Part shown: positions 1 through 64,000 of the stretch, in pieces | Layout: every line of letters starts with the position of its first letter | Numbering within the stretch: position 1 is the first letter of the stretch | Origin: Cladosporium halotolerans | Lineage: Eukaryota | Reading direction: 5' to 3' | DNA: 64,000 nt | Assembly (NCBI RefSeq): GCF_011745625.1 | Contig: NW_027191483.1 | Span: 124,001-188,000, forward strand | Position numbers and translations under genes: made by a program | The notes under the pieces: generated by a model | Told to the model about the DNA's origin: nothing | Seen by the model: only the letters and a program-made list of their open reading frames with translations | Databases searched by the model: none

Positions 1-3000
1 TCATCAAGGCTCCCCTCAAACATTGCTTGAGAGGCTTTCGCTTACGGAACCCTTCGAAGAGTTCGTCCGCAAGATGCTCAACTGTGATGCCAAAAAACGG
101 CCAAGTGCTTTCGATCTCTTGCCGGTCGAGTTCCTGCGAACCGAAGCGGCTGCAACAGAGACGACATTGGCTGTCGACAGAAGGGGAGATCGGTCTTCTT
201 ATTCAGGCCTGAAAAGCCCTCTGAAGCGTCGTTCCCGTCATGGTTCGTCGAACATGATGGAGCCTGTATCACGATATACCAATGATTTCACAGAAATTGG
301 TCGCTTGGGCAGAGGTGGGTTTGGTGAGGTCGTCAAATCTCGCAACAAACTTGATGGCGGTGTATATGCAGTCAAGAAGATCAGCCAGGCACCACAGCTT
401 GATAAGATTTTGTCCGAAGTCATGCTTCTGAACAGGCTGAACCACCCATATGTCGTCAGATACTATTCGACCTGGGTCGAGGAGACGCTACACGTGTTTT
501 CAGAGGAGGCTATGTCCACGACGGAGGAGACAGTTACCGAGGAGCCAACTGTAGACTCCGAAGACTCCGAAGACTCGGACGGGCCCCGATTCGAGTTTGG
601 CTATCAAAGCACCAGTGGCCTGGACTTTGTCAGCTCAAGCGGCTATCCTCACATCGAGTTTGGCGGGGATAGCGATTCCGAAAACAGTGCTACGAACAGC
701 GAATCCGACCGCGAAGGAGCTCATCTGAATGGAAGCTCGCAAATCGGCACGGACGTGTCGACCGCAGACAGCCGCCTGGGGCTGAGGAAGTCGCGTTCAG
801 ATCCTCGCAAGGCACAATCGACCTTGTATATTCAGATGGAGTACTGCGAGCGTCAGACGCTGCGAGATCTAATCCGCAAAGCTTCGCTTACCGAAGATGA
901 TTCCTGGCGATTTGTCCGTCAGATTACGGAAGGGTTGGCCCATGTGCACAGTCACGGTATCATCCACCGCGACCTCAAGCCTGATAATATCTTCATCGAC
1001 GTGGCTGGGAACCCGAAAATTGGTGATTTTGGATTGGCAACCACCAGCCAGTATCAGATCACAGACAAGACAATAGTCATGAGCGGCGCAACGGGAGGTG
1101 ACATGACGAGAAGCGTCGGTACCGCTCTATACGTGGCTCCTGAGTTGCGATCAGCGTCGGGAACGACGTACAATGACAAAGTGGACATGTACTCCCTCGG
1201 CATCATGTTCTTCGAGATGTGTGAACCTTTCGGCACCGCCATGGAACGCATTCGATCTCTGCAGGGAATCAGGGAGAAGGACCATGAGCTACCACCTGCA
1301 TACTTGAGCAGTGGCTCTAAAGCAGCCCAAGGCAAGCTCATAGAATGCTTAATTTCTCATAAGCCCAGCGAAAGGCCAAGTAGCACCGAGCTTCTTCGAA
1401 GCAACATTCTGCCGCTCAAGATCGAGGACGAGACGATCAGGCAAGCTCTGAGCGGCTTGTCGGATCCACGGTCGCCTTATCATCAGAAGATGATGTCGGC
1501 ACTGTTCTCGCACGACCAAGCAAGCAGCAGCAGGGTGAAAGCGCTCGCATGGGACGCCAAGGATCAATCTACCATCGAAAGCATGGCGAGAGTCCACATG
1601 CGAACCGTCGCGAAAGGCGTTCTTGAGTCTGTCTTTAGGCGACACGGTGCAGAGGAGATTCGGAGGGAAAATGTGTTCCCTCGCTCAGGCTTTTACAACT
1701 ACCCGAACGTCGTACAGCTCCTGGATGCATCTGGAAACCTTGTGCAACTACCGTATGATTTGACACTACCACACGCTAGGCAACTTGCCCGCAAAGAGTC
1801 TTCGCTGCGCCATGTCTTTACCTTCGACCGGGTCTATCGAGATACGTTTTCAGGCGGACCTCCAAGAGCGAACGAGGAGGTAGACTTTGATATTGTCAAC
1901 ATTGCTGGCAGCGATGACCAGTCACTAGACGACGCCGAAATCGTCAAAGTTCTCGATGAAGTGGCGCATGATCTACCTGGGCTGATGTCTTCTGGCACGA
2001 TCTGTTTCCATCTCAATCACGCAAGCATTCTGGATGCCATTTTGGAATCATGCAGAGTGCCCACAGCTCAACAAGCCGCTGTGAAGGAAGTCATCAGCAA
2101 GCTCGGATATCATTCGTTCACGTGGGCAAAGATACGTGCTGAATTGCGGTCCGCCGCCATAGGTCTTTCCATCACAGCCATTGACGATTTGCAGCAATTC
2201 GATTTTCGGGACACTCCTGAGAAGGCATTCAACAAGATTCGTTTGCTCTTGGATACCGCAGGATCGCGCCTACTGGGAAAGCTGGATAATGGCATCAGGT
2301 ACTTGAGAGAGGTGCTGCAGCATCTCAACCAATTTGGCATCTATCAGAAGATGTTTGTCGCACCCCTTGGAAGCTTCAATGCCAAGTTCTACGACAATGG
2401 AATGCTCGTGCAGTGCGTACACGAACGCAAGTCGAACCGAGATGTCATTGCTGCAGGAGGTCGCTACGACAGTCTGATCCAGGCGCAAAGACCCCCGAGC
2501 GCCACACACACCCCACAAGGTGCTGTTGGTGTTTCGATAGGCCTCGACCGCCTGGTTGCGAACATCCTCAAAAGCTCAAAAGGCAGCTCCAAGGTCTCGT
2601 CGCGTAGAGATACCAGCCAGCAGCAAGGCCCAGAAAAGCGGTGCAATGTCCTCCTGGTTGCAGGCGGCACCGATGGCGTGCGTGCCGCTGGCCTCAAGAT
2701 CTTGTCCTCACTGTGGGCAAATCATATCAGTGCCGAACTGGCGGTCGACGATCGCTCGCTTGAGAACGAGGATCAGTACCGCTTCGTGGTCACGCTGCGC
2801 CATGAAGCCTCCACCACCGTTAGAGTGCGTGGCACAGGCGACGATGCAAACGAGACCGATATACCAACCACCTCGCTCATCAGCCACGTTCTCCAAGAGC
2901 TCCGCGAACGGGAAGGTGCTAGACCCCGACACCCTACTCTCATGCGCCAGCCAAGCAGCCACCAGGAAGTGGAGCACAAGGGTAACGTCCAAGTGCTCAT

Positions 3001-3340
3001 GTCCCAGCACCGCAGTAAGAAGTCAAACAAGTATCATATCGTCAGCGCCGCAGAACGACAATGGGCGGAGAAGCTCGACGAGTGGAAAGAAGCGCCCATT
3101 CTCGCGATTGAGACCCGAGATGATGTTTTGGAGCTTTTGCGGGAGACGAAGCTGAGCGATCATGAGAGCTGGCGCAGGATGGTGCAGAGCGCGCAGTTGA
3201 ACGAACGACAGTATTTGATGCAAGTGCAGGAGATTCTGGCGGGATGGCGGAAGAAGTGGGCTGAGGGAGATGGTGCTAGGGAGGCATGTCTGTTCAACTT
3301 CAGGACAGGGCATTGTGTCTATTACGACGTAAGCTTGTAA
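1..3340 (+). CDS. GCN2: eIF2-alpha kinase GCN2 (5' part lies outside the window)
   Basis: Kinase motifs LGRGGFGEV, YAVKKI, LYIQMEYC, IIHRDLKPDNIF, KIGDFGLA, VGTALYVAPE with the acidic eIF2a-kinase insert. These are followed by a HisRS-like domain (LPYDLT, AAGGRYD, GVSIGLDRL) and a C-terminal dimerisation domain. The frame is open from the window edge. Confidence 0.96.
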   Translation, partial: HQGSPQTLLERLSLTEPFEEFVRKMLNCDAKKRPSAFDLLPVEFLRTEAAATETTLAVDRRGDRSSYSGLKSPLKRRSRHGSSNMMEPVSRYTNDFTEIGRLGRGGFGEVVKSRNKLDGGVYAVKKISQAPQLDKILSEVMLLNRLNHPYVVRYYSTWVEETLHVFSEEAMSTTEETVTEEPTVDSEDSEDSDGPRFEFGYQSTSGLDFVSSSGYPHIEFGGDSDSENSATNSESDREGAHLNGSSQIGTDVSTADSRLGLRKSRSDPRKAQSTLYIQMEYCERQTLRDLIRKASLTEDDSWRFVRQITEGLAHVHSHGIIHRDLKPDNIFIDVAGNPKIGDFGLATTSQYQITDKTIVMSGATGGDMTRSVGTALYVAPELRSASGTTYNDKVDMYSLGIMFFEMCEPFGTAMERIRSLQGIREKDHELPPAYLSSGSKAAQGKLIECLISHKPSERPSSTELLRSNILPLKIEDETIRQALSGLSDPRSPYHQKMMSALFSHDQASSSRVKALAWDAKDQSTIESMARVHMRTVAKGVLESVFRRHGAEEIRRENVFPRSGFYNYPNVVQLLDASGNLVQLPYDLTLPHARQLARKESSLRHVFTFDRVYRDTFSGGPPRANEEVDFDIVNIAGSDDQSLDDAEIVKVLDEVAHDLPGLMSSGTICFHLNHASILDAILESCRVPTAQQAAVKEVISKLGYHSFTWAKIRAELRSAAIGLSITAIDDLQQFDFRDTPEKAFNKIRLLLDTAGSRLLGKLDNGIRYLREVLQHLNQFGIYQKMFVAPLGSFNAKFYDNGMLVQCVHERKSNRDVIAAGGRYDSLIQAQRPPSATHTPQGAVGVSIGLDRLVANILKSSKGSSKVSSRRDTSQQQGPEKRCNVLLVAGGTDGVRAAGLKILSSLWANHISAELAVDDRSLENEDQYRFVVTLRHEASTTVRVRGTGDDANETDIPTTSLISHVLQELREREGARPRHPTLMRQPSSHQEVEHKGNVQVLMSQHRSKKSNKYHIVSAAERQWAEKLDEWKEAPILAIETRDDVLELLRETKLSDHESWRRMVQSAQLNERQYLMQVQEILAGWRKKWAEGDGAREACLFNFRTGHCVYYDVSL

Positions 3341-4371
3341 GACTTGAACGACGTATTGAGAAATGTGTTATGCCAATTATTGCTCCGGTCTGTGGTGCTC
3401 CGATTATGTTTCTCATTCTGTTGATGCGTTCAAGACAAGAGCGCACAGGCCAAGCGTGCACACAAATGGAAATATGACATGGCACGGGCTTGAACCTCAT
3501 GGAGCTTGACGAGAGCAATTGAAGAGAGACAGACCGACATTGCACACAGGTTTCAGCAGCAAAGAATCATTGATACCAAGCTAACTGACTTTTCACACGC
3601 CAAATGCAAATCAAAGGCAGCTTCCACGATTTGCGGATCAGGCCGGTGTTAGACGTTGCTTCGGTCGTGCAGGGCATAAACGTTCTTGACTTCAACTCTG
3701 GGTTGCATTGAAGCAATTCCTCCTGAACTCCCTCCCAACCGTCAATCAATGCCAGTCAAACAGTCGTAATAGGCAAGCCGTGAGTCGTAGCGCGAGGTCG
3801 TCAGCGCGGCGCAGCTTGTGGTCGCGTGATCGAGGTTGTTATGTGGTGGGTGCCGGAGTCATCGCAGGCAGAGAGGGGGCGAGTCGCTTATTTGCTGGGA
3901 GGCTGTTAGCATCCGATGCATTGGAGATCCAATGGAGCGTCAGATATGACTTACGATCTCGCTCTAGTCTTTCTTCTCTTGCGCTTCAGACGGCGAGTGC
4001 GCTTTTTCCTCCACTTCGCTCTCATCTTGGGCTCTGCAAAATCTTGTTAGTCATCGTGGACGGTCAACCTGCGGCATCCGCCATTGGGTTGAGCGTATAC
4101 GTACATTTGCTTTGGATGAGATGGGGTGAGAGAGAGAAGGACGGTCGTCTGCCAGAGCTCGAACTTACGTTTGTGCTCGCGGTGTGCGGGCGGGGCGTTA
4201 GCGGCTTGGCGGGGATTGCACGTGAGAGGCAGCTTCGAACGTCACTTGGTCGGTCGCCGACGGTCACTGGTCACTTCTCTCGGATTGGCTTTCACACGCC
4301 CCGAAGTAACGCAGCTTGTCGCAACCGAATCTCGATCATTCGACAGCTTCTAGGAGGAAGCTCCGTCGGTC

Positions 4372-6428
4372 ATGGCGGATGACGGTGCACGAGATCGCGC
4401 TGTAGCCCGACTATTACTTCATCACGTCGAAGATGCTCATCATCGTATTGCGTTGCCCATACCGGCAAATTCGGAATTCAATCTTGGAAGGGACCAAGTG
4501 AAGAACGCCTTGGGGATTGACGACGGTACAATTTCGAAACACCACTTGAAGTTTCACTGCGTCACATATGGAGATGACAATCTGGTCACGGTCCCTCCAA
4601 TGGTATATGTTCGTGTGCTTTCGCGCCATGGCGCGCATTTCTCAAACGCAGATTCTGAAGGGGGCAGTTCAACACGCCTTCTGACTCGCGAAGGACCATC
4701 GATCCTGCTCAACCACGGCGATACACTTCACATGTCTGGCAAAGTCATCATCGAATTCGACGCGCTCACAGAAAACACAGACGAGCAAATTGTGCTAAGT
4801 GACACGGTAGTTGCCGAAGCAAAGCTTTTCGAGAGACAGTACACGATGACTCCTCGAATGCTCGGAGCAGGTGGGTTTGCAAAGGTGGTCCTGGCGTTGA
4901 ATGTGAAATCTGGCCGCCAGGTCGCTTGCAAAATGGTGAGGATACCTAGAAAGCCGCCATTGCCTAGCTCAAATGAGTGGGATGCTCTCCCGGATCAAGA
5001 GACACTCGAGCAAGAAGCGGCTGCTTACGTGGCGTATCATCGCAAGAAGTGTCAAGATCTTCGTAGGGAATTCGAGATCCTCAAAGGCATCGATCATCCA
5101 AACATCATCAGACTCGAAAAGGCAATATACGCCGACAGCCGCGTCTACATCTTCCAGGAACTACTCAGCGGCGGTGATCTTTTGTCGTATCTCGAGAGGA
5201 AAGGCGGGCTTGACGAACCTGAAACAGCGGTCATGATCTACCAGGTTCTCAAGGCTGTAGACTACCTTCACCGGCTTAGCATTGTCCACCGTGACATAAA
5301 GCCCGAGAATATCATGCTGACCTCATGGCGAAAAGGCGCAAGGATTGTGCTTACCGATTTCGGTCAATCGAGAAGGATCAATGAAGATGATGCTGCCAGC
5401 AAGAACACCCAAACAGTCTCCCGCATGCACTCTGTAGTTGGAACTCGAGGATATGCAGCACCGTAAGCAAATTCCAGTCATATTGAGAGCGCCGCTGATA
5501 AAAAGATTTTAGCGAGGTCTATCTGAGAACACATGAATCTAACACCACCCACCAAAATGGATACAACGAGGCAGTTGATGTCTGGTCGATCGGATGCCTA
5601 GCTGGCACTTTGATCACAAACTCCTTCCTCTTCCCTCGCGATAGAAGTAACCAACCTCAAAACTCCACAGATGAGCGCGCCAACTTCTTGCCAGAGCCAT
5701 TCGAGCTAGATTTCTTGGACAACTCGCCCGAGTGGCAGCATGTCAGCCGTAAATGCAAATCTTTCGTCAAAGGCTGCGTCCAATTCGACGAATCTCAGCG
5801 TATGACAGTCGAGCAAGCTCTACGGCATTCATGGATAGCTCATCCAGGATACGCCGCAGCAATGGAAGCTGAATATGCTCGTGCCATCGCTGACTGGCGG
5901 CCTCGTACCAACAGCCAAAATCTCATCGAGAATGTGAAGACGCCATTGCCAGATGTTGTGTCATCTGTGAAGTCTGGCTACGCTGCTCAATTACACGACG
6001 AGGTCCGCTCGCATCACTTCCAGTCTCAGATGCCGACGTTCCCGAGTCAATTCAGATCGTTCGACAATCTGGCATACTTGGGGAGCCAGAATTCTCACTT
6101 GCGACTGCCTCCGATCGGGCAGACTGACCATATACCGACTGCGACTATGACTTGCTCGGTTGCGGGTGTCGATCCCGCAGCGTCTGGTAATTCTCATAGC
6201 GCTTTTCCCTTCAGCAACACTGAGACACCTCGTCGGGTCGATGATACAGCATCTTACCTGTCGATCCAAGACTATGAGCCACCAGAGTCATTCCAACCAT
6301 CTGGCCTTACCAGAACAGGCCTCGCAGAGCCGGATGAATACGGCCGGCGTATTGCCAAATCGATCTTCCCGGAAAGCCTTGTCACTACTGAGAAGACCGC
6401 TTTCTTGCGCAGGCAGATGCCAGCGTAA
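4372..6428 (+). CDS. MEK1: FHA-domain Ser/Thr kinase, Mek1/Chk2-like (probably the meiotic kinase Mek1); intron 5463-5512
   Basis: N-terminal FHA motifs (LGRD...ISKHHLKF, VYVRVLSRHG) precede kinase motifs LGAGGFAKV, QVACK, HRDIKPEN, LTDFG, GTRGYAAP|EV. A GTAAGC...TTTTAG intron joins ORF 4372-5466 to ORF 5610-6428 in frame. Confidence 0.8.
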
Positions 6429-6580
6429 GCTCGAAGAAACATTGTTGACGCCACTCCCGCTGCTACCAGGGCGTTTTCTGCGTTGAGAAGCTCTTGCTAG
6501 CTCACAAGTGAGGGAGACATTGCTGCCGTATTTGCTGATAATATTGTTTTATTTCCGTCTTCTATAATTGCTGATCGTAC

Positions 6581-7747
6581 TCATGCTTCATCCTCGTCTC
6601 CGTCTTCTCGCATCAGTGTGTCAGCATTTGCATCCTCGTCCATAGCTTCGTCACCTTCCTCTCCGTCTCGGTCATCTGACTCGTTCTTGTCGCCCTTTGC
6701 GCCTTTCTTATCTTTCGCGGTCTCTTCTCCTGTGGGGAACGATAGATGCTTCCAGTCCTCGATCTCCTCGATCACGCTTCTTAAACGATCCCTCACAGAT
6801 TCTACCGCGAAGCTTCCTAACAGTAGCCGCAAAGGAGGGAATCGACAGTGTCCTAATTGCCAAACCAGTTCTGCGCCTTTTACAGCACTAACAGGCTGTC
6901 GACCTGAGAGCCACTGCACTATCCTTCTAGCATGTCCGGCCGGGGCGGTTGGTGTGTTGTAAGGCTTGCTGGGTGGCTTGACGAAGAAATGACCGTACGT
7001 TTTTAGCTTGACGTCCTTCTCATCCAACGAGTCTGGAGCTTTGTCATCCAGTCCTGTTGATTCATCAAGCCTCATATGTCCCGGTTGGACTAGCGTGGCT
7101 TTGATGCCAAACGCATCAACCTCGTAGAGCATGCTCTCTATGAGTCCTTCGGTCGCGTACTTCGTTGCGCAATACGGGCCTAATCCAGGCACACCCAAGG
7201 CACCCGACGTCGACGAGAAGATCAAATATCGGCCAGCATTCTCTCCCTCTTTACGATCCGCCGCTTGCGCGCGAAACTGGGGCAGACTCAGCTGAATGAT
7301 ATTGAGCGTGCCCATGAAGTTGGTCTCGAACTGCGAGCGCAGGTCGCTGTCATCCTGGTCCTCGCATGCACCAATGACGCCGTAGCCAGTTGCGTTCACT
7401 ACGATATCAATGCGACCCCAACGCTCAATGCTGCTCTTGACGACGGCCGCGACAGTGTCGCGTACGCGCACGTCGCATAGCAGACCCAGGCACCGCTCGT
7501 GCCAGCCTTGCATTTGCGGCAGGGAGTTCTCATGCGTGCGCCCGACAGCTGTCACGCTGTCACCGTGGCTGAGGGCTTTCTTGACCAGCGAGCGACCGAT
7601 GTGGCCGGTTGCGCCGAAGACGATCCATACTTTGGGTGTAGGCGGGTTGGTCTCGGACGGAGGATCGGTGTTAGGCGGTAGCGACAGACGGTTTCCAGAA
7701 GGGTGGGAGGATGGTGAAGGAGGTGACTGTGGTGATTGTGCCGCCAT
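6581..7747 (-). CDS. Short-chain dehydrogenase/reductase
   Basis: Rossmann GATGHIG motif, RIDIVVNATG, and catalytic YCATK (YxxxK). Confidence 0.9.
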   Translation of the reverse strand: MAAQSPQSPPSPSSHPSGNRLSLPPNTDPPSETNPPTPKVWIVFGATGHIGRSLVKKALSHGDSVTAVGRTHENSLPQMQGWHERCLGLLCDVRVRDTVAAVVKSSIERWGRIDIVVNATGYGVIGACEDQDDSDLRSQFETNFMGTLNIIQLSLPQFRAQAADRKEGENAGRYLIFSSTSGALGVPGLGPYCATKYATEGLIESMLYEVDAFGIKATLVQPGHMRLDESTGLDDKAPDSLDEKDVKLKTYGHFFVKPPSKPYNTPTAPAGHARRIVQWLSGRQPVSAVKGAELVWQLGHCRFPPLRLLLGSFAVESVRDRLRSVIEEIEDWKHLSFPTGEETAKDKKGAKGDKNESDDRDGEEGDEAMDEDANADTLMREDGDEDEA

Positions 7748-8004
7748 TGCGGCTAATGAGCGAGGTCAATGCTACATGTCGTGGTTGCTAAACGAGGCCA
7801 GACGAGAACCGTTGGTCGGCGTTCGGGTTGTCGCATGGTAATCAATTCCAGCCGGACGCGGGGAGCGGCAAGGATGGATTTGATTGGAGACGTCATGGGA
7901 TCGGCGCCCGCATTTGATTGAAGTCTACTTGAAACGAGATGTAGCTGTACCTTGCAGGCGCAGCCTGCGATCGAATGGCCGTCTGATTGTTCCTCATCTG
8001 TGCC

Positions 8005-9486
8005 ATGTCGAGAGCCAAACTGCAGGCCGCGCAGAGTATGCACTTCGCTGTCCCCCAAAGCGACTCCCTGACCGCTGAGCTAACAGACCTCCCAGGCGCG
8101 CAACAGCAATATGGCCAACCCTCTTCGTCCGGAGGCTTCGCTTCAGGATTCCTTCTCGGCCAGCTCACTCTTGCCTTGATCCTCTTCGTCTTCATCAAAT
8201 TCTTCATTTTCGGCGAAGCTCCCAGCGCAGACGCTCGCGCGACTCAGCGCGCAGCAGCCCGCCGCCAGCGAACCCTCTCGCACAGCACTCGAGCACGAAC
8301 CCTCAGCTCCGCCCTCCGCCCTCAACCCAGCGCCGCCGTCCTCAAGCCTCGAGCCGAAGGTGGTCTCACGGTGCAAAAGATACTGGAGAAGACATACTAT
8401 AATGTACAGGGCCATCAGCCTGAGAGCCTGGACTGGTTCAATGTGCTGATCGCCCAGACGATCGCGCAGCTACGAGCAGATGCTGCCGAGGATCAGGCCG
8501 TGCTTGGGAGTTTGACACAGTTGCTGAATGGACCTAGTAAGCCGGACTTCCTGGACGAGATCCGGGTGACGGAAATCAATCTGGGCGAAGAATTTCCGAT
8601 CTTCAGCAATTGTCGAGTCATACCCGTGGACGAGCATGGTACTCCCATCAAGGAGCTAAGAGGGGATAGGGGGGAGCGTTTGCAGGCGAGGATGGACGTG
8701 GACCTGGGCGATGTCTTGACACTGGGCATTGAGACCAAATTGATGCTGAATTACCCTAAACCCTTCACCGCAGGACTGCCGGTTGCTCTGGCGGTTTCGG
8801 TGGTGCGGTTCTCTGGTACTCTCAGTCTTTCGTTCTCGCCCTCGTCACAGCCAAGTCCGCAGAACGAGGGACACCCTCTGAACCCGACTGGCCAATCACC
8901 AACGACGCTTACGTTCACTTTCATGGACGACTACCGTCTTGACTTGAGCGTGCATTCGCTTATAGGATCGAGAGCACGCCTGCAGGATGTTCCCAAGATC
9001 GCGCAACTCGTGGAAGACAAGATTCACGCTTGGTTCGACACACGATGCGTCGAGCCTCGTTTCCAGCAGATCGTGCTGCCCTCCCTCTGGCCAAGGAAGA
9101 AGAACACTCGAGGCGGCGAGAACCGCGAAAACAGCGAGTCGGTAGACAACACGTCTTCCGCCAACGACCAGGCCGTTACGGACACACCTACCATGGAGCC
9201 TCGGTCAAGGAAAGAAGGCAGCGTTGGAGAGACCATGGCCGAACAGCGAACAAGAGATTGGGCCGCAAAACAGGGCCCGCCCAGGCCAAGCAATGGCACA
9301 GCGACGCCCACGCCCGGAAAACGACAGGAAGGGCTATCTGAGCTCGAGCTTGCGGGCGCCGAGATGAGGGAAGCTGATGAAAAAGAAAGGAAACGACTCC
9401 AGAGACAAAACTCTACTTTGAATAGGACCGACAGTGACGGCTTGAGGATGAGGAGCGGCAACACCGTGCGTGGGACAGGCTCTTAA
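8005..9486 (+). CDS. MMM1: ERMES component Mmm1 (SMP domain)
   Basis: TM segment GFLLGQLTLALILFVFIKFFIFGE, then HQPESLDWFNVLIAQTIAQLR, LGEEFPIFSNCR, IGSRARLQDVPKIAQLV, LPSLWPRKKNTR. The start could be 8005 or 8038. Confidence 0.95.
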   Translation: MSRAKLQAAQSMHFAVPQSDSLTAELTDLPGAQQQYGQPSSSGGFASGFLLGQLTLALILFVFIKFFIFGEAPSADARATQRAAARRQRTLSHSTRARTLSSALRPQPSAAVLKPRAEGGLTVQKILEKTYYNVQGHQPESLDWFNVLIAQTIAQLRADAAEDQAVLGSLTQLLNGPSKPDFLDEIRVTEINLGEEFPIFSNCRVIPVDEHGTPIKELRGDRGERLQARMDVDLGDVLTLGIETKLMLNYPKPFTAGLPVALAVSVVRFSGTLSLSFSPSSQPSPQNEGHPLNPTGQSPTTLTFTFMDDYRLDLSVHSLIGSRARLQDVPKIAQLVEDKIHAWFDTRCVEPRFQQIVLPSLWPRKKNTRGGENRENSESVDNTSSANDQAVTDTPTMEPRSRKEGSVGETMAEQRTRDWAAKQGPPRPSNGTATPTPGKRQEGLSELELAGAEMREADEKERKRLQRQNSTLNRTDSDGLRMRSGNTVRGTGS

Positions 9487-9911
9487 ACCATGCTACGACT
9501 TGGTCTTTGTGAATTTAGCGAGGCGTTGGCGGCAGTCTGTATTACCCTGTGTACGTGCTCATGAGCTGTTGCATTGCATTCTGTGTGGTATTGCCATTTG
9601 ATACGTAGGTACAAAAGCTATTCGGCGCTGAAAGGCAGCTTCTTTGCCAGGTCTTAACTCTGCATTTGAATGCACCTGGATACAATTCCATTCGTCCGTG
9701 ACAGACTCCATTCGTCGTTGCCCGTTAAAGGGCCGTGATGCGTGACCTCTGGAAACCAATGCCTCGGCATGCCAGACCGTATCGAGGTTACAAACAAGCG
9801 TGACTAAACTTATCATGACTTGGCAGCGACACCGGCTATCCTGAAGCCGGCAGTTGAAGACACCTTGATGTTGACCCATACGTCGCTGCGTTCTAGAGAC
9901 AATACCAAAGG

Positions 9912-9920
9912 ATGACTCAT
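9912..9920. promoter_or_regulatory. Perfect Gcn4/CpcA (cross-pathway control) element ATGACTCAT upstream of HOM3
   Basis: Exact ATGACTCAT ~620 bp upstream of the aspartokinase ATG; a partial GAGTCA site lies at 10334. Confidence 0.55.
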
Positions 9921-10535
9921 CGACAGTTCCCTGACGGAATATCTCGCCAAAGGGTTACCGCATCCAAATCGGAATTGCCAGCTTTCTTTGGTGGGTTTGT
10001 AGAGCAATTTAGCCTCTGGCTTCACGGCAGAGGCACAGAGGGTTTGGTACCTGCCTGCATGCCGATCTGAGTCTATTCCATTGGTCTCAAAATGGGTGAT
10101 TCCGTAGCCGTGGGCGGGCATGAGGACATTTTGGGGAAAGTTCAAAGCCACAACTTCAGCAACCGCTCGTATTAAACCGTTTATGTGCATTCCGTACAGT
10201 GTCTCTCAATGGATTTAACGTCAGTTAAGAGCAGTGGATGTCGTTGCAAACGTTAAAGGTGGCGACCGTATCGTGCGTTTTGACATCGGAAAGCAGGTGG
10301 AGACAATTTTATGCGCTGGAGCCACCAGTCGCCGAGTCACGCCGATTCCATTCATCCAGACTGCCGCACTCTCTCCCCTCCACAAACCACACTCGCACCT
10401 GCACTATCCGTACTCAAAACATTCGCCGAAGTCACCGCTACCTCAGCAGTAAATTGTACCGCCGAACCAGCCACCGAAACCGCCTACACTGAACATACCA
10501 CCGACTTTTTCCCCACCATCCAAATCACATTCGCA

Positions 10536-12177
10536 ATGGAGTTCCAGATCAACAGAATACACCAGAAGGAGCAGGACCTGCCGACCGGCGGCAACTGGGT
10601 CGTTCAGAAATTTGGCGGAACCAGTGTTGGCAAGTTCGCGGTCAGCATCGCTCAGGACATTGTGCTGTAAGTGGGGGTCTACGAATTCTTGGAGGGGCTG
10701 CATGGCCGTTGGAATAGGTCTTGGACAAATACTGACTTCATGCCACAGGGCGAGCCTGAGCGAACACCGCACCGCCGTCGTCTGCTCTGCGCGCAGCACC
10801 GCGACTAAGAGCGAGGGCACCACCAACCGCCTTCTGCGCGCCGCGAGGGACGTTCTTGAGTCTGACTCACAGAAGTTTCGCGAGATCGTGGAGGCCATCC
10901 GTCTTGACCACGTCAAGGCTGGCCAGGATGCCATCTCGGGCGAGCCCATCCTGGATGAGTTTGTCCAGGCTGTCAACGCCGAATGCTTTCAGTTGCTGAA
11001 GATTCTGGAGAGCGCGCAGTTCCTCAAGGCTGTGACGAACCAAACGAACGACATGATCATCTCTGTGGGCGAGAAGCTCAGCTGCATGTACATGACGGCA
11101 CTGCTGAAGGACCGCGGTGCGAATGCCGTGTATGTCGACCTGAGCGACGTTATTACTTTCTCTCTGGTCGCCAAGGGCTTGGACGATGCATTCTACAGGA
11201 ACCTGGCGCTTGCGATCGCAGCGAAGGTCAATGAGCATGGAGATGATGCGGTGCCAGTCATCACTGGCTACTTTGGTGCCGTTCCCGGCGGTCTTCTGGA
11301 GAACATTGGTCGTGGTTACACGGACCTCTGCGCTGCTCTGGCAGCAGTTGGTTTGAAGGCCAAGGAGCTTCAGATCTGGAAGGAGGTTGACGGCATTTTC
11401 ACCGCCGACCCGCGCAAGGTGCCCACGGCACGTCTTCTTGATGCCGTCACTCCCAGCGAGGCCGCCGAATTGACCTTCTACGGGTCCGAAGTCATCCACC
11501 CTTTCACCATGGACCAGGTCATCCGTGCCAGCATCCCTATCCGGATCAAGAACGTGATGAACCCGCGCAACGCTGGCACCGTCATCTACCCCGATGTCGA
11601 CAACGGCGCCATCCGCATGAAGACCGGCCTCTTCCGTGACCGCTCTATTTCCAACCTGAGCCAGCACGACACGCCGAGGCGTCCAACCGCCGTTACTATC
11701 AAGCGCAGCATTACCGTGCTTAACGTGCACAGTAAGAAGCGCACTCGCGCCCACGGCTTCCTCATGTCCATCTTCAGCATCTTGGATAAGCACGGCCTGA
11801 GCGTTGACCTCATCTCTTCTTCCGAGGTCCACGTCTCCATGGCCCTGCACTCGGAAATCTCCCTGCTGTCAGGCCACAGCGAGGAAGAGCTGCGCATCGA
11901 GGACGAAGCCCTCAAGGGTGCGGTCGAAGACCTCGGCATCTGGGGTGACGTCGATCTCGTCCCCAATATGGCCATCATCTCTCTCGTGGGCCGCCAGCTG
12001 CGCAGCATGGTCGGTATTAGTGGCCGCTTCTTCAGCACGCTCGGCGAGCAGGGCATCAACATCGAGATGATCTCTCAGGGCGCCAGCGAGATCAACATCT
12101 CCTGCGTCATCGAGGAGCGCGAGGCCAACCGCGCCCTCAACGTCGTACACACGAATCTGTTTACGTTTTTGGAGTAA
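10536..12177 (+). CDS. HOM3: Aspartokinase; intron 10667-10748
   Basis: WVVQKFGGTSVGKF, GRGYTDL, IWKEVDGIFTADPRKV, AAELTFYGSEVIHPF, and two ACT domains ending SQGASEINISCVI. Confidence 0.97.
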
Positions 12178-12917
12178 AGAGCAAAAGTTGCCGTGCTCCT
12201 ACGGGAGGCGGCTTAGCGATGGCGCTTTTGATTTTGGGTGGAGAGAATCAAAAAAAAAATGGGAGGCTTCAAAAGCACCGAGCGTTCAGCGCGACACGAT
12301 AGCATGTGGGAGCGGAGTTTTTGTTCATATGGTAGTCTTCTGATATGTTTGAGATAGAGATATCCCAACCAATTTTTATCGTCGCATCATCTTTGTTATC
12401 AGAATCATCTTTGTCAAGCATGTCATATTTACATCTTCTGTCTTGGGTAGATAGATAGGGAAACAAGCGCCCTGCAAGTGATTCGTCTGCCGCGAATGCC
12501 ATGTTCTCCATTGGAAACCCGAGCTAAAATCTTATGCTGCAACCGCCCATCGCACAGATATGGCTCGTTTTAAGCGTGCGGTGTTTGCAAGTAGAGTTGC
12601 GATCGACGTAAACTAAAAGCGTCTCCCTAGGAATAAGCAGGCCAATGTGCGCGACAGAGGTCGATGAGTTCGCAGAGACCCAATGCTGTAAGTTGCGCAA
12701 GATGGATCGAGCCCTAAAGACCAGACGTTGCGATGTATGGGAGAAACGAGACGCAGAAAAGTGTGTGATATACATACAGACCGGCTGCCACAAAAGCAGC
12801 CGACGCCTGCAATCTCGGCCAGGGTATTCGTGCGGCCATATTTTACAGTCCCAATTTTCGTGCACCGTGACCAAAAACTCCTCGCAGTAAATGCCCATGT
12901 CAAACCCAAAGATCCCT

Positions 12918-13364
12918 CTATTTCCTCTTCTTGGTGTTGAACTTCTTGCTCTCTGTTCCAAGACCGTCAGTACTGCCCTCCGCACGATTTTCAGTGTTCC
13001 TTCGCAGTTATTTGACTCACCTGCTGCTGTCTTCTTCTTCTTGGGCGCGCCCTTTCCTCTGCTCTTCGCGATGAGAATGTGCTCTAACCGATCCTCCTCG
13101 AAGTCGTTGTAGGTCTCGAAGCCTGGGTAGAGCTTCTGCAGGTCCTTGAACGTAGCGACTCGGCGCGGGTAGTATGCTGCGAGTGCAGGACCGCGCAGGC
13201 GCTGGCGAAGGACCTTGTTTCCGAGGCGCTCGCCGGTTGGGTTGAAGATGCTGCCGAAGATGCCGCACTGGACCTGAAGGGGGATCAGCGCGTGGAGTAT
13301 GAGGATGCCAGAGACAACGACACACCTTCATGAGGTCAACGACTCTTGAGCGAGGGACTGCCAT
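12918..13364 (-). CDS. RSM27: Mitochondrial small-subunit ribosomal protein mS33/Rsm27; introns 13274-13325 and 12953-13020
   Basis: Spliced product MAVPRSRVVDLMK-VQCGIFGSIFNPTGERLGNKVLRQRLRGPALAAYYP...KSRGKGAPKKK...ESKKFNTKKRK. Confidence 0.9.
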
Positions 13365-13626
13365 GGTGATATGCTGCTAAGCCGATGCGAGTACCTTCGC
13401 GCCTTCAAGGGTTGAAGTCAGTCAGCGCCGCCATCTTGAAGTCCGTGCTTGGCATCACCGAGCGACGCGGACTTGCGCGCTGATCGCCGCAAGCGCTTGG
13501 GGCATTCAGTGAAGACAACTTCAACCTCTGATAAATTCAATCATCACAAATCATCGCAATCTACGCGGCTCATCTCCACGTTGCTAGTCGCTAGAGCAGC
13601 GCTGAGGAGAGTCGACACTACACAAA

Positions 13627-14748
13627 ATGATGAAACGATCGCACGACGAGCCGCACGGGTCTGGCACCAAGAAGCTTAGAGGTGCCCATCAACCCGACCA
13701 TGACCGCAAGCATTCGACACCACAGCAAGGTAGCAGAAATGAAAGGGGTCGTCAAGATTTACCGAGAAAGGAAATCGATTCCAAAGCCGTCTCGCATCAA
13801 CTTCCGCCATCATCTTCAGCCAAAGCAGACGCTCCCGCCTACACGCCCTTCACTGTGACAAAGAACCTCCCCGACCTTCCCGAGATCTACGACCCGAAAC
13901 TTGCAAACTCACCTTTTGTGCACAAATCCTTCGGCTATGACCGCACCTCGACAACCACAGACCTCAGCTACGAACGCCTCGAGTTCCTCGGCGACGCCTA
14001 CCTGGAACTCTTCGCCTCCCGCCTGATCTTCCACCACTTTCCCGCCCTACCAGCAGGCGCCCAATCCCAAGTCCGCGAACTGCTCGTCAAGAACGAGACG
14101 CTCTCCGAGTATGCCCGCCTCTACAGCTTCGAGACCAGAGTCAAAGTTGCCGATATGGAGCACATGCTTCGTGACGCCAAAGACCGCGGCAACAAGGGTC
14201 TCAACAAGATCCTCGGCGACGTCTTCGAAGCGTACATAGCCGCGATCGTGCTGTCCGATCCCGAACAAGGATTCGTGCGCGCAGAGGCGTGGCTCACGGC
14301 TTTGTGGGCGCCGAAGCTGATTGAGGCTGCTGCGTCGCAAAAGTTTAGCAATCCTTCGCTCGCGTTGCAGACTCCCGAGGGCTCGGATCCGCGGGCCACT
14401 TACAGCCCGACCGGGAAAGCGGATCTGCAGAGGAAGATCCAGGCGTACGATGCGAAGCTTACTTACTCGCCTTATAAGGACTCTGTCGAGCTGAAGGGCG
14501 ATCAGCTTGGGCAGAACAGGCATTTCATCGCTGTATACCTCACGGGCTATGGGTATGAGAACAAGCTTCTTGGTAAGGGTGAAGGCAAGAACAAGGTTGA
14601 AGCTGGAAACTGGGCTGCGGTTGAGGCGATGAATGGAGAATGTAAGGGAATCGTTGAGGAGTGCGGAAAGAAGCTCGCCGAGATGAAGGAGAAGAAGAGA
14701 CAGGAGAAGGAGGCGAGGGAGCTGGCAGTCAGTAGTAATGGCAAGTGA
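13627..14748 (+). CDS. RNT1: Ribonuclease III (Rnt1/Pac1-type, single RNase III domain plus dsRBD-like C-terminus)
   Basis: RNase III signature YERLEFLGDAYL and GDVFEAY; C-terminal GKGEGKNKVEAGNWAA resembles a dsRBD. Confidence 0.85.
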   Translation: MMKRSHDEPHGSGTKKLRGAHQPDHDRKHSTPQQGSRNERGRQDLPRKEIDSKAVSHQLPPSSSAKADAPAYTPFTVTKNLPDLPEIYDPKLANSPFVHKSFGYDRTSTTTDLSYERLEFLGDAYLELFASRLIFHHFPALPAGAQSQVRELLVKNETLSEYARLYSFETRVKVADMEHMLRDAKDRGNKGLNKILGDVFEAYIAAIVLSDPEQGFVRAEAWLTALWAPKLIEAAASQKFSNPSLALQTPEGSDPRATYSPTGKADLQRKIQAYDAKLTYSPYKDSVELKGDQLGQNRHFIAVYLTGYGYENKLLGKGEGKNKVEAGNWAAVEAMNGECKGIVEECGKKLAEMKEKKRQEKEARELAVSSNGK

Positions 14749-15150
14749 GGTCCTGTTTGTACGCCAAAGTGCAATGAGCTTGAAATCCCGTACAAAGTCC
14801 AAACTTCAATGTCCAAAGGTGAGGCAATTTCGATTTCATTTCTGGTGTGGAAAGGAGTTTTAATTTCAATTCTGGCGTGGGAAGGGACCTCCCAGAATAT
14901 CCAATGCGGTCGACCCCAACGCGCATTGATTGAAAGTCGCGTAAAGCAGCGGAACGGTTGCCCTGCAGGGCGGCGGGCGGCAAGCTTGCGGCACGCCGGC
15001 GGCAGGACCCTCTACCGAATATTGATGGCCTGCTCCACTTTGACGCCAGCCCAGTAGCACCACTCGCCTCTTTCTCTGCTCGCACTTTGCGACGCACACC
15101 ACATTTGCCCCTCTTCTATATACGACTCTCTCGTCGTATTGTTCGGCACC

Positions 15151-16589
15151 ATGGACGACGGAAGCTACACAGACGCAACACTGGCCTTCTCCAACTGGCT
15201 GCAGGCGAACGGAACGACGGTCTCGGAGAAGATCGACTTGGTCGATCTGCGGGCCCAAGGCGCTGGCAGAGGCGTTGGTATGTTCAGACGAGACCGCAGG
15301 GGCGACTGCAGTGTATACTGACGAATGTCAAAGTCGCCAAAGAGAACATCGCTGAGGACGAAACCCTGTTCAGCATCCCCCGCGCAACGATTCTGTCGAC
15401 CGAAACTTCTTCGATCCCCGCCAGCATCTCCGCCGAAGTGCAAGATCCATGGCTCTCGCTGATTGTCACCATGCTGTACGAATACCAACAGGCCAAAGAC
15501 TCCAAGTGGGCGGCCTACTTCGACGTGCTGCCCGCCGACTTCGACTCGCTCATGTACTGGTCTGAGGCTGAACTCAAGGACCTCCAGGGCAGCGCGGTCG
15601 TCGACAAGATCGGCAAGGCCGGCGCCGACGAAACCTTCCAAGAGCAGATCCTGCCGCTGGTATACGCAAACGTCGAGGCGTTCCGGGCGCAGAGCCTCAG
15701 CAACGAGCAGCTGCTCGCGTTGTGCCACCGCATGGGCTCGACGATCATGGCGTACGCCTTCGACCTGGAGCCGGCCGGGGGCGCGGCGGAGCAGTCGCAG
15801 GAGGAGTGGGAAGAGGATTCTGAAGATGGCATGGGCGCCGCTGTGCTGCCCAAAGGCATGGTGCCGCTGGCGGACATGCTGAATGCCAATGCGGACCTGA
15901 ACAATGCCAAGCTCTTCCACGAGGACGACGCGGTCGTCATGCGCAGCATCAAGCCTATCGCCGCCGGCGAGCAGATCTACAACGATTACGGCTCGCTGCC
16001 GCGTGCGGACCTGCTGCGCCGCTACGGTTACGTTACGGATGAGTATGCCAAATACGACGTCGTCGAGCTCAGCGAGGACTTGATTTCAGAGACGGCCAAG
16101 GAGCAGCTCCGCCTGTCGGACTCGGACTTGAGCGTCCGCATGACCTACCTCGACGAGCAGGCCGGTTTGGACTCCGGCTACGACATCGCACACCCTGATG
16201 GCGAGGACGGTGCGTTCCCAGAAGAGTTCTGCGTGCTGCTGAACGCCCTGACGACTGCCGCGCCGGAGTTCGAGAAGATGCAGAAGAAGGAGAAGCTGCC
16301 GAAGTCGGACCTCACGCCAGCGTCGCTTGAGCTTTTGTACACGATGCTGCTGCGACGTAGGGCAGAGTACGGTGTGAACGACGCTGACTCTCTCCGTACA
16401 CAGCTGTCCAACAGCGAGAACTCGCGACGAAAGGCCACGGCCCTGCAAGTGGTGGTCGGCGAGCTCGAGCTCCTCGGCAAAGTTGCAGCTCACGTGCAAG
16501 AGAAGATCGGAAGCGGCAACAAGAAGCGGAGCGCGGACACGTTCGAAGAAGAGGCGCAGGAGGTGGCGGCCAAGAAAGCGAAGAACTGA
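15151..16589 (+). CDS. RKM4: SETD6/Rkm4-like SET-domain lysine methyltransferase; intron 15278-15333
   Basis: GAGRGVVA, MVPLADMLNA, GEQIYNDYG, DLLRRYGY, followed by a Rubisco-LSMT-like substrate-binding region. Confidence 0.85.
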
Positions 16590-16726
16590 GAAGACGGCAA
16601 GAAGTCAAGAAGAGAAAAAGGGGGTATCATCATTATCTAAACGTCTGCCCGGCTATCCTACAAAGGCGCGTCGAAGAAAAAAGGACCAGTCCCGCGCTGA
16701 CCTCGGAAAAAAGAAAAGACTTTCGA

Positions 16727-18646
16727 TCATCCAGCGTTGCCGGTGGAAGCCACTCGCTGCAACTGCGGCTGCACGGGAACTCCTGGGGCACCGGCGCCAG
16801 GGAGCGACTGTCGGTTGCCGGTATCTGGCCTTCGGACGCTGCCATTCAACGCGGTCCGGTAATCGAAAATCTTTGCGTCGGAAACGGCGAACCAGTCGTC
16901 CATCTCTTCATCGCTATCATCCGAATCCGTTACTACCGTCCGGCAAAGCCCTGGCTGTCGTTGCTTCCTGGCCTCCAGGTGCATGATTCCACCGCGTCCT
17001 CGTCGAAGTCTACAAGCTGGTGTAGGTTCACGTTGCATCGGCGCATCAAAAGGCGAGGCCTCTCTGGGCCATGCACCTGGCATAGATCTAATGATGAATT
17101 CGGGTTCTGGCGATTCTCCTGCCTTCACCGGTGCTTCCTGTGGAGGCGAAGGCGGGGCAGAAGCATCCGGCATCTCCGTGTCGCCATCCTTCTGCGAGCC
17201 TTCTGAAGGCAAGGTAGGTGGCGGTGTTGGATAGGAAGCTCCTTGTGGCGAAGGCAAGAATCCCCACTTCGGTCGCTCTTCTGCTGACTCGGCTGGAGGA
17301 GTAATTGGCTGCCAAGTCTTGTCCTCCCAGCCTTTGTTCCAGTTGAGGTGCTGTTGCTTCTTCGTATCGACAGTTTTCTCCAAAAGGTCGAAGGTCTCCC
17401 GGAGCTGCTCTTCCAACATCGGCAGCTCGTTCTCCGTCGCTTGACGGTCGAGACTGGGCCGTTGCTGGCCAGGTATCTTGATTGTTGGAGTGCGAGAGTC
17501 GGCTGTGCTTTGGCGCGCTTTGGGCTTGGGTGCAGGCTGCAACTGGTTAGCATTCTGGACTTCGTTCTCGCCCGAAACGCGACTCACTCGTTGGTTGACG
17601 AGAAGCTCCTCGTCATCGCCTTTCTCGCCAATGATGCCCCTCTCCTGTTTGACCTTCTTGAGCTGGCCACGCGACTCGAACACCTTTCTGGCCGTCTCGA
17701 GACTCTGTTTGTTCAACTGCTCTCGCTGGTTGACCATCTGGACCAGTTGTCGAGATTGCTCGAGCTCCAGACGAAGCTTCTTCAGCTTCTCAACAATCTG
17801 GGCGTCTCTGCCGCGGGTCTTGCGGGTCTGCCTAACTTCACGCCTTCGGAAACACACGTACGGGTCTGCATCGTCGGCATCGGATGTGTTGTCGAGCAAA
17901 CGAAGCTTGATCGAGGGCATGATGGCCTTGCTGTCTTTTCGCAACATCCAATGAGGATAGATGACCTTCAGCCATTTCTGGGCCTCCAACGACACGTTCT
18001 CGTCAATGTTCTGTTCCATTTCGTCAAATGACGGCACAGGCGACTTGTCAATATCTGCGAAAGGTTGGAGGCGCTGTATGGTTTCTTCGAAGAAACTCAT
18101 AACCTCCTCAAAGGTGTCTTCGGAACAGTTGCTAAGCTTGTCCTTGCGACTGTTGCCGTTGACATCTTTGCCTTCGTTCAGCTTCGCTAGGATAGCGACA
18201 TCTTGGTCATCCATGCAATAAGGCACGCCGACGCTCTCTTCGACAGTCGAACTGAAACGAATGTACGTCGACGGCGAAGTGAACTTCTTGGGATAGAGCT
18301 TGTCATATTCGACACCCTTGGCCTTGACGGCATCGGGCGTTGGAATGAAGCTTTGCTGGGTCTTTTCGCCCAACGCAGCTGTGCTCGCACTATGTATTAC
18401 TTGCTGAAGATGGTATTCCTGTAAAAAGGTAAGTATGCGAAGCATCGAACGACGACGGTAAGTGAATAGATAACATACAATTTCCTCGGCCTTCTCAACA
18501 CCTGTCTCAACCTGAGGAATATTCCGCTGCGCCTCATCTTCGGGGAGCTCTTCGATCTCGTCCTCCTTGATGATGCGCAGCGGCTGCTTCGTGTTCAACT
18601 TGCGCTGGCGGACATGGCGTGCATTGCTGGCGCGCGTCGAGGACAT
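16727..18646 (-). CDS. EPL1: Enhancer of polycomb-like protein 1 (NuA4 subunit); introns 18419-18478 and 17537-17587
   Basis: RHVRQRKL, ETGVEKAEE-EYHLQ, YIRFSSTVEE, YCMD, DPYVCFRRREVRQTRKTR. Confidence 0.95.
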   Translation of the reverse strand: MSSTRASNARHVRQRKLNTKQPLRIIKEDEIEELPEDEAQRNIPQVETGVEKAEEIVCYLFTYRRRSMLRILTFLQEYHLQQVIHSASTAALGEKTQQSFIPTPDAVKAKGVEYDKLYPKKFTSPSTYIRFSSTVEESVGVPYCMDDQDVAILAKLNEGKDVNGNSRKDKLSNCSEDTFEEVMSFFEETIQRLQPFADIDKSPVPSFDEMEQNIDENVSLEAQKWLKVIYPHWMLRKDSKAIMPSIKLRLLDNTSDADDADPYVCFRRREVRQTRKTRGRDAQIVEKLKKLRLELEQSRQLVQMVNQREQLNKQSLETARKVFESRGQLKKVKQERGIIGEKGDDEELLVNQRVSRVSGENEVQNANQLQPAPKPKARQSTADSRTPTIKIPGQQRPSLDRQATENELPMLEEQLRETFDLLEKTVDTKKQQHLNWNKGWEDKTWQPITPPAESAEERPKWGFLPSPQGASYPTPPPTLPSEGSQKDGDTEMPDASAPPSPPQEAPVKAGESPEPEFIIRSMPGAWPREASPFDAPMQREPTPACRLRRGRGGIMHLEARKQRQPGLCRTVVTDSDDSDEEMDDWFAVSDAKIFDYRTALNGSVRRPDTGNRQSLPGAGAPGVPVQPQLQRVASTGNAG

Positions 18647-19324
18647 CAGCGGCTAGCTCCGCGTTCTCGGCCAAAGCCGGGCTGGCTCCGGGCGCAAAAC
18701 TCTTCGCAGCGCGCGGTCGGTCGCGCGAGGCGGTCAAGACGCGGCTGACGGCGCACGCAGCCTCGCGGCGCAGGCGAAACGGGTATCAAAAGATGCGCCG
18801 GGCCCGGATTCAGATGGCGACGTGGTTTGGGGAATTTGGGGACGGGCTGCGTGGTGGTGTCGATGATTTCGTGATGGCCGGGCGGACGCGACGGGCGTTG
18901 AAGTTCCAGCAGGGGGCAGGCAAGAGCGCGGCCGACGTCTTTGCCCGGCGCTTCCGCGTCAGCGTTGGCGAGGTGGCAACGGATTCCTGGCCTCGGAAGC
19001 GCGGCACGGCCCGCTGCGTAGCGCCATTGTGAGACTGTGGTTCGCGAGATGCGTTTCCCAGCCATCGGTGGCAGCAGCATGAGCTTGACGCACACTGCAC
19101 TTGGTAGGGTTGATGGTGTCGATATGAAGGATCTTGAGCGCCGTCGCTCCATGTTTTGGTTGTGTACAAACTCATCAGCAGAACAACCATGTATTCACTT
19201 GGCTTGCGCGCAGTAAGCTTTCATCTGATGGCTTCTGCTTCCAATTTGAGACACTTCACTCCTACTCTAGACATCGTCTCGTATTTCCATTTTGCGATAT
19301 ATCTTTGTTGTCGAGACTTATAGC

Positions 19325-20453
19325 ATGTCCATCTCTGACGAGATCAATCTCTCCACGCTCCCGCCGGCGTCAGGCACTGCACAAAAACATGTCTTGATAT
19401 TTTTCATCCCAGGCAACCCTGGCCTGGTCGAATACTACCGCCCATTCCTGATCAATCTGAAGAAGAACCTCGACAGTCAAGTATTTCAAAATGAATCTCA
19501 ACTTAAAGATACACAGTACCTCATCCACGGTGCAAGCCTTGCAGGCTTCGACGTCAACCCAGGCTCAAGGCAGACTCCCAGCACAGCCCAAGATTTCCCT
19601 CTGTCTCTGGACGCTCAAGTCGACGATGTGTACACCCGACTCGAATCCACGGCAAAGCGACTATGCATCGAGCATGACATAAAAAGCGATCTGCCCGTCG
19701 TGGTCATCGGCCACTCAATCGGGGCCTACATGGCCATGCAGACCGTCGCGAGATGGCAAGAGTCAGCGAAGGCCGGACCAACGCATACGAGAGCCTCGAC
19801 GGGTATCTGCCTCTTCCCCACAATCTACGAGCTCAACCTGAGTCCCACAGGACGCAAAGTCGGCGTGAGTGACCATACTTACTCTCCAACGACACCAGAA
19901 GACACGCTAACTCTGACCTCCAAACCAGCCCTTGACGAAAATCCCAGCCTTTGCACTCCTCGTCCACATCCTCGCAAAACTGCTCTTCCTCCTCGTCCCC
20001 TTCCACGCACTGACCTCCCTGATCCGCCTCATAATGGCCATGCCCCAACCCGGCGCCCACGTCACCGCCTCCTTCCTCAAAAGCCCCCACGGCGTGCGCC
20101 AAGCCCTGCACATGGCGAAAGACGAGCTCACGCAGCTGACGCACGACCAGTGGCCCGACGAGTTCTGGGACGCGTCGTCAGCCGCGAGCGTCGGCATCTC
20201 TAACGGACGTGCGTCCGTCGACAGCTGGCGCAACAGGCTGTTTTTCTACTGGGGTTCGGACGACCACTGGATCGCGCGGGAGACGCGCGACAGGGTCATT
20301 GCGACACGCGCGAGGGTTGAGGGAAAGGTGGGGCATGAGGGAAAGCCCGTTATGCAGGTTGATGGGAATGGGATTGGGCATGCGTTTTGTTTGAGTGAGA
20401 GTGGGAATCGGGTTGTTGCGGAGAAGTGTGCGGAGTGGATTGGGGGCCTTTGA
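19325..20453 (+). CDS. Lipid-droplet-associated alpha/beta hydrolase (LDAH-like); intron 19865-19928
   Basis: IPGNPGL oxyanion motif, GHSIG nucleophile elbow, LFPTI, FYWGSDDHW, HAFC. Confidence 0.85.
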
Positions 20454-20583
20454 GGTGTGCATGAGGACGTGGGCGAGCTTGCAAAAATGAAGTAGCACTC
20501 AAGCAGCCTGAAAATACAGTCTAGAATACAGTATGATTGTACAACCACCAATACAGCAGGAAGGTAAACCTCCCAAAAGCCCC

Positions 20584-20852
20584 TTACACAGTCCCCCTCG
20601 CATTAGGCCACTTCAGCAGCTCGCCCCTCGCCAGCCGCTCGTTCTCCTTCTCCCGACAGTCCTCACAAATAGCCGAGTAATCCTAGTCGAACGACTGCAC
20701 CGGATCCATCAAAATCCGATGCGGCCCGTTGACGCGGTCCCAGTGCCTCTTCTCGCCCGGATTGGATAGATGCACTCCTGGACCTCGTAGGGCTGCTCAA
20801 AGTCGTCGTTGAAGTGGCCGCACGCGAGGAGGTGGTTGATTCCGACGCACAT
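20584..20852 (-). pseudogene. Disrupted small Cys/His-rich protein (MC...CGH...C...CxxC type)
   Basis: MCVGINHLLACGHF...QECIYP shifts frame near 20762-20765 into (N)PGEKRHWDRVNGPHRILMDPVQSFD*DYSAICEDCREKE...TV*. The span is 269 nt, one short of 3n, and there is an in-frame TAG at 20683-20685. Confidence 0.55.
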
Positions 20853-21266
20853 GATGCGGTTTGGGTTTGGATGTGAGCGTGTAGGTAGGTTTTGATGGGT
20901 CTAGCGATGAGCGCATTTTGAGTGCAAAGCCTAGGGTCGATGTTTTTATACTTCAGCGTGTTCTGCATCTCTATGGTCAATTTGTACTTCACAATGGAGT
21001 CAGTATGTATTGAGGCTTGGGTGTGCCGCAGTGAACGGACGTCCAGCTGGTGAAGGATGCTTTTTCACTGCAGTTGGCCTTCCTCGAGTCCTTGCTGTTT
21101 CATTGCAGTAGCAAGCGAATCTACTGACTTTCAAGGAATCACTCTCACAACTGCTATCACGTGGAGCTTGTAAATTCTGCAAGGCACGACATCAGATGTT
21201 GATCATGTAGAGTCAGTGGACATGGGTAACCCAAAGAACAGTCATTCATTTCTCGCTAAAACCAAA

Positions 21267-22138
21267 TCATCGAAACTCGGCAACAGCCGGTGGCGCGACC
21301 TCTCTGTTAAAAGCGGCGTCGTGCACGTCCGAGTCCGGCTCAGGTAACGCTTGCCTCTCGAAAAGTCGAATCCACCACCCTGGCGGGTCCATCGGTCGGT
21401 GACCGTTGTGGGTCGATGGGTAGATGTCATTAAAGAAGTACCAAACTGCAAATACATTAGTGTCACTAGCCAACACAGACTCCATATGCAGGTCTCAACT
21501 TACTGTGGCCTACAACAATACCGCAAAGCTCGTCCTTAGGCCAGTGACCGTGCAATACCACATTGAACGCAATGAGGACCCACGGTAACCACGGAGCTTT
21601 GAAGGTGAGAAGCCCCAAGAAGCTCAATCTGGTGTCCGGGTTGCGTCTACTCCAGATGTAGACGAGCGTTGAGCTCAATGTGGTGCCGAGGAAGGCCTGG
21701 CTTGAGAGCGGCGCGATGGTGAGCAAGGTTGTTGCGGCGTAGAAGAGTAGCCACGCGAAGTGCGCAACGCTTGTCGCAGACTCCTCAAGCATTCGGGCGT
21801 ACCGCTGAATAAAGAAAATGTGGAATAGTAGGTTGAGAGATAAGGGTCCGAAGTAAATAAAAGTTGTAAGCAAGCGCCAGTACTACGGATCGTCAGCACT
21901 CTGAGCATACACCTACTTCGGAGCCGAGACTGTATCACCAACTTACCTGGCTCTTGTGGAATACGGCGCGGTAGCTGTAGAACAGCTGGAATGGGGTGAG
22001 GATATGACATTGTACCAACACGCCGGTGATGACCGTCGCTGTTGTCCACCATCTTGTGCAAACAGGCATTTCAAAGAACCACTGCTCCAGAGGAAGTTGT
22101 CCTAGCGGCCCATCACCGCCGCCGAGCATAGCCGCCAT
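21267..22138 (-). CDS. DER1: Derlin (ERAD membrane protein); introns 21883-21946 and 21446-21503
   Basis: EMPVCTRWW, SQ|YWRLLTTFIYFG, YIWSRRNP, LPWVL, GIVVGH|IWYFFNDIYP. Confidence 0.92.
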
Positions 22139-22768
22139 ATTGTTTGGTCGCTCGATTGGTGCACGCGATGAGGAATCCGGCGGTCGGAAGGCTTTACTGT
22201 GCTCGCATGCGAGTGTGAAGTTTCCCGAGTGGCTAGGCGGGTGGGCGAAGTTGTTAGTGTGATACCCTAAGTCTGTGGTTTGTCATTCGCAAAGACAGGT
22301 GTTGTCAGTGAGAACGGCGCAAAGGTGGCCAGTTTCAAAGTGACATCAAAGAAGCCCGCAGCGGCCGGGATGCGCCTCCCCCACGATGGCTGCAGGGCTC
22401 GGGTCCGTCAGCCGCGGAAGGCCAGCCGCTCGGCGCCAGCGCTTGAAGGCTTGCGCGCGAACCAAAACAACGCCCATTGCATGCCTCCCCCACCACTCGC
22501 TCTCTAGGCACACGACACGACCGGCGCGCGAATAAGATTGATGGACTTGCGAATACACCAGAAATTGGCTGCTGACCCTCTACCTTCGACTGGCTTATAG
22601 CGACGTATTCGGCATCGACGAACAGCAATTCGCCGGACGCGTCGCGATTGTGACCAAACACCTGGAGGACCTTAGGATTCAGCAAACCTCGCGTTTCCTG
22701 GTTGCATACACCGGATCTGCACAAAGCGCGTGTGGCTAGCCACTGCGTGAAATCAAAATCAGAGAAAG

Positions 22769-23354
22769 ATGGCGCGAACACAGACGAGCTCCGCAGCTCG
22801 CCAAGGGCGACCAAGCGGCGGGAAGAGTCCAGCAGGTGAGAGATTGACAAAGGCTCCTCGACGGAGAAGTGGCGCTGCATCTGGTCCTAGTACGTTTTCG
22901 CAGTGGAGCGAATTCGGGTGGCTCGTGGCATTGCGCTGACAGACCTCCAGCAAGTCCCGGCAATCGAAAGAAACCGCGCTACAAGCCTGGAACAGTCGCA
23001 CTACGCGAGATCAGACGATATCAGAAGTCTACGGACCTTCTAATGGCGAAGCTGCCGTTCGCACGTTTGGTATGTTCATTTGCTGTGGTTCACAAACAAC
23101 ACAGCATTTGTGCCTCGATCGCAAGACGGTTGCTAATGTTATATCAGGTGCGCGAGGTCGCGTTTAATGTGTCTCCTGCTAGTCTAGACGGTCACAGGTG
23201 GCAGTCACAAGCCATCCAAGCGCTACAAGAGGCAGCCGAAGCGTTTCTCGTGCATCTCTTTGAGGATACCAACCTCTGCGCGCTGCACGCGAAACGAGTT
23301 ACGATTATGCAGAAAGACATTCAGCTCGCAAGACGACTTAGAGGAGCTCCTTGA
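22769..23354 (+). CDS. CSE4: Centromeric histone H3 variant CenH3/CENP-A; introns ~22890-22950 (alternative donor 22836) and 23070-23147
   Basis: Histone fold [19 protein letters not shown]...[16 protein letters not shown] with CenH3 hallmarks: PFARL instead of PFQRL, longer loop 1, RWQS instead of RFQS, and a divergent N-tail. Confidence 0.93.
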
Positions 23355-23952
23355 GGGACGAGAAATCAGCGCGAAACATCGCGTGGCACTGGATGGTCAT
23401 CGCGGAATTTTCGGACTTCTTTTGTTGGGGCGGTCAAGGTTTTTAATTGCTTGTGTTCAGCGTCGGTGTTGGAGGCGTTTTGATTTGTGATTCCCACGCG
23501 CCAGCGCTTTCAGAGGGTTGTTGATGACCTGAGGCGGATGATGGAGAATCGAATTGAGAGTATTGTCGATCTTGCGAGTTCAGATAGAAAGTACCCATGT
23601 TCATCGGAGCTGCCACGCGGCTGTTGTACGATCACGACGCAAAATCAAGGTCTTTCATTCAAACCCACTTTGCTTGCTTTTTTTGGTGGCTTGCTCTCGC
23701 TGCAGCCTGGCTTTTTGGCATGTGAGCGGCGGCGCACGCTCTGACGTCGGCTGCACATCGCACTCCACCCCTCGGCGGCTTTGATGCGCACGTGTGATTT
23801 GGTTCCAGACATCTTTCGGTCTTGTCTCGCAGACACGCTTCTACGCACCACACCTCAGCCTACCCTAGGATGCATTATCCCAGGACAGACTTGCTTTGAT
23901 CCGCGCACATATTTTCAACAGCAGAGCACCTTCGGTGCTCCAGTCTGCAGGC

Positions 23953-25773
23953 ATGCTCCCTTATATTAATATCCGTAAGTGTTGAGCGCTGGCACGTCTA
24001 CCCTTAAGCAGCAACGCTCACTGAATCGATCATAGCCTTCGAGTATGGCGCCAACATGCTTGGCGCCTCGACAGATGAGCTGAAACTGATCTTCTGTTTT
24101 CTCCTGTCGTATCCCTTGGCGGGTGTCCTCAAGCGCTTGCCTGACAACAATCCCAAGCTGAAGAACTACTTCATTATCGCTGTCGGCGTCTTCTACCTTG
24201 TTGGCATTTTTGATCTTTGGGAAGGCTTGGCTCTGGTCGTTACAGATGCGGCTGCCACCTATCTGATCGCCGCCTATGTCGAAGGCCCGTACATGCCATG
24301 GATAGGCTTCGTGGTCATCATGGGCCATATGAGCGTCTCTCACATCCACCGCCAGAAAGCCGACGCTCCAAGTACGATTGACATCACCGGAGCACAGATG
24401 GTCATGGTCATGAAGCTCACGGCTTTCTGCTGGAACGTCTGGGACGGCAAACAGGATCAATCTGATCTCAACGACTATCAGCGAGAGAGAGCCTTGAAGG
24501 AGCTACCAGATCCTCTCGACTTTGCCGCCTACGTTGCTTTCTTCCCTAGCTTGATGGCTGGCCCTGCTTTCGACTACGCGGATTACCGTCGTTGGCTCGA
24601 GACCTCCATGTTCGACCTGCCTCCCGGCACCGACCCGTCGAAGGCCCCGCCAACCCGCAAGAAGCGCAAGATTCCTCGCAGCGCCACCCCTGCTATGAAG
24701 AAGTTGATTGTTGGCCTTTCTTGGATTCTTGTATTCCTGGTCGGCTCAGGTCACTTCAACACGGACGTCTTCCTCACCGACAAGTACAAAGAACTCGGTA
24801 TCTTCTCTCGCATTTTCCAGATGTATATGATGAACGTCGTGGCCCGCATGAAGTACTATGGCGTCTGGACTCTCACTGAAGGCGCGTGTATCATGGCGGG
24901 TATCGGATACAAAGGTGTCGACCCGAAGACGGGCAAGCCTAACTGGGATCGTCTCACCAACATTCGTCCGCTTGGAGTCGAGCTTGCCCAGAACTCTCAT
25001 GCATACCTTGGTAACTGGAACATCAACACCAACAACTGGTTAAGGAATTACATGTATCTACGAGTGACGCCCAAGGGCAGGAAACCAGGTTTCAGAGCCA
25101 CCCTCGCCACCTTCGTGACCAGCGCTTTCTGGCACGGCTTCTACCCAGGCTACTACCTGACCTTCGTCCTCGCCGCCTTCATGCAAAATACCGCAAAGAG
25201 TAAGCACATCCGCCCATCCACCCAGTCCACCAAAACCCCACTAACAACGACCTAGACGCCCGCCGCCTCCTGCGCCCCTTCTTCCTGACCCCCGACGGCA
25301 GCAAACCCCTCCCCATGAAGCGCTACTACGACATCTTCTCCTGGTTCATCACGCAATTTGCCTTCTGCTTCGTCACCTCGCCCTTCATCCTCCTGACCCT
25401 CTCCGCCAGCCTGCGCGCCTGGGCCGCCGTCTACTTCTACGCAGCGATCGGCGTCACGCTCTGCGGCGCCTTCACCGCCTCGCCCGGCAAGCGCTGGCTG
25501 CAGCGCAAGATCAAGGCCCGCGGCCCCCGGCCCGACATGAAGCGCCAGGAGAGCATGGAGAATATCGCGGGCGCGACGCTCGGCGTGCCGACGGATCCGG
25601 GCGTTGAGTTCGATGAGATGGTCGATGAGATTGTGGAGGAGGTGAGGAAGAGGAGAGGCGGGAAGGACTTGCCGGATCCGGCGGAGGTGAGGAAGCAGGT
25701 TGAGAGGACGCTGTCGGAGAAGGCGAAGGCGCTGAGCGAGGGCGTGACTTCGGGGGAGTCGAAGGCGGAGTAG
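23953..25773 (+). CDS. ALE1: MBOAT lysophospholipid acyltransferase Ale1; introns 23975-24035 and 25200-25255
   Basis: DITGAQMVMVMKL, GNWNINTNNWLRNYMYLR, SAFWHGFYPGYY (MBOAT catalytic His). Confidence 0.93.
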
Positions 25774-25975
25774 ATGGTGGGTTTGGTTGTGGAGTGGAAG
25801 GCTGCTACTTTTGGCCAGCGTATTTGAGGAGGCTCTTGTGTTTGACATGCAATGCTGAGAGTCAGCAGAGTTTTGAGCGTAACATGAATCGTTGAGTAGG
25901 ATATACCTAAGAACAAAGAAATTCTCTCTAACAAGTCTACAATGCACTCTCGCCCTGCGTCCAGCTATCCAAATC

Positions 25976-28792
25976 CTATTCCGCCTTCTTCGCCTCAAAA
26001 GAATCATTTCTCATCATATCCCTCCCGACTCTAACCGCCTCCTGCGAAGACGGCACCGGCGCATCCAGCACAACTTGTCTGGACTTTCCTTTGCCCATGA
26101 CAGTCGGCCGTCCAATCTCCTCCAGCCTCGCCTTCCCAACACTCGCAAACCGTACGGCCGTGGCCTCAACTTCATCCAGACTCTCATCAGAGACCATTGA
26201 AATCGGGCGCAGGTCAGGCGATGGCTCGCGGTGCTTGTGGATGACGAGCGGCGGCGGGTGCAAATCGAAGTCGAACTTGTCCCAGTCTTCATACTTGGTG
26301 GGCTTGTAGGTAGCTGGAGCGACTCGTTCGTCTTGCTCTTGCTCCTTTTTGGGCTCGGATGGGCCGGTGCCAGCGTCGGGCTTCGGTGCCGCTTCGCCGC
26401 TAGGAGAAGCGTATTCGTCTTCCCGTTCTTCTGTGCTTTGCTCTGAATGCATATCTGCAGACGAAGCCGCCGCCAATCGCTCTTCGATGCTGGACAGCGA
26501 GGTGGTCGAGTTGGTCAGCGGAGAAATAGGTTCTCGCAGTCCAAATAATTGTTGCAGTCTTCTCTGCTGGTTCAGAGGAGAGAACGAGTGCTGTGGTCTG
26601 ATTCGATCCGACACGACGACTGCAGGCGCTCGTGACTCCTTAACTGAGAGCGATGTCGACGAATTGGATAGCGGAGAGACGGGTGTCATTGGGCCATAAA
26701 CCTGCTCCAGAAGCTCGCGCTCGCGATCAGTGAGAGGCGAGACAGACTCTGCTCGGCCGTGCGCGGCATCTTCGTGTCCCTCATTGGGAGCTGAGCCGAC
26801 TGGTGCGGGCGCCTGGTCACCGTCGACGGGCAGTGATCTCGCTGCTTCTGCAGGCTGGGAGACACCATCCGGCGGGCCATAAAGATTCTCCAGAGCTTCG
26901 CGTTCGGGATCGTTGGGAGCGAGTGCACGCTGTTGCCTCTTGAATGCAGCGATCCGCTCTGCATTCACGCGACCTGAAGCGATCAGGTTTGCCAACACAG
27001 GTTCGTCGTCCTCATCGTCGTCGCCGTCGTCTTCTTGAATCCGTGTAAGCGCTGCAGCTGCGGCTGTACTCCGTGGTGCTCGCATGTAGAGCCTCGTTGA
27101 TCCTTCTGCATGAGACGCCGGATTGGTAGTTATGGGCTGGTGCCGTGAATACTTAGAAACTCGCTGCACTGGCGCAGGTACCGCTGCTGTCGTCTGCGGT
27201 CGTTGCCAGAAATAGTCCTCAGCACGCTGTACCTGTGCGGGTGCCGCTGCCGGCTGCTTTGGTGATGGTTGCTTCACTGGGTTCTTCTGCGGTCTCGACA
27301 GCCCCTGGGTACCAAACATGGTAGTGCCAACCGCGGTCGGTTGCCAGCCGTGCTCAGCCTCCGATCTTCTCGCTCGCCTCTCCTTTCTAGTCAGCGGTGC
27401 CGCATCCACTGACGTGCCATCAGAGGTACGAGGTGACTTTGCAGGAGACGAAGCGTTGCCCACAGCTGGGCCGGAATCAGAAGACGAGCGCGTGGTCTCG
27501 GTGGGATCCTTGCCCTTCTTGCCGAATCTTTTCGCCACAGCGCCAGAGATCTTCCGCCACGCGCCTTCCTTGTGCGCCTCGACCACCTCAACAACTGGGT
27601 CAGCAGCAGATCCCCACTCGGGCGCTCGCGACGCCTGGATTTCGCCCGTGATGACGCGAGGAACGTCGCGAAAGTCGCCCGCGAATCTCCTCTGCCTCCC
27701 CTCGGTCAGAGCTGCGTTCTCCGGCTGCGGGAAGTGCTTGCTCAGCCTCGCACGGCGTTCGCGGATCTCGGGCAGTGTGTATCCGACGCTGTCACGCGAG
27801 TAGTCGTTCTCCCAGTCGACGAGGGCCGGTGGCGGCCGGAAAGACGGAGCACGCTCATGTTGGGGCCGCATATCCATAAGCGTACGCGGCTGCTGCTGTG
27901 GTTGCGCATCTACGAGGATGGGAAGGATTGGCTCTGAGACGTTGCGACGCTTCAGGGGAGACGGATAGCGGTCGGCCATCTGTACGCTTCGCGAAGGGGA
28001 GGAGCCGACGAGACTGGCTGCTTGTGAACGGACCTTAGGCGCTATATTTGAACTCGACTTTGTAAGGGCGCCTTTGTGGTGGTATAGGACGCGCTCGCTA
28101 CCGCTTGAGCTGCCGTAGCGAGCCACGTTGCGGGTGCCAGGCGAGATACGAGACAAGGGGGACCCGGGTGCCACTGCGCCTTCTTCGAGAATGGCGGGAT
28201 GTGAGCGATGGTTGCTGTATCTTGCGGTCGCTGCAACATCCGGAGTGCAAGTCAGCGGCTCGAAGTCGGTCGTCTGTTGATAGCTCGTCGACCAGGAGAC
28301 CACAGGGCCGACGATGCGGTTCGCAGCGGTATTGAGCCCCGGAGGGCAGGGTCGAGGGTCTCTGAGGGCGCCGGCGATAGATGGATAGCTATAGTTGCGG
28401 GGAGCGTTACTACTGCTTGTATACTGTGGAGTGGTATTTAGTGCAGTCGGAGTGCTGGCTCTCGCCGCCCTTGACGACGGTCTGCTCACGGAGTGGTTGG
28501 TCGAAGCGCGGCTTTGGACGCGCTGGGAAGGCGCGCTCGCCGCATTGGACGGAGGACCCAGGCTCAAGTTGACGATGTTCCGCGGACCATGTTCAGCGTC
28601 CACCTCCACATGCGCTGGTAGTACCACGACTGATTTTGATTCCCTGATGGTCGTAACTGGGCGCTCGGGGGTGAGATGTCGGAGCGCGGGAGGCGTCGCA
28701 TTCTCATGGGCGACGAACCGCGACAGGCCTGCTGGCGCGGTCGCTGAGCGGCTGGTCTGGGGGCGTCGCCCCTGAGAGTCTTTCGATGGCAT
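25976..28792 (-). CDS. Hypothetical low-complexity (S/P/R-rich) protein, ~938 aa, with internal repeats
   Basis: Uninterrupted ~2.8 kb ORF with ATG at 28792 and no recognisable domain. Confidence 0.7.
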   Translation of the reverse strand: MPSKDSQGRRPQTSRSATAPAGLSRFVAHENATPPALRHLTPERPVTTIRESKSVVVLPAHVEVDAEHGPRNIVNLSLGPPSNAASAPSQRVQSRASTNHSVSRPSSRAARASTPTALNTTPQYTSSSNAPRNYSYPSIAGALRDPRPCPPGLNTAANRIVGPVVSWSTSYQQTTDFEPLTCTPDVAATARYSNHRSHPAILEEGAVAPGSPLSRISPGTRNVARYGSSSGSERVLYHHKGALTKSSSNIAPKVRSQAASLVGSSPSRSVQMADRYPSPLKRRNVSEPILPILVDAQPQQQPRTLMDMRPQHERAPSFRPPPALVDWENDYSRDSVGYTLPEIRERRARLSKHFPQPENAALTEGRQRRFAGDFRDVPRVITGEIQASRAPEWGSAADPVVEVVEAHKEGAWRKISGAVAKRFGKKGKDPTETTRSSSDSGPAVGNASSPAKSPRTSDGTSVDAAPLTRKERRARRSEAEHGWQPTAVGTTMFGTQGLSRPQKNPVKQPSPKQPAAAPAQVQRAEDYFWQRPQTTAAVPAPVQRVSKYSRHQPITTNPASHAEGSTRLYMRAPRSTAAAAALTRIQEDDGDDDEDDEPVLANLIASGRVNAERIAAFKRQQRALAPNDPEREALENLYGPPDGVSQPAEAARSLPVDGDQAPAPVGSAPNEGHEDAAHGRAESVSPLTDRERELLEQVYGPMTPVSPLSNSSTSLSVKESRAPAVVVSDRIRPQHSFSPLNQQRRLQQLFGLREPISPLTNSTTSLSSIEERLAAASSADMHSEQSTEEREDEYASPSGEAAPKPDAGTGPSEPKKEQEQDERVAPATYKPTKYEDWDKFDFDLHPPPLVIHKHREPSPDLRPISMVSDESLDEVEATAVRFASVGKARLEEIGRPTVMGKGKSRQVVLDAPVPSSQEAVRVGRDMMRNDSFEAKKAE

Positions 28793-29646
28793 CTCTGTGG
28801 TATTTTGCGTGCTCTGGAGTTGTGATGGGAGGGGAAGGCAGCAGCACAGAAATCGAGGGGAGACAGGACAGATCAAGCCATTTCTTCAACCTACCTACGC
28901 TATGGGATGCATCAAGGTTCTGGCAAAATGTGCATGCGACGACAAATGCGATCCGGTGCAGTGGTTAGCAGCATGACAAAGCAGCTTCAGGTATGCCATC
29001 CCTCGAAGCTCAACCCCAAGCTTCTCCTCAACGACATGCGAGACTGATACAACAATTCAGCACGATAGGAGAGAGCGCAATGAGAGTTCTGAGCGAAATC
29101 CGTGATAACGCGAGAGCACAGCCTGGGGCATCAGTCCAAGTGAGAGGACGCCCGGTTGTTGTGAAGTTGGATCTGCCAAGATATCAGAAGCGTGCGAGCA
29201 TGCGGCTCAAAGTCAGCCTCGAAGCCTATTCAGGTCAGCAAGAAAGATTCTGCTACTAAGCAACGGAAGGGGAAGGGTATGCCGGAGTCTGCAGTCCATT
29301 CTCCACATGTCTGAGAAAGGTTCGAAATTCCGCCTTCGCAAGCGACCGCACTGAGCAAATTTTGACAACTTTTCATCGTAGGTAGGTATTTTTCATCTAT
29401 GAAGAGACCTTGTGCATCGCCCCGTTCTCGCTCATCGCCGCCGCAGATTTTCGCGTGCAGCGAACGACAGCGTCCTGCTGAGCTTCACGCGCATACATCC
29501 TGGCTTCGCTTCCATGTCTGCTGGTCGTGTACGTTCTCGCTTCCGGCATCGTGGTCGCTTACGTGGTCAAAAGAGATTTGATGCATCGCAATGTGGTCAT
29601 CGGTCGGAAAAGGGGTGTGGCTTTTGCTGGGTTTGATCGAAGTCGC

Positions 29647-30340
29647 TTAACGGCCGGTGGAGGCGCGCTTGATGATGGTGTCCTGCTCAATGTCGTCGGC
29701 GTCGTTGGCCTGGATGTCGACGGCAATGCCGTTGAGCGCGCGCTTGAGGGCGTCCTTGGAAGAGGAGTACATCATGCGCGGCTGGAACATCGTGTCAGTG
29801 ACTCCCGCATACTAGATTTTGTCTCCTTCATCTCATTTGAGCTGAACTCACGTATTGGGTCGCATCATCTGGAACCCAGCTGATGAAGCAGATCTTGTTG
29901 CGCTTGCCCTCACCGTTGGGAGCGTCGTACTCGACGTCGTAAACGGCGTAGCGGCCACCGATGCCCTCGTTGCCCTTCTTGTCCTTGCTCTTGGCGTCGA
30001 GCAGCTTCTGGCGGAAAGCGTCGTAGTTGTTGTCGGAAGAGGACTCCTCGACAACAATCTCCTTCCAGTCGTCGGAGATCTTGTAGATGATCCACTTGGT
30101 GCTCTTGCCCAGCTTCAGGTCGTTGAAGGCAGTGATGCACTCGGGAACGACGGAAACACTGGAAGATGCGTGTCAGTTGCGGCGGGCTCGTGGCAAGAGG
30201 CGCGGTTGTGGCGAGCGGCTTCGATGGAAGATTGTTGAGGATGGCTCAGCTGGCGGTGAACGTACCCTGATTGCGCCTGAGATAACAATGGTCAGTGAGC
30301 TTATCCCTCGAAATGCAGCTGTGTCCGATTTACTCACCAT
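29647..30340 (-). CDS. COF1: Cofilin/ADF; ATG-only first coding exon, 11-nt micro-exon 30266-30276, three introns
   Basis: Spliced M-AQSG-VSVVPECITAFNDLKLGKSTKWIIYKI...GRYAVYD...KICFISWVPD...RMMYSSSKDALKRALNG...IQAND. Confidence 0.93.
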
Positions 30341-30984
30341 CTTGTCAATTTGAGGTCGTTATAAGATACTAGAGGGAGTCCGTTGACTGCGGGTGATGTG
30401 GTGGTCGAGGTCTAGCGATCTCGTTAGCCCACTTTCGTTAGTAAGGAGGGACAGCAGCCAGCGCCGGCGGGTGGATAGCATATGTATAGCGCGGGACGTC
30501 AGGTTGCTGCCTGAGAAAGGCGGCAGCCATACCTGGATGGGATTCCGAACACTCGAGGCAGGCAGTAAAATTGTGGTGGAGGGCTGCGTATGTTTGGGTG
30601 ACGACGAGACAGAGGTGTCAACAGCCGGCGGGCAGCCTCGACAGCCCACCAGGCGGGCGTTCGTCAGCCCCACTGCACGGGCTTGGCCGACGTGGAGGGG
30701 AGCAGCATGTTTTGCCTCAACCACGCGGGCAGCAATGACGAGCACGAGGTTTAATCAAGTGCTTTTTGAGCACGCACGAGACGACAGAAAATTTCGTATG
30801 GAAATGTCACTGGTTCTTCAGACTGCATTATGAAGAAGTGCAAATTATGACATCCCTGCCGCACTACTTGTCAAAAGCCCTAACCATCTCCCTCGTTCAT
30901 CAAGCCGTTTTATCGCACACCCTTGTGTATTGGCCATAGTGGACGCCCTTTGACATGCAAGAATCAAAACATGGTACTCTCTCA

Positions 30985-32789
30985 CTAGACTGTACCAGCA
31001 ATGCTGAGTTCGCGGATCTGGCCCAAGACATCCTCCACCCGACCGTCCAAGTCGCCGCTTGCGTACTGGTCACGTGTAGAGGCGTCGAGGTATTGTTGCA
31101 CTTGCGCCATGCGGCTGTATGCTTCGGCACAGAAGCGGAGCTGAATCTTGACAAGCGCTTCGAAGGTAGGGTCGAGGTAGGGCACTCTGTAAAGTCATCG
31201 CGGTTAATAAACCTGGTCTGCAAGCATTTGGGGAGCGATCACGAACCTCAGGTCGATCAACTGTGGTAATTCACTCATCAACTGCTCGTTCAACTGGTCA
31301 TACGCAGCCTTAGCCTGTTCCAAATTGTCAGCCTGCTTTCGAACAAAGTCCACCTTCAGCGGTGCCATGATCTCCTCCAGCTCGCTTGGTTCGAACCAAG
31401 GAGTGCTGAAGGTCTTGGAAACCCGAGCCTCACGCGGCCACGTGCCTCCACGCGTTGAGGTGGAGTCACGGGCCAACGGCGATGAGTTGACGGCAGACTG
31501 TGACTTCCTGAGATAGATGCTGGAGGAGCGTGAGAGTCTGCGGTCGATTTGGGCGGAGATGCTGCGTTTGGGACTTGGACCTTCAGGACTTGGACGGCAA
31601 AGACGGAAAGTGCCGGACGACGAATGGCGCCTATGTGAACGCTCCGGAGTTCCTTTGTCAGTGTCGGTTTCGGCCGGCGATGAGAGCAGACTCGAGTAGC
31701 TGCTAAGAATGCTCGAAGTCCGCGCGAGAAGACTCTTGCGGGCACGTCTTCCTCGTGTCGGTGAAAGGAGCAGCTCGCTGTCTTCGTTGATCGTCTCAGT
31801 CTCCTCTCCCTCATACTCAGGAGTCAGGCCGAGTCGCAGCCGAATGCCGTTGAGGGCTTTCGGGGGCGACGGAAGAGTGAAGTCGGTGTTAGTTCTTGCG
31901 CTCAAAGCAGACATGCTGCTTTCACGATTTGTCGAGGCAGAGCCAGAGGGGGGTGTATCGCGAAGGAAATCAGTGAGGCTGACCATGTCTTGTTCCTTTT
32001 CCGTGCGCGGCAACTTGGCGGGGTCCTTGTCCGGCTTCTCTGTGAGTCTCTTGACTTTCGAGCGCATCGAGTCGTAGTCAAGCATCTTGTGTTGCCGCTT
32101 CTTGATGCCTGCCAATTCTGTCAGCTCGCTGATCATCCAAATCTAACTGCCTATCCTTGACTTACACTCGTTGATGTCCGGGAAGTACGCGCAGAATCGG
32201 TTGATAGGGTCCAGCACCGTCGTCCTGTAGATGAAGTCTATGAGCTCTCCGTACGATTCCATGTCCGCTCTTAGCACACCGGCAAAGCTCTCCTGCACAC
32301 CTCTGTTCATCTGCCATTCGATAATCGCAAGCTCTGCGGTGTCTTCCGCCTTCTTTTCCCAGTTCCACGCATATTCTCGGAGGTCGGAGGGCACACACCT
32401 GTACGGGCCATCCAGTGCTTTGACAGTCTCGGCGTCCAGATCCTCGACCGCCTGCTTGTAGCTCCTGCTGACGCCGTCCGTGGCACCGCTGTCGCCGTAG
32501 AAGGCGTCGATCGTCTCAGCGATGCGCATCTGCGAGGCTGTCATGGCACGCAGCGAGTCGAGGTATCCTTTGGCCTCTTTCTGGAGGCGGAGCGACGCTG
32601 ACTCCAACGTGCGGTAACGGCGCTCTTCTACTTCGTACTGTCGGTCGTTGGTCTTCTCCACCTGCCCGGTCTTCATCATGACCTGGGTCGTCGCGCGACC
32701 GACCTGTAGTACACAGTGAGTTTATGATCACTCGATGCTGACGGCGAGACTTAGTCACATACATTCTTCTTGAACCCGGACCACGACAT
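30985..32789 (-). CDS. RVS161: BAR-domain amphiphysin Rvs161/Hob3; five introns, including in-frame stop-free introns 32225-32398 and 31315-31983
   Basis: MSWSGFKKN-VGRATTQVMMKTG, AKGYLDSLRAMTASQ, KKRQHKMLDYD, ELPQLIDLRVPYLDPTFEALVKIQ. Confidence 0.93.
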
Positions 32790-33416
32790 CTTGCCAGTGC
32801 CGGGAGTCGCAAATTGGCAGAGAGTGCTCTAAACGAAGTTGCAAGATTGACAGGGTAAACAGAAGATGATGTGCTGAGGTCGACTATGCGACCTAGGACA
32901 CCGGGAAGGAGGGCGTAGTGGCGGAGTGTTTGCGATCGGCGCAGGCAATGCCCAACCCACGTTGGAGTGGAGCGGGCTGTGAAGGCGCTTGGTGGGAAGC
33001 GGTGCCGAGCCTCAGGACTGGGTGACGTATGGGTCCAGCTACGACTTTCGAGGGCGCCTGTTGTCGACGCAAGCAGGACGCAATGAAGATTGTCCGTTTT
33101 TCACTGGTGTCGGATTGCCGTATGTAGAGAGTGGTGTGTATTCAAATGTCAATGCAATGTTTTGATGTGTTGGTCTGCGGTGGTTGAGAGTGAGCGCGGA
33201 ACAATTTGGGAAGGCACGCCAGCACGATCAAACGCGTGACCAGGTCGCGGGCTCAGTCTACTCTGCACATGTGATTTCACTTGAATGTTGAATTTTGAAT
33301 GTTTAGGATGTATCTGGTATATATTCAATTCACGTCATCATGCTCGCAGTCCGTTGAAGCCGTTGTCCCCCATTTTGTTAAAACGCCGCTGCCACAAGCA
33401 AGTCAAAAGAAGTAAT

Positions 33417-34841
33417 TTAGTACAGCACTCTGGTCATGATCCTGCTGCCCAGGTCCTCGAGGCTCTGGTACAGGCCCCTAATGTCGTTGGCATTGACGTC
33501 CGAGATATCGGCCATCAGGTACGCAACGTCGCCGCGAGAGTCGGTCATCTGCTTGTCAACGTTGTGGTCGCCAAGGATCTCGTTGACCTTGCGAAGCACA
33601 CCAGGAACGTTTTTGTGGATGTAGACGACACGGACGTGGTTGGGCTCTTCGAGGGTGAGCGAACGGAGGGAGACCTCGGGCATGTTGACGGCGCCGACAG
33701 TCGTACCGAAGTTCACGTAGTTAACGAGAGCTTCCGCAACTTCCACGCCAATCGCGCTCTGCGCCTCCTCGGTCGAGCCACCAATGTGAGGGGTGAGCAG
33801 GACGTTCTTAAGCTTGCGAAGCTCCTCGGTGAAGTCGTTCAGCTCCGCGTTGAAGTTGGGGCCGTTTCCGCCGGGCTCGTTGGGGTAGACATCCAGAGCA
33901 GCGCCGGCGAGCTTGCCGGACTGGGAGGCCTTGATGAGAGCAGGGATGTCGACAACACTGCCGCGCGAGGCGTTCAGGAGGTAGGCGCCCTTGCGCATCT
34001 GCTCGAACTCCTTGGTGGAGATCATGCCCTTGGTGTCCTCAATCTCGGGAACGTGGAGGGTCACGAAGTCGGCCTGGCGGAGCAGGTCCTCAAGCTTGGG
34101 GACCTGAGTGGCAGTTCCAAGGCCCATGAGATTGATCACGTCGTAGTAAATGACCTTCATGCCCATTGCCTCGGCCAGAACGGAAAGCTGGCTACCAACG
34201 TGTCCATAGCCGATGATTCCGAGGGTCTTGCCGCGCACTTCCCAGCAGCCCGCAGAGACCTTCGCCCATGTGCCATTGTGCAGCTCCATGCTCCTGTCAC
34301 CAAGCTGCCTCGCCAGGCAGATAATCTCGCCGATCATCAACTCGGCCACTGAGCGAGAGTTCGAGAAGGGAGAGTTGAAAACGGCGATACCGCTCTCAGC
34401 CGCATACTGAAGGTCGACCTGGTTGGTACCAATGCAGAAGCAGCCGATGACGATGAGGTTCTTTGCGTGCTTGAGCACGTTCGCCGTGAGCTTGGTCTTG
34501 GAGCGGATACCAATGACGTGAACGTCCTTGATCTTCTCGATCAATTGGTCCTCGGGTAGCGAGCTCTTAAGTGCCTCGACCTGGTACTTCTGTCCTTTGA
34601 GGATGGTCTGGCCAGTCTCGTTCACGTTCTCCAAGAGGAGCACCTTGATGTCCTGGGTGTTGAAAGGTTTGAGCTGCTTAGCCGACGGTTTGCGAAGGGC
34701 ACCGAGGCTGTTCGCAGGGCTGTGGAAGGTCGCGGTCGGGCTGGTCGACACCTCGTTGCCGCCGAAAGAGTTGGAGACTTCTCCAATGTCCTGGGCGGCA
34801 TGGCCGCCACGCACGGGGATGTTCAAAGCTTCAGAGGGCAT
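33417..34841 (-). CDS. SER3: D-3-phosphoglycerate dehydrogenase
   Basis: GIRSKT, GCFCIGTNQV, NSPFSNSRSVAE, GIIGYGHVG, LTPHIGGSTEEAQ, and a C-terminal ACT domain HKNVPGVL. Confidence 0.96.
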   Translation of the reverse strand: MPSEALNIPVRGGHAAQDIGEVSNSFGGNEVSTSPTATFHSPANSLGALRKPSAKQLKPFNTQDIKVLLLENVNETGQTILKGQKYQVEALKSSLPEDQLIEKIKDVHVIGIRSKTKLTANVLKHAKNLIVIGCFCIGTNQVDLQYAAESGIAVFNSPFSNSRSVAELMIGEIICLARQLGDRSMELHNGTWAKVSAGCWEVRGKTLGIIGYGHVGSQLSVLAEAMGMKVIYYDVINLMGLGTATQVPKLEDLLRQADFVTLHVPEIEDTKGMISTKEFEQMRKGAYLLNASRGSVVDIPALIKASQSGKLAGAALDVYPNEPGGNGPNFNAELNDFTEELRKLKNVLLTPHIGGSTEEAQSAIGVEVAEALVNYVNFGTTVGAVNMPEVSLRSLTLEEPNHVRVVYIHKNVPGVLRKVNEILGDHNVDKQMTDSRGDVAYLMADISDVNANDIRGLYQSLEDLGSRIMTRVLY

Positions 34842-35252
34842 GGTCGCTGTTGTGTATTGCGAATGGAGAAAATCAGAAGGGAAGAATTCAGGGAGAGAGC
34901 TTTGGTACCATTTATACAGCAGGAACGTACGAGTACCAAACCCAGTCACCTCAGACAGTCATGAATAGCCTAGAAAAAAGCCGCCCACTGGCTCCGATTA
35001 CGCCATACGACAGCCCACCAAAACGCGGCTTGACCCTCCGTGCCCTCTTCACAGGGATCTGGCTCGTGCGGCACCGGAGGCTGATGGCATGGTGAGACAT
35101 CACTCTTTGCCTTCCGTCCCGCCATCCTTCCGCCATGCACCAACAACATACTACATTATTGCAAGGTTCTTGAGATGCCATGCTTTGTCATAGATGTGCC
35201 TCTTGGACTGTGCTCTATTGTCGATAGTGCAGGAATTCGTCTGGGCGTCATG

Positions 35253-35259
35253 TGACTCA
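35253..35259. promoter_or_regulatory. Gcn4/CpcA element TGACTCA upstream of SER3
   Basis: GTGACTCAC lies ~410 bp upstream of the SER3 ATG. Confidence 0.5.
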
Positions 35260-35916
35260 CTCGTGGGTTGGTAGGGTTAGGGTTGGAGTTATGATCTGAT
35301 CTCCGACTCAGGTCTTGTTACTTCAACGACGACTCGGTCTTGCTATCAACACATCTGACACGATGAGAATGTCATCTGAAGAGAAAATGGCGGTTCGCGG
35401 TGGGGATCGCATAGAGGGGTGAAGAGTCAACCTAGGTAAAGGAAACGATTTTGGCGGGGGGGAGAGAGCCACGCATACATGAAGGGCAAAGAGGGATAAT
35501 ATCAAGAGAGTTTCAAATTGTAGCTTTGGTTTGACGGAAAAGATAATAGATATGCTCACGTGCTTTACCTGAATGCAACATTTATAGTGCGACGAACAGA
35601 AGACACGATTTTCCGCGGATCCTTTTCAAAGCAGCCATCATCTTGGTAGTATGTTGCTATCTACCTGTATCCAATGATATGAACCCAAGCTTTCCAATCA
35701 TTTCTCAATGACCTATGTGAAATGTTACATCGTCTCGATTTCCAAACCCAGTCAAGACTGCCAACGATTGAAGTGGCACATCGAAATGTCAAGCAGGATG
35801 CGACACCAAACATTCTATCAATTCTACTATAGCACAGGCTTCATGCTCGACAAGACACCCCTCTGACCATATGTACACACTGTCGCCTCAGACGCTTCAC
35901 GCAAACATCATGACTC

Positions 35917-36540
35917 TCACACCTTACTCGCTCTCGGCACAACGAACAAAGCTTCGCCCTTCGCGCATACCACAACCTCCCCACTGTCATCCTCTCCGCC
36001 TCCCACATTCTGCCTCACCTCGGCTTCGATGAAGTCCTTCCTGCCCTCCCTCTTCACATACCACGCCACGATTTGCACAGCCGCACTGGTCCTCACCGGC
36101 TTCAGAAACTTAATGTTGAGATAGGCGGTGAAGCTCCCCAACCCAGTAGCAGGCAGCTCACCGTCGACCAGGCCCTTCCCTACCGCCATTAAATGGTCTC
36201 GCTCATGATTGACACTTTGCAAGATGCCCATGGCTTCATCGATCAGGCTGGCGACAATGCCGCCGTGGAGGATGCCGGGGTGTCCATCGAGATCCGTCCC
36301 GAGCGTGACAAAGGTCGAGACCAAGTCGATGTATTTAGCATCTGGCTCCGGGCGAGTGTAAGTGCTGACGCACGAGCGGACAGTTGAAGGCGTTTTGAGG
36401 GTTGTTGCGAAAAGCGAGTCTTCGTTCGTGGCCTTGGGGAGGCGAGAGCCGGGGACCCGGATGATCAGATTTGGCCTGGAGACCAAAGACGCGGTCCATG
36501 GTATGCGGAGGAATGGGTCCCTGGTATCTGATGGCGGCAT
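35917..36540 (-). CDS. PaaI/hot-dog fold thioesterase
   Basis: GHPGILHGGIVASLIDEAMG and TAYLNIKFLKPV. Confidence 0.9.
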   Translation of the reverse strand: MPPSDTRDPFLRIPWTASLVSRPNLIIRVPGSRLPKATNEDSLFATTLKTPSTVRSCVSTYTRPEPDAKYIDLVSTFVTLGTDLDGHPGILHGGIVASLIDEAMGILQSVNHERDHLMAVGKGLVDGELPATGLGSFTAYLNIKFLKPVRTSAAVQIVAWYVKREGRKDFIEAEVRQNVGGGEDDSGEVVVCAKGEALFVVPRASKV

Positions 36541-36955
36541 GTCTCTCTTAGGCTTCCGAAATGTGGTGGTTCAGACGGAATGTCGTCGTTGAGGGGATTG
36601 TCGAGCAGATAGTAAGGTCACGCGAATGCGAGATTCTGGCTCCTTGGAGAGACGTCAAAGCTATGTGTAAGGAAATTTCCACATTGAAGAAGCAGTAGCA
36701 ACGGCCAAGACGGAATGCTCACTGCTGGACAAACGTGCGCGATGCGGTGAGCATTGGCCGTGGTTTAGATGGTCGTGCCATCTCGGAGAGCGTGGCCATT
36801 GAGCCTCGGCTTGCGAATCTGGACCCATGATTCTCTAAGGTACTATGTCCCGCGCACCGACATCCATTATCAACGGCATATACAACAACCGACCGCGTAT
36901 GCAAGCAAAAGTCAAAAAACAGATCTCCTAGGAGGAGCGTACATAGATTTACAAT

Positions 36956-39112
36956 TTACCTCTTGCTCTTAGTCTTTGCGCCAGCGGCGCCCTCCTTCTT
37001 GCCTTTCTTCTTTTTGTTCCCGTTCTCCGCGGTCAACAGCTTGTTTGACGTTCCCAATGCATGGCCACCGTGGCCCCCGTTGGCCTCCTTCTTCTCTTCA
37101 ACGGCTTCCGGCTTGTCCTTCTCGTCGAACTTGGGTGTCAGAGCTTGTACTGCCTTGCTCTTTGTAGCCTTGGGGTCCAAGCCCTTCCTGCGCATCTGCT
37201 TGTGCAGGTTGCGCTCTATTAATTGGGCATCCTCCTCATCGTCGAACCCACCGAACACATCCTCTTCCTTATCCTCATCTTCAACCTCCTCAACAATCTC
37301 CTCGGGTGCGACGAACTCGTCATCGGGATCGTTTGTGCGGCTGTGCTCCTTGGCTTCCTTGCTACCCTGCGCCCTAACGGCGTGTTCAGGAGTCGGGCCA
37401 GTTTTCTTGAGCTTGGCCACGTAGAAACCGTCGACGTTGTATGCGTGAGGGTAGTAGCGCCTAGTCATTTTCAGGCTAGGGTGGAACCGCTTGGAGCCGA
37501 ACCTGATGAAACCCTCTTTTCCAAAGGCGAGGCCAGTCTCAACCAGCTTGACATTGGGACGCTTGTTGAGCACATACTGTACGACCTGCTCGTTCTCCTC
37601 TACCGTTACGGAACAAGTGGAGTAGACGATGTAGCCACCAGTCTTGCTAGCGTGGTCTACAGAGTCGATAGCGGCGAGGAGAAGCTGCTTCTGGAGGTGA
37701 GGCAGACGCAAGAAGTCGGCCTCGGTCTTGTTGGTCTTGACACTGGCATCCTTGGCAATGACACCAGTTCCACTGCAAGGCGCATCGAGCAAGACACGGT
37801 CGAAGCCTCCCATGACCTTCGGAAATTCGAGAGCAGAGTAATTGCAAACGATGGTGTTCTTGACACCAAGACGGTGAATGTTACCAATCAGACCCTTAGA
37901 ACGCTCTTTGCTGGCATCGTTTGCAAAGACGACGCCGGTGTTGCGCATTACGGCCGCCAGGTAGGTCGATTTGCCGCCGGGAGCAGAGGCCATATCGAGA
38001 GCACGCTCGTTTTCCTGGGGTGCGAGCGCCATGACGGGAAGGAAAGAAGACGCAGCTTGCAGAATGTAGTGACCGGCGAGATATTCGGGAGTGGCACCAA
38101 GAGGAACCTGAGACTCGAAGACCTGAAGACCGACTTTGCTCCATTTACCGACCGGTTCCAGAGTAACGCCACGGTTGATCAGGGCGTGCGCCAGATCTCT
38201 TCTCGATGTCCTCAGTGTGTTGGTACGCAGAACGACAGGGCGAGGAGTCTCGTTGGCGTCAAAGAAAGCCAAAGCTTCTTGGGGCGGGAAGAGCGAGAAC
38301 AGCTTCTCTGCCAAAAAGGCGGAGTAGCCATAGTATGCGCAGATGTCCTTGAGAAGAGCAGTGGTGTAGTCTGCTCTGCTTCTTGAAGGGTCGTGCAGCT
38401 CCTTGAAGTTTGTCAGAACGCGGACAGTCTCTGTGATCCTGGTCCTCAAGAGCTGCATATCCGGAGGCAACAGGCTGGCCTTGGGCTTTCCATCCTCATC
38501 GTCGGAATCCTCCAGATCAGCAATGTTCGTCTGCATTGCATTTTCCGCAATCTCGGCCTCATTCGCACGCTCTTCCTCTTCCCTCTCCTGGTCAAGCTTC
38601 TGCGACAGACCAGCAATGTTGGCCGCATTCAGGACCTCCTCAGCGTCCGATTCGTCTTCTGACCACATGCCGCGCTGAATATCGTCATCTGAGTGCATCA
38701 CGTCGTCGTCTTCCGGATCAGAAGGCGCATTGGCGAAGTCGTCTGCATCCGAGTCGTCGCCATCCATGAAGTCATCCAGGTTTCCGGTTTGCACACCGTC
38801 GTCGGACTCGTCCAGATCCTCGTCGTCGTCGTCGAGCGGCATAGCCGCCTTCTTCGGCTTCGCAGCAGGCACAGTCTTTGCGGGCTTTTGTTGTGTTTTG
38901 AAATCGCCCTTGGTGCTCTTCTTTCCAGCAGAGTTCGCAGCATTCTTGGGACCTCCCTTCGCATCACCGGCGAACTTCTGCTTCTTGATCGCTCCGTTCG
39001 CAGAGGCGCCGTTCTTGCGCTTCTTTGCAGATGCGGAATCGTTCAGCGAGGACGGCAGCTCTGGCACGCCCTGCTTCTGCATGCGTCGCGAAGGACCTTT
39101 CGAAGGACCCAT
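36956..39112 (-). CDS. NOP2: 25S rRNA m5C methyltransferase Nop2
   Basis: LDMASAPGGK, FDRVLLDAPCSG, YSTCS, RRYYPHAYNVDGFYVAK, with an acidic N-terminus. Confidence 0.96.
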   Translation of the reverse strand: MGPSKGPSRRMQKQGVPELPSSLNDSASAKKRKNGASANGAIKKQKFAGDAKGGPKNAANSAGKKSTKGDFKTQQKPAKTVPAAKPKKAAMPLDDDDEDLDESDDGVQTGNLDDFMDGDDSDADDFANAPSDPEDDDVMHSDDDIQRGMWSEDESDAEEVLNAANIAGLSQKLDQEREEEERANEAEIAENAMQTNIADLEDSDDEDGKPKASLLPPDMQLLRTRITETVRVLTNFKELHDPSRSRADYTTALLKDICAYYGYSAFLAEKLFSLFPPQEALAFFDANETPRPVVLRTNTLRTSRRDLAHALINRGVTLEPVGKWSKVGLQVFESQVPLGATPEYLAGHYILQAASSFLPVMALAPQENERALDMASAPGGKSTYLAAVMRNTGVVFANDASKERSKGLIGNIHRLGVKNTIVCNYSALEFPKVMGGFDRVLLDAPCSGTGVIAKDASVKTNKTEADFLRLPHLQKQLLLAAIDSVDHASKTGGYIVYSTCSVTVEENEQVVQYVLNKRPNVKLVETGLAFGKEGFIRFGSKRFHPSLKMTRRYYPHAYNVDGFYVAKLKKTGPTPEHAVRAQGSKEAKEHSRTNDPDDEFVAPEEIVEEVEDEDKEEDVFGGFDDEEDAQLIERNLHKQMRRKGLDPKATKSKAVQALTPKFDEKDKPEAVEEKKEANGGHGGHALGTSNKLLTAENGNKKKKGKKEGAAGAKTKSKR

Positions 39113-39385
39113 ATTTGCGATTAATTGCGACAGATGTATATTTCCCGTTGCAGAGAGAACAGGTCTTTGTGAGCTGTGGCCCTGGCCAGAAAAGTCCGAG
39201 CCGACCTGGAATTTTTGGCTCGGCTCTGGCGCGAGAGCGGCGGCATTCCGCTCCAGATTCCCTCCGCTCCAGAACTTCGACGGGCTCACTATCACATGCT
39301 TTGCGGCGACATACTCAAGGCTATTACAGACTGATCTTTATTGGAAACAGCGCGATCACTGGACAGCATCAGGGGAACGATCAAA

Positions 39386-40519
39386 ATGCCGATCGCGATT
39401 GGCCTTGAGGGCTCCGCCAACAAATTGGGCGTGGGCGTCATTCTCCATCCCACCTCGACCCCGCCATCACCACATGACAGCGCTCACTCGGACGAAGATT
39501 CGCCTCAATCGCGCAAAAAAGCATACTCGCCACCAGCTCAGATCCTGTCAAACCTAAGACATACTTTCGTATCACCTCCAGGAACTGGCTTCCTCCCGAA
39601 AGACACCGCCGCTCACCACCGACGATGGGTTGTGCGATTGGTGAAGCAGGCGATGAAGCAGGCTAAGGTCAAGCTGGAAGATGTGGACTGTATTTGCTAC
39701 ACCAAAGGACCGGGAATGGGCGCTCCTCTGAACGCTGTGGCTGTGGCAGCAAGAACCTTGAGTCAGCTTTGGAACAAGCCCCTGGTGGGAGTGAATCACT
39801 GCGTCGGACACATTGAGATGGGACGGGCAATTACCGGCGCAGAGAACCCGGTGGTTCTGTATGTCAGCGGAGGCAACACGCAAGTCATCGCATACTCTGC
39901 CCAGCGTTACAGGATATTCGGAGAGGCTCTGGATATCGCAGTCGGAAATTGTCTTGACCGATTCGCACGCGTGCTTAACATAAGCAATGATCCGGCACCT
40001 GGATACAATATCGAACAGATGGCAAAGAAGGGAAAGCATTTGATCGAGCTCCCGTACACCGTCAAAGGCATGGACGTCTCTTTTTCCGGTATCCTCGCCT
40101 CCGTGGAGGAGCTGGCTCGCAAATTGGAGAAGAGCAAGTCATCAGATGCTCCGTGGCTGGACGCTGAATCGGGTGAGCCGATAACTCGTGAAGACCTTTG
40201 CTTTACATTACAAGAAAACGTATTCGCCATGCTCGTCGAGATCACCGAGCGCGCTATGGCACACGTTGGCGCGAACCAGGTTCTGATCGTCGGCGGCGTG
40301 GGCTGTAATGAGCGCCTTCAAGACATGATGGGCTTGATGGCAAGTGAACGCGGTGGTAGTGTCTACGCAACAGACGAGCGGTTTTGCATCGACAACGGAA
40401 TCATGATTGCTCAAGCTGGCCTGTTGGCGTGGCGAATGGGCTTCAAAACAACTCTGGAGGAGAGTACGACGACGCAAAGATTCAGGACTGATGAGCCATT
40501 GATCAACTGGCGAGACTGA
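39386..40519 (+). CDS. KAE1: tRNA t6A threonylcarbamoyltransferase Kae1 (KEOPS)
   Basis: [54 protein letters not shown]. Confidence 0.97.
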
Positions 40520-40659
40520 AACTTGACTTTTGGAAGTCGTGCACGATTATGATACCCTCAATGCTCTTCATGCTTATCACAATGAAAAGATCCCACGTAC
40601 GACCAACCGAACGTAGTGGTTGTATTTGGGCGCTCGTATGCTGGTATTTGCGACGCTAT

Positions 40660-41150
40660 TCTAAGCCCCACCCACCTTGTCATTGAGAAGCCAACGTAAT
40701 CGATTACTCCGCCAATATTGTAAGCCACTATCAGCGGCTATATTCCCATATTAAGCCCAGTTGTCATCGAGAGACCCATTCGATATTGAAGGCAGGAAAT
40801 GTGCGCAGCTACAAGTGGCTACATGCCCATCGTGAGCCTACCTGTCATTGAGAGAGACACACACGCATTTGATTACGCAGCGGAAAATGGCACTTTGAAG
40901 AAGTTTCGGCGCTATCTCTGCTCCCATACACTGCTACTAGCGGCTATATTCCTACCGTAAGCACGTACATCAAAGAGAGACCCATTTTTGACCTCCGCTC
41001 CTATACGCTACTACCAGCGGCTGAATTCCCATCGTAAGTATATCCATCATTGAGAGACCTGTTCAACATTAAAAGCAGAAAAGTGGCAGTTTCAAGAAGT
41101 TTTGGCATCATCTCCGTTCCCATGCGCTGCTACCAGCGACACCAGCGCTT
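40660..41150. repeat. Degenerate tandem repeat array (5-6 units; core RCTACYAGCGGCTA...CCCATCGTAAG...CATYGAGAGACC)
   Basis: The AGYGGCT/AGCG core recurs at 40733, 40814, 40939, 41016 and 41135, giving spacings of 81, 125, 77 and 119. Confidence 0.75.
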
Positions 41151-41185
41151 CAAAGAGCCAGGCTTCTGGTGAGAGCAACCGGGCA

Positions 41186-42067
41186 TTACGGGCAGTGAAG
41201 AATCTTGAAATCTCCGTGCTCCTTCTTGTTGATGCCGAGCATCCTGTTAATTTTCCTGTTGATTCTCCTATTCACGCCTACGATCATGCGGAACTGTGGG
41301 AAAGTCAGCACAATGCGCGACTTGATCGACGAGCTGCCACTTACGGAGAGATAGAAATCCCAATCGCGGCCAACGGGGTCGGTCACTCTCTTCTGATCGC
41401 GGACCGACCAATTCCAGCTCCAATATGTGTCGAGGCCTATAGTCTTGATAGCCTTGTGAACTTCCTTCTCGGTCCGGTTCCAGTTATTGCCCCATATCTT
41501 GTAGATAGAGTAGGCCTTTTCGACGGTAGTCTCGCAGTAGGCACTGGGTGTTCCGTCCACGGGGAGATCTTCGGGTGACCTAGGGTCGGGAAAAATAGGG
41601 TAGGTCTCGTCAGTGGGAAGCGGCTGGTCCAGCTTGTAAGGGTGGATGACCATCTCGTTGTTGGTTCTGTCCCAGACTTGACCGGTCTTCGACGAGTAAA
41701 AGTAATTCTCGACCCTATTGCCATTCGCGTCCCAGAAGAATCCCTTTTCATCTTGCCACCAATCCGTGCTTTCATTATAGCCTCTCCTCGGTTGCCCGTA
41801 ATAGGAAACCGGATTTGCGTCTTTCTTATAGTGAGGACAGATGATACGAACTTTTTCCTTTTTTGTTATCACCCATGTTTTGCACTCCTGAGCCGGCCAG
41901 TGTGCCGCGCGGCTTGGTTCGACGAGCTCATTTGCTCCCACGGGCTCATTTGCTTCCACGAGCTCATTTGCCTCCACGAGCTCATCTGCTTCCTTGGCGA
42001 TAGGAGTGGCGAAGGTCGAGGTTGCCATTAGGGCCAATAGGCCGACGAGAATGTTGTGCGGATGCAT
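41186..42067 (-). CDS. Putative secreted effector-like protein; in-frame intron 41294-41344
   Basis: Signal-peptide-like MHPHNILVGLLALMATSTFATP, acidic (A-D/N-E-L/P-V-E/G)x4 pro-region, four Cys, aromatic-rich. Upstream TATATA at ~42151. Confidence 0.75.
   Translation of the reverse strand: MHPHNILVGLLALMATSTFATPIAKEADELVEANELVEANEPVGANELVEPSRAAHWPAQECKTWVITKKEKVRIICPHYKKDANPVSYYGQPRRGYNESTDWWQDEKGFFWDANGNRVENYFYSSKTGQVWDRTNNEMVIHPYKLDQPLPTDETYPIFPDPRSPEDLPVDGTPSAYCETTVEKAYSIYKIWGNNWNRTEKEVHKAIKTIGLDTYWSWNWSVRDQKRVTDPVGRDWDFYLSVSGSSSIKSRIVLTFPQFRMIVGVNRRINRKINRMLGINKKEHGDFKILHCP
41921..41992 (-). repeat. Coding 18-bp minisatellite x4 (EADELV/EANELV/EANEPV/GANELV)
   Basis: Plus-strand units of the form (G/C)ACGRGCTCATYTGCYYC, repeated four times. 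Confidence 0.85.
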
Positions 42068-42790
42068 GTCTATGTCGAATGTATTCGTGAACAGTGTAGA
42101 TCGAGGATGGACATTCTGTGGTAGAGAACAAGACAGGTGAGGGCGAAAGCTATATAGCGATTCACTTGTCGATGAAAATGCTGTTCACAACCTAAGTGCA
42201 TTTGCTATGTATCAAGGTTGGTTACGCTTGATGGCCAATAAGCTCGCACGGAATGCAACAACGCTGGTAGTTGCGCATGGGCATGGAGATGCAATAGACT
42301 TTTTCCGTGACCATTGTGATGTTACTCAGCATGGGAGCGCAGTTGGAGAACGTGTCAACCAGAGCGTGTCAACCAGAGCGTGTAATAATGAAAGAGCGCA
42401 ACGATCAGAGCCAGGCGCCAATGTGCTAGAAGGCTGCTCGAAAGTAGTCCGCGACTCCTTGGTAGTATGTTCGACGATCGTCTGTCAATCAAAGCATTTT
42501 CTTTTTTTGGCGTGTATAAGCCCAGCGACAGCGAAGCTCTCATCCGTTCTTCTTCTGCGTAAGCCATCTGCACCAGCACGACAACGGTGGATGATATTCC
42601 GGGAGTCGAGAGCTAGATGCATGACATGTCATCGCGGACACGGACACAGCCGTAGGTAAGCCAACAAAGCAAGTCATCGGATTTGTTGCTGAGTAAGCAG
42701 CCGGCGGTGACATCGCAAGCCTCACTTTTCGATGTTGATGGGTGCCAAGACTGTAATGCGCAGAGCAATGAAAGCATTGTGCCCTATGAG

Positions 42791-44629
42791 TTAAAAAAAG
42801 AGCCAATTGCCAATGCATTTCATTCGCGCCTTGAGTCCTTGGCCTTCTCTCCACTCTCCCATCTTTGCTGCTTGCAGAGCCTTCTCGCGCTCTTCGTCTG
42901 TCATGCCTGAGTCGAACCGGTCCGTGACCAGGTCCATGTCTTGCAACTTGACAAATCTTGTCTTCTTGATAAGCTTCCAGACAACGAACATGAGAACCAT
43001 GACGGGTATCTCCACGTAGAAGCTCACGAAGTCCACGGGCTTGAACTTTGGCGAGAAGCATGACCATCCTTGCACCAACACCAGAACGCAATTCAGAACG
43101 ACCGATAAGATAGGTCCATAAGGATAAGTCCAATTCTTGAAAGGTAGCAAGTGTTCGAGGTTCTGCGCCTTGATAGCAGAGCGAAAGCGCAGTGATGCGA
43201 ACCCAATGGAGATCCAAGATAGCTGATTCGACACGCCGACAATGTTCTGCAGCCATGTCCATAGTTGACCAGCGCCGATGTAAGTTGCACCAAAGCAAAG
43301 ACCACTGATGGACGCTGTGGAAAGCACTGCGACCCAGGGTACCTGGTTTCGATTCAGGGTCGCAAAGAACTTGGGCGCATGGCCGTTGACGCCTAGTGAA
43401 TATAGCAACCTCGAGCCAGCAAATAGGGCGTGATTGCCGGCAGAGATCACACTCGTCATGACGACTGCGTTGATGAAAGAACCGGCGACCTTGCTTCCGG
43501 CCATCATGAAGACAATCGTGAATGGCGAGGTGTGACTGTCCTTTTCCGAGAGGCCGTAATAGGTGTACGGGACATTGAGGCCGATGATGAGGATTGACAG
43601 GATGTAGAAGATCAAAATGCGCCAGAAGACGTTGCGAACGACGCGCGGGAGTGCCTGCGATGGGTTTTTCGTCTCTCCGGCCGTAATCGCGATAGACTCT
43701 GTGCCACCGTATGCGAAAGAGGCGGTGACGAAGACCGAAGCAAATCCACCGATGCCCCCCACGAAAGGTGCATCGCCGATGTACCAGTTCTTCCCTCCAA
43801 TATACTGGCTATCAGTGTTACCGCCACAGTTGACTGCTATGCCAAGGATGATGAAGATCTGAGGTTCTTGTCAGCTGCCGCGTGAGATCGTTCTCGCGTC
43901 TGATCAAATGCGTACCACGATCGTCACTACTTTGAGGAACGACAGCCAATACTCTATTTCACCGTACAGTTTGACTGTGACGATGTTGAGTCCAAGCAAG
44001 ACGAAAAGGAAAATGAGACTCAATGCCCAGCCTGGGAAGTTGTCGGTCCAGTATTGTAAGAGCAGTTGCAGTGCCACAAGGTCCGCCGCTGTCGAGACTG
44101 CATCGTTGAACCAATAATTCCAAGTCAAGGCGAATCCGAACGCGTCATCTACGAAACGTCTGTAGATAGTCAATCATTGATAATTCCAGCCATTGTGCGC
44201 GCCTCAACTCACCCGGCAAAAGTACAGAAAGAGCCCGCCACGGGGATAAAGGCGGCCATCTCTCCAAGAGAGAGCATGGTAATGAAAACGATCGCTCCGA
44301 CGATAGCGTATGATATTAACATCGAAGCTGGTCCTCCTTTTGCGAGCGAGTTTCCCGTGCCCAAGAACAGACCGGTGCCAATGGTTCCTATTAAAAGAAT
44401 GGTTTAGTCGAGACATTTCCGATTAGACATACCACCAGTACTCACCACCTATGGCTATCATCTGGACTTGTCGAGCACTCAACTTTCTTGCCAGAGTTTC
44501 TCCAGGTTGGAGCTCGGCCGGTGAGACTCCTCTCGTACCGATTTCAGCGACCTCCTTCTCGCCATTCTCTGTATCCACCCAACCATTGTCGGCCGCCGCA
44601 CCATGAGGAGCATTTTGAAAGGAAGTCAT
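42791..44629 (-). CDS. Amino-acid permease (APC/YAT family), multi-intron
   Basis: LARKLSARQVQMIAIGG, GTGLFLG, FVDDAFGFALTWNYW, YGEIEYW, FAYGGTESIAITAGETKNP, with many TM segments. Confidence 0.92.
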
Positions 44630-45126
44630 TGTGACGCTGTACCACCAAAGTACACGAAACCTCCACTGAGCTGTTGTTGCAAACCGATGTGAGCTCACGC
44701 GATCAGCTATCAATCCATGGGTAAAGTCGATTTGCAACAGCGCTCTGGAATGACAAGCGTACCTACCATCCTCCCCGAGCGCGGCCAAGGCCAGAAGCTT
44801 ATTTTAACATACATCGAAGCGAGCCACATCTTTGCTTGGATTTGCTTGGTGTTGCAAATCGGGGTGGCATTCGGGGAATTTTTTGATAGTCGCTATGCCC
44901 GATCTGGCCGAAGTCGATGGCGTGCTTGAAGCCATTCGAAAAACTTATGTAACACGCGTGATTTGCTGAGCAATTGTCGAGGCCCGATCATATAGCATTA
45001 CGACGCTGATGAGGATCTCGCTGGTTTAGTCTTTGAGCACTCAGGTCAGTGCGAGGGTAAGATCACGAAAGGTTTAGCGGCTGAACACGCATAAGACAAT
45101 ATATACATTTAAAACACCACCCTAGC

Positions 45127-45245
45127 ACATACGACCACAGGTCAGTGAAAACTGGGCATCCCGTCCGCTCTGCCATACATAAGCACTGAACCGGGCGACT
45201 AGTACTAGAGTGGGTGACCATCTGGGAATCCCGCCTGTTGTATGT
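45127..45245 (+). rRNA. Dispersed 5S rRNA gene
   Basis: ACATACGACCACAGG...AAAACTGGGCATCCCGTCCGCTCTGCC...TAGTACTAGAGTGGGTGACCATCTGGGAATCCC..TGTTGTATGT, 119 nt with pairing termini. It has a T-run terminator and an upstream TATA-like element at ~45100. Confidence 0.93.
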
Positions 45246-45590
45246 TTTTGTTGCCTTCCGACTCTTTCTTTTTTTGGCACGTCTGATGGCAGCGGGGTAA
45301 CACGGCTCTCGACATCTGGCAGAATGATCATTGATGCGACGTGCGACGCTGCCCTACTGTGGCTTCCGGACGCATGTGCGGAGGCGGAGGAAGATACGCC
45401 GAAAGGCGGGACACCAGCGTGTATTATAGCACAATGCAGATATGATTGGCGGAACATCCACAGGACGTGTGAGTTAGAGCACAACACTATAGCGGACGAA
45501 TGGGTGTAGATCGTCGGGTCTCGCTCGATAAATACACTGCGACTCTCGCATGTTGACGCGAGCAAGCTCAAATAAAGACCTTGGCTCAAA

Positions 45591-46422
45591 ATGAAGTTCA
45601 TAAACACGTTCTTTTCTATTGTCACAACGCTTCTGACGGTGCAAGCGGTTGCGTTGCCGTCTCGCTCTCATAACAAACCAGAGAAGCCGGCATACTTTGT
45701 CCTTGCTGGCGATTCCACGACGGCAGGGTCGAGCGCCAACGGTGGAGGATGGGGCGATGGCTTCTTGAACACCACTCTCCGCAAACCGGCAAGCGGTAAG
45801 AACTTCGGGCACAATGGTGCTACGACAGTATCCTTCCGAGCTGGTGGCGACTGGGCGGCGGTGTTAGAGGACGTGAAAAGCCACACTCATTCCAACAAAG
45901 TCTTCGTCACCATCCAGGTGAGTACACCAATCTAAGAAACGCGCTGTCATGGATGCTAACGCTATCTAGTTCGGACACAACGACCAGAAGGAAAAGGCCA
46001 ACATCACTCTGTCTGAGTACTCCGCCAACCTTGCACAGTTTGTGAAGGAAGTGCGCGCCGCCAAAGCCGAACCGATCCTGGTGACGCCTCTGACAAGACG
46101 ACAATTCACCGGCACGCCACCAAGGGTCAGGGAGAATCTGGCCAACGAGACAAAGGCCACGCTTGCAGTGGCAAAGTCATCGAAATCTCGTTTCATCGAT
46201 CTCAACGAAGCTAGCACTGAGTATGTCAACGAGATCGGACCTGAGGCGAGCTATGTGTACAACCTCGCTCCTGACGACTACACTCATTTGAACGATTGGG
46301 GCAAGGTGGTTTTTGGAAGGATGGTCAGTGACCTGATGGTTGAGAAGTACAAAGACATTGCGGCTTGGACGAAGCCGAATGCCACTTTGAGCGAGCAGAT
46401 TGAGAATGGAATTCCAGCTTGA
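45591..46422 (+). CDS. Secreted SGNH hydrolase, rhamnogalacturonan acetylesterase-like (CE12); intron 45918-45969
   Basis: Signal peptide, LAGDSTTA...GGWG, GHNGATT, QFGHND, DYTH (SGNH blocks I, II, III, V). Confidence 0.9.
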
Positions 46423-46638
46423 AAAAGGGCGACACTCGATTGCAGTCGAAACGGCGACAAGAATTCGATACACTGAGATAGGATTTAAGGTCTCGTAGAC
46501 CAAGATCAGTTTCGTACAAAGCTCGATACTAGACATTAATCTATCCGAAAGTGATGACAAAAGAGAGATATTGAAGTTGACCAAGAGTCAAGATAATGAA
46601 ATGATATAATCAACGAAAGTTGCACACGTCCAGCAGGT

Positions 46639-49340
46639 CTACCAAGTGAACTTCATCAGACCTGGGTTCAAAATGAAAGGCAAAAGAAAATGACCGGCGA
46701 CGACTATTGCCAACGGATAAATGGCAATGAACTGATCGATGCGCCAAAGTGCCGGCACAAATTGGGCGCAGACAATCATTGTCGCGATACTCCCAAAGCA
46801 AAAGATCAGAGTTCCCTTGAAGTTTTTCAAGATCTTCGGGACCTCGGCGAAGAATGTTGTGTCTTCGGCTTCTTTGCTGGTGGCGCCCCAGGTCGCGTTA
46901 ATCGAGAACATATGTGACAGCAGGGCTTGGGATATGTGCAGCGAGATGCCGCCGAGGAAAATTGTGAAGAGCGGAGTCCAACTTATGACCTCCAGTAGCG
47001 CAGCGCGGAAACCTTTCTCGTTGGTGCGGTATCGCAGCATGGCCAGGGAGAAGTTTCCGCAGAAGAAAAAGACCACAATGACGGCGACGTAGACTTTGAA
47101 GCTGTCAAGGTAGTAGTGATCAAGGAAACCATTGAACCATCCTGTGATGAAGTAGTTCATCACAGTGAAGAGCCAGGAAGAGCCAAGCGCATAATAGGTA
47201 CCAACGTAAGCCATGACTGTAATCTTCGAAGGAAAAGCCATGCCGGACCCCAAGAACTGCACGAAAAGCTTCGTGAACGGTCCCCGGATGGGCCAGTACT
47301 TCAGCGGCTGAAAGAGGAGTTCGCTGCAGCCGTAGGCATATTTCTCCCAACGTGCAAGCTCATCGTACACCGTAAGAGAGACGCCTTCTTGGAAACCGTC
47401 ACCGAAGTACGCTCCGAGACGCACAATGTAGCCGGCAGCTTGCAGGCGAAGGGCCATGTCGAAGTCTTCTGATACGGTCTCCTCTGACCAGTACTTCTCC
47501 CGTGAGTGCAACTTGCAGTCATAGGCAATCTCTTGCACGGCAGCCCAGCGAAGCACTGCGTTGTGTCCGACGAAGGGCGCGGTATCTCCGTTGGCGACAG
47601 CATAGCGAATCTGAGTATAGATCAAGTTGGTGAAGAACGTGATACCCTTCTCGAAATAAGAATCTGTCACGTTCATGACTCCGGATGAGAATTGGAGAAT
47701 AGCGACTTGTGGACATTGCTCCATCTCTGAGACAGCGTCAAGGAAGCAATCGGAGGGAACTCGAGTATCGGAGTCGATGATTAGGATATAGTCGCCGAAG
47801 CGGATGTCGCCGTCTGCTTGCATGTACCCTTGCTCTTCTTCGAGGACTTCTGCAAGGGCTTGACTATATGCCGTCGCCTCCTCGTCTTGTGTCCAGCCCT
47901 CCGGACGGTGAATCCTTGAGAGCTTTTCCTCAACGCGAACGCTGGCCCACAACCCATAGTTCATGTTGGATGCTTTCTTGAATTTGCCGCGACGGAGAAA
48001 GACCTTGCTGCCATCCTTGGGCTTCTCGTTGTGTTTGGGACGGGAGACCCAGCCGATGTTGTGCTCCTCATAGAAGTCGCGGCGTTCTTGTGCGTCTTCC
48101 GGGGAGATAATTTGCAACCCATCATCGTTCACAAAGATATTTGCAGTGCCACCTTGCATTTCGTAAGTAGAGATAGCATCCTTCAAGGACCGAACGGTTG
48201 GTTCGATGACCGGACGAAGACCTTCTTTGTAGACAGGCAGTTGGATTGTCACATGCGGAAGCACACCAGCGTCCCTGCGAAGTCGCTTTGGTGCCTCACC
48301 GGAAAAGAACTTAGAATTCTTCCGCATTTGCTTGACAGGTCCAATGACCTGTAGGATGTCGGCGACCAAAGCTTGGAAGAAGAATAATGCCAGCCAAATC
48401 TGAGGGATAAGAGTGGCAATAAAGGCCAGGCGGAGATAGTTGTTGTCCACCGCAGTCTGAAAGGCTACCTGGTGCCATCCACCTCCGAGAGCCGCAAAAG
48501 TCAAGCAAAGGACAAAAGCAGATTGTATAGGCATCCAGAGATTTATCGGGCGATCATTTCCAGCTGGGTTTTGTTCGAAGTTGTCATCGGCACCGACTTC
48601 GCTGATTTGCACGTTGTCCTCTTTCTTTTCGTCTGGCTGCAGAGCGGCCCCATCCCACATTGTCTGCACAAGTGCCCTTTGAATTCTTGTTGCCCGATCG
48701 AGGAGGCGACCAGGGTCGTCCTCCCAAACAACAAGTAGCCCTCGGTCATGGATGAACGCGGCAGACTGGTGTTTCTGGCAGCCCGGGAGAGAAGAAAGGC
48801 TCGGGAGCACCTGAAGGCGAAGACCGTTTGGTAATGGAACGTAGGGTTTGTCGATGTTGGAGAGAAAGAGCTTGAGGACGCGGGTGCTCACGGTCATGGC
48901 AGACTAGAATGGTCAACTTGGTGCTTTCACGGTGGTAGAGTATCACTTACTCGAACGTTGAGCATCTCGATGGCTCTACGAAGTCCCTCAGGCTCCTCGG
49001 TGAGGCTCTCAGGGCAGCATGCATAGACGCCTTTGCTCTTCTTCAAAACAATGCCTTCCTCATCGCTTCCTTCATACCAGAGCTTCTCCAACTGCTCTTG
49101 GTGGAGCCAGCTCACCATAACCTCACACTTAAGATCGCTCAATTCGTCACTTTCTGAGCCTGTGAGATGGGATAGGGAAGCTGGCCGCGATCCCCACGGA
49201 GTGCTCGGTTGGCCTATCGAAATCTGAGGAGATGGTGCAGCATCCTGAAGGGAATCGTCGGTGTTGCTTGCCGGTGGTGATTGGGTTATAATGTCCTCCT
49301 GCGCTTTTGATGGATTGAAGTATTCTTTTATTATCCCCAT
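46639..49340 (-). CDS. Membrane-embedded processive glycosyltransferase, family GT2; intron 48904-48950
   Basis: TIQLPVYKE, NDDG, KASNMN, IIDSD, SEDF, and ELARW at the QxxRW position; two N-terminal and several C-terminal TM helices. Confidence 0.88.
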
Positions 49341-50648
49341 GGCTGACGGTCGCTTGCTCCGGGAGGTGGGCCTTGATGTGGGCAAAAGTCCCGAGAAATA
49401 TTTGTCGAGGTATCTCAAGTTACTGCAGTGCACCAAGAATCGTCCGTCGGAAGTGGTAAGAGGTTACCAGTATTATACTAAGAAGGAGGAGCAGCACTTC
49501 ACGAACGTGTACATATCGTCCAGGCCTGAAGCCACCCCTTCGAAGATAGCAAAGAGCAAATCCCTGGCTAAGCACTGCTGCATACAGCTAGGGAGAGCGA
49601 CAGCCTCACGCGATATCAGGGTAACGTGGAAATCACTGTGTTGATCTGCGACATAATGGCACTCAGCTTGGCAAGATAGATCAGCTGGCCTGTCGCGCAT
49701 AGCAGAATCCAGTCCAATGAGGCGCGCTCGTAAGACTCAGAGATGTATTGGGACCGCTTTTAGCATTCCCAAAGAGAATATGGCCAGCCGAATTGGTCAT
49801 CTTGGCTTCGGTTGAGCTATTACACACGGATACGGGAGTCTGCATGATACGATGATCTCAGCGCTTTTGTGTTTTTGCATTCATAGAAGTGAGACAGCGG
49901 AATGATCCTTTCGACTGCGCCACGACTAGAATCGCCAGAAGACTGAGATGAATATAGACGCGTCGAGCATCTCGCCAGATCTGCTGAGAAGCTCGACATG
50001 CCGGTGAAAAGACCCCGTAGCCTGGCGGTCAAGGGCGTGACATTTTCCAGCCAATCCAGCTGGCATCCCTTTCCAAAACCTCTAATAATTGTGGATACGT
50101 TGCGAGGCGTGAGTACGGGCTGAAAGCAGAACCATCATTCGAGATGACCAGGGTCATAAGAAATGTTCGTGATTCGCGAAGAGGTTAAGCCTGCTGATTC
50201 ATCCATGACCAAGAGACCGGACCAATCACGTGAAGCCATTCCCGCTGTCCCTATCCGCGAGGCTTTAGATCATCCTTGTTCCAAAGATCGAAAATTTCCG
50301 CGTGGAACGGGCTCTTGCAGCATGATGCTTTTGACAGGAGTGGCAAGTGGAAGGCAGAGCTTCGAAGTTCCGATGGGCTCTCTGTCTGCAAAGCTGCAGA
50401 ATTGGCGAGCGGATTTCGTGGCGTCGCCTGATTGACAACGGACTCTCTCATGTGAAGCCAGTCTGCGGCCAATGAGGCTGCTTACATTTTGTTCTGTAGC
50501 TAGATCATCCTGAGATAATGTCCAATGCTCGATTGGCACGAACGACTTCTCAGGATCGCATTGGATCTTGCCTCAGTTCCTGCCACGATATGCTCGGTGA
50601 CAAGTAGACAAGCGGTTATAAATCTTGTAGAATGCTGGATTTTCATCA

Positions 50649-50750
50649 GCAAGCCTGGTCTAGCGGTTATGATTTCTGTCTAACATTGGTTGCAATATTA
50701 GCGCTGGTTGGCAGCACAGAAGGTTCCCGGTTCGATTCCGGGGGTTTGTA
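50649..50750 (+). tRNA. tRNA-Val(AAC) with 29-nt intron (50686-50714)
   Basis: Acceptor GCAAGCC/GGTTTGT, D-arm TGGTCTAGCGGTTATGAT, anticodon stem TCTGT/ACAGA with AAC at 50682-50684, T-arm CCCGG-TTCGATT-CCGGG, T-run at 50766. Confidence 0.9.
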
Positions 50751-51041
50751 ACAGATGATCAATCATTTTTGCTCTTTCTTTTGCATCCCATCCCGCGTAA
50801 CTGCCCATATTGCGTAAGGGCGTTCGTAGTGCTTTTGGGAGAGCTATAAGATGGTGCTCAAGGTTTTCTCCGAAAATTTTCGAGAAACTATTTTGAAAGG
50901 GTCGCTCAATGAATATCATTGACGAAAGTACAAAACTCTACAATGGTATAGCGTCAATCCCGGATACTGCTGAGCAGCCACATTCATGTCATATCCCTGA
51001 ACTCCATTACCCAAAATACGAAATATCGCGTTAAAAGCAGC

Positions 51042-51936
51042 TCATTCTCCAAGCCTGTGAAATCAAATCAGCACGGTCGCTTGCATGAAAGACATAAGTA
51101 TTTGCAGGCGACATACCTGTATGAGACCAGTGTGTCGATGCGGTGACTGTTGGTTGAGAAGCTTCTCAGCATGACTTTTTCTGCGTTCTTGACTTCCTTC
51201 GCATCGCTGTCGCCCCACTCGAGTGGCACGTCACTGTCTGCATCTGCGTACACCAGTACGTTGAAGGTGCAGTTTCCGTCCAGCATCGGCAGGAATGTGA
51301 CAGAGGCAGTAATCTGGCGGAAAAGTGATTGAATCTCTTGTTGGATCTCGGCCTCGGACTTCTCAGCTGTAGGTGTTGCGGCGTCGGCCTCGCTCTCAGG
51401 GGCAGTGTTCTCCTGATCCTTCGAGGATGTCTTGCGCTTCGATTTACTGTCTTCGTTGAAAACATTCACCTAGAAATTTCAGTCCCGAATATGTGGGTAG
51501 AGGAGTCGCTTGATACGTACGTCAAATTGCCACCTCTCAAGGTGCTCGCCGGTCTCCTTGCTGGTGATAACAATCACGAGCTTCGAGATCTTTGACTTTT
51601 GAATCCACTTGTTGAGCTGGCTCATGATCTTCTTGACATATGCCTTGACCTGGTCGTCGAGGGAGACCATCATGTTCAAGCCATATTTCTTGACACTGCC
51701 TTCCGGGTTAGTCACCCTCAAAACCATTGTTGCAGGACAACGTACGGTGCAAAGTCTTCAGGCGGATACACGCCTCTCTGGAACAGGATCGTATTCGCAG
51801 CGAATTCGAAGAACTCCACACAGAGCTTTGATGAGCCCTTGAGCGAGAGCTTGTGAACCTTGGATTTGTCCTCCTTGGACTTTGACTTGTCTTCCTTCAC
51901 TTTGGGTGCTGCTTTGGATGGTGCGGCGGCTGGCAT
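51042..51936 (-). CDS. MAD2: Spindle checkpoint HORMA protein Mad2 (three introns)
   Basis: [59 protein letters not shown]. Confidence 0.95.
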
Positions 51937-52187
51937 TTTGATTAATCTTGGGAGCTATATTTGTCTTGCAAGACAGCTGAGTGTCGAGTTGTAGTCGGCC
52001 TCAAAATGCGTTGTCGACCAGTCCCCCGTTTTCCAGCGGCGATCTCGAACCTGAAGTTCATTGTTTGGATTGGGGGGTCGCCGCGGGAACGGGCTGCGAC
52101 ACGTGATCCTTGGCGCCTGAAGAACTTCGAGACAGCTACGCTTGTCTACAACGGGAGAACGAGTATCGCGCGATCACGCCAACCTCC

Positions 52188-54158
52188 ATGCGACGATGCT
52201 TCATTCGCCCGGCCTATAGTGCGCTACAAGCATTCCGCTATCAGCCGGCCACTGGAAATCTCGGGCGCCTCTTTCAGCATGGCTTCCATTCCACAGCTCC
52301 TCGCCTGGCGGCAAAGGTGAAGTCGGACCTTGAGCGCCGCATCGAGAAAATACCCATCGATCGGTTCAGAAACTTCTGTATCGTTGCGCACGTCGACCAT
52401 GGTAAAAGCACGTTGAGCGACCGTTTGCTGGAGCTTACGGGTGTGATTGAGAAAGGCGGGTTGAAGCAGTCTTTGGACAGACTCGATGTAGAAAGAGAGC
52501 GCGGCATTACTGTGAAGGCGAACACATGTTCTATGGTGTACAATCACAACGGCGAGGATTATCTGCTTCATCTGGTTGACACACCCGGCCACGTGGACTT
52601 CCGCGCCGAAGTCAGCAGAAGTTATGCGAGTTGTGGAGGAGCCCTTCTTTTGGTGGATGCATCGCAAGGAGTCCAGGCACAGACTGTCGCCAACTTCTAC
52701 CTCGCATTCGCCCAGAACCTTGCTCTAGTTCCGGTACTCAACAAGGTGGATCTGCCAACAGCAGACAGGCAACGGACATTGGATCAGCTTCGCGACACGT
52801 TCGAGATCGATTCCGAGAATGCGGTTTCGGTTTCGGCGAAGACAGGTTTGAATGTCGAGCAGCTTCTGCCAATGATCGTCGACAAGATTCCGGCACCGGT
52901 TACAAACGACAATGCGCCTCTCAAATTGTTACTGGTGGACAGCTGGTACGACAACTACAAGGGTGTCATCCTGCTTGTCCGAATCTTCGATGGCTCGATC
53001 AAAGCCGGCGACAAAATTGTGTCCTTCGCGACAGGCTTACAGTACACTGTCGGTGAAGTAGGCATCATGTACCCCTTGGAGACGCCGCAAACGGTCCTTC
53101 GAGCTGGCCAGGTTGGCTACGTGTTCTTCAACCCCGGAATGAAGCGCAGCAAGGATGCAAAGATCGGTGACACTTTCACCACTGTTGGCGATCAGAGCAA
53201 GGTGGAGATGCTGCCAGGGTTCGAGGAACCGAAGAGTATGGTCTTCGTCTCTGCATTCCCAACGGATCAAGGCGACTACAGCCATCTGGAAGACAGCATC
53301 CATCAGGTTACGCTGAACGATCGCTCGGTCTCCATCATGAAGGAATCATCTGAGGCACTTGGTGCTGGTTGGCGCATGGGATTCTTAGGTACGCTTCATT
53401 GCTCTGTCTTCGAGGACCGCCTTCGCCAGGAGCACGGTGCGAGCATCATCATCACGCCTCCTAGCGTACCCTTCAAGATCGTCCGCAAGGATGGATCAGA
53501 AGAGATCATGAGCAACCCCAACGCTTTCCCTGACGGCTCTCTCCTACATGAGAAGATTGTCGACCTGCAAGAGCCATACATCACTGCGACTATCACGATG
53601 CCGGAGGAGTACCTGGGCAAGGTCATCGAGATGTGCGAGGGAAACCGCGGCCAGCAGGAGTCTTTGAGCTTCTTCACAGCTACGCAAGTCATCCTCAAAT
53701 ACCAGCTCCCGCTTGAACGCCTAGTCGACGACTTCTTCGGCAAGCTCAAGTCCGCGACCAAGGGCTATGCCAGTCTTGACTACGAGGATGCCGGTTTCAA
53801 ATCCAGCTCGATTACCAAGCTTCAGCTCCATGTCAACAAAGTTCCAGTCGATGCCGTGGCTCGCGTCGTACACACTTCCCAGGCTGAGCGGCTCGGCAAG
53901 GAGTGGGTTACCAAATTCACCAAGCACGTCGACAGGCAGATGTTCGAGGTCATCATCCAGGCCGTGACCGGCAAGAAAGTCGTGGCCAGAGAAACGCTCA
54001 AGCCGTTCCGGAAAGACGTGACCGCCAAGCTGCATGCTGCTGATGTCAGCAGACGGCGGAAGCTTCTCGAAAGGCAGAAAGAAGGCAGGAAGAAGCTGAG
54101 GGCTGTTGGTAATGTGGCCATTGACAATAAGGCCTTCCAGAGCTTCTTGGCGAAGTAG
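52188..54158 (+). CDS. GUF1: Mitochondrial translation GTPase Guf1 (EF4/LepA)
   Basis: Arg-rich presequence, [50 protein letters not shown]. Confidence 0.96.
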
Positions 54159-54850
54159 TTTGTTTGCTAGCGTACTCGCATTGTATAATTACCACTGTGT
54201 ATCAATACCAATATACTAGTCTGAAGCTCAAGTGGTGCTCATCGAGACTGTTGTAGGCTCGTCCGTCTTTCTCGCCTCGATTGTTCCTCAGTCATTGATA
54301 CTGGTGCGATTCTGCTTGGTGTATCTCTCTCTCGGGAACTGTCTCTCTCCCTCTCTCCCTACAGAGGTGCTATCATCACTAACAGTCTGAGATCTCAAAC
54401 CAAGGTTGCCCCTTCCTAAAGGAGAGAAGAAATAGATCTGCTGAGATATCGGCTTGACAGCATCCCCGCTCCCAAGAAGCTACTGCCAGCGCTGCCAGCC
54501 TCAAAACCCTGGTTGCTCCCGTCGATGAACAACAATCTGTAACGTTGTTCTCATCGCTGTCAGCTCACAGCCCGCTAGCTCCTAGTGTGCCTTCGTACTT
54601 AGAAGCTTCCAGTCCTGTGCTACAGGCCGGCCAGACCGCAGGGCGCATTGTAATTGAGATGCTGAAAGGCGCACGCTTCGACAGCCCCACATCTCAGCAG
54701 CGTCATAAAGTCGACACTGTCCCGCACCTCGGTCCATTGGCTTCCTGAATAATCAAACAAGCATTAGAGCTTCCAAAGCTTCACCAAATCTCAGTCATCA
54801 AAATCATAGACCGCCACATCATCTTCGAAACCGATCTCTCAGCCTCAAAA

Positions 54851-55649
54851 ATGTCACAAGAACTCGTGCTCTTCGATCTGCCAAGCAAAGGCCGCTGCGC
54901 TTGCTGGTCCCTCAACCCATGGAAGAGTGAGCCTCCGTCGACCCCCCACACAACCGGTCACTTGCATCAACGCTGACACGACTGCAACAGCCCGCGCCGC
55001 TCTCAACTTCAAGGGCATCCCCTACAAGACAGAATGGGTCGAATACCCCGACATGGCCGCCAAGTTCGAATCCTTCGGCATCCCTCCAACAGCTGAGAAC
55101 TCGCCGAGCGGCTGGTCCATCCCCGCCGTCCGCATGCCTGACGGCTCGTACATCATGGACTCGCGCAAGATCGCAGACGCACTTGAGTCTATGAAACCCG
55201 AGCCTTCGCTTCGGCTGGACAGCGGCTACGTTGACCGCGTGCAGACCGCCGTCCTCGATACCATGAAGCCGCTCGCGCCTGTCATCATGCCTCGCATCCC
55301 AGAGATGGTGCTCAACCCCTCCAGCGCGGAATACTTCAGGACGACCAGGGCGAAGCGCTTCGGGATGCCGCTGGAGGAGTTCGCGAAGAGCGAGCAAAGC
55401 GGCGAAGTCGCTTGGAAAGGTGCCGAGCCCGGTCTTCGAAAGATCGCGAAGATCTTGCGTGAGCATGCGGACGGGCCTTTCGTCTTGGGTAAAGAGCCCA
55501 GCTATGCTGACCTGGTCCTTGCTGGATTCTTGGTCATGGCGGCGCGGGTGGATCAGAACGACGTCTTTGAGCGCATCGCTGGATTCGACGACGTTATTTC
55601 AAAGCACTATGAAGCTTGCCAGAAGTTTGTGAACAGGGACGACCACTAG
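54851..55649 (+). CDS. Glutathione S-transferase, fungal GSTFuA/beta-etherase-like; intron 54927-54990
   Basis: LFDLPS...CWSLNPWK|TRAALNFKGIPYKTEWVEYPD, SIPAV, MDSRKIA, GPFVLGKEPSYAD. Confidence 0.85.
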
Positions 55650-56342
55650 GTAGCCTTTGTAAATGTAAGCACGACCGATGAGCGTGGAACATCTGGAGAG
55701 AAGACTACAAACCTAAAGAAATCCATCGTTTACTCAATCGATCGTAAGCGTGTGCGTGTACAAATACCAGGCGTGGACGCAGATCTGGGCCTGATTTGAG
55801 TCTAGTATAGGCGTTCCAAGTACGGCGATGAAATCACGCATGCTTGTTGACAGTGTCCTTGGTTTGGTCAAGAGCTATAAAGCGTAAGTACGAGTATGAG
55901 GCCGGTTCGACGACATCGGCGCCGCGAAAATGATACAATTGCACATTGTACGGTTCGACAGACGCTGTCAACGCATGATGGACTTGTAGCGGCTTCATGC
56001 GCAAATTGAGGGCATTGTAGCGCTCGGCATGCGTGTCGGCGGTATCAAATTCTGCTTTATGTCCGTTGAATCGCAGAATGCTAGTTTGACGCAAAATTGA
56101 GTTGACGATGTTGCCTGCAGAGAAGCGGTGGAAAGGGACCGGTGTGCGTTCCAACGCAAGCAGGCAGCAGAAGTCGTTGCTGCCTAGTCAGAAAGCGCGC
56201 TTTGCACACGTTGGCACGTGAGGCAGCCTGAACTGTCAGCCAGATCCGAAGCAAGTTCTAGAGAGCAGCCCCGCGGATTCGTTTTTCTCGGGCCCCATCA
56301 GCCTATCGTGCGAGACTAGTGCTCTCATTCGTCCATCGCTTC

Positions 56343-56735
56343 AATTCTGAGTCTGACGCGTGCTTATCATCCTTGTGCTTTCTTTGGCGCCGAGCTCTTT
56401 TTCAACAGCACATAGCTGATGGCAACAGCACGTCACCGAGTATAGTTCAAGAAATGTCTTTCTGATGGATATCTTTCTCTGTCTCGGAGAGGCGATTGGA
56501 GGCGCTGCCAACAGACCTGGACGTAAGTCTTGACTTCGGGCCAGAGAAGGTGTCATGACGGGGGTGAGTCCTGCAATGCACTTTGCACGCACACATTCTT
56601 TCGTCCCTGAATTCACATGTTGCCTTCGATGTACATGTCCCGTCGATTCTGTGAGCGACGCGTGCTTATCAATCTGGCATTGTCCCTAGTGTAGAAACCT
56701 TTCTCAATGGTCTAGAGCAGATGGTAGCAGCTTAC
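56343..56735. repeat. Diverged direct duplication, 302-bp offset
   Basis: GACGCGTGCTTATCA at 56355 and 56657; AGCWGATGGYARCAGC at 56414 and 56716. Confidence 0.65.
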
Positions 56736-57108
56736 CCTCATTAGTGATATCGGAGACACTCGCGCTTGCAACAGACATTATGATCCGTTCACGTGCTCAT
56801 ACTTCGCGAATCACAAGTACATCGTTTCACATGTCCTTGGACCAACACTCTCACTGGGTGAGCCGCTGCGTCTTGACTGCGGTTGTACATGTGATCGTTC
56901 AATGAACTTTGCACGTGTGGGCGTTTCACATGTAACTCTTCATTTCAGCGAGAGTGATTCTCAATTGAACTGCTCATCACTTGATACCCCACTCATCTCA
57001 TTACTTCCAGCTTACCAGGCAAGCTTTCACTCAATCAACAAAACCGCGCACCATTACATCAAGGTCCTCACATCTAGTACAATCAACCACTGCCAAACCA
57101 GTTCAGCC

Positions 57109-57714
57109 ATGCCTGATAGCGAAAACTCGACCATTGTGCCGAAGCGTGAGACCCTCGATTACCGCCGATACGAGTTCTTCTCCGCGCAACGTGCATACAA
57201 GAAGACATTGGATATCCTAGAAGGATACAGACGGCCTTGGATGCAAGCAGCTCAAACTCTCCGTGCTCATGTTGCAGAATCTAACACCGCGACGACCGAC
57301 TTCGACACTGCTCATTCTCAACACCAGCAGAGTCACAACGGACCTTGGCCAAGCGAACTACGATCACTGTCTCAACGCATGGACGAAGCGAAGACGAAGG
57401 TCCGTCGCAGTACTGCGAAACGCAACGTAGCGAGGGCCAACTTCAAATGCGCTCTCCGCGCACTCAGGAGGAAGACATCGTTATTGCAGCTCGCGAAGGC
57501 GAGGATGGCAGAAGCGGGCGAAGCGATGGAGAAGGTGCGGCAGCTGGAGTCGGGGAAGCTGCGACCTCGTGGAGAGAACAATTTGGAAAGAGCGAGCGAC
57601 GCTGAGCCAGAGTCGAACGTGGGAGACATGAACGCGGATGCAGAAAAGGAAGCACATTTTGAACGCTTGCGACTACGAGTAAGACGACAAGCTCTGGAGA
57701 GGCTGAGATCGTGA
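57109..57714 (+). CDS. Hypothetical basic coiled-coil protein (~201 aa)
   Basis: ATG in GCCATG context after a CA-rich leader; helical, R/A/E-rich; no recognised domain. Confidence 0.55.
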   Translation: MPDSENSTIVPKRETLDYRRYEFFSAQRAYKKTLDILEGYRRPWMQAAQTLRAHVAESNTATTDFDTAHSQHQQSHNGPWPSELRSLSQRMDEAKTKVRRSTAKRNVARANFKCALRALRRKTSLLQLAKARMAEAGEAMEKVRQLESGKLRPRGENNLERASDAEPESNVGDMNADAEKEAHFERLRLRVRRQALERLRS

Positions 57715-58069
57715 GGCTTTCGAAAAGTGCATTGGCTGCATCTTGGCCGAGGATTGGCGATGATGGGTCGCGAATGCTTTCCGGAGGCAAAGTCCTGCGA
57801 TCTTACGAGCACTACACCCTGATCTGACGAGTTTGTGGGCATGTGCAGGACACGGTCGTGGACGACATGGAATTGTGTGATTTGGTGGAGAGCCTATTGG
57901 TTTGTTGAAGTGCTCGTTCTCCAGAGATGATTGGAGTTGAGAATAGCCGAGTTTTTACATGGACATCAAACAGTCCACTCACGGACTTTCAATCGGACCA
58001 TCTTGCACGAGTGAGGACTCATGTCACAAAACTTTTTGCCGAATGCTTTTGCTTTCCGAATCGATGCGA

Positions 58070-58450
58070 AAGGATAACGTGCTACCTTCAACTCCAGGCT
58101 ACTGGGATCGAATTTTCCCCTCGAGAGCCAACTATACTCGGTTCTCCTATTCATTTCGATAATTTGTAACGGCGACGTGCTACCTGTTACCCTAGACTAA
58201 CAAAACTGCATGCTTTTGCGGAAGCTGATAATACTTGGTTTCCTTGCTCACCGAAGTAAAAATCAAATGTAACGTGCTACCTTTTACTCTGAAATGAACG
58301 AATCGTTGATTTCCTCGAGAGCCAGCCATCGTCGGCCATACTCGATTGACCTACCCTCCGCAAAAATCAATATCGGTGACGGGCTACCTTCTGCTCCAGA
58401 CTACTGATATCGAGTTTGGCCAGGAGAGCCAACTGCACTTGGATACGTAC
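58070..58450. repeat. Degenerate ~100-bp tandem repeat (4 units)
   Basis: RACGKGCTACCT at 58076, 58174, 58271 and 58378; GAGAGCCA in units 1, 3 and 4. Confidence 0.7.
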
Positions 58451-58777
58451 TATGACTGCAAAGTCTACGAGCTTTGGATGGGGAGGGAAGAAGGGCAAGC
58501 ATCAAGACGAGTGATCTGCAGGCTTCGAGAAGGTTGCATCGCTCTCACTCACCATGGTCGATAGTGTATGCGTTCACTTTCCATCTCTTGCAGGCGCTGC
58601 CTAACGCCAGCGTCGACCCAATATTGCATTCACCTACCCGCGCTCCGTTTGATCAGAGACTACAAACGAACACATCTCAACAGCTCCGTGCCCGCTCGTC
58701 GACTCCTCCCACCCCCCGGCATCAGACTCGAAGATCCACCAAACCGCCCTGCCACCACCTCTAGCTAGCCACTCAAA

Positions 58778-59264
58778 ATGGACGCCGAAAGCGCCCTCTC
58801 CCAGTTCCGCCAATCCCTAACCTCCATCGAGACCGCCCACAAAGCAACCCTCCAGCTCCTCGAGACCACCCGCGCGCAGCTCAAAGAGTCCGAAACCCGA
58901 GACTACGCGCAGCTCTTCGCCGACGTCCTGCGCAAGCTGAACGACAAGCAGGCCAAGATCGACAAGTCTCAGCAGGAATTGAGCGACAAACAGAGCAAGA
59001 TCGACGAGTGCGATCGGGAGCTGGCGCGCGTGGAGCGAGAGCTGGGGGACGCCGTTTTGCGGCGCGACATGGCGCTCGAGGGGGCGCTCGCGGGACGTGG
59101 CTGGACGTGGGATCGCCGCGACGGGGTTTGGAGGTGCTGTGGGTGTCATGGGGAGGAGTGCGAGTGTGCGGGGCGGCCGCCTGTCTGGCGCGCGAGTCGG
59201 GGGGAGTGCGATGGCTCGGGGAAGACGGGGAGCGGGATGGCGGTTTCGGGGGAGGGAGAGGGAG

Positions 59265-59300
<36 letters not shown>

Positions 59301-59404
59301 GGTTGTTCGTTCCGCTCGTGGGAGATGGACTTGGGGCTGGGGCCGGGTCTTCGCGCACGCTTAGGGGTGACAGCGTCGACGACGACGTGTTGATGCCGGC
59401 GTGA
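58778..59404 (+). CDS. Hypothetical coiled-coil protein with Cys cluster and poly-Asp tail
   Basis: AAAATGG start context and high GC3; heptad region, then WRCCGCHGEECEC, then D10. Confidence 0.65.
59267..59296 (+). repeat. (GAT)10 coding microsatellite
   Basis: Ten perfect GAT units encoding D10. Confidence 0.95.
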
Positions 59405-60003
59405 GGACTTTGGACGGTAACGCGGCCGTCTGTCGAAGCTTTGGATCCAGCAGCGTTGATCGATGGACGGCGTCTCGACGACGACCAACACCACCCGCTG
59501 GTCGTCCATTACGACCTACCATCACAACAGCTTCTTGCAATGCAAGCGTAACCGACACCGACACCGACGGATTCCAACGAGCCCGTGCTGTAGAGCACGC
59601 AACTCAACTCGTTGCCCAATCAGCAATCGGGCAGACCGCACCCGAGGGCAAGCACTAACTACAACCTGCTGTTCGAGAGTGCGGTGTACGTAGCGCATAA
59701 GAAAACGATACAAACAACCAACAGTCAATGTTTCAACATGCCTACACTCCCCATTGACGAGCATGGTAGCGAGACCAACTCAATCGTACTGCATACAGAT
59801 GTTGGAAATATCTTTGACATACGCGTAGTAAGCCGAATACTAACAAGGGAAATTACAGCAGAAGCCGACAAAAATGTATACACCTCCTAACTTGACGCCG
59901 AGTGCTGTGCTACGAAGAAAGAGACGGTATGGTATGGTATGTCGGGGGCGTGTCGTAGACACAACCCATCGATTGATTACGTAGAACGCACGGCAAGCGC
60001 GCT

Positions 60004-61534
60004 CTAGTTGACGAGAGCCATGGCAGCAACGGCAGCCACGACGACGGTGCCGAAAGCAGCGTTGACGGAACCAGCAGCGCTCTCAGAGTCGCCGCTGCCG
60101 CTGCCGCTGCCGGAAGAGCCGCTGTCGGAGTTGGCGTTGTTGTTGGAGGAGCCGCCGGACTCGTTGGTGGTGTCCTCGCTGGTGGTGACGCCGTTGCTGA
60201 GGTCGGGCTCGGTGGCGCTCTGCTCGGCGCCGGAGGTCTGGGAGCCCGGGCCGTCAAGGCCGGGGGCCTCGCCGGCGCCGTCGGTGATCAGCTGCTCGGC
60301 GGAGGAGGGGATCTCGGGCAGGTTGTTGGTGTCGAGGGGCCAGTCCTCGCTCTCGGCGGGGCACTCGAGGTGGACGGCCTCCTCCTCGCTCTTGGCGCCG
60401 GCCATGCCGGTGGGGGCCGGGTTGGCGGCGAAGGCGTCGGCAAGGCGGTCGAAGTCGGCGTTGGGCTCGGCGGCGCCGTTGGAGCCGAGCTCGACGAGGC
60501 CGTAGCCGTTGGGCTCGATGGTGAACTCGTAGGCGAGGCCGCCGGAGTAGACGGCGGTCATGTTCTCGCTCATGAGGGCTTCGATTTCGTTCCAGTCGCG
60601 GCGGTTGGTGATGCAGCCGAACTCGGAGAGGAAGATGGGCAGGGAGTAGTTGCTGTAGAGCTCGACCTTCTGGTCCCAGCCGGAGATGGTGAAGGAGGAC
60701 GGGTCGCACCAGGCGTAGTCGTTGAAGGCGAAGAAGTCGCTGCGGGCGTTGTCGTCCTCGCCGCAAGAGAAGTAGACGGCCTGCTGGTAGATGTTCTCCT
60801 TGACATCGGCAGCGGAGTAACCGACGGGGATGCGGCGGTCGGCCTGAGCGCCGATGTAGCGCTTCATGTCACGGGTGACGGCCTTGATGTAGGGAGCGGC
60901 GTTGGTGTTGTTCCTGGCGTTGATGACCTCGTTACCAGAGAAGAAAAGGAGAAGGTTGCCTGATCGATGTGGTTAGTATATGAAGTGGGATTGCCTGAAA
61001 TACATTCTGAACTCACTGTAGCCAGCGAACTCATCGATGGTGGCGAAAAGGTGCTGGAGGTAGTCGGTGTTGTAAGACCAGTGCAGAGACTCGAGGTCCG
61101 CACGGTTGAGGGAGTACTCGGGAGTGCTGGCATCAAGAGCGAGGTAGATGCCGGCTTCGTCAAGCATACGCATGGCCTCCTCGTGGTCTCCTGCATTGTC
61201 CACGGTGTAGATACGAATAGTGTTGATTCCAAGCTCCCTGAACATCTCAATGTCGGCAGCGAGCGCCTCGGTGTCGAGAAGAGGGTCCGCAGCGTCGGCA
61301 GCTCCACCGGGCTGGTAGGCCACACCGCGGATGAAGAAACGGTCCTCACCGGCCATGAAGGCATTGCCGGAGACGGTGACCTGCGGGGTTTGTCAGTGCC
61401 ACTTGCAATGGCTTCAGATTTCGGTCAAGCCATACCGGCGGGAGGTTGCCAGCCTGGCGCTTCTTAACGCGGCCAGCGAAAGCTCCGGAGACCAGGGAGG
61501 CCGCCGCGACGGCAGCGGTAAAAACGGACTTCAT
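60004..61534 (-). CDS. GPI-anchored 1,3-beta-glucanosyltransferase (GH72, Gas/Gel type without CBM43); introns 61381-61435 and 60960-61016
   Basis: Signal peptide, RFFIRGVAYQ, LGINTIRIY, FFSGNEV, PVGYSAAD, FLSEFGC, SGGLAYEF, Ser/Gly-rich linker, hydrophobic GPI signal. Confidence 0.95.
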
Positions 61535-62651
61535 GACGAATGGTTTAGTAGCGTGTAATGAGCGTGGTGGTATTCAGAAAGTCGAACAGGGAGATTAGCA
61601 AGAAGTTGTTGGGAAGAAGAAACGGACGGCCCTGTAGCACAGGTGAGCAAAACGACGGGAGGAAAGAAACACCTTTTGGCAGCGAAAGCACGTCGGCCCC
61701 GACGCGCGCTGCACATCCGCTCTTATTCACGCCCATGGCGGGCGGTACACAAGACATTTCCAGGGATGCCGAGTCGAGGCCAAGATAAGACGCGCAAAAC
61801 GCCCAGCACGCCGCCCAGGCCGCGGTCAACGCCTGCGCGCCCACCCAGCGCGGGCGAGCTGCTCTCGCGCGGCCGGCAGCATCGCGTTACCGCGGGAGCC
61901 TCCCTAGGTATTTCTTGTCTGCGAGCCGAAGCGTCTTGGGCGTGGCGCAGTGTGTATAGCTGGGCCGGCGGGCGCGCGGGTGGGCGGCTTCATCAGTGGG
62001 TTGGGAAAGTGAGAGCAGGCCTGAGTTGCAGCGCCCAGACATTGGGGCGGGCTTGGGACGGCGAATGGGCGCGCCACCCGCTGCTGCTGCTGTGGATATC
62101 CGGAGCCCGCAGACGGAGACGGGGGAGAGCTGCAGCTGCAGATGTACGTGTGATGTAGCTGTGCGAGTCGACAGTGATGATGTCTATACTCGGATCTGAC
62201 CTTGCGGGCCGTCTCCAGATCAGCAGATGGAGTGCCGTGTGGCAGGGACACACGTACACAGGACATTGGTGTCGCAGAGTCAGGAGCTCGATGTCTTGGC
62301 AGGCGTCTTTACTCGCGAAGGCCAATCTCACGTGCGCCAAAGGGCACAGACGACAGACATCCCGTCATCGCCACCTCCACGCTCCGCCTGCAGCTTTGAT
62401 TACAATCATCACGGCTAGGGGCTCGCCAGATCTCAAACGCTCATGAAACGAGCTCTCGAGCCCTTGGCGTCACTGACTTCCAACCAAAGGCTTGTCGCAT
62501 CGTGGTTCAAGCATCGACTTGGCCTCCCAGGACATGACGAGCTGCGGTCTGGTAAGGACTCCCATTAACAATATACGAAACACTGGAACTATGCCCAGCC
62601 TATTATCGTCGACGTCCCTCCACCTATCATTACCATCGCAAGAGAACCTTC

Positions 62652-64000
62652 TCAGCCCAGCTTGATCTCTAGCTCCTTGTTCCAGACACCACCGTGAGTC
62701 GCCTCTTCCAGGCCGGTGAGATACACAACGCCGTTCTCAAAGCGAGACTGCACGCCGCCTGTCGCATTCCCACCGTAGTCATGGCCCTGGTTGACACTCA
62801 CACTATTCGGACCGCTCTTCGCGCCAGCGATCGTGACATTCGCAAGCGGCAGGCCGTCCTCGAAATCGCCAGAAACAGTGGCGCGCAGAGTGTTGTCCGC
62901 GAAAGAGAGCTATCGAACCAAGTCAGTTTGTGAAAGATCCTCGAAACCATGCCGGCAACACTCACATGAACCTCCTTCGTCGCCTCCTGCTCGATATAAA
63001 TCCCATCATCCAGCCACAGCTCCCCCTCCGCCTTCCCATCCTTATCCAACGCTACGACCAGACTCCACGGACTCAGCCTCGACGTCCGCGTCGTGTTCCC
63101 AGCCCTCTGCATGGGAACAATATACCCTCCCCGGACGTGAATCGGCTGGTGCTCCAGCGGCGCCCGCAGCGTCTTGTTCTCGCCCGCGCCCACCACCTCC
63201 TCGCGCAGCGTGTACCAGTCGTACCAGCGCTCGCCCTCGGCGACGCCGGGGAAGACGCCGCGCACGCTCGTCGCGAGCGCTTCGAGCACGGGCGTCACGA
63301 GCAGCGCGGGGCCGGACATGAACTGCGTCTCGATGCCTGCGAGCGATGCGTCGTTGGGGAATTCCCACGCCAGGGCGCGCAGGACGGTTTCGCCGGCGGC
63401 GTGCGCGCGGTGGAAGAGCGTGTAGGTGTAGGGGAGCAGGCTGTAGCGGATGTTCATGATGCGGCGCGTGGACTCGGCCGTCGTGGACCAGCGGTAGGCT
63501 TCTTGCGCGATGGTGTTGCGGTTGTTGTGGTTTCTCTGTTGGGTGGGGGTTAGTTGGGTGTCGCGTTGGTGAGGTCTGGGTGGCTACTGACGTAGAAGGG
63601 GAACCAGGCGCTCAGCTGCATCCAGCGCGTGCAGAGCTGCATGTCGGCGTTGCCGTTGAAGCCGCAGGTTTCGACGCCGAAGTAGGGGATGCCCGCGATG
63701 CCGAAGGCGAGCGCCTGCGAGATGCCGAAGTACATGTTGCCCCACATGGAGTTGGTGTCGCCTGGTTCGTGGATGTCAGTATGGTTTGAGCATTTCCGTC
63801 GTTGGCATTCGGGACTTACCACCCCAGGTTCCAGCGAAAGTGCCACTACCAGCGAAGGTGCTCCTCGCGAGGAAGAACGGCCTCTTGCCGCCGTATGTCG
63901 CAACGAGAGCATTGTACGAAGCATTGCCGCTCGTGTGGCCGTAGAGGTTGTGCAGCTCGTATTCCGTGCTGTTGTGCGGGCCATCGTTGTGCGTAGCGTT
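62652..64000 (-). CDS. GH31 alpha-glucosidase, 3' part (5' outside the window), multi-intron
   Basis: [73 protein letters not shown]. Confidence 0.92.

Follow-up and report, generated by a model that had tools for sequence, protein, structure and literature searches.

In filamentous fungi, alternative splicing is mostly intron retention, which is usually read as noise or as a route to mRNA decay, and ordinary retention is coupled to nonsense-mediated decay (NMD). To our knowledge, there are few clear fungal cases in which alternative splicing yields two functional proteins. Rvs161/Hob3 belongs to the amphiphysin family and pairs with Rvs167 as a heterodimer. Rvs167 and amphiphysin carry constitutive disordered linkers behind the BAR domain, and exon 7 of BIN1/amphiphysin-2 is a 31-aa cassette exon. 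As described for BIN1 (PMC7389646), this alternative segment lies in the N-BAR domain and enables binding of dynamin 2, and the peptide NQAEEELIK spans exons 7 and 8. Exitrons have been described from Arabidopsis and human (Marquez et al. 2015, PMC4484396); as set out there, annotation follows the transcript that keeps the exitron, which is also the major one, and ancestral coding exons gave rise to some exitrons at least. Their splice sites are weaker than those of other introns, and the retained transcripts are exported and translated.

The window analysed here is a 64,000-nt stretch of Cladosporium halotolerans contig NW_027191483.1. It contains a gene identified as Rvs161/Hob3, a BAR-only protein of the amphiphysin family. 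Once spliced, its product agrees at 261/261 residues with P0121 ('Protein hob3 [Cladosporium halotolerans]'), and residues 6-229 of P0121 match Pfam BAR (PF03114, E 2.4e-60, 204.5 bits, cut-off 28.5); these matches confirm the gene named in the initial annotation, which had placed a candidate exitron inside the Rvs161 BAR domain. BAR is the sole Pfam domain above cut-off in the 261-aa short isoform, and there is no SH3. All introns of the gene have GT..AG ends. The features are as follows.

30985..32789, minus strand: coding region of Hob3/Rvs161, from the ATG at 32789 to a stop codon that ends at 30985; its six exons encode the short isoform of 261 aa
32704..32762, minus strand: intron 1, ordinary, 59 nt
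32225..32398, minus strand: intron 2, second coding-capable intron, 174 nt, phase 2, in frame and stop-free
32109..32165, minus strand: intron 3, ordinary, 57 nt, with an in-frame stop in the window
31984..32108, minus strand: exon 4 (IKKRQHKMLDYD...KLPRTEKEQDM), end of BAR helix 2 and tip loop
31315..31983, minus strand: intron 4, the main element, stop-free and 669 nt long, in phase 0 behind residue 172
31247..31314, minus strand: exon 5 (AKAAYDQLNEQLMSELPQLIDL), start of BAR helix 3
31187..31246, minus strand: intron 5, ordinary, 60 nt; read-through hits a stop after 13 codons
31978..31983, minus strand: 5' splice site GTCAGC, encoding Val-Ser of the long isoform
31327..31332, minus strand: branch-point box GCTGAC, encoding Ala-Asp
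31315..31317, minus strand: 3' splice site CAG, encoding the final Gln of the insert
31852..31872, minus strand: conserved island PSPPKAL, insert residues 38-44
31315..31404, minus strand: conserved C-terminal block TPWFEPSELEEIMAPLKVDFVRKQADNLEQ, insert residues 194-223, the last 25 predicted helical and continuous with exon 5

Intron 4, read as the reverse complement of 31315-31983, opens with GTCAGC, closes with GCTGACAATTTGGAACAG and is free of stops in frame 1. Re-derived in this way, its 669 nt, 223 codons and three splicing signals (GTCAGC, GCTGAC and CAG) are those first described. In the protein it is preceded by ...LPRTEKEQDM and followed by AKAAYDQLNE. If it is kept, a 484-aa isoform would result, departing from the BAR-only architecture of about 260 aa. 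Retention of intron 1, 3 or 5 brings a premature stop or a frameshift and retention of intron 4 brings neither. Its length had been called unusual, and rightly so in relation to introns 1, 3 and 5 (about 11 times their 59, 57 and 60 nt), but the 174-nt in-frame, stop-free intron 2 had been missed. The donor GTCAGC differs from those of the other introns (GTATGT, GTGTGT, GTAAGT and GTTCGT). GC content is 0.575 in the insert, 0.579 in the exons and 0.466 in introns 1, 3 and 5 together; GC3 is 0.61 in the insert and 0.775 in the exons. The encoded peptide had been described as S/R/P-rich with many RxxS and SP sites, and the counts agree: among 223 residues there are 41 Ser, 25 Arg and 18 Pro, with 10 RxxS/T and 10 S/T-P sites.

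The six frames of the segment contain 0, 3 and 13 stops on the minus strand and 7, 2 and 11 on the plus strand. A stop-free frame occurred in 119 of 20000 dinucleotide-preserving shuffles (0.6%) and in 9 of 20000 mononucleotide shuffles (0.045%), and the stop-trinucleotide frequency across the window (2.9%) gives a chance of 1.3e-3; each of these figures is to be multiplied by 1/3 for a length divisible by three. The initial estimate of about 1e-4 was too small by a factor of roughly 2 to 20, according to which null is taken. Chance origin of the frame stands at about 1e-3 and is still unlikely.

Three runs from three studies (X19, X8 and X13), taken as RNA on the strength of five precise intron joints, bear on the two forms. 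Contigs of all three contain the joint 31313/31983, which skips 669 nt with CT..AC ends, at depths of 429 (X19), 227 (X8) and 30.5 (X13). They also contain the joints of the other four introns (that of intron 3 in two of three runs). Segment 31315-31983 is a real intron of the Hob3/Rvs161 gene, and the spliced 261-aa form is the major RNA. Every run with the spliced form also yielded unspliced contigs: record 15 of X19 (31286-31985, depth 39), records 19 and 20 of X8 (31422-32012, depths 36.4 and 22.9) and record 2 of X13 (31286-31775, depth 5.44). The unspliced form reaches about 9-26% of flanking exon depth, a rough ratio, as contig depths are means. One base, at 31760, is missing from the unspliced contig of X19, and with this deletion the frame would end near insert codon 209. 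Intron 2 is spliced in the three runs and is present in an unspliced X8 contig at depth 10.6. Among the contigs listed for these runs, none covers introns 1, 3 and 5 or the sequence downstream of the gene; because such contigs drop rare forms, these introns may be retained as well. Since contigs cannot tie a retained intron to fully processed mRNA, pre-mRNA could account for some of the unspliced signal or for the whole of it. The exitron reading of the initial annotation gains from exact-border splicing together with unspliced contigs in 3/3 runs, with the spliced form as the major one.

With the insert alone as query, 15 representatives were found at E<=1e-3 and 5 at E<=1e-30. In a protein search, 238 of 1949 candidates matched at E<=1e-5. 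Among the matches listed (ORFs or gene models), 107 of 120 had both exon flanks and an open insert of 92-325 aa, a proportion subject to ascertainment bias, as database ORFs are found only if open. These inserts start with V (105/107), end in Q (107/107) and contain a PSELE-type block (107/107), [AT][DN] at insert positions -6/-5 (107/107) and the motif S[PLT]P[KRQ] (98/107). The segment is annotated as coding in 24 named NCBI gene models of relatives. In public proteomes of the clade, the length of Hob3 is 261 aa in some strains and 500-620 aa in others, as in Zymoseptoria tritici (261 aa in strain 3D7 vs 528 aa in strain 3D1); these differences are an effect of the intron 4 element and no real difference between genes.

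An exon-anchored scan of metagenome DNA (patterns L[TV]EKPDKD and ELPQLIDL; 80 of 271 relatives kept) located the insert at 27 loci. The insert was a multiple of three and stop-free in 14 of the 15 distinct complete sequences (567-969 nt), and seven of the eight loci cut by a contig end were open as far as the sequence goes. Two lineages have a broken frame: one (L017) with a stop at codon 47, the other (L020, identical to L021 from a second assembly) with a 1-nt deletion and three in-frame stops. Donor, branch box and CAG are kept at every insert-bearing locus. The donor is again GTCAGC at L001-L008 and L010, and GTGAGC, GTGGGT, GTCAGT or GTAATG elsewhere; GTAAGT was found at none of the insert-bearing loci, though it would encode Val-Ser equally well. 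The branch-box codons are GCT GAC, ACT GAC, ACT AAC or GCT AAC. In many other fungal contigs the site is without an intron. Frame, end motifs and dN/dS below 1 had been named as things to check across Pezizomycotina; all three are borne out, but the named carriers are assigned to three looked-up orders of the Dothideomycetidae and not to Pezizomycotina as a whole.

In codon alignments guided by the very frame under test, insert dN/dS for the seven closest pairs was 0.23, 0.31, 0.25, 0.31, 0.39, 0.28 and 0.59. Differences at codon positions 1, 2 and 3 numbered 16/22/46, 28/31/66, 34/38/76 and 32/32/75 (chi-square p 1e-4 to 2e-6). In both conserved islands, entropy at position 3 was nearly twice that at positions 1 and 2 (0.74/0.48/1.43 for PSPPKAL; 0.71/0.71/1.25 for the 27 codons of the C-terminal block upstream of the branch box), and within the motifs PSPPKAL and TPFFxPSELEEIM the Ser codons switch between the TCN and AGY families. 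Identity was 0.59-0.80 for the insert, 0.32-0.68 for introns 3 and 5 and 0.76-0.99 for the exons. Near-identical strains differ in the insert by 5 nonsynonymous and 4 synonymous changes, and constraint over most of the insert is therefore weak. By these measures, the insert evolves as coding sequence and its peptide is under purifying selection. The initial annotation held that lack of codon-level conservation in orthologues, with retention never seen, would speak against its reading; codon-level conservation and unspliced contigs were both found.

By alignment, the insert enters where BAR helix 3 begins, just beyond the tip loop of helices 2 and 3. AlphaFold predicts about 200 insert residues as disordered and the last 25 as an extension of BAR helix 3 (helix 240-285 at pLDDT 87-95 in the window's own fragment; helix 470-520 at pLDDT 92-95 in P0130). 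The loop near the BAR tip that was first proposed is thus right as to site, but 25 of its 223 residues are predicted helix. Foldseek of the P0130 model gave no match to PDB at E<=0.001, a result that says little, as low-confidence loops dominate the model.

We consider it likely that the segment is a spliceosomal intron of Hob3/Rvs161 that doubles as optional coding sequence, in the manner of an exitron. Intron 4 probably encodes an optional 223-residue insert, which would make it one of the rare probable examples of functional alternative splicing among fungi. Most of the RNA has the segment removed at GT..AG, which gives the canonical 261-aa BAR protein. Unspliced mRNA would be translated into the 484-aa isoform, as is expected of an unspliced mRNA without a premature stop. 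About 200 disordered Ser/Arg/Pro-rich residues, with PSPPKAL and RxxS motifs, would then follow closely on the tip loop between helices 2 and 3, and the 25-residue helix at the end of the insert would lengthen helix 3. As its most likely effect, the insert would give the crescent, at its distal end, a disordered segment for docking and phosphorylation, and this would alter how the Rvs161-Rvs167 scaffold packs end to end or recruits partners. How efficiently the non-consensus donor GTCAGC is used would set the ratio of short to long form.

It is also conceivable, though unlikely, that the intron is constitutive and its retention splicing noise, the open frame being kept only so that a harmless protein results in place of a BAR fragment that is truncated and dominant-negative. 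In 3/3 runs the spliced form is the major one, the segment is annotated as an intron in the nearest public species, a broken frame is tolerated in two lineages, and most of the insert is weakly constrained, all of which would fit such a history. Harmlessness, however, requires no specific motifs, and PSPPKAL and TPFFxPSELEEIMxPLK are kept over the three looked-up orders with synonymous turnover and Ser codon-family switches, persisting as islands while the insert varies in length from 92 to 325 aa. A shorter intron would also be a cheaper route to the same end, as in the lineages with ordinary short introns.

We think it improbable that the clade relies chiefly on the long protein as its functional product and that removal of the segment is a minor or regulated event. 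The 24 coding annotations and the purifying selection on the insert peptide would suit that explanation; the depth of spliced-joint contigs, 6-11 times that of unspliced ones in 3/3 runs (a rough ratio of means), does not, nor does the conservation of donor, branch box and CAG at all insert-bearing loci. Eight short metagenome contigs of relatives (L026, L027, L029, L030, L032, L033, L036 and L045) carry an mRNA-like short form, each with a single tblastn match that covers residues 1 to 259-261 of the 261-aa form (the match in L036 is about 110 nt too long and may still contain an intron). The long form with the other introns removed was found in none of the 80 metagenome loci kept.

It is very improbable that the conservation stems from an RNA-level element and not from a peptide, whether as a small RNA hosted by the intron, as a regulator of splicing or as an antisense gene. 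Long fungal introns can host snoRNAs, and the segment is overlapped by two plus-strand ORFs, of 125 and 131 aa. An Rfam scan of 30700-33100 at E<=1, however, gave no match inside intron 4, and Pfam found no family on the two plus-strand ORFs, as it found none on the insert or on the intron 2 peptide. Variation piles up at third codon positions of the minus strand, the opposite of what an RNA element predicts. An Rfam match to ASdes in exon 2 was below threshold and is taken as chance. That intron 4 is a plain long intron, stop-free by accident, has next to no probability, for although 0.6% of dinucleotide-preserving shuffles are stop-free and the segment has long ORFs in other frames too, 14/15 distinct complete orthologues hold the frame through many indels and show codon-position bias.

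Intron 2 behaves like intron 4. It is open in all 16 distinct sequences from insert-bearing lineages, with dN/dS of 0.14-0.50, and the first 30 residues of its peptide are predicted at pLDDT 80-93. Because its site in other fungi holds an ordinary intron of 46-82 nt, full of stops, the comparison suggests a route from intron to coding sequence. We advance only tentatively, as something that may well not hold, the wider proposal that introns 2 and 4 of Hob3/Rvs161 in the Cladosporium-Mycosphaerella group are optional protein modules, giving up to four proteins and turning plain Rvs161 into an on-demand amphiphysin-like adaptor. If so, intron 2 would supply a small, confidently folded element in helix 2, and intron 4 a disordered arm with kinase- or SH3-type motifs and an extension of helix 3 at the crescent tip.

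The interest of the locus would lie in a retained intron whose peptide is under purifying selection in at least three looked-up orders, at a defined site of a well-studied endocytic scaffold. With the ordinary introns of the same gene and the insert-free lineages as built-in controls, intron retention as a diversifier of fungal proteomes becomes directly testable. Literature searches on Rvs161/hob3 splicing, fungal exitrons and Zymoseptoria intron retention found no published fungal case of this element.

Like ordinary intron retention in fungi, the event at intron 4 is of the same type and takes place in a short-intron genome. Unlike NMD-coupled retention, it adds no premature stop, and the retained sequence evolves as protein; unproductive retention of the NMD type is ruled out for intron 4, as neither stop nor frameshift follows when it is kept. 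Like the linkers of Rvs167 and amphiphysin, the insert would be a long, disordered, motif-bearing segment on a BAR scaffold, but its place is inside the BAR domain of the normally BAR-only partner, and its inclusion would be optional.

Like BIN1 exon 7 (PMC7389646, as described there), the insert would be an optional segment inside an amphiphysin-family BAR domain. In our alignment, BIN1 AEEEL pairs with fungal TEKEA, which puts the fungal site at the start of helix 3, about seven residues downstream of the place that exon 7 takes in BIN1. The BIN1 segment is a metazoan cassette, whereas the fungal insert is a retained intron of 92-325 aa, mostly disordered and without sequence likeness to it; a BIN1-type cassette exon is ruled out, one continuous GT..AG unit lying between exons 4 and 5.

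Like exitrons, as far as they are characterised in the cited report (PMC4484396), intron 4 has canonical splice sites within protein-readable sequence and a length divisible by three, so that keeping it brings no stop and splicing it makes an internal deletion. It also shares with them a GC content above that of ordinary introns, exon-like pressure on the frame, and an encoded region that is predicted to be disordered and rich in modification-type sites. A strict exitron is part of an annotated exon and its retained form is the major one; at Hob3, depth favours the spliced form and the nearest annotation splices the segment. Unlike the exitrons described there (PMC4484396), the major form of Hob3 is the spliced one, and this form is the ancestral BAR-only architecture. 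If introns 2 and 4 are indeed modules of this kind, coding sequence built from introns would reverse the exon-to-exitron route of plants and humans.

The Hob3/Rvs161 BAR gene of Cladosporium halotolerans adjoins genes for a 2-hydroxyacid dehydrogenase and cofilin and is interrupted by five GT..AG introns of 59, 174, 57, 669 and 60 nt. The features concerned, in window coordinates, are as follows.

30985-32789, minus strand: Hob3/Rvs161 gene (ATG at 32789, end of stop codon at 30985)
32225-32398, minus strand: intron 2, 174 nt, phase 2, in frame and stop-free
32109-32165, minus strand: intron 3, 57 nt, with a stop
31315-31983, minus strand: intron 4, 669 nt, here called the insert
33417-34958, minus strand: ORF for a D-isomer 2-hydroxyacid dehydrogenase, phosphoglycerate dehydrogenase-like; weak ACT-domain match, under the Pfam cutoff
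29828-30172, minus strand: ORF, cofilin/ADF exon

The spliced product of 261 aa is identical over 261/261 residues to the database entry 'Protein hob3 [Cladosporium halotolerans]' and has a single BAR domain (Pfam PF03114, residues 6-229, E 2.4e-60). Retention of intron 4 places the insert, in phase 0, directly behind residue 172 and lengthens the protein to 484 aa. As the initial annotation had stated, the reverse complement of 31315-31983 is 223 codons long, starts with the donor GTCAGC (its last bases are GCTGACAATTTGGAACAG) and contains no stop in the frame fixed by the flanking exons (...KLPRTEKEQDM / AKAAYDQLNEQL...); the remaining five frames have 2 to 13. The chance of about 1e-4 proposed there was too small, the window-wide stop frequency of 2.9% giving 1.3e-3. 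Of 20000 dinucleotide-preserving shuffles of the segment, 119 had a stop-free frame, as did 9 of 20000 mononucleotide ones. The open frame is not as expected by chance.

The 223-residue translation alone matched 15 representatives among 1.84 billion at E<=1e-3 (5 at E<=1e-30), with identities down to 31%. With the contiguous exon 4-insert-exon 5 query, 238 proteins among 1949 candidates were found at E<=1e-5. An uninterrupted insert of 92-325 aa lay between both exon flanks in 107 of the 120 proteins listed, most of which are plain ORF calls, visible only if open. Of these 107 inserts, 105 have V, from the donor GT, as first residue and all end with Q, the CAG; every one has [AT][DN] at -6/-5, the CTRAC branch box, and a PSELE-type block, and an SPPK-type motif is present in 98. 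Their alignment shows conserved islands (VS..FL, DLxVPSPPKALxGI, R.SS..S and TPFFxPSELEEIMxPLKxEFxxxQ[AT]DxLxQ) amid a variable background of variable length.

The segment is treated as coding in 24 NCBI gene models of relatives, from Cladosporium, Zymoseptoria, Cercospora, Pseudocercospora, Fulvia, Zasmidium, Teratosphaeria, Friedmanniomyces, Neophaeotheca and other genera. Four carrier taxa were looked up and belong to Cladosporiales, Mycosphaerellales and Neophaeothecales, all Dothideomycetidae. Two Zymoseptoria tritici proteins, P0170 of strain 3D1 (528 aa) and P0158 of 3D7 (261 aa), differ by exactly the intron 4 segment. A 926-aa Fulvia fulva model (P0136) has a 595-aa insert at this site, and the insert of a Hortaea werneckii model (P0109) starts with D instead of V, the donor being lost or the model cut differently.

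Metagenome contigs were scanned with the exonic patterns L[TV]EKPDKD and ELPQLIDL only, so that this sample was not selected for an open frame. The scan matched 528 stretches, 271 relatives among them, and the best 80 of the 271 were used; the insert was present in 27 of these loci. It was whole in 19, which gave 15 distinct sequences, and 14 of the 15 were a multiple of three, without stop and 567-969 nt long. The other, identical in two assemblies (L020 and L021), has 653 nt, a 1-nt deletion relative to the 654-nt relative L014 and three in-frame stops. Eight insert loci end at the contig edge; seven are open over the visible 114-738 nt, and in the eighth, L017, codon 47 is a stop. GT...CTRAC-N12-CAG is common to all insert-bearing loci. 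The end motifs that the initial annotation had proposed to look for in orthologues were found, as was frame preservation in all but these two broken lineages. L014, L020 and L024 resemble models of Friedmanniomyces, a genus with a duplicated genome.

Exons 4 and 5 abut in at least 38 further loci, some of them on contigs of 30-430 kb that retain other introns, and many fungal lineages therefore have no intron at this site. Many of the loci L039-L080 are insert-free fungal contigs which also have no intron 5, residues 132-261 being contiguous; intron positions of this gene therefore vary widely between lineages.

Nei-Gojobori dN/dS of the insert was below 1, as the initial annotation had anticipated for a coding segment, in seven close pairs: 0.23 (L001-L002), 0.31 (L001-L003), 0.25 (L001-L005), 0.31 (L002-L003), 0.39 (L002-L005), 0.28 (L003-L005) and 0.59 (L004-L010). 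The codon alignments were built along the tested frame, with little effect for close pairs (0-3 gap columns). Differences at codon positions 1/2/3 were 16/22/46, 28/31/66, 34/38/76 and 32/32/75 (chi-square p 1e-4 to 2e-6); for L004-L010 they were 56/44/63, which is not significant. Between the frame-broken L020 and L014, 24 of 39 listed substitutions were at third positions (p 3e-4). Entropy by codon position was 0.71/0.71/1.25 over the 27 codons that precede the branch box and 0.74/0.48/1.43 in the PSPPK island, and both AGY and TCN codons are used for conserved insert serines. In the last seven codons it was 0.76/0.35/0.70, position 3 being constrained like position 1, as expected because splice signals overlap these codons.

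Among five Cladosporium-like loci, identity was 0.59-0.80 for the insert, 0.32-0.68 for the ordinary introns 3 and 5 and 0.76-0.99 for exons. The insert has a GC content of 0.575, compared with 0.579 for exons and 0.466 for introns 1, 3 and 5 together. The nine insert differences between near-identical strains were five nonsynonymous and four synonymous, and GC3 was 0.61 in the insert versus 0.775 in exons; both count against strong constraint on the insert. Intron 3 is open in several relatives (P0001, P0019, P0022, P0061, P0069, P0080 and P0068), giving ORFs of 485-500 aa through three introns. Its read-through translations, compared among relatives, had no mutual likeness; this openness is due to chance and serves as a useful negative control.

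Intron 2 is a second open intron. In insert-bearing lineages it has 165-246 nt and is open in 16/16 distinct sequences, the frame-broken L017 and L020/L021 included; at its site, lineages without the insert either lack an intron or have one of 46-82 nt, in mixed frame and mostly interrupted by stops. In the five Cladosporium-like loci intron 2 measures exactly 174 nt (identity 0.73-0.92); its dN/dS was 0.14-0.50 (17 pairs), and AlphaFold predicts the first 30 residues of the encoded peptide as folded, with a pLDDT of 80-93. An unspliced contig of intron 2 was found in run X8 (depth 10.6).

Four public sequencing runs (X19, X8, X13 and X17) were compared with the window as contigs; no run is recorded as RNA, and RNA nature was judged from splice joints. 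Exact joints over the 669 nt, with plus-strand ends CT..AC, were found at contig depths of 429 (X19), 227 (X8) and 30.5 (X13), from three studies. Joints over the other four introns were also found in these runs, that over intron 3 in two of them. Spliced transcripts are therefore present in X19, X8 and X13. X17 is a DNA-like relative that shows 30 differences and is contiguous through the gene. X19, X8 and X13 also contain unspliced contigs of the segment that reach into the exons.

Unspliced contigs of intron 4
31286-31985: X19, depth 39
31422-31965 and 31936-32012: X8, depths 36.4 and 22.9
31286-31775: X13, depth 5.44

Both forms, which the initial annotation had suggested seeking, were thus seen as contigs in all three RNA-like runs. 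As rough ratios of contig depths, the unspliced share is about 9-26% of flanking exon depth, and such contigs cannot tell whether the molecules are otherwise mature. The major form here is the spliced one, not the retained one. One base at 31760 is missing from the X19 unspliced contig (39/39 depth) and present in X8, X13 and X17; that contig has no other difference from the window, and its sample is that of the run in which all sampled words occur. If real, the deletion would stop the retained frame in the X19 material near insert codon 209. Eight short metagenome contigs each gave one tblastn match from residue 1 to 259-261 of the 261-aa form, at identities of 98% (L026, L027), 91-92% (L029, L030, L032), 83% (L045), 80% (L033) and 70% (L036), and look like spliced mRNA from relatives; the L036 match is about 110 nt overlong and possibly still contains an intron.

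In a sequence alignment of a full-length long form with human amphiphysin (4ATM), the insert-flanking residues fall opposite residues 176 and 177 of the chain. EKPDKDPxKLPR, just before the insert, aligns with the lysine-rich part of Drosophila amphiphysin (1URU) that we take to be the helix 2-3 tip loop. On that assumption the alignments bear out a site near the distal BAR tip, as first suggested. AlphaFold gave pLDDT of about 42-61 for insert residues 1-198 of the window exon 4-insert-exon 5 piece, and one helix (87-95) formed by the last 25 insert residues and exon 5. In the full-length Cladosporium inversicolor protein P0130, residues 231-469 had 36-55 and a helix at 470-520 had 92-95. The models therefore agree with the disordered insert and helical end described before, the helical part of the insert being its last 25 residues only, and the long isoform would bear a disordered arm of about 200 residues and a lengthened helix 3. 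Both would be placed at the crescent end. The arm may act as a docking or phosphorylation segment, altering lattice packing or partner recruitment; its PSPPK matches a proline-directed kinase consensus and contains a PxxP core. The isoform ratio might be set by usage of the non-consensus donor.

Both short and long forms are already in public gene models, uncommented, and our literature searches yielded no account of this element in Rvs161/Hob3 or of similar fungal exitrons. The segment had been proposed as a candidate exitron. It shares most of the features of the exitrons of Marquez et al. 2015 (PMC4484396), but in that paper retention gives the major, annotated exon form, whereas the spliced form is the major one here; the exitron reading holds for most features and fails for this one. 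The nearest functional parallel is exon 7 of BIN1, an optional segment within the N-BAR domain which is said to enable dynamin 2 binding (PMC7389646). From the amphiphysin alignment and the junction peptide in that paper, the exon 7 site and the fungal site lie about 7 residues apart.
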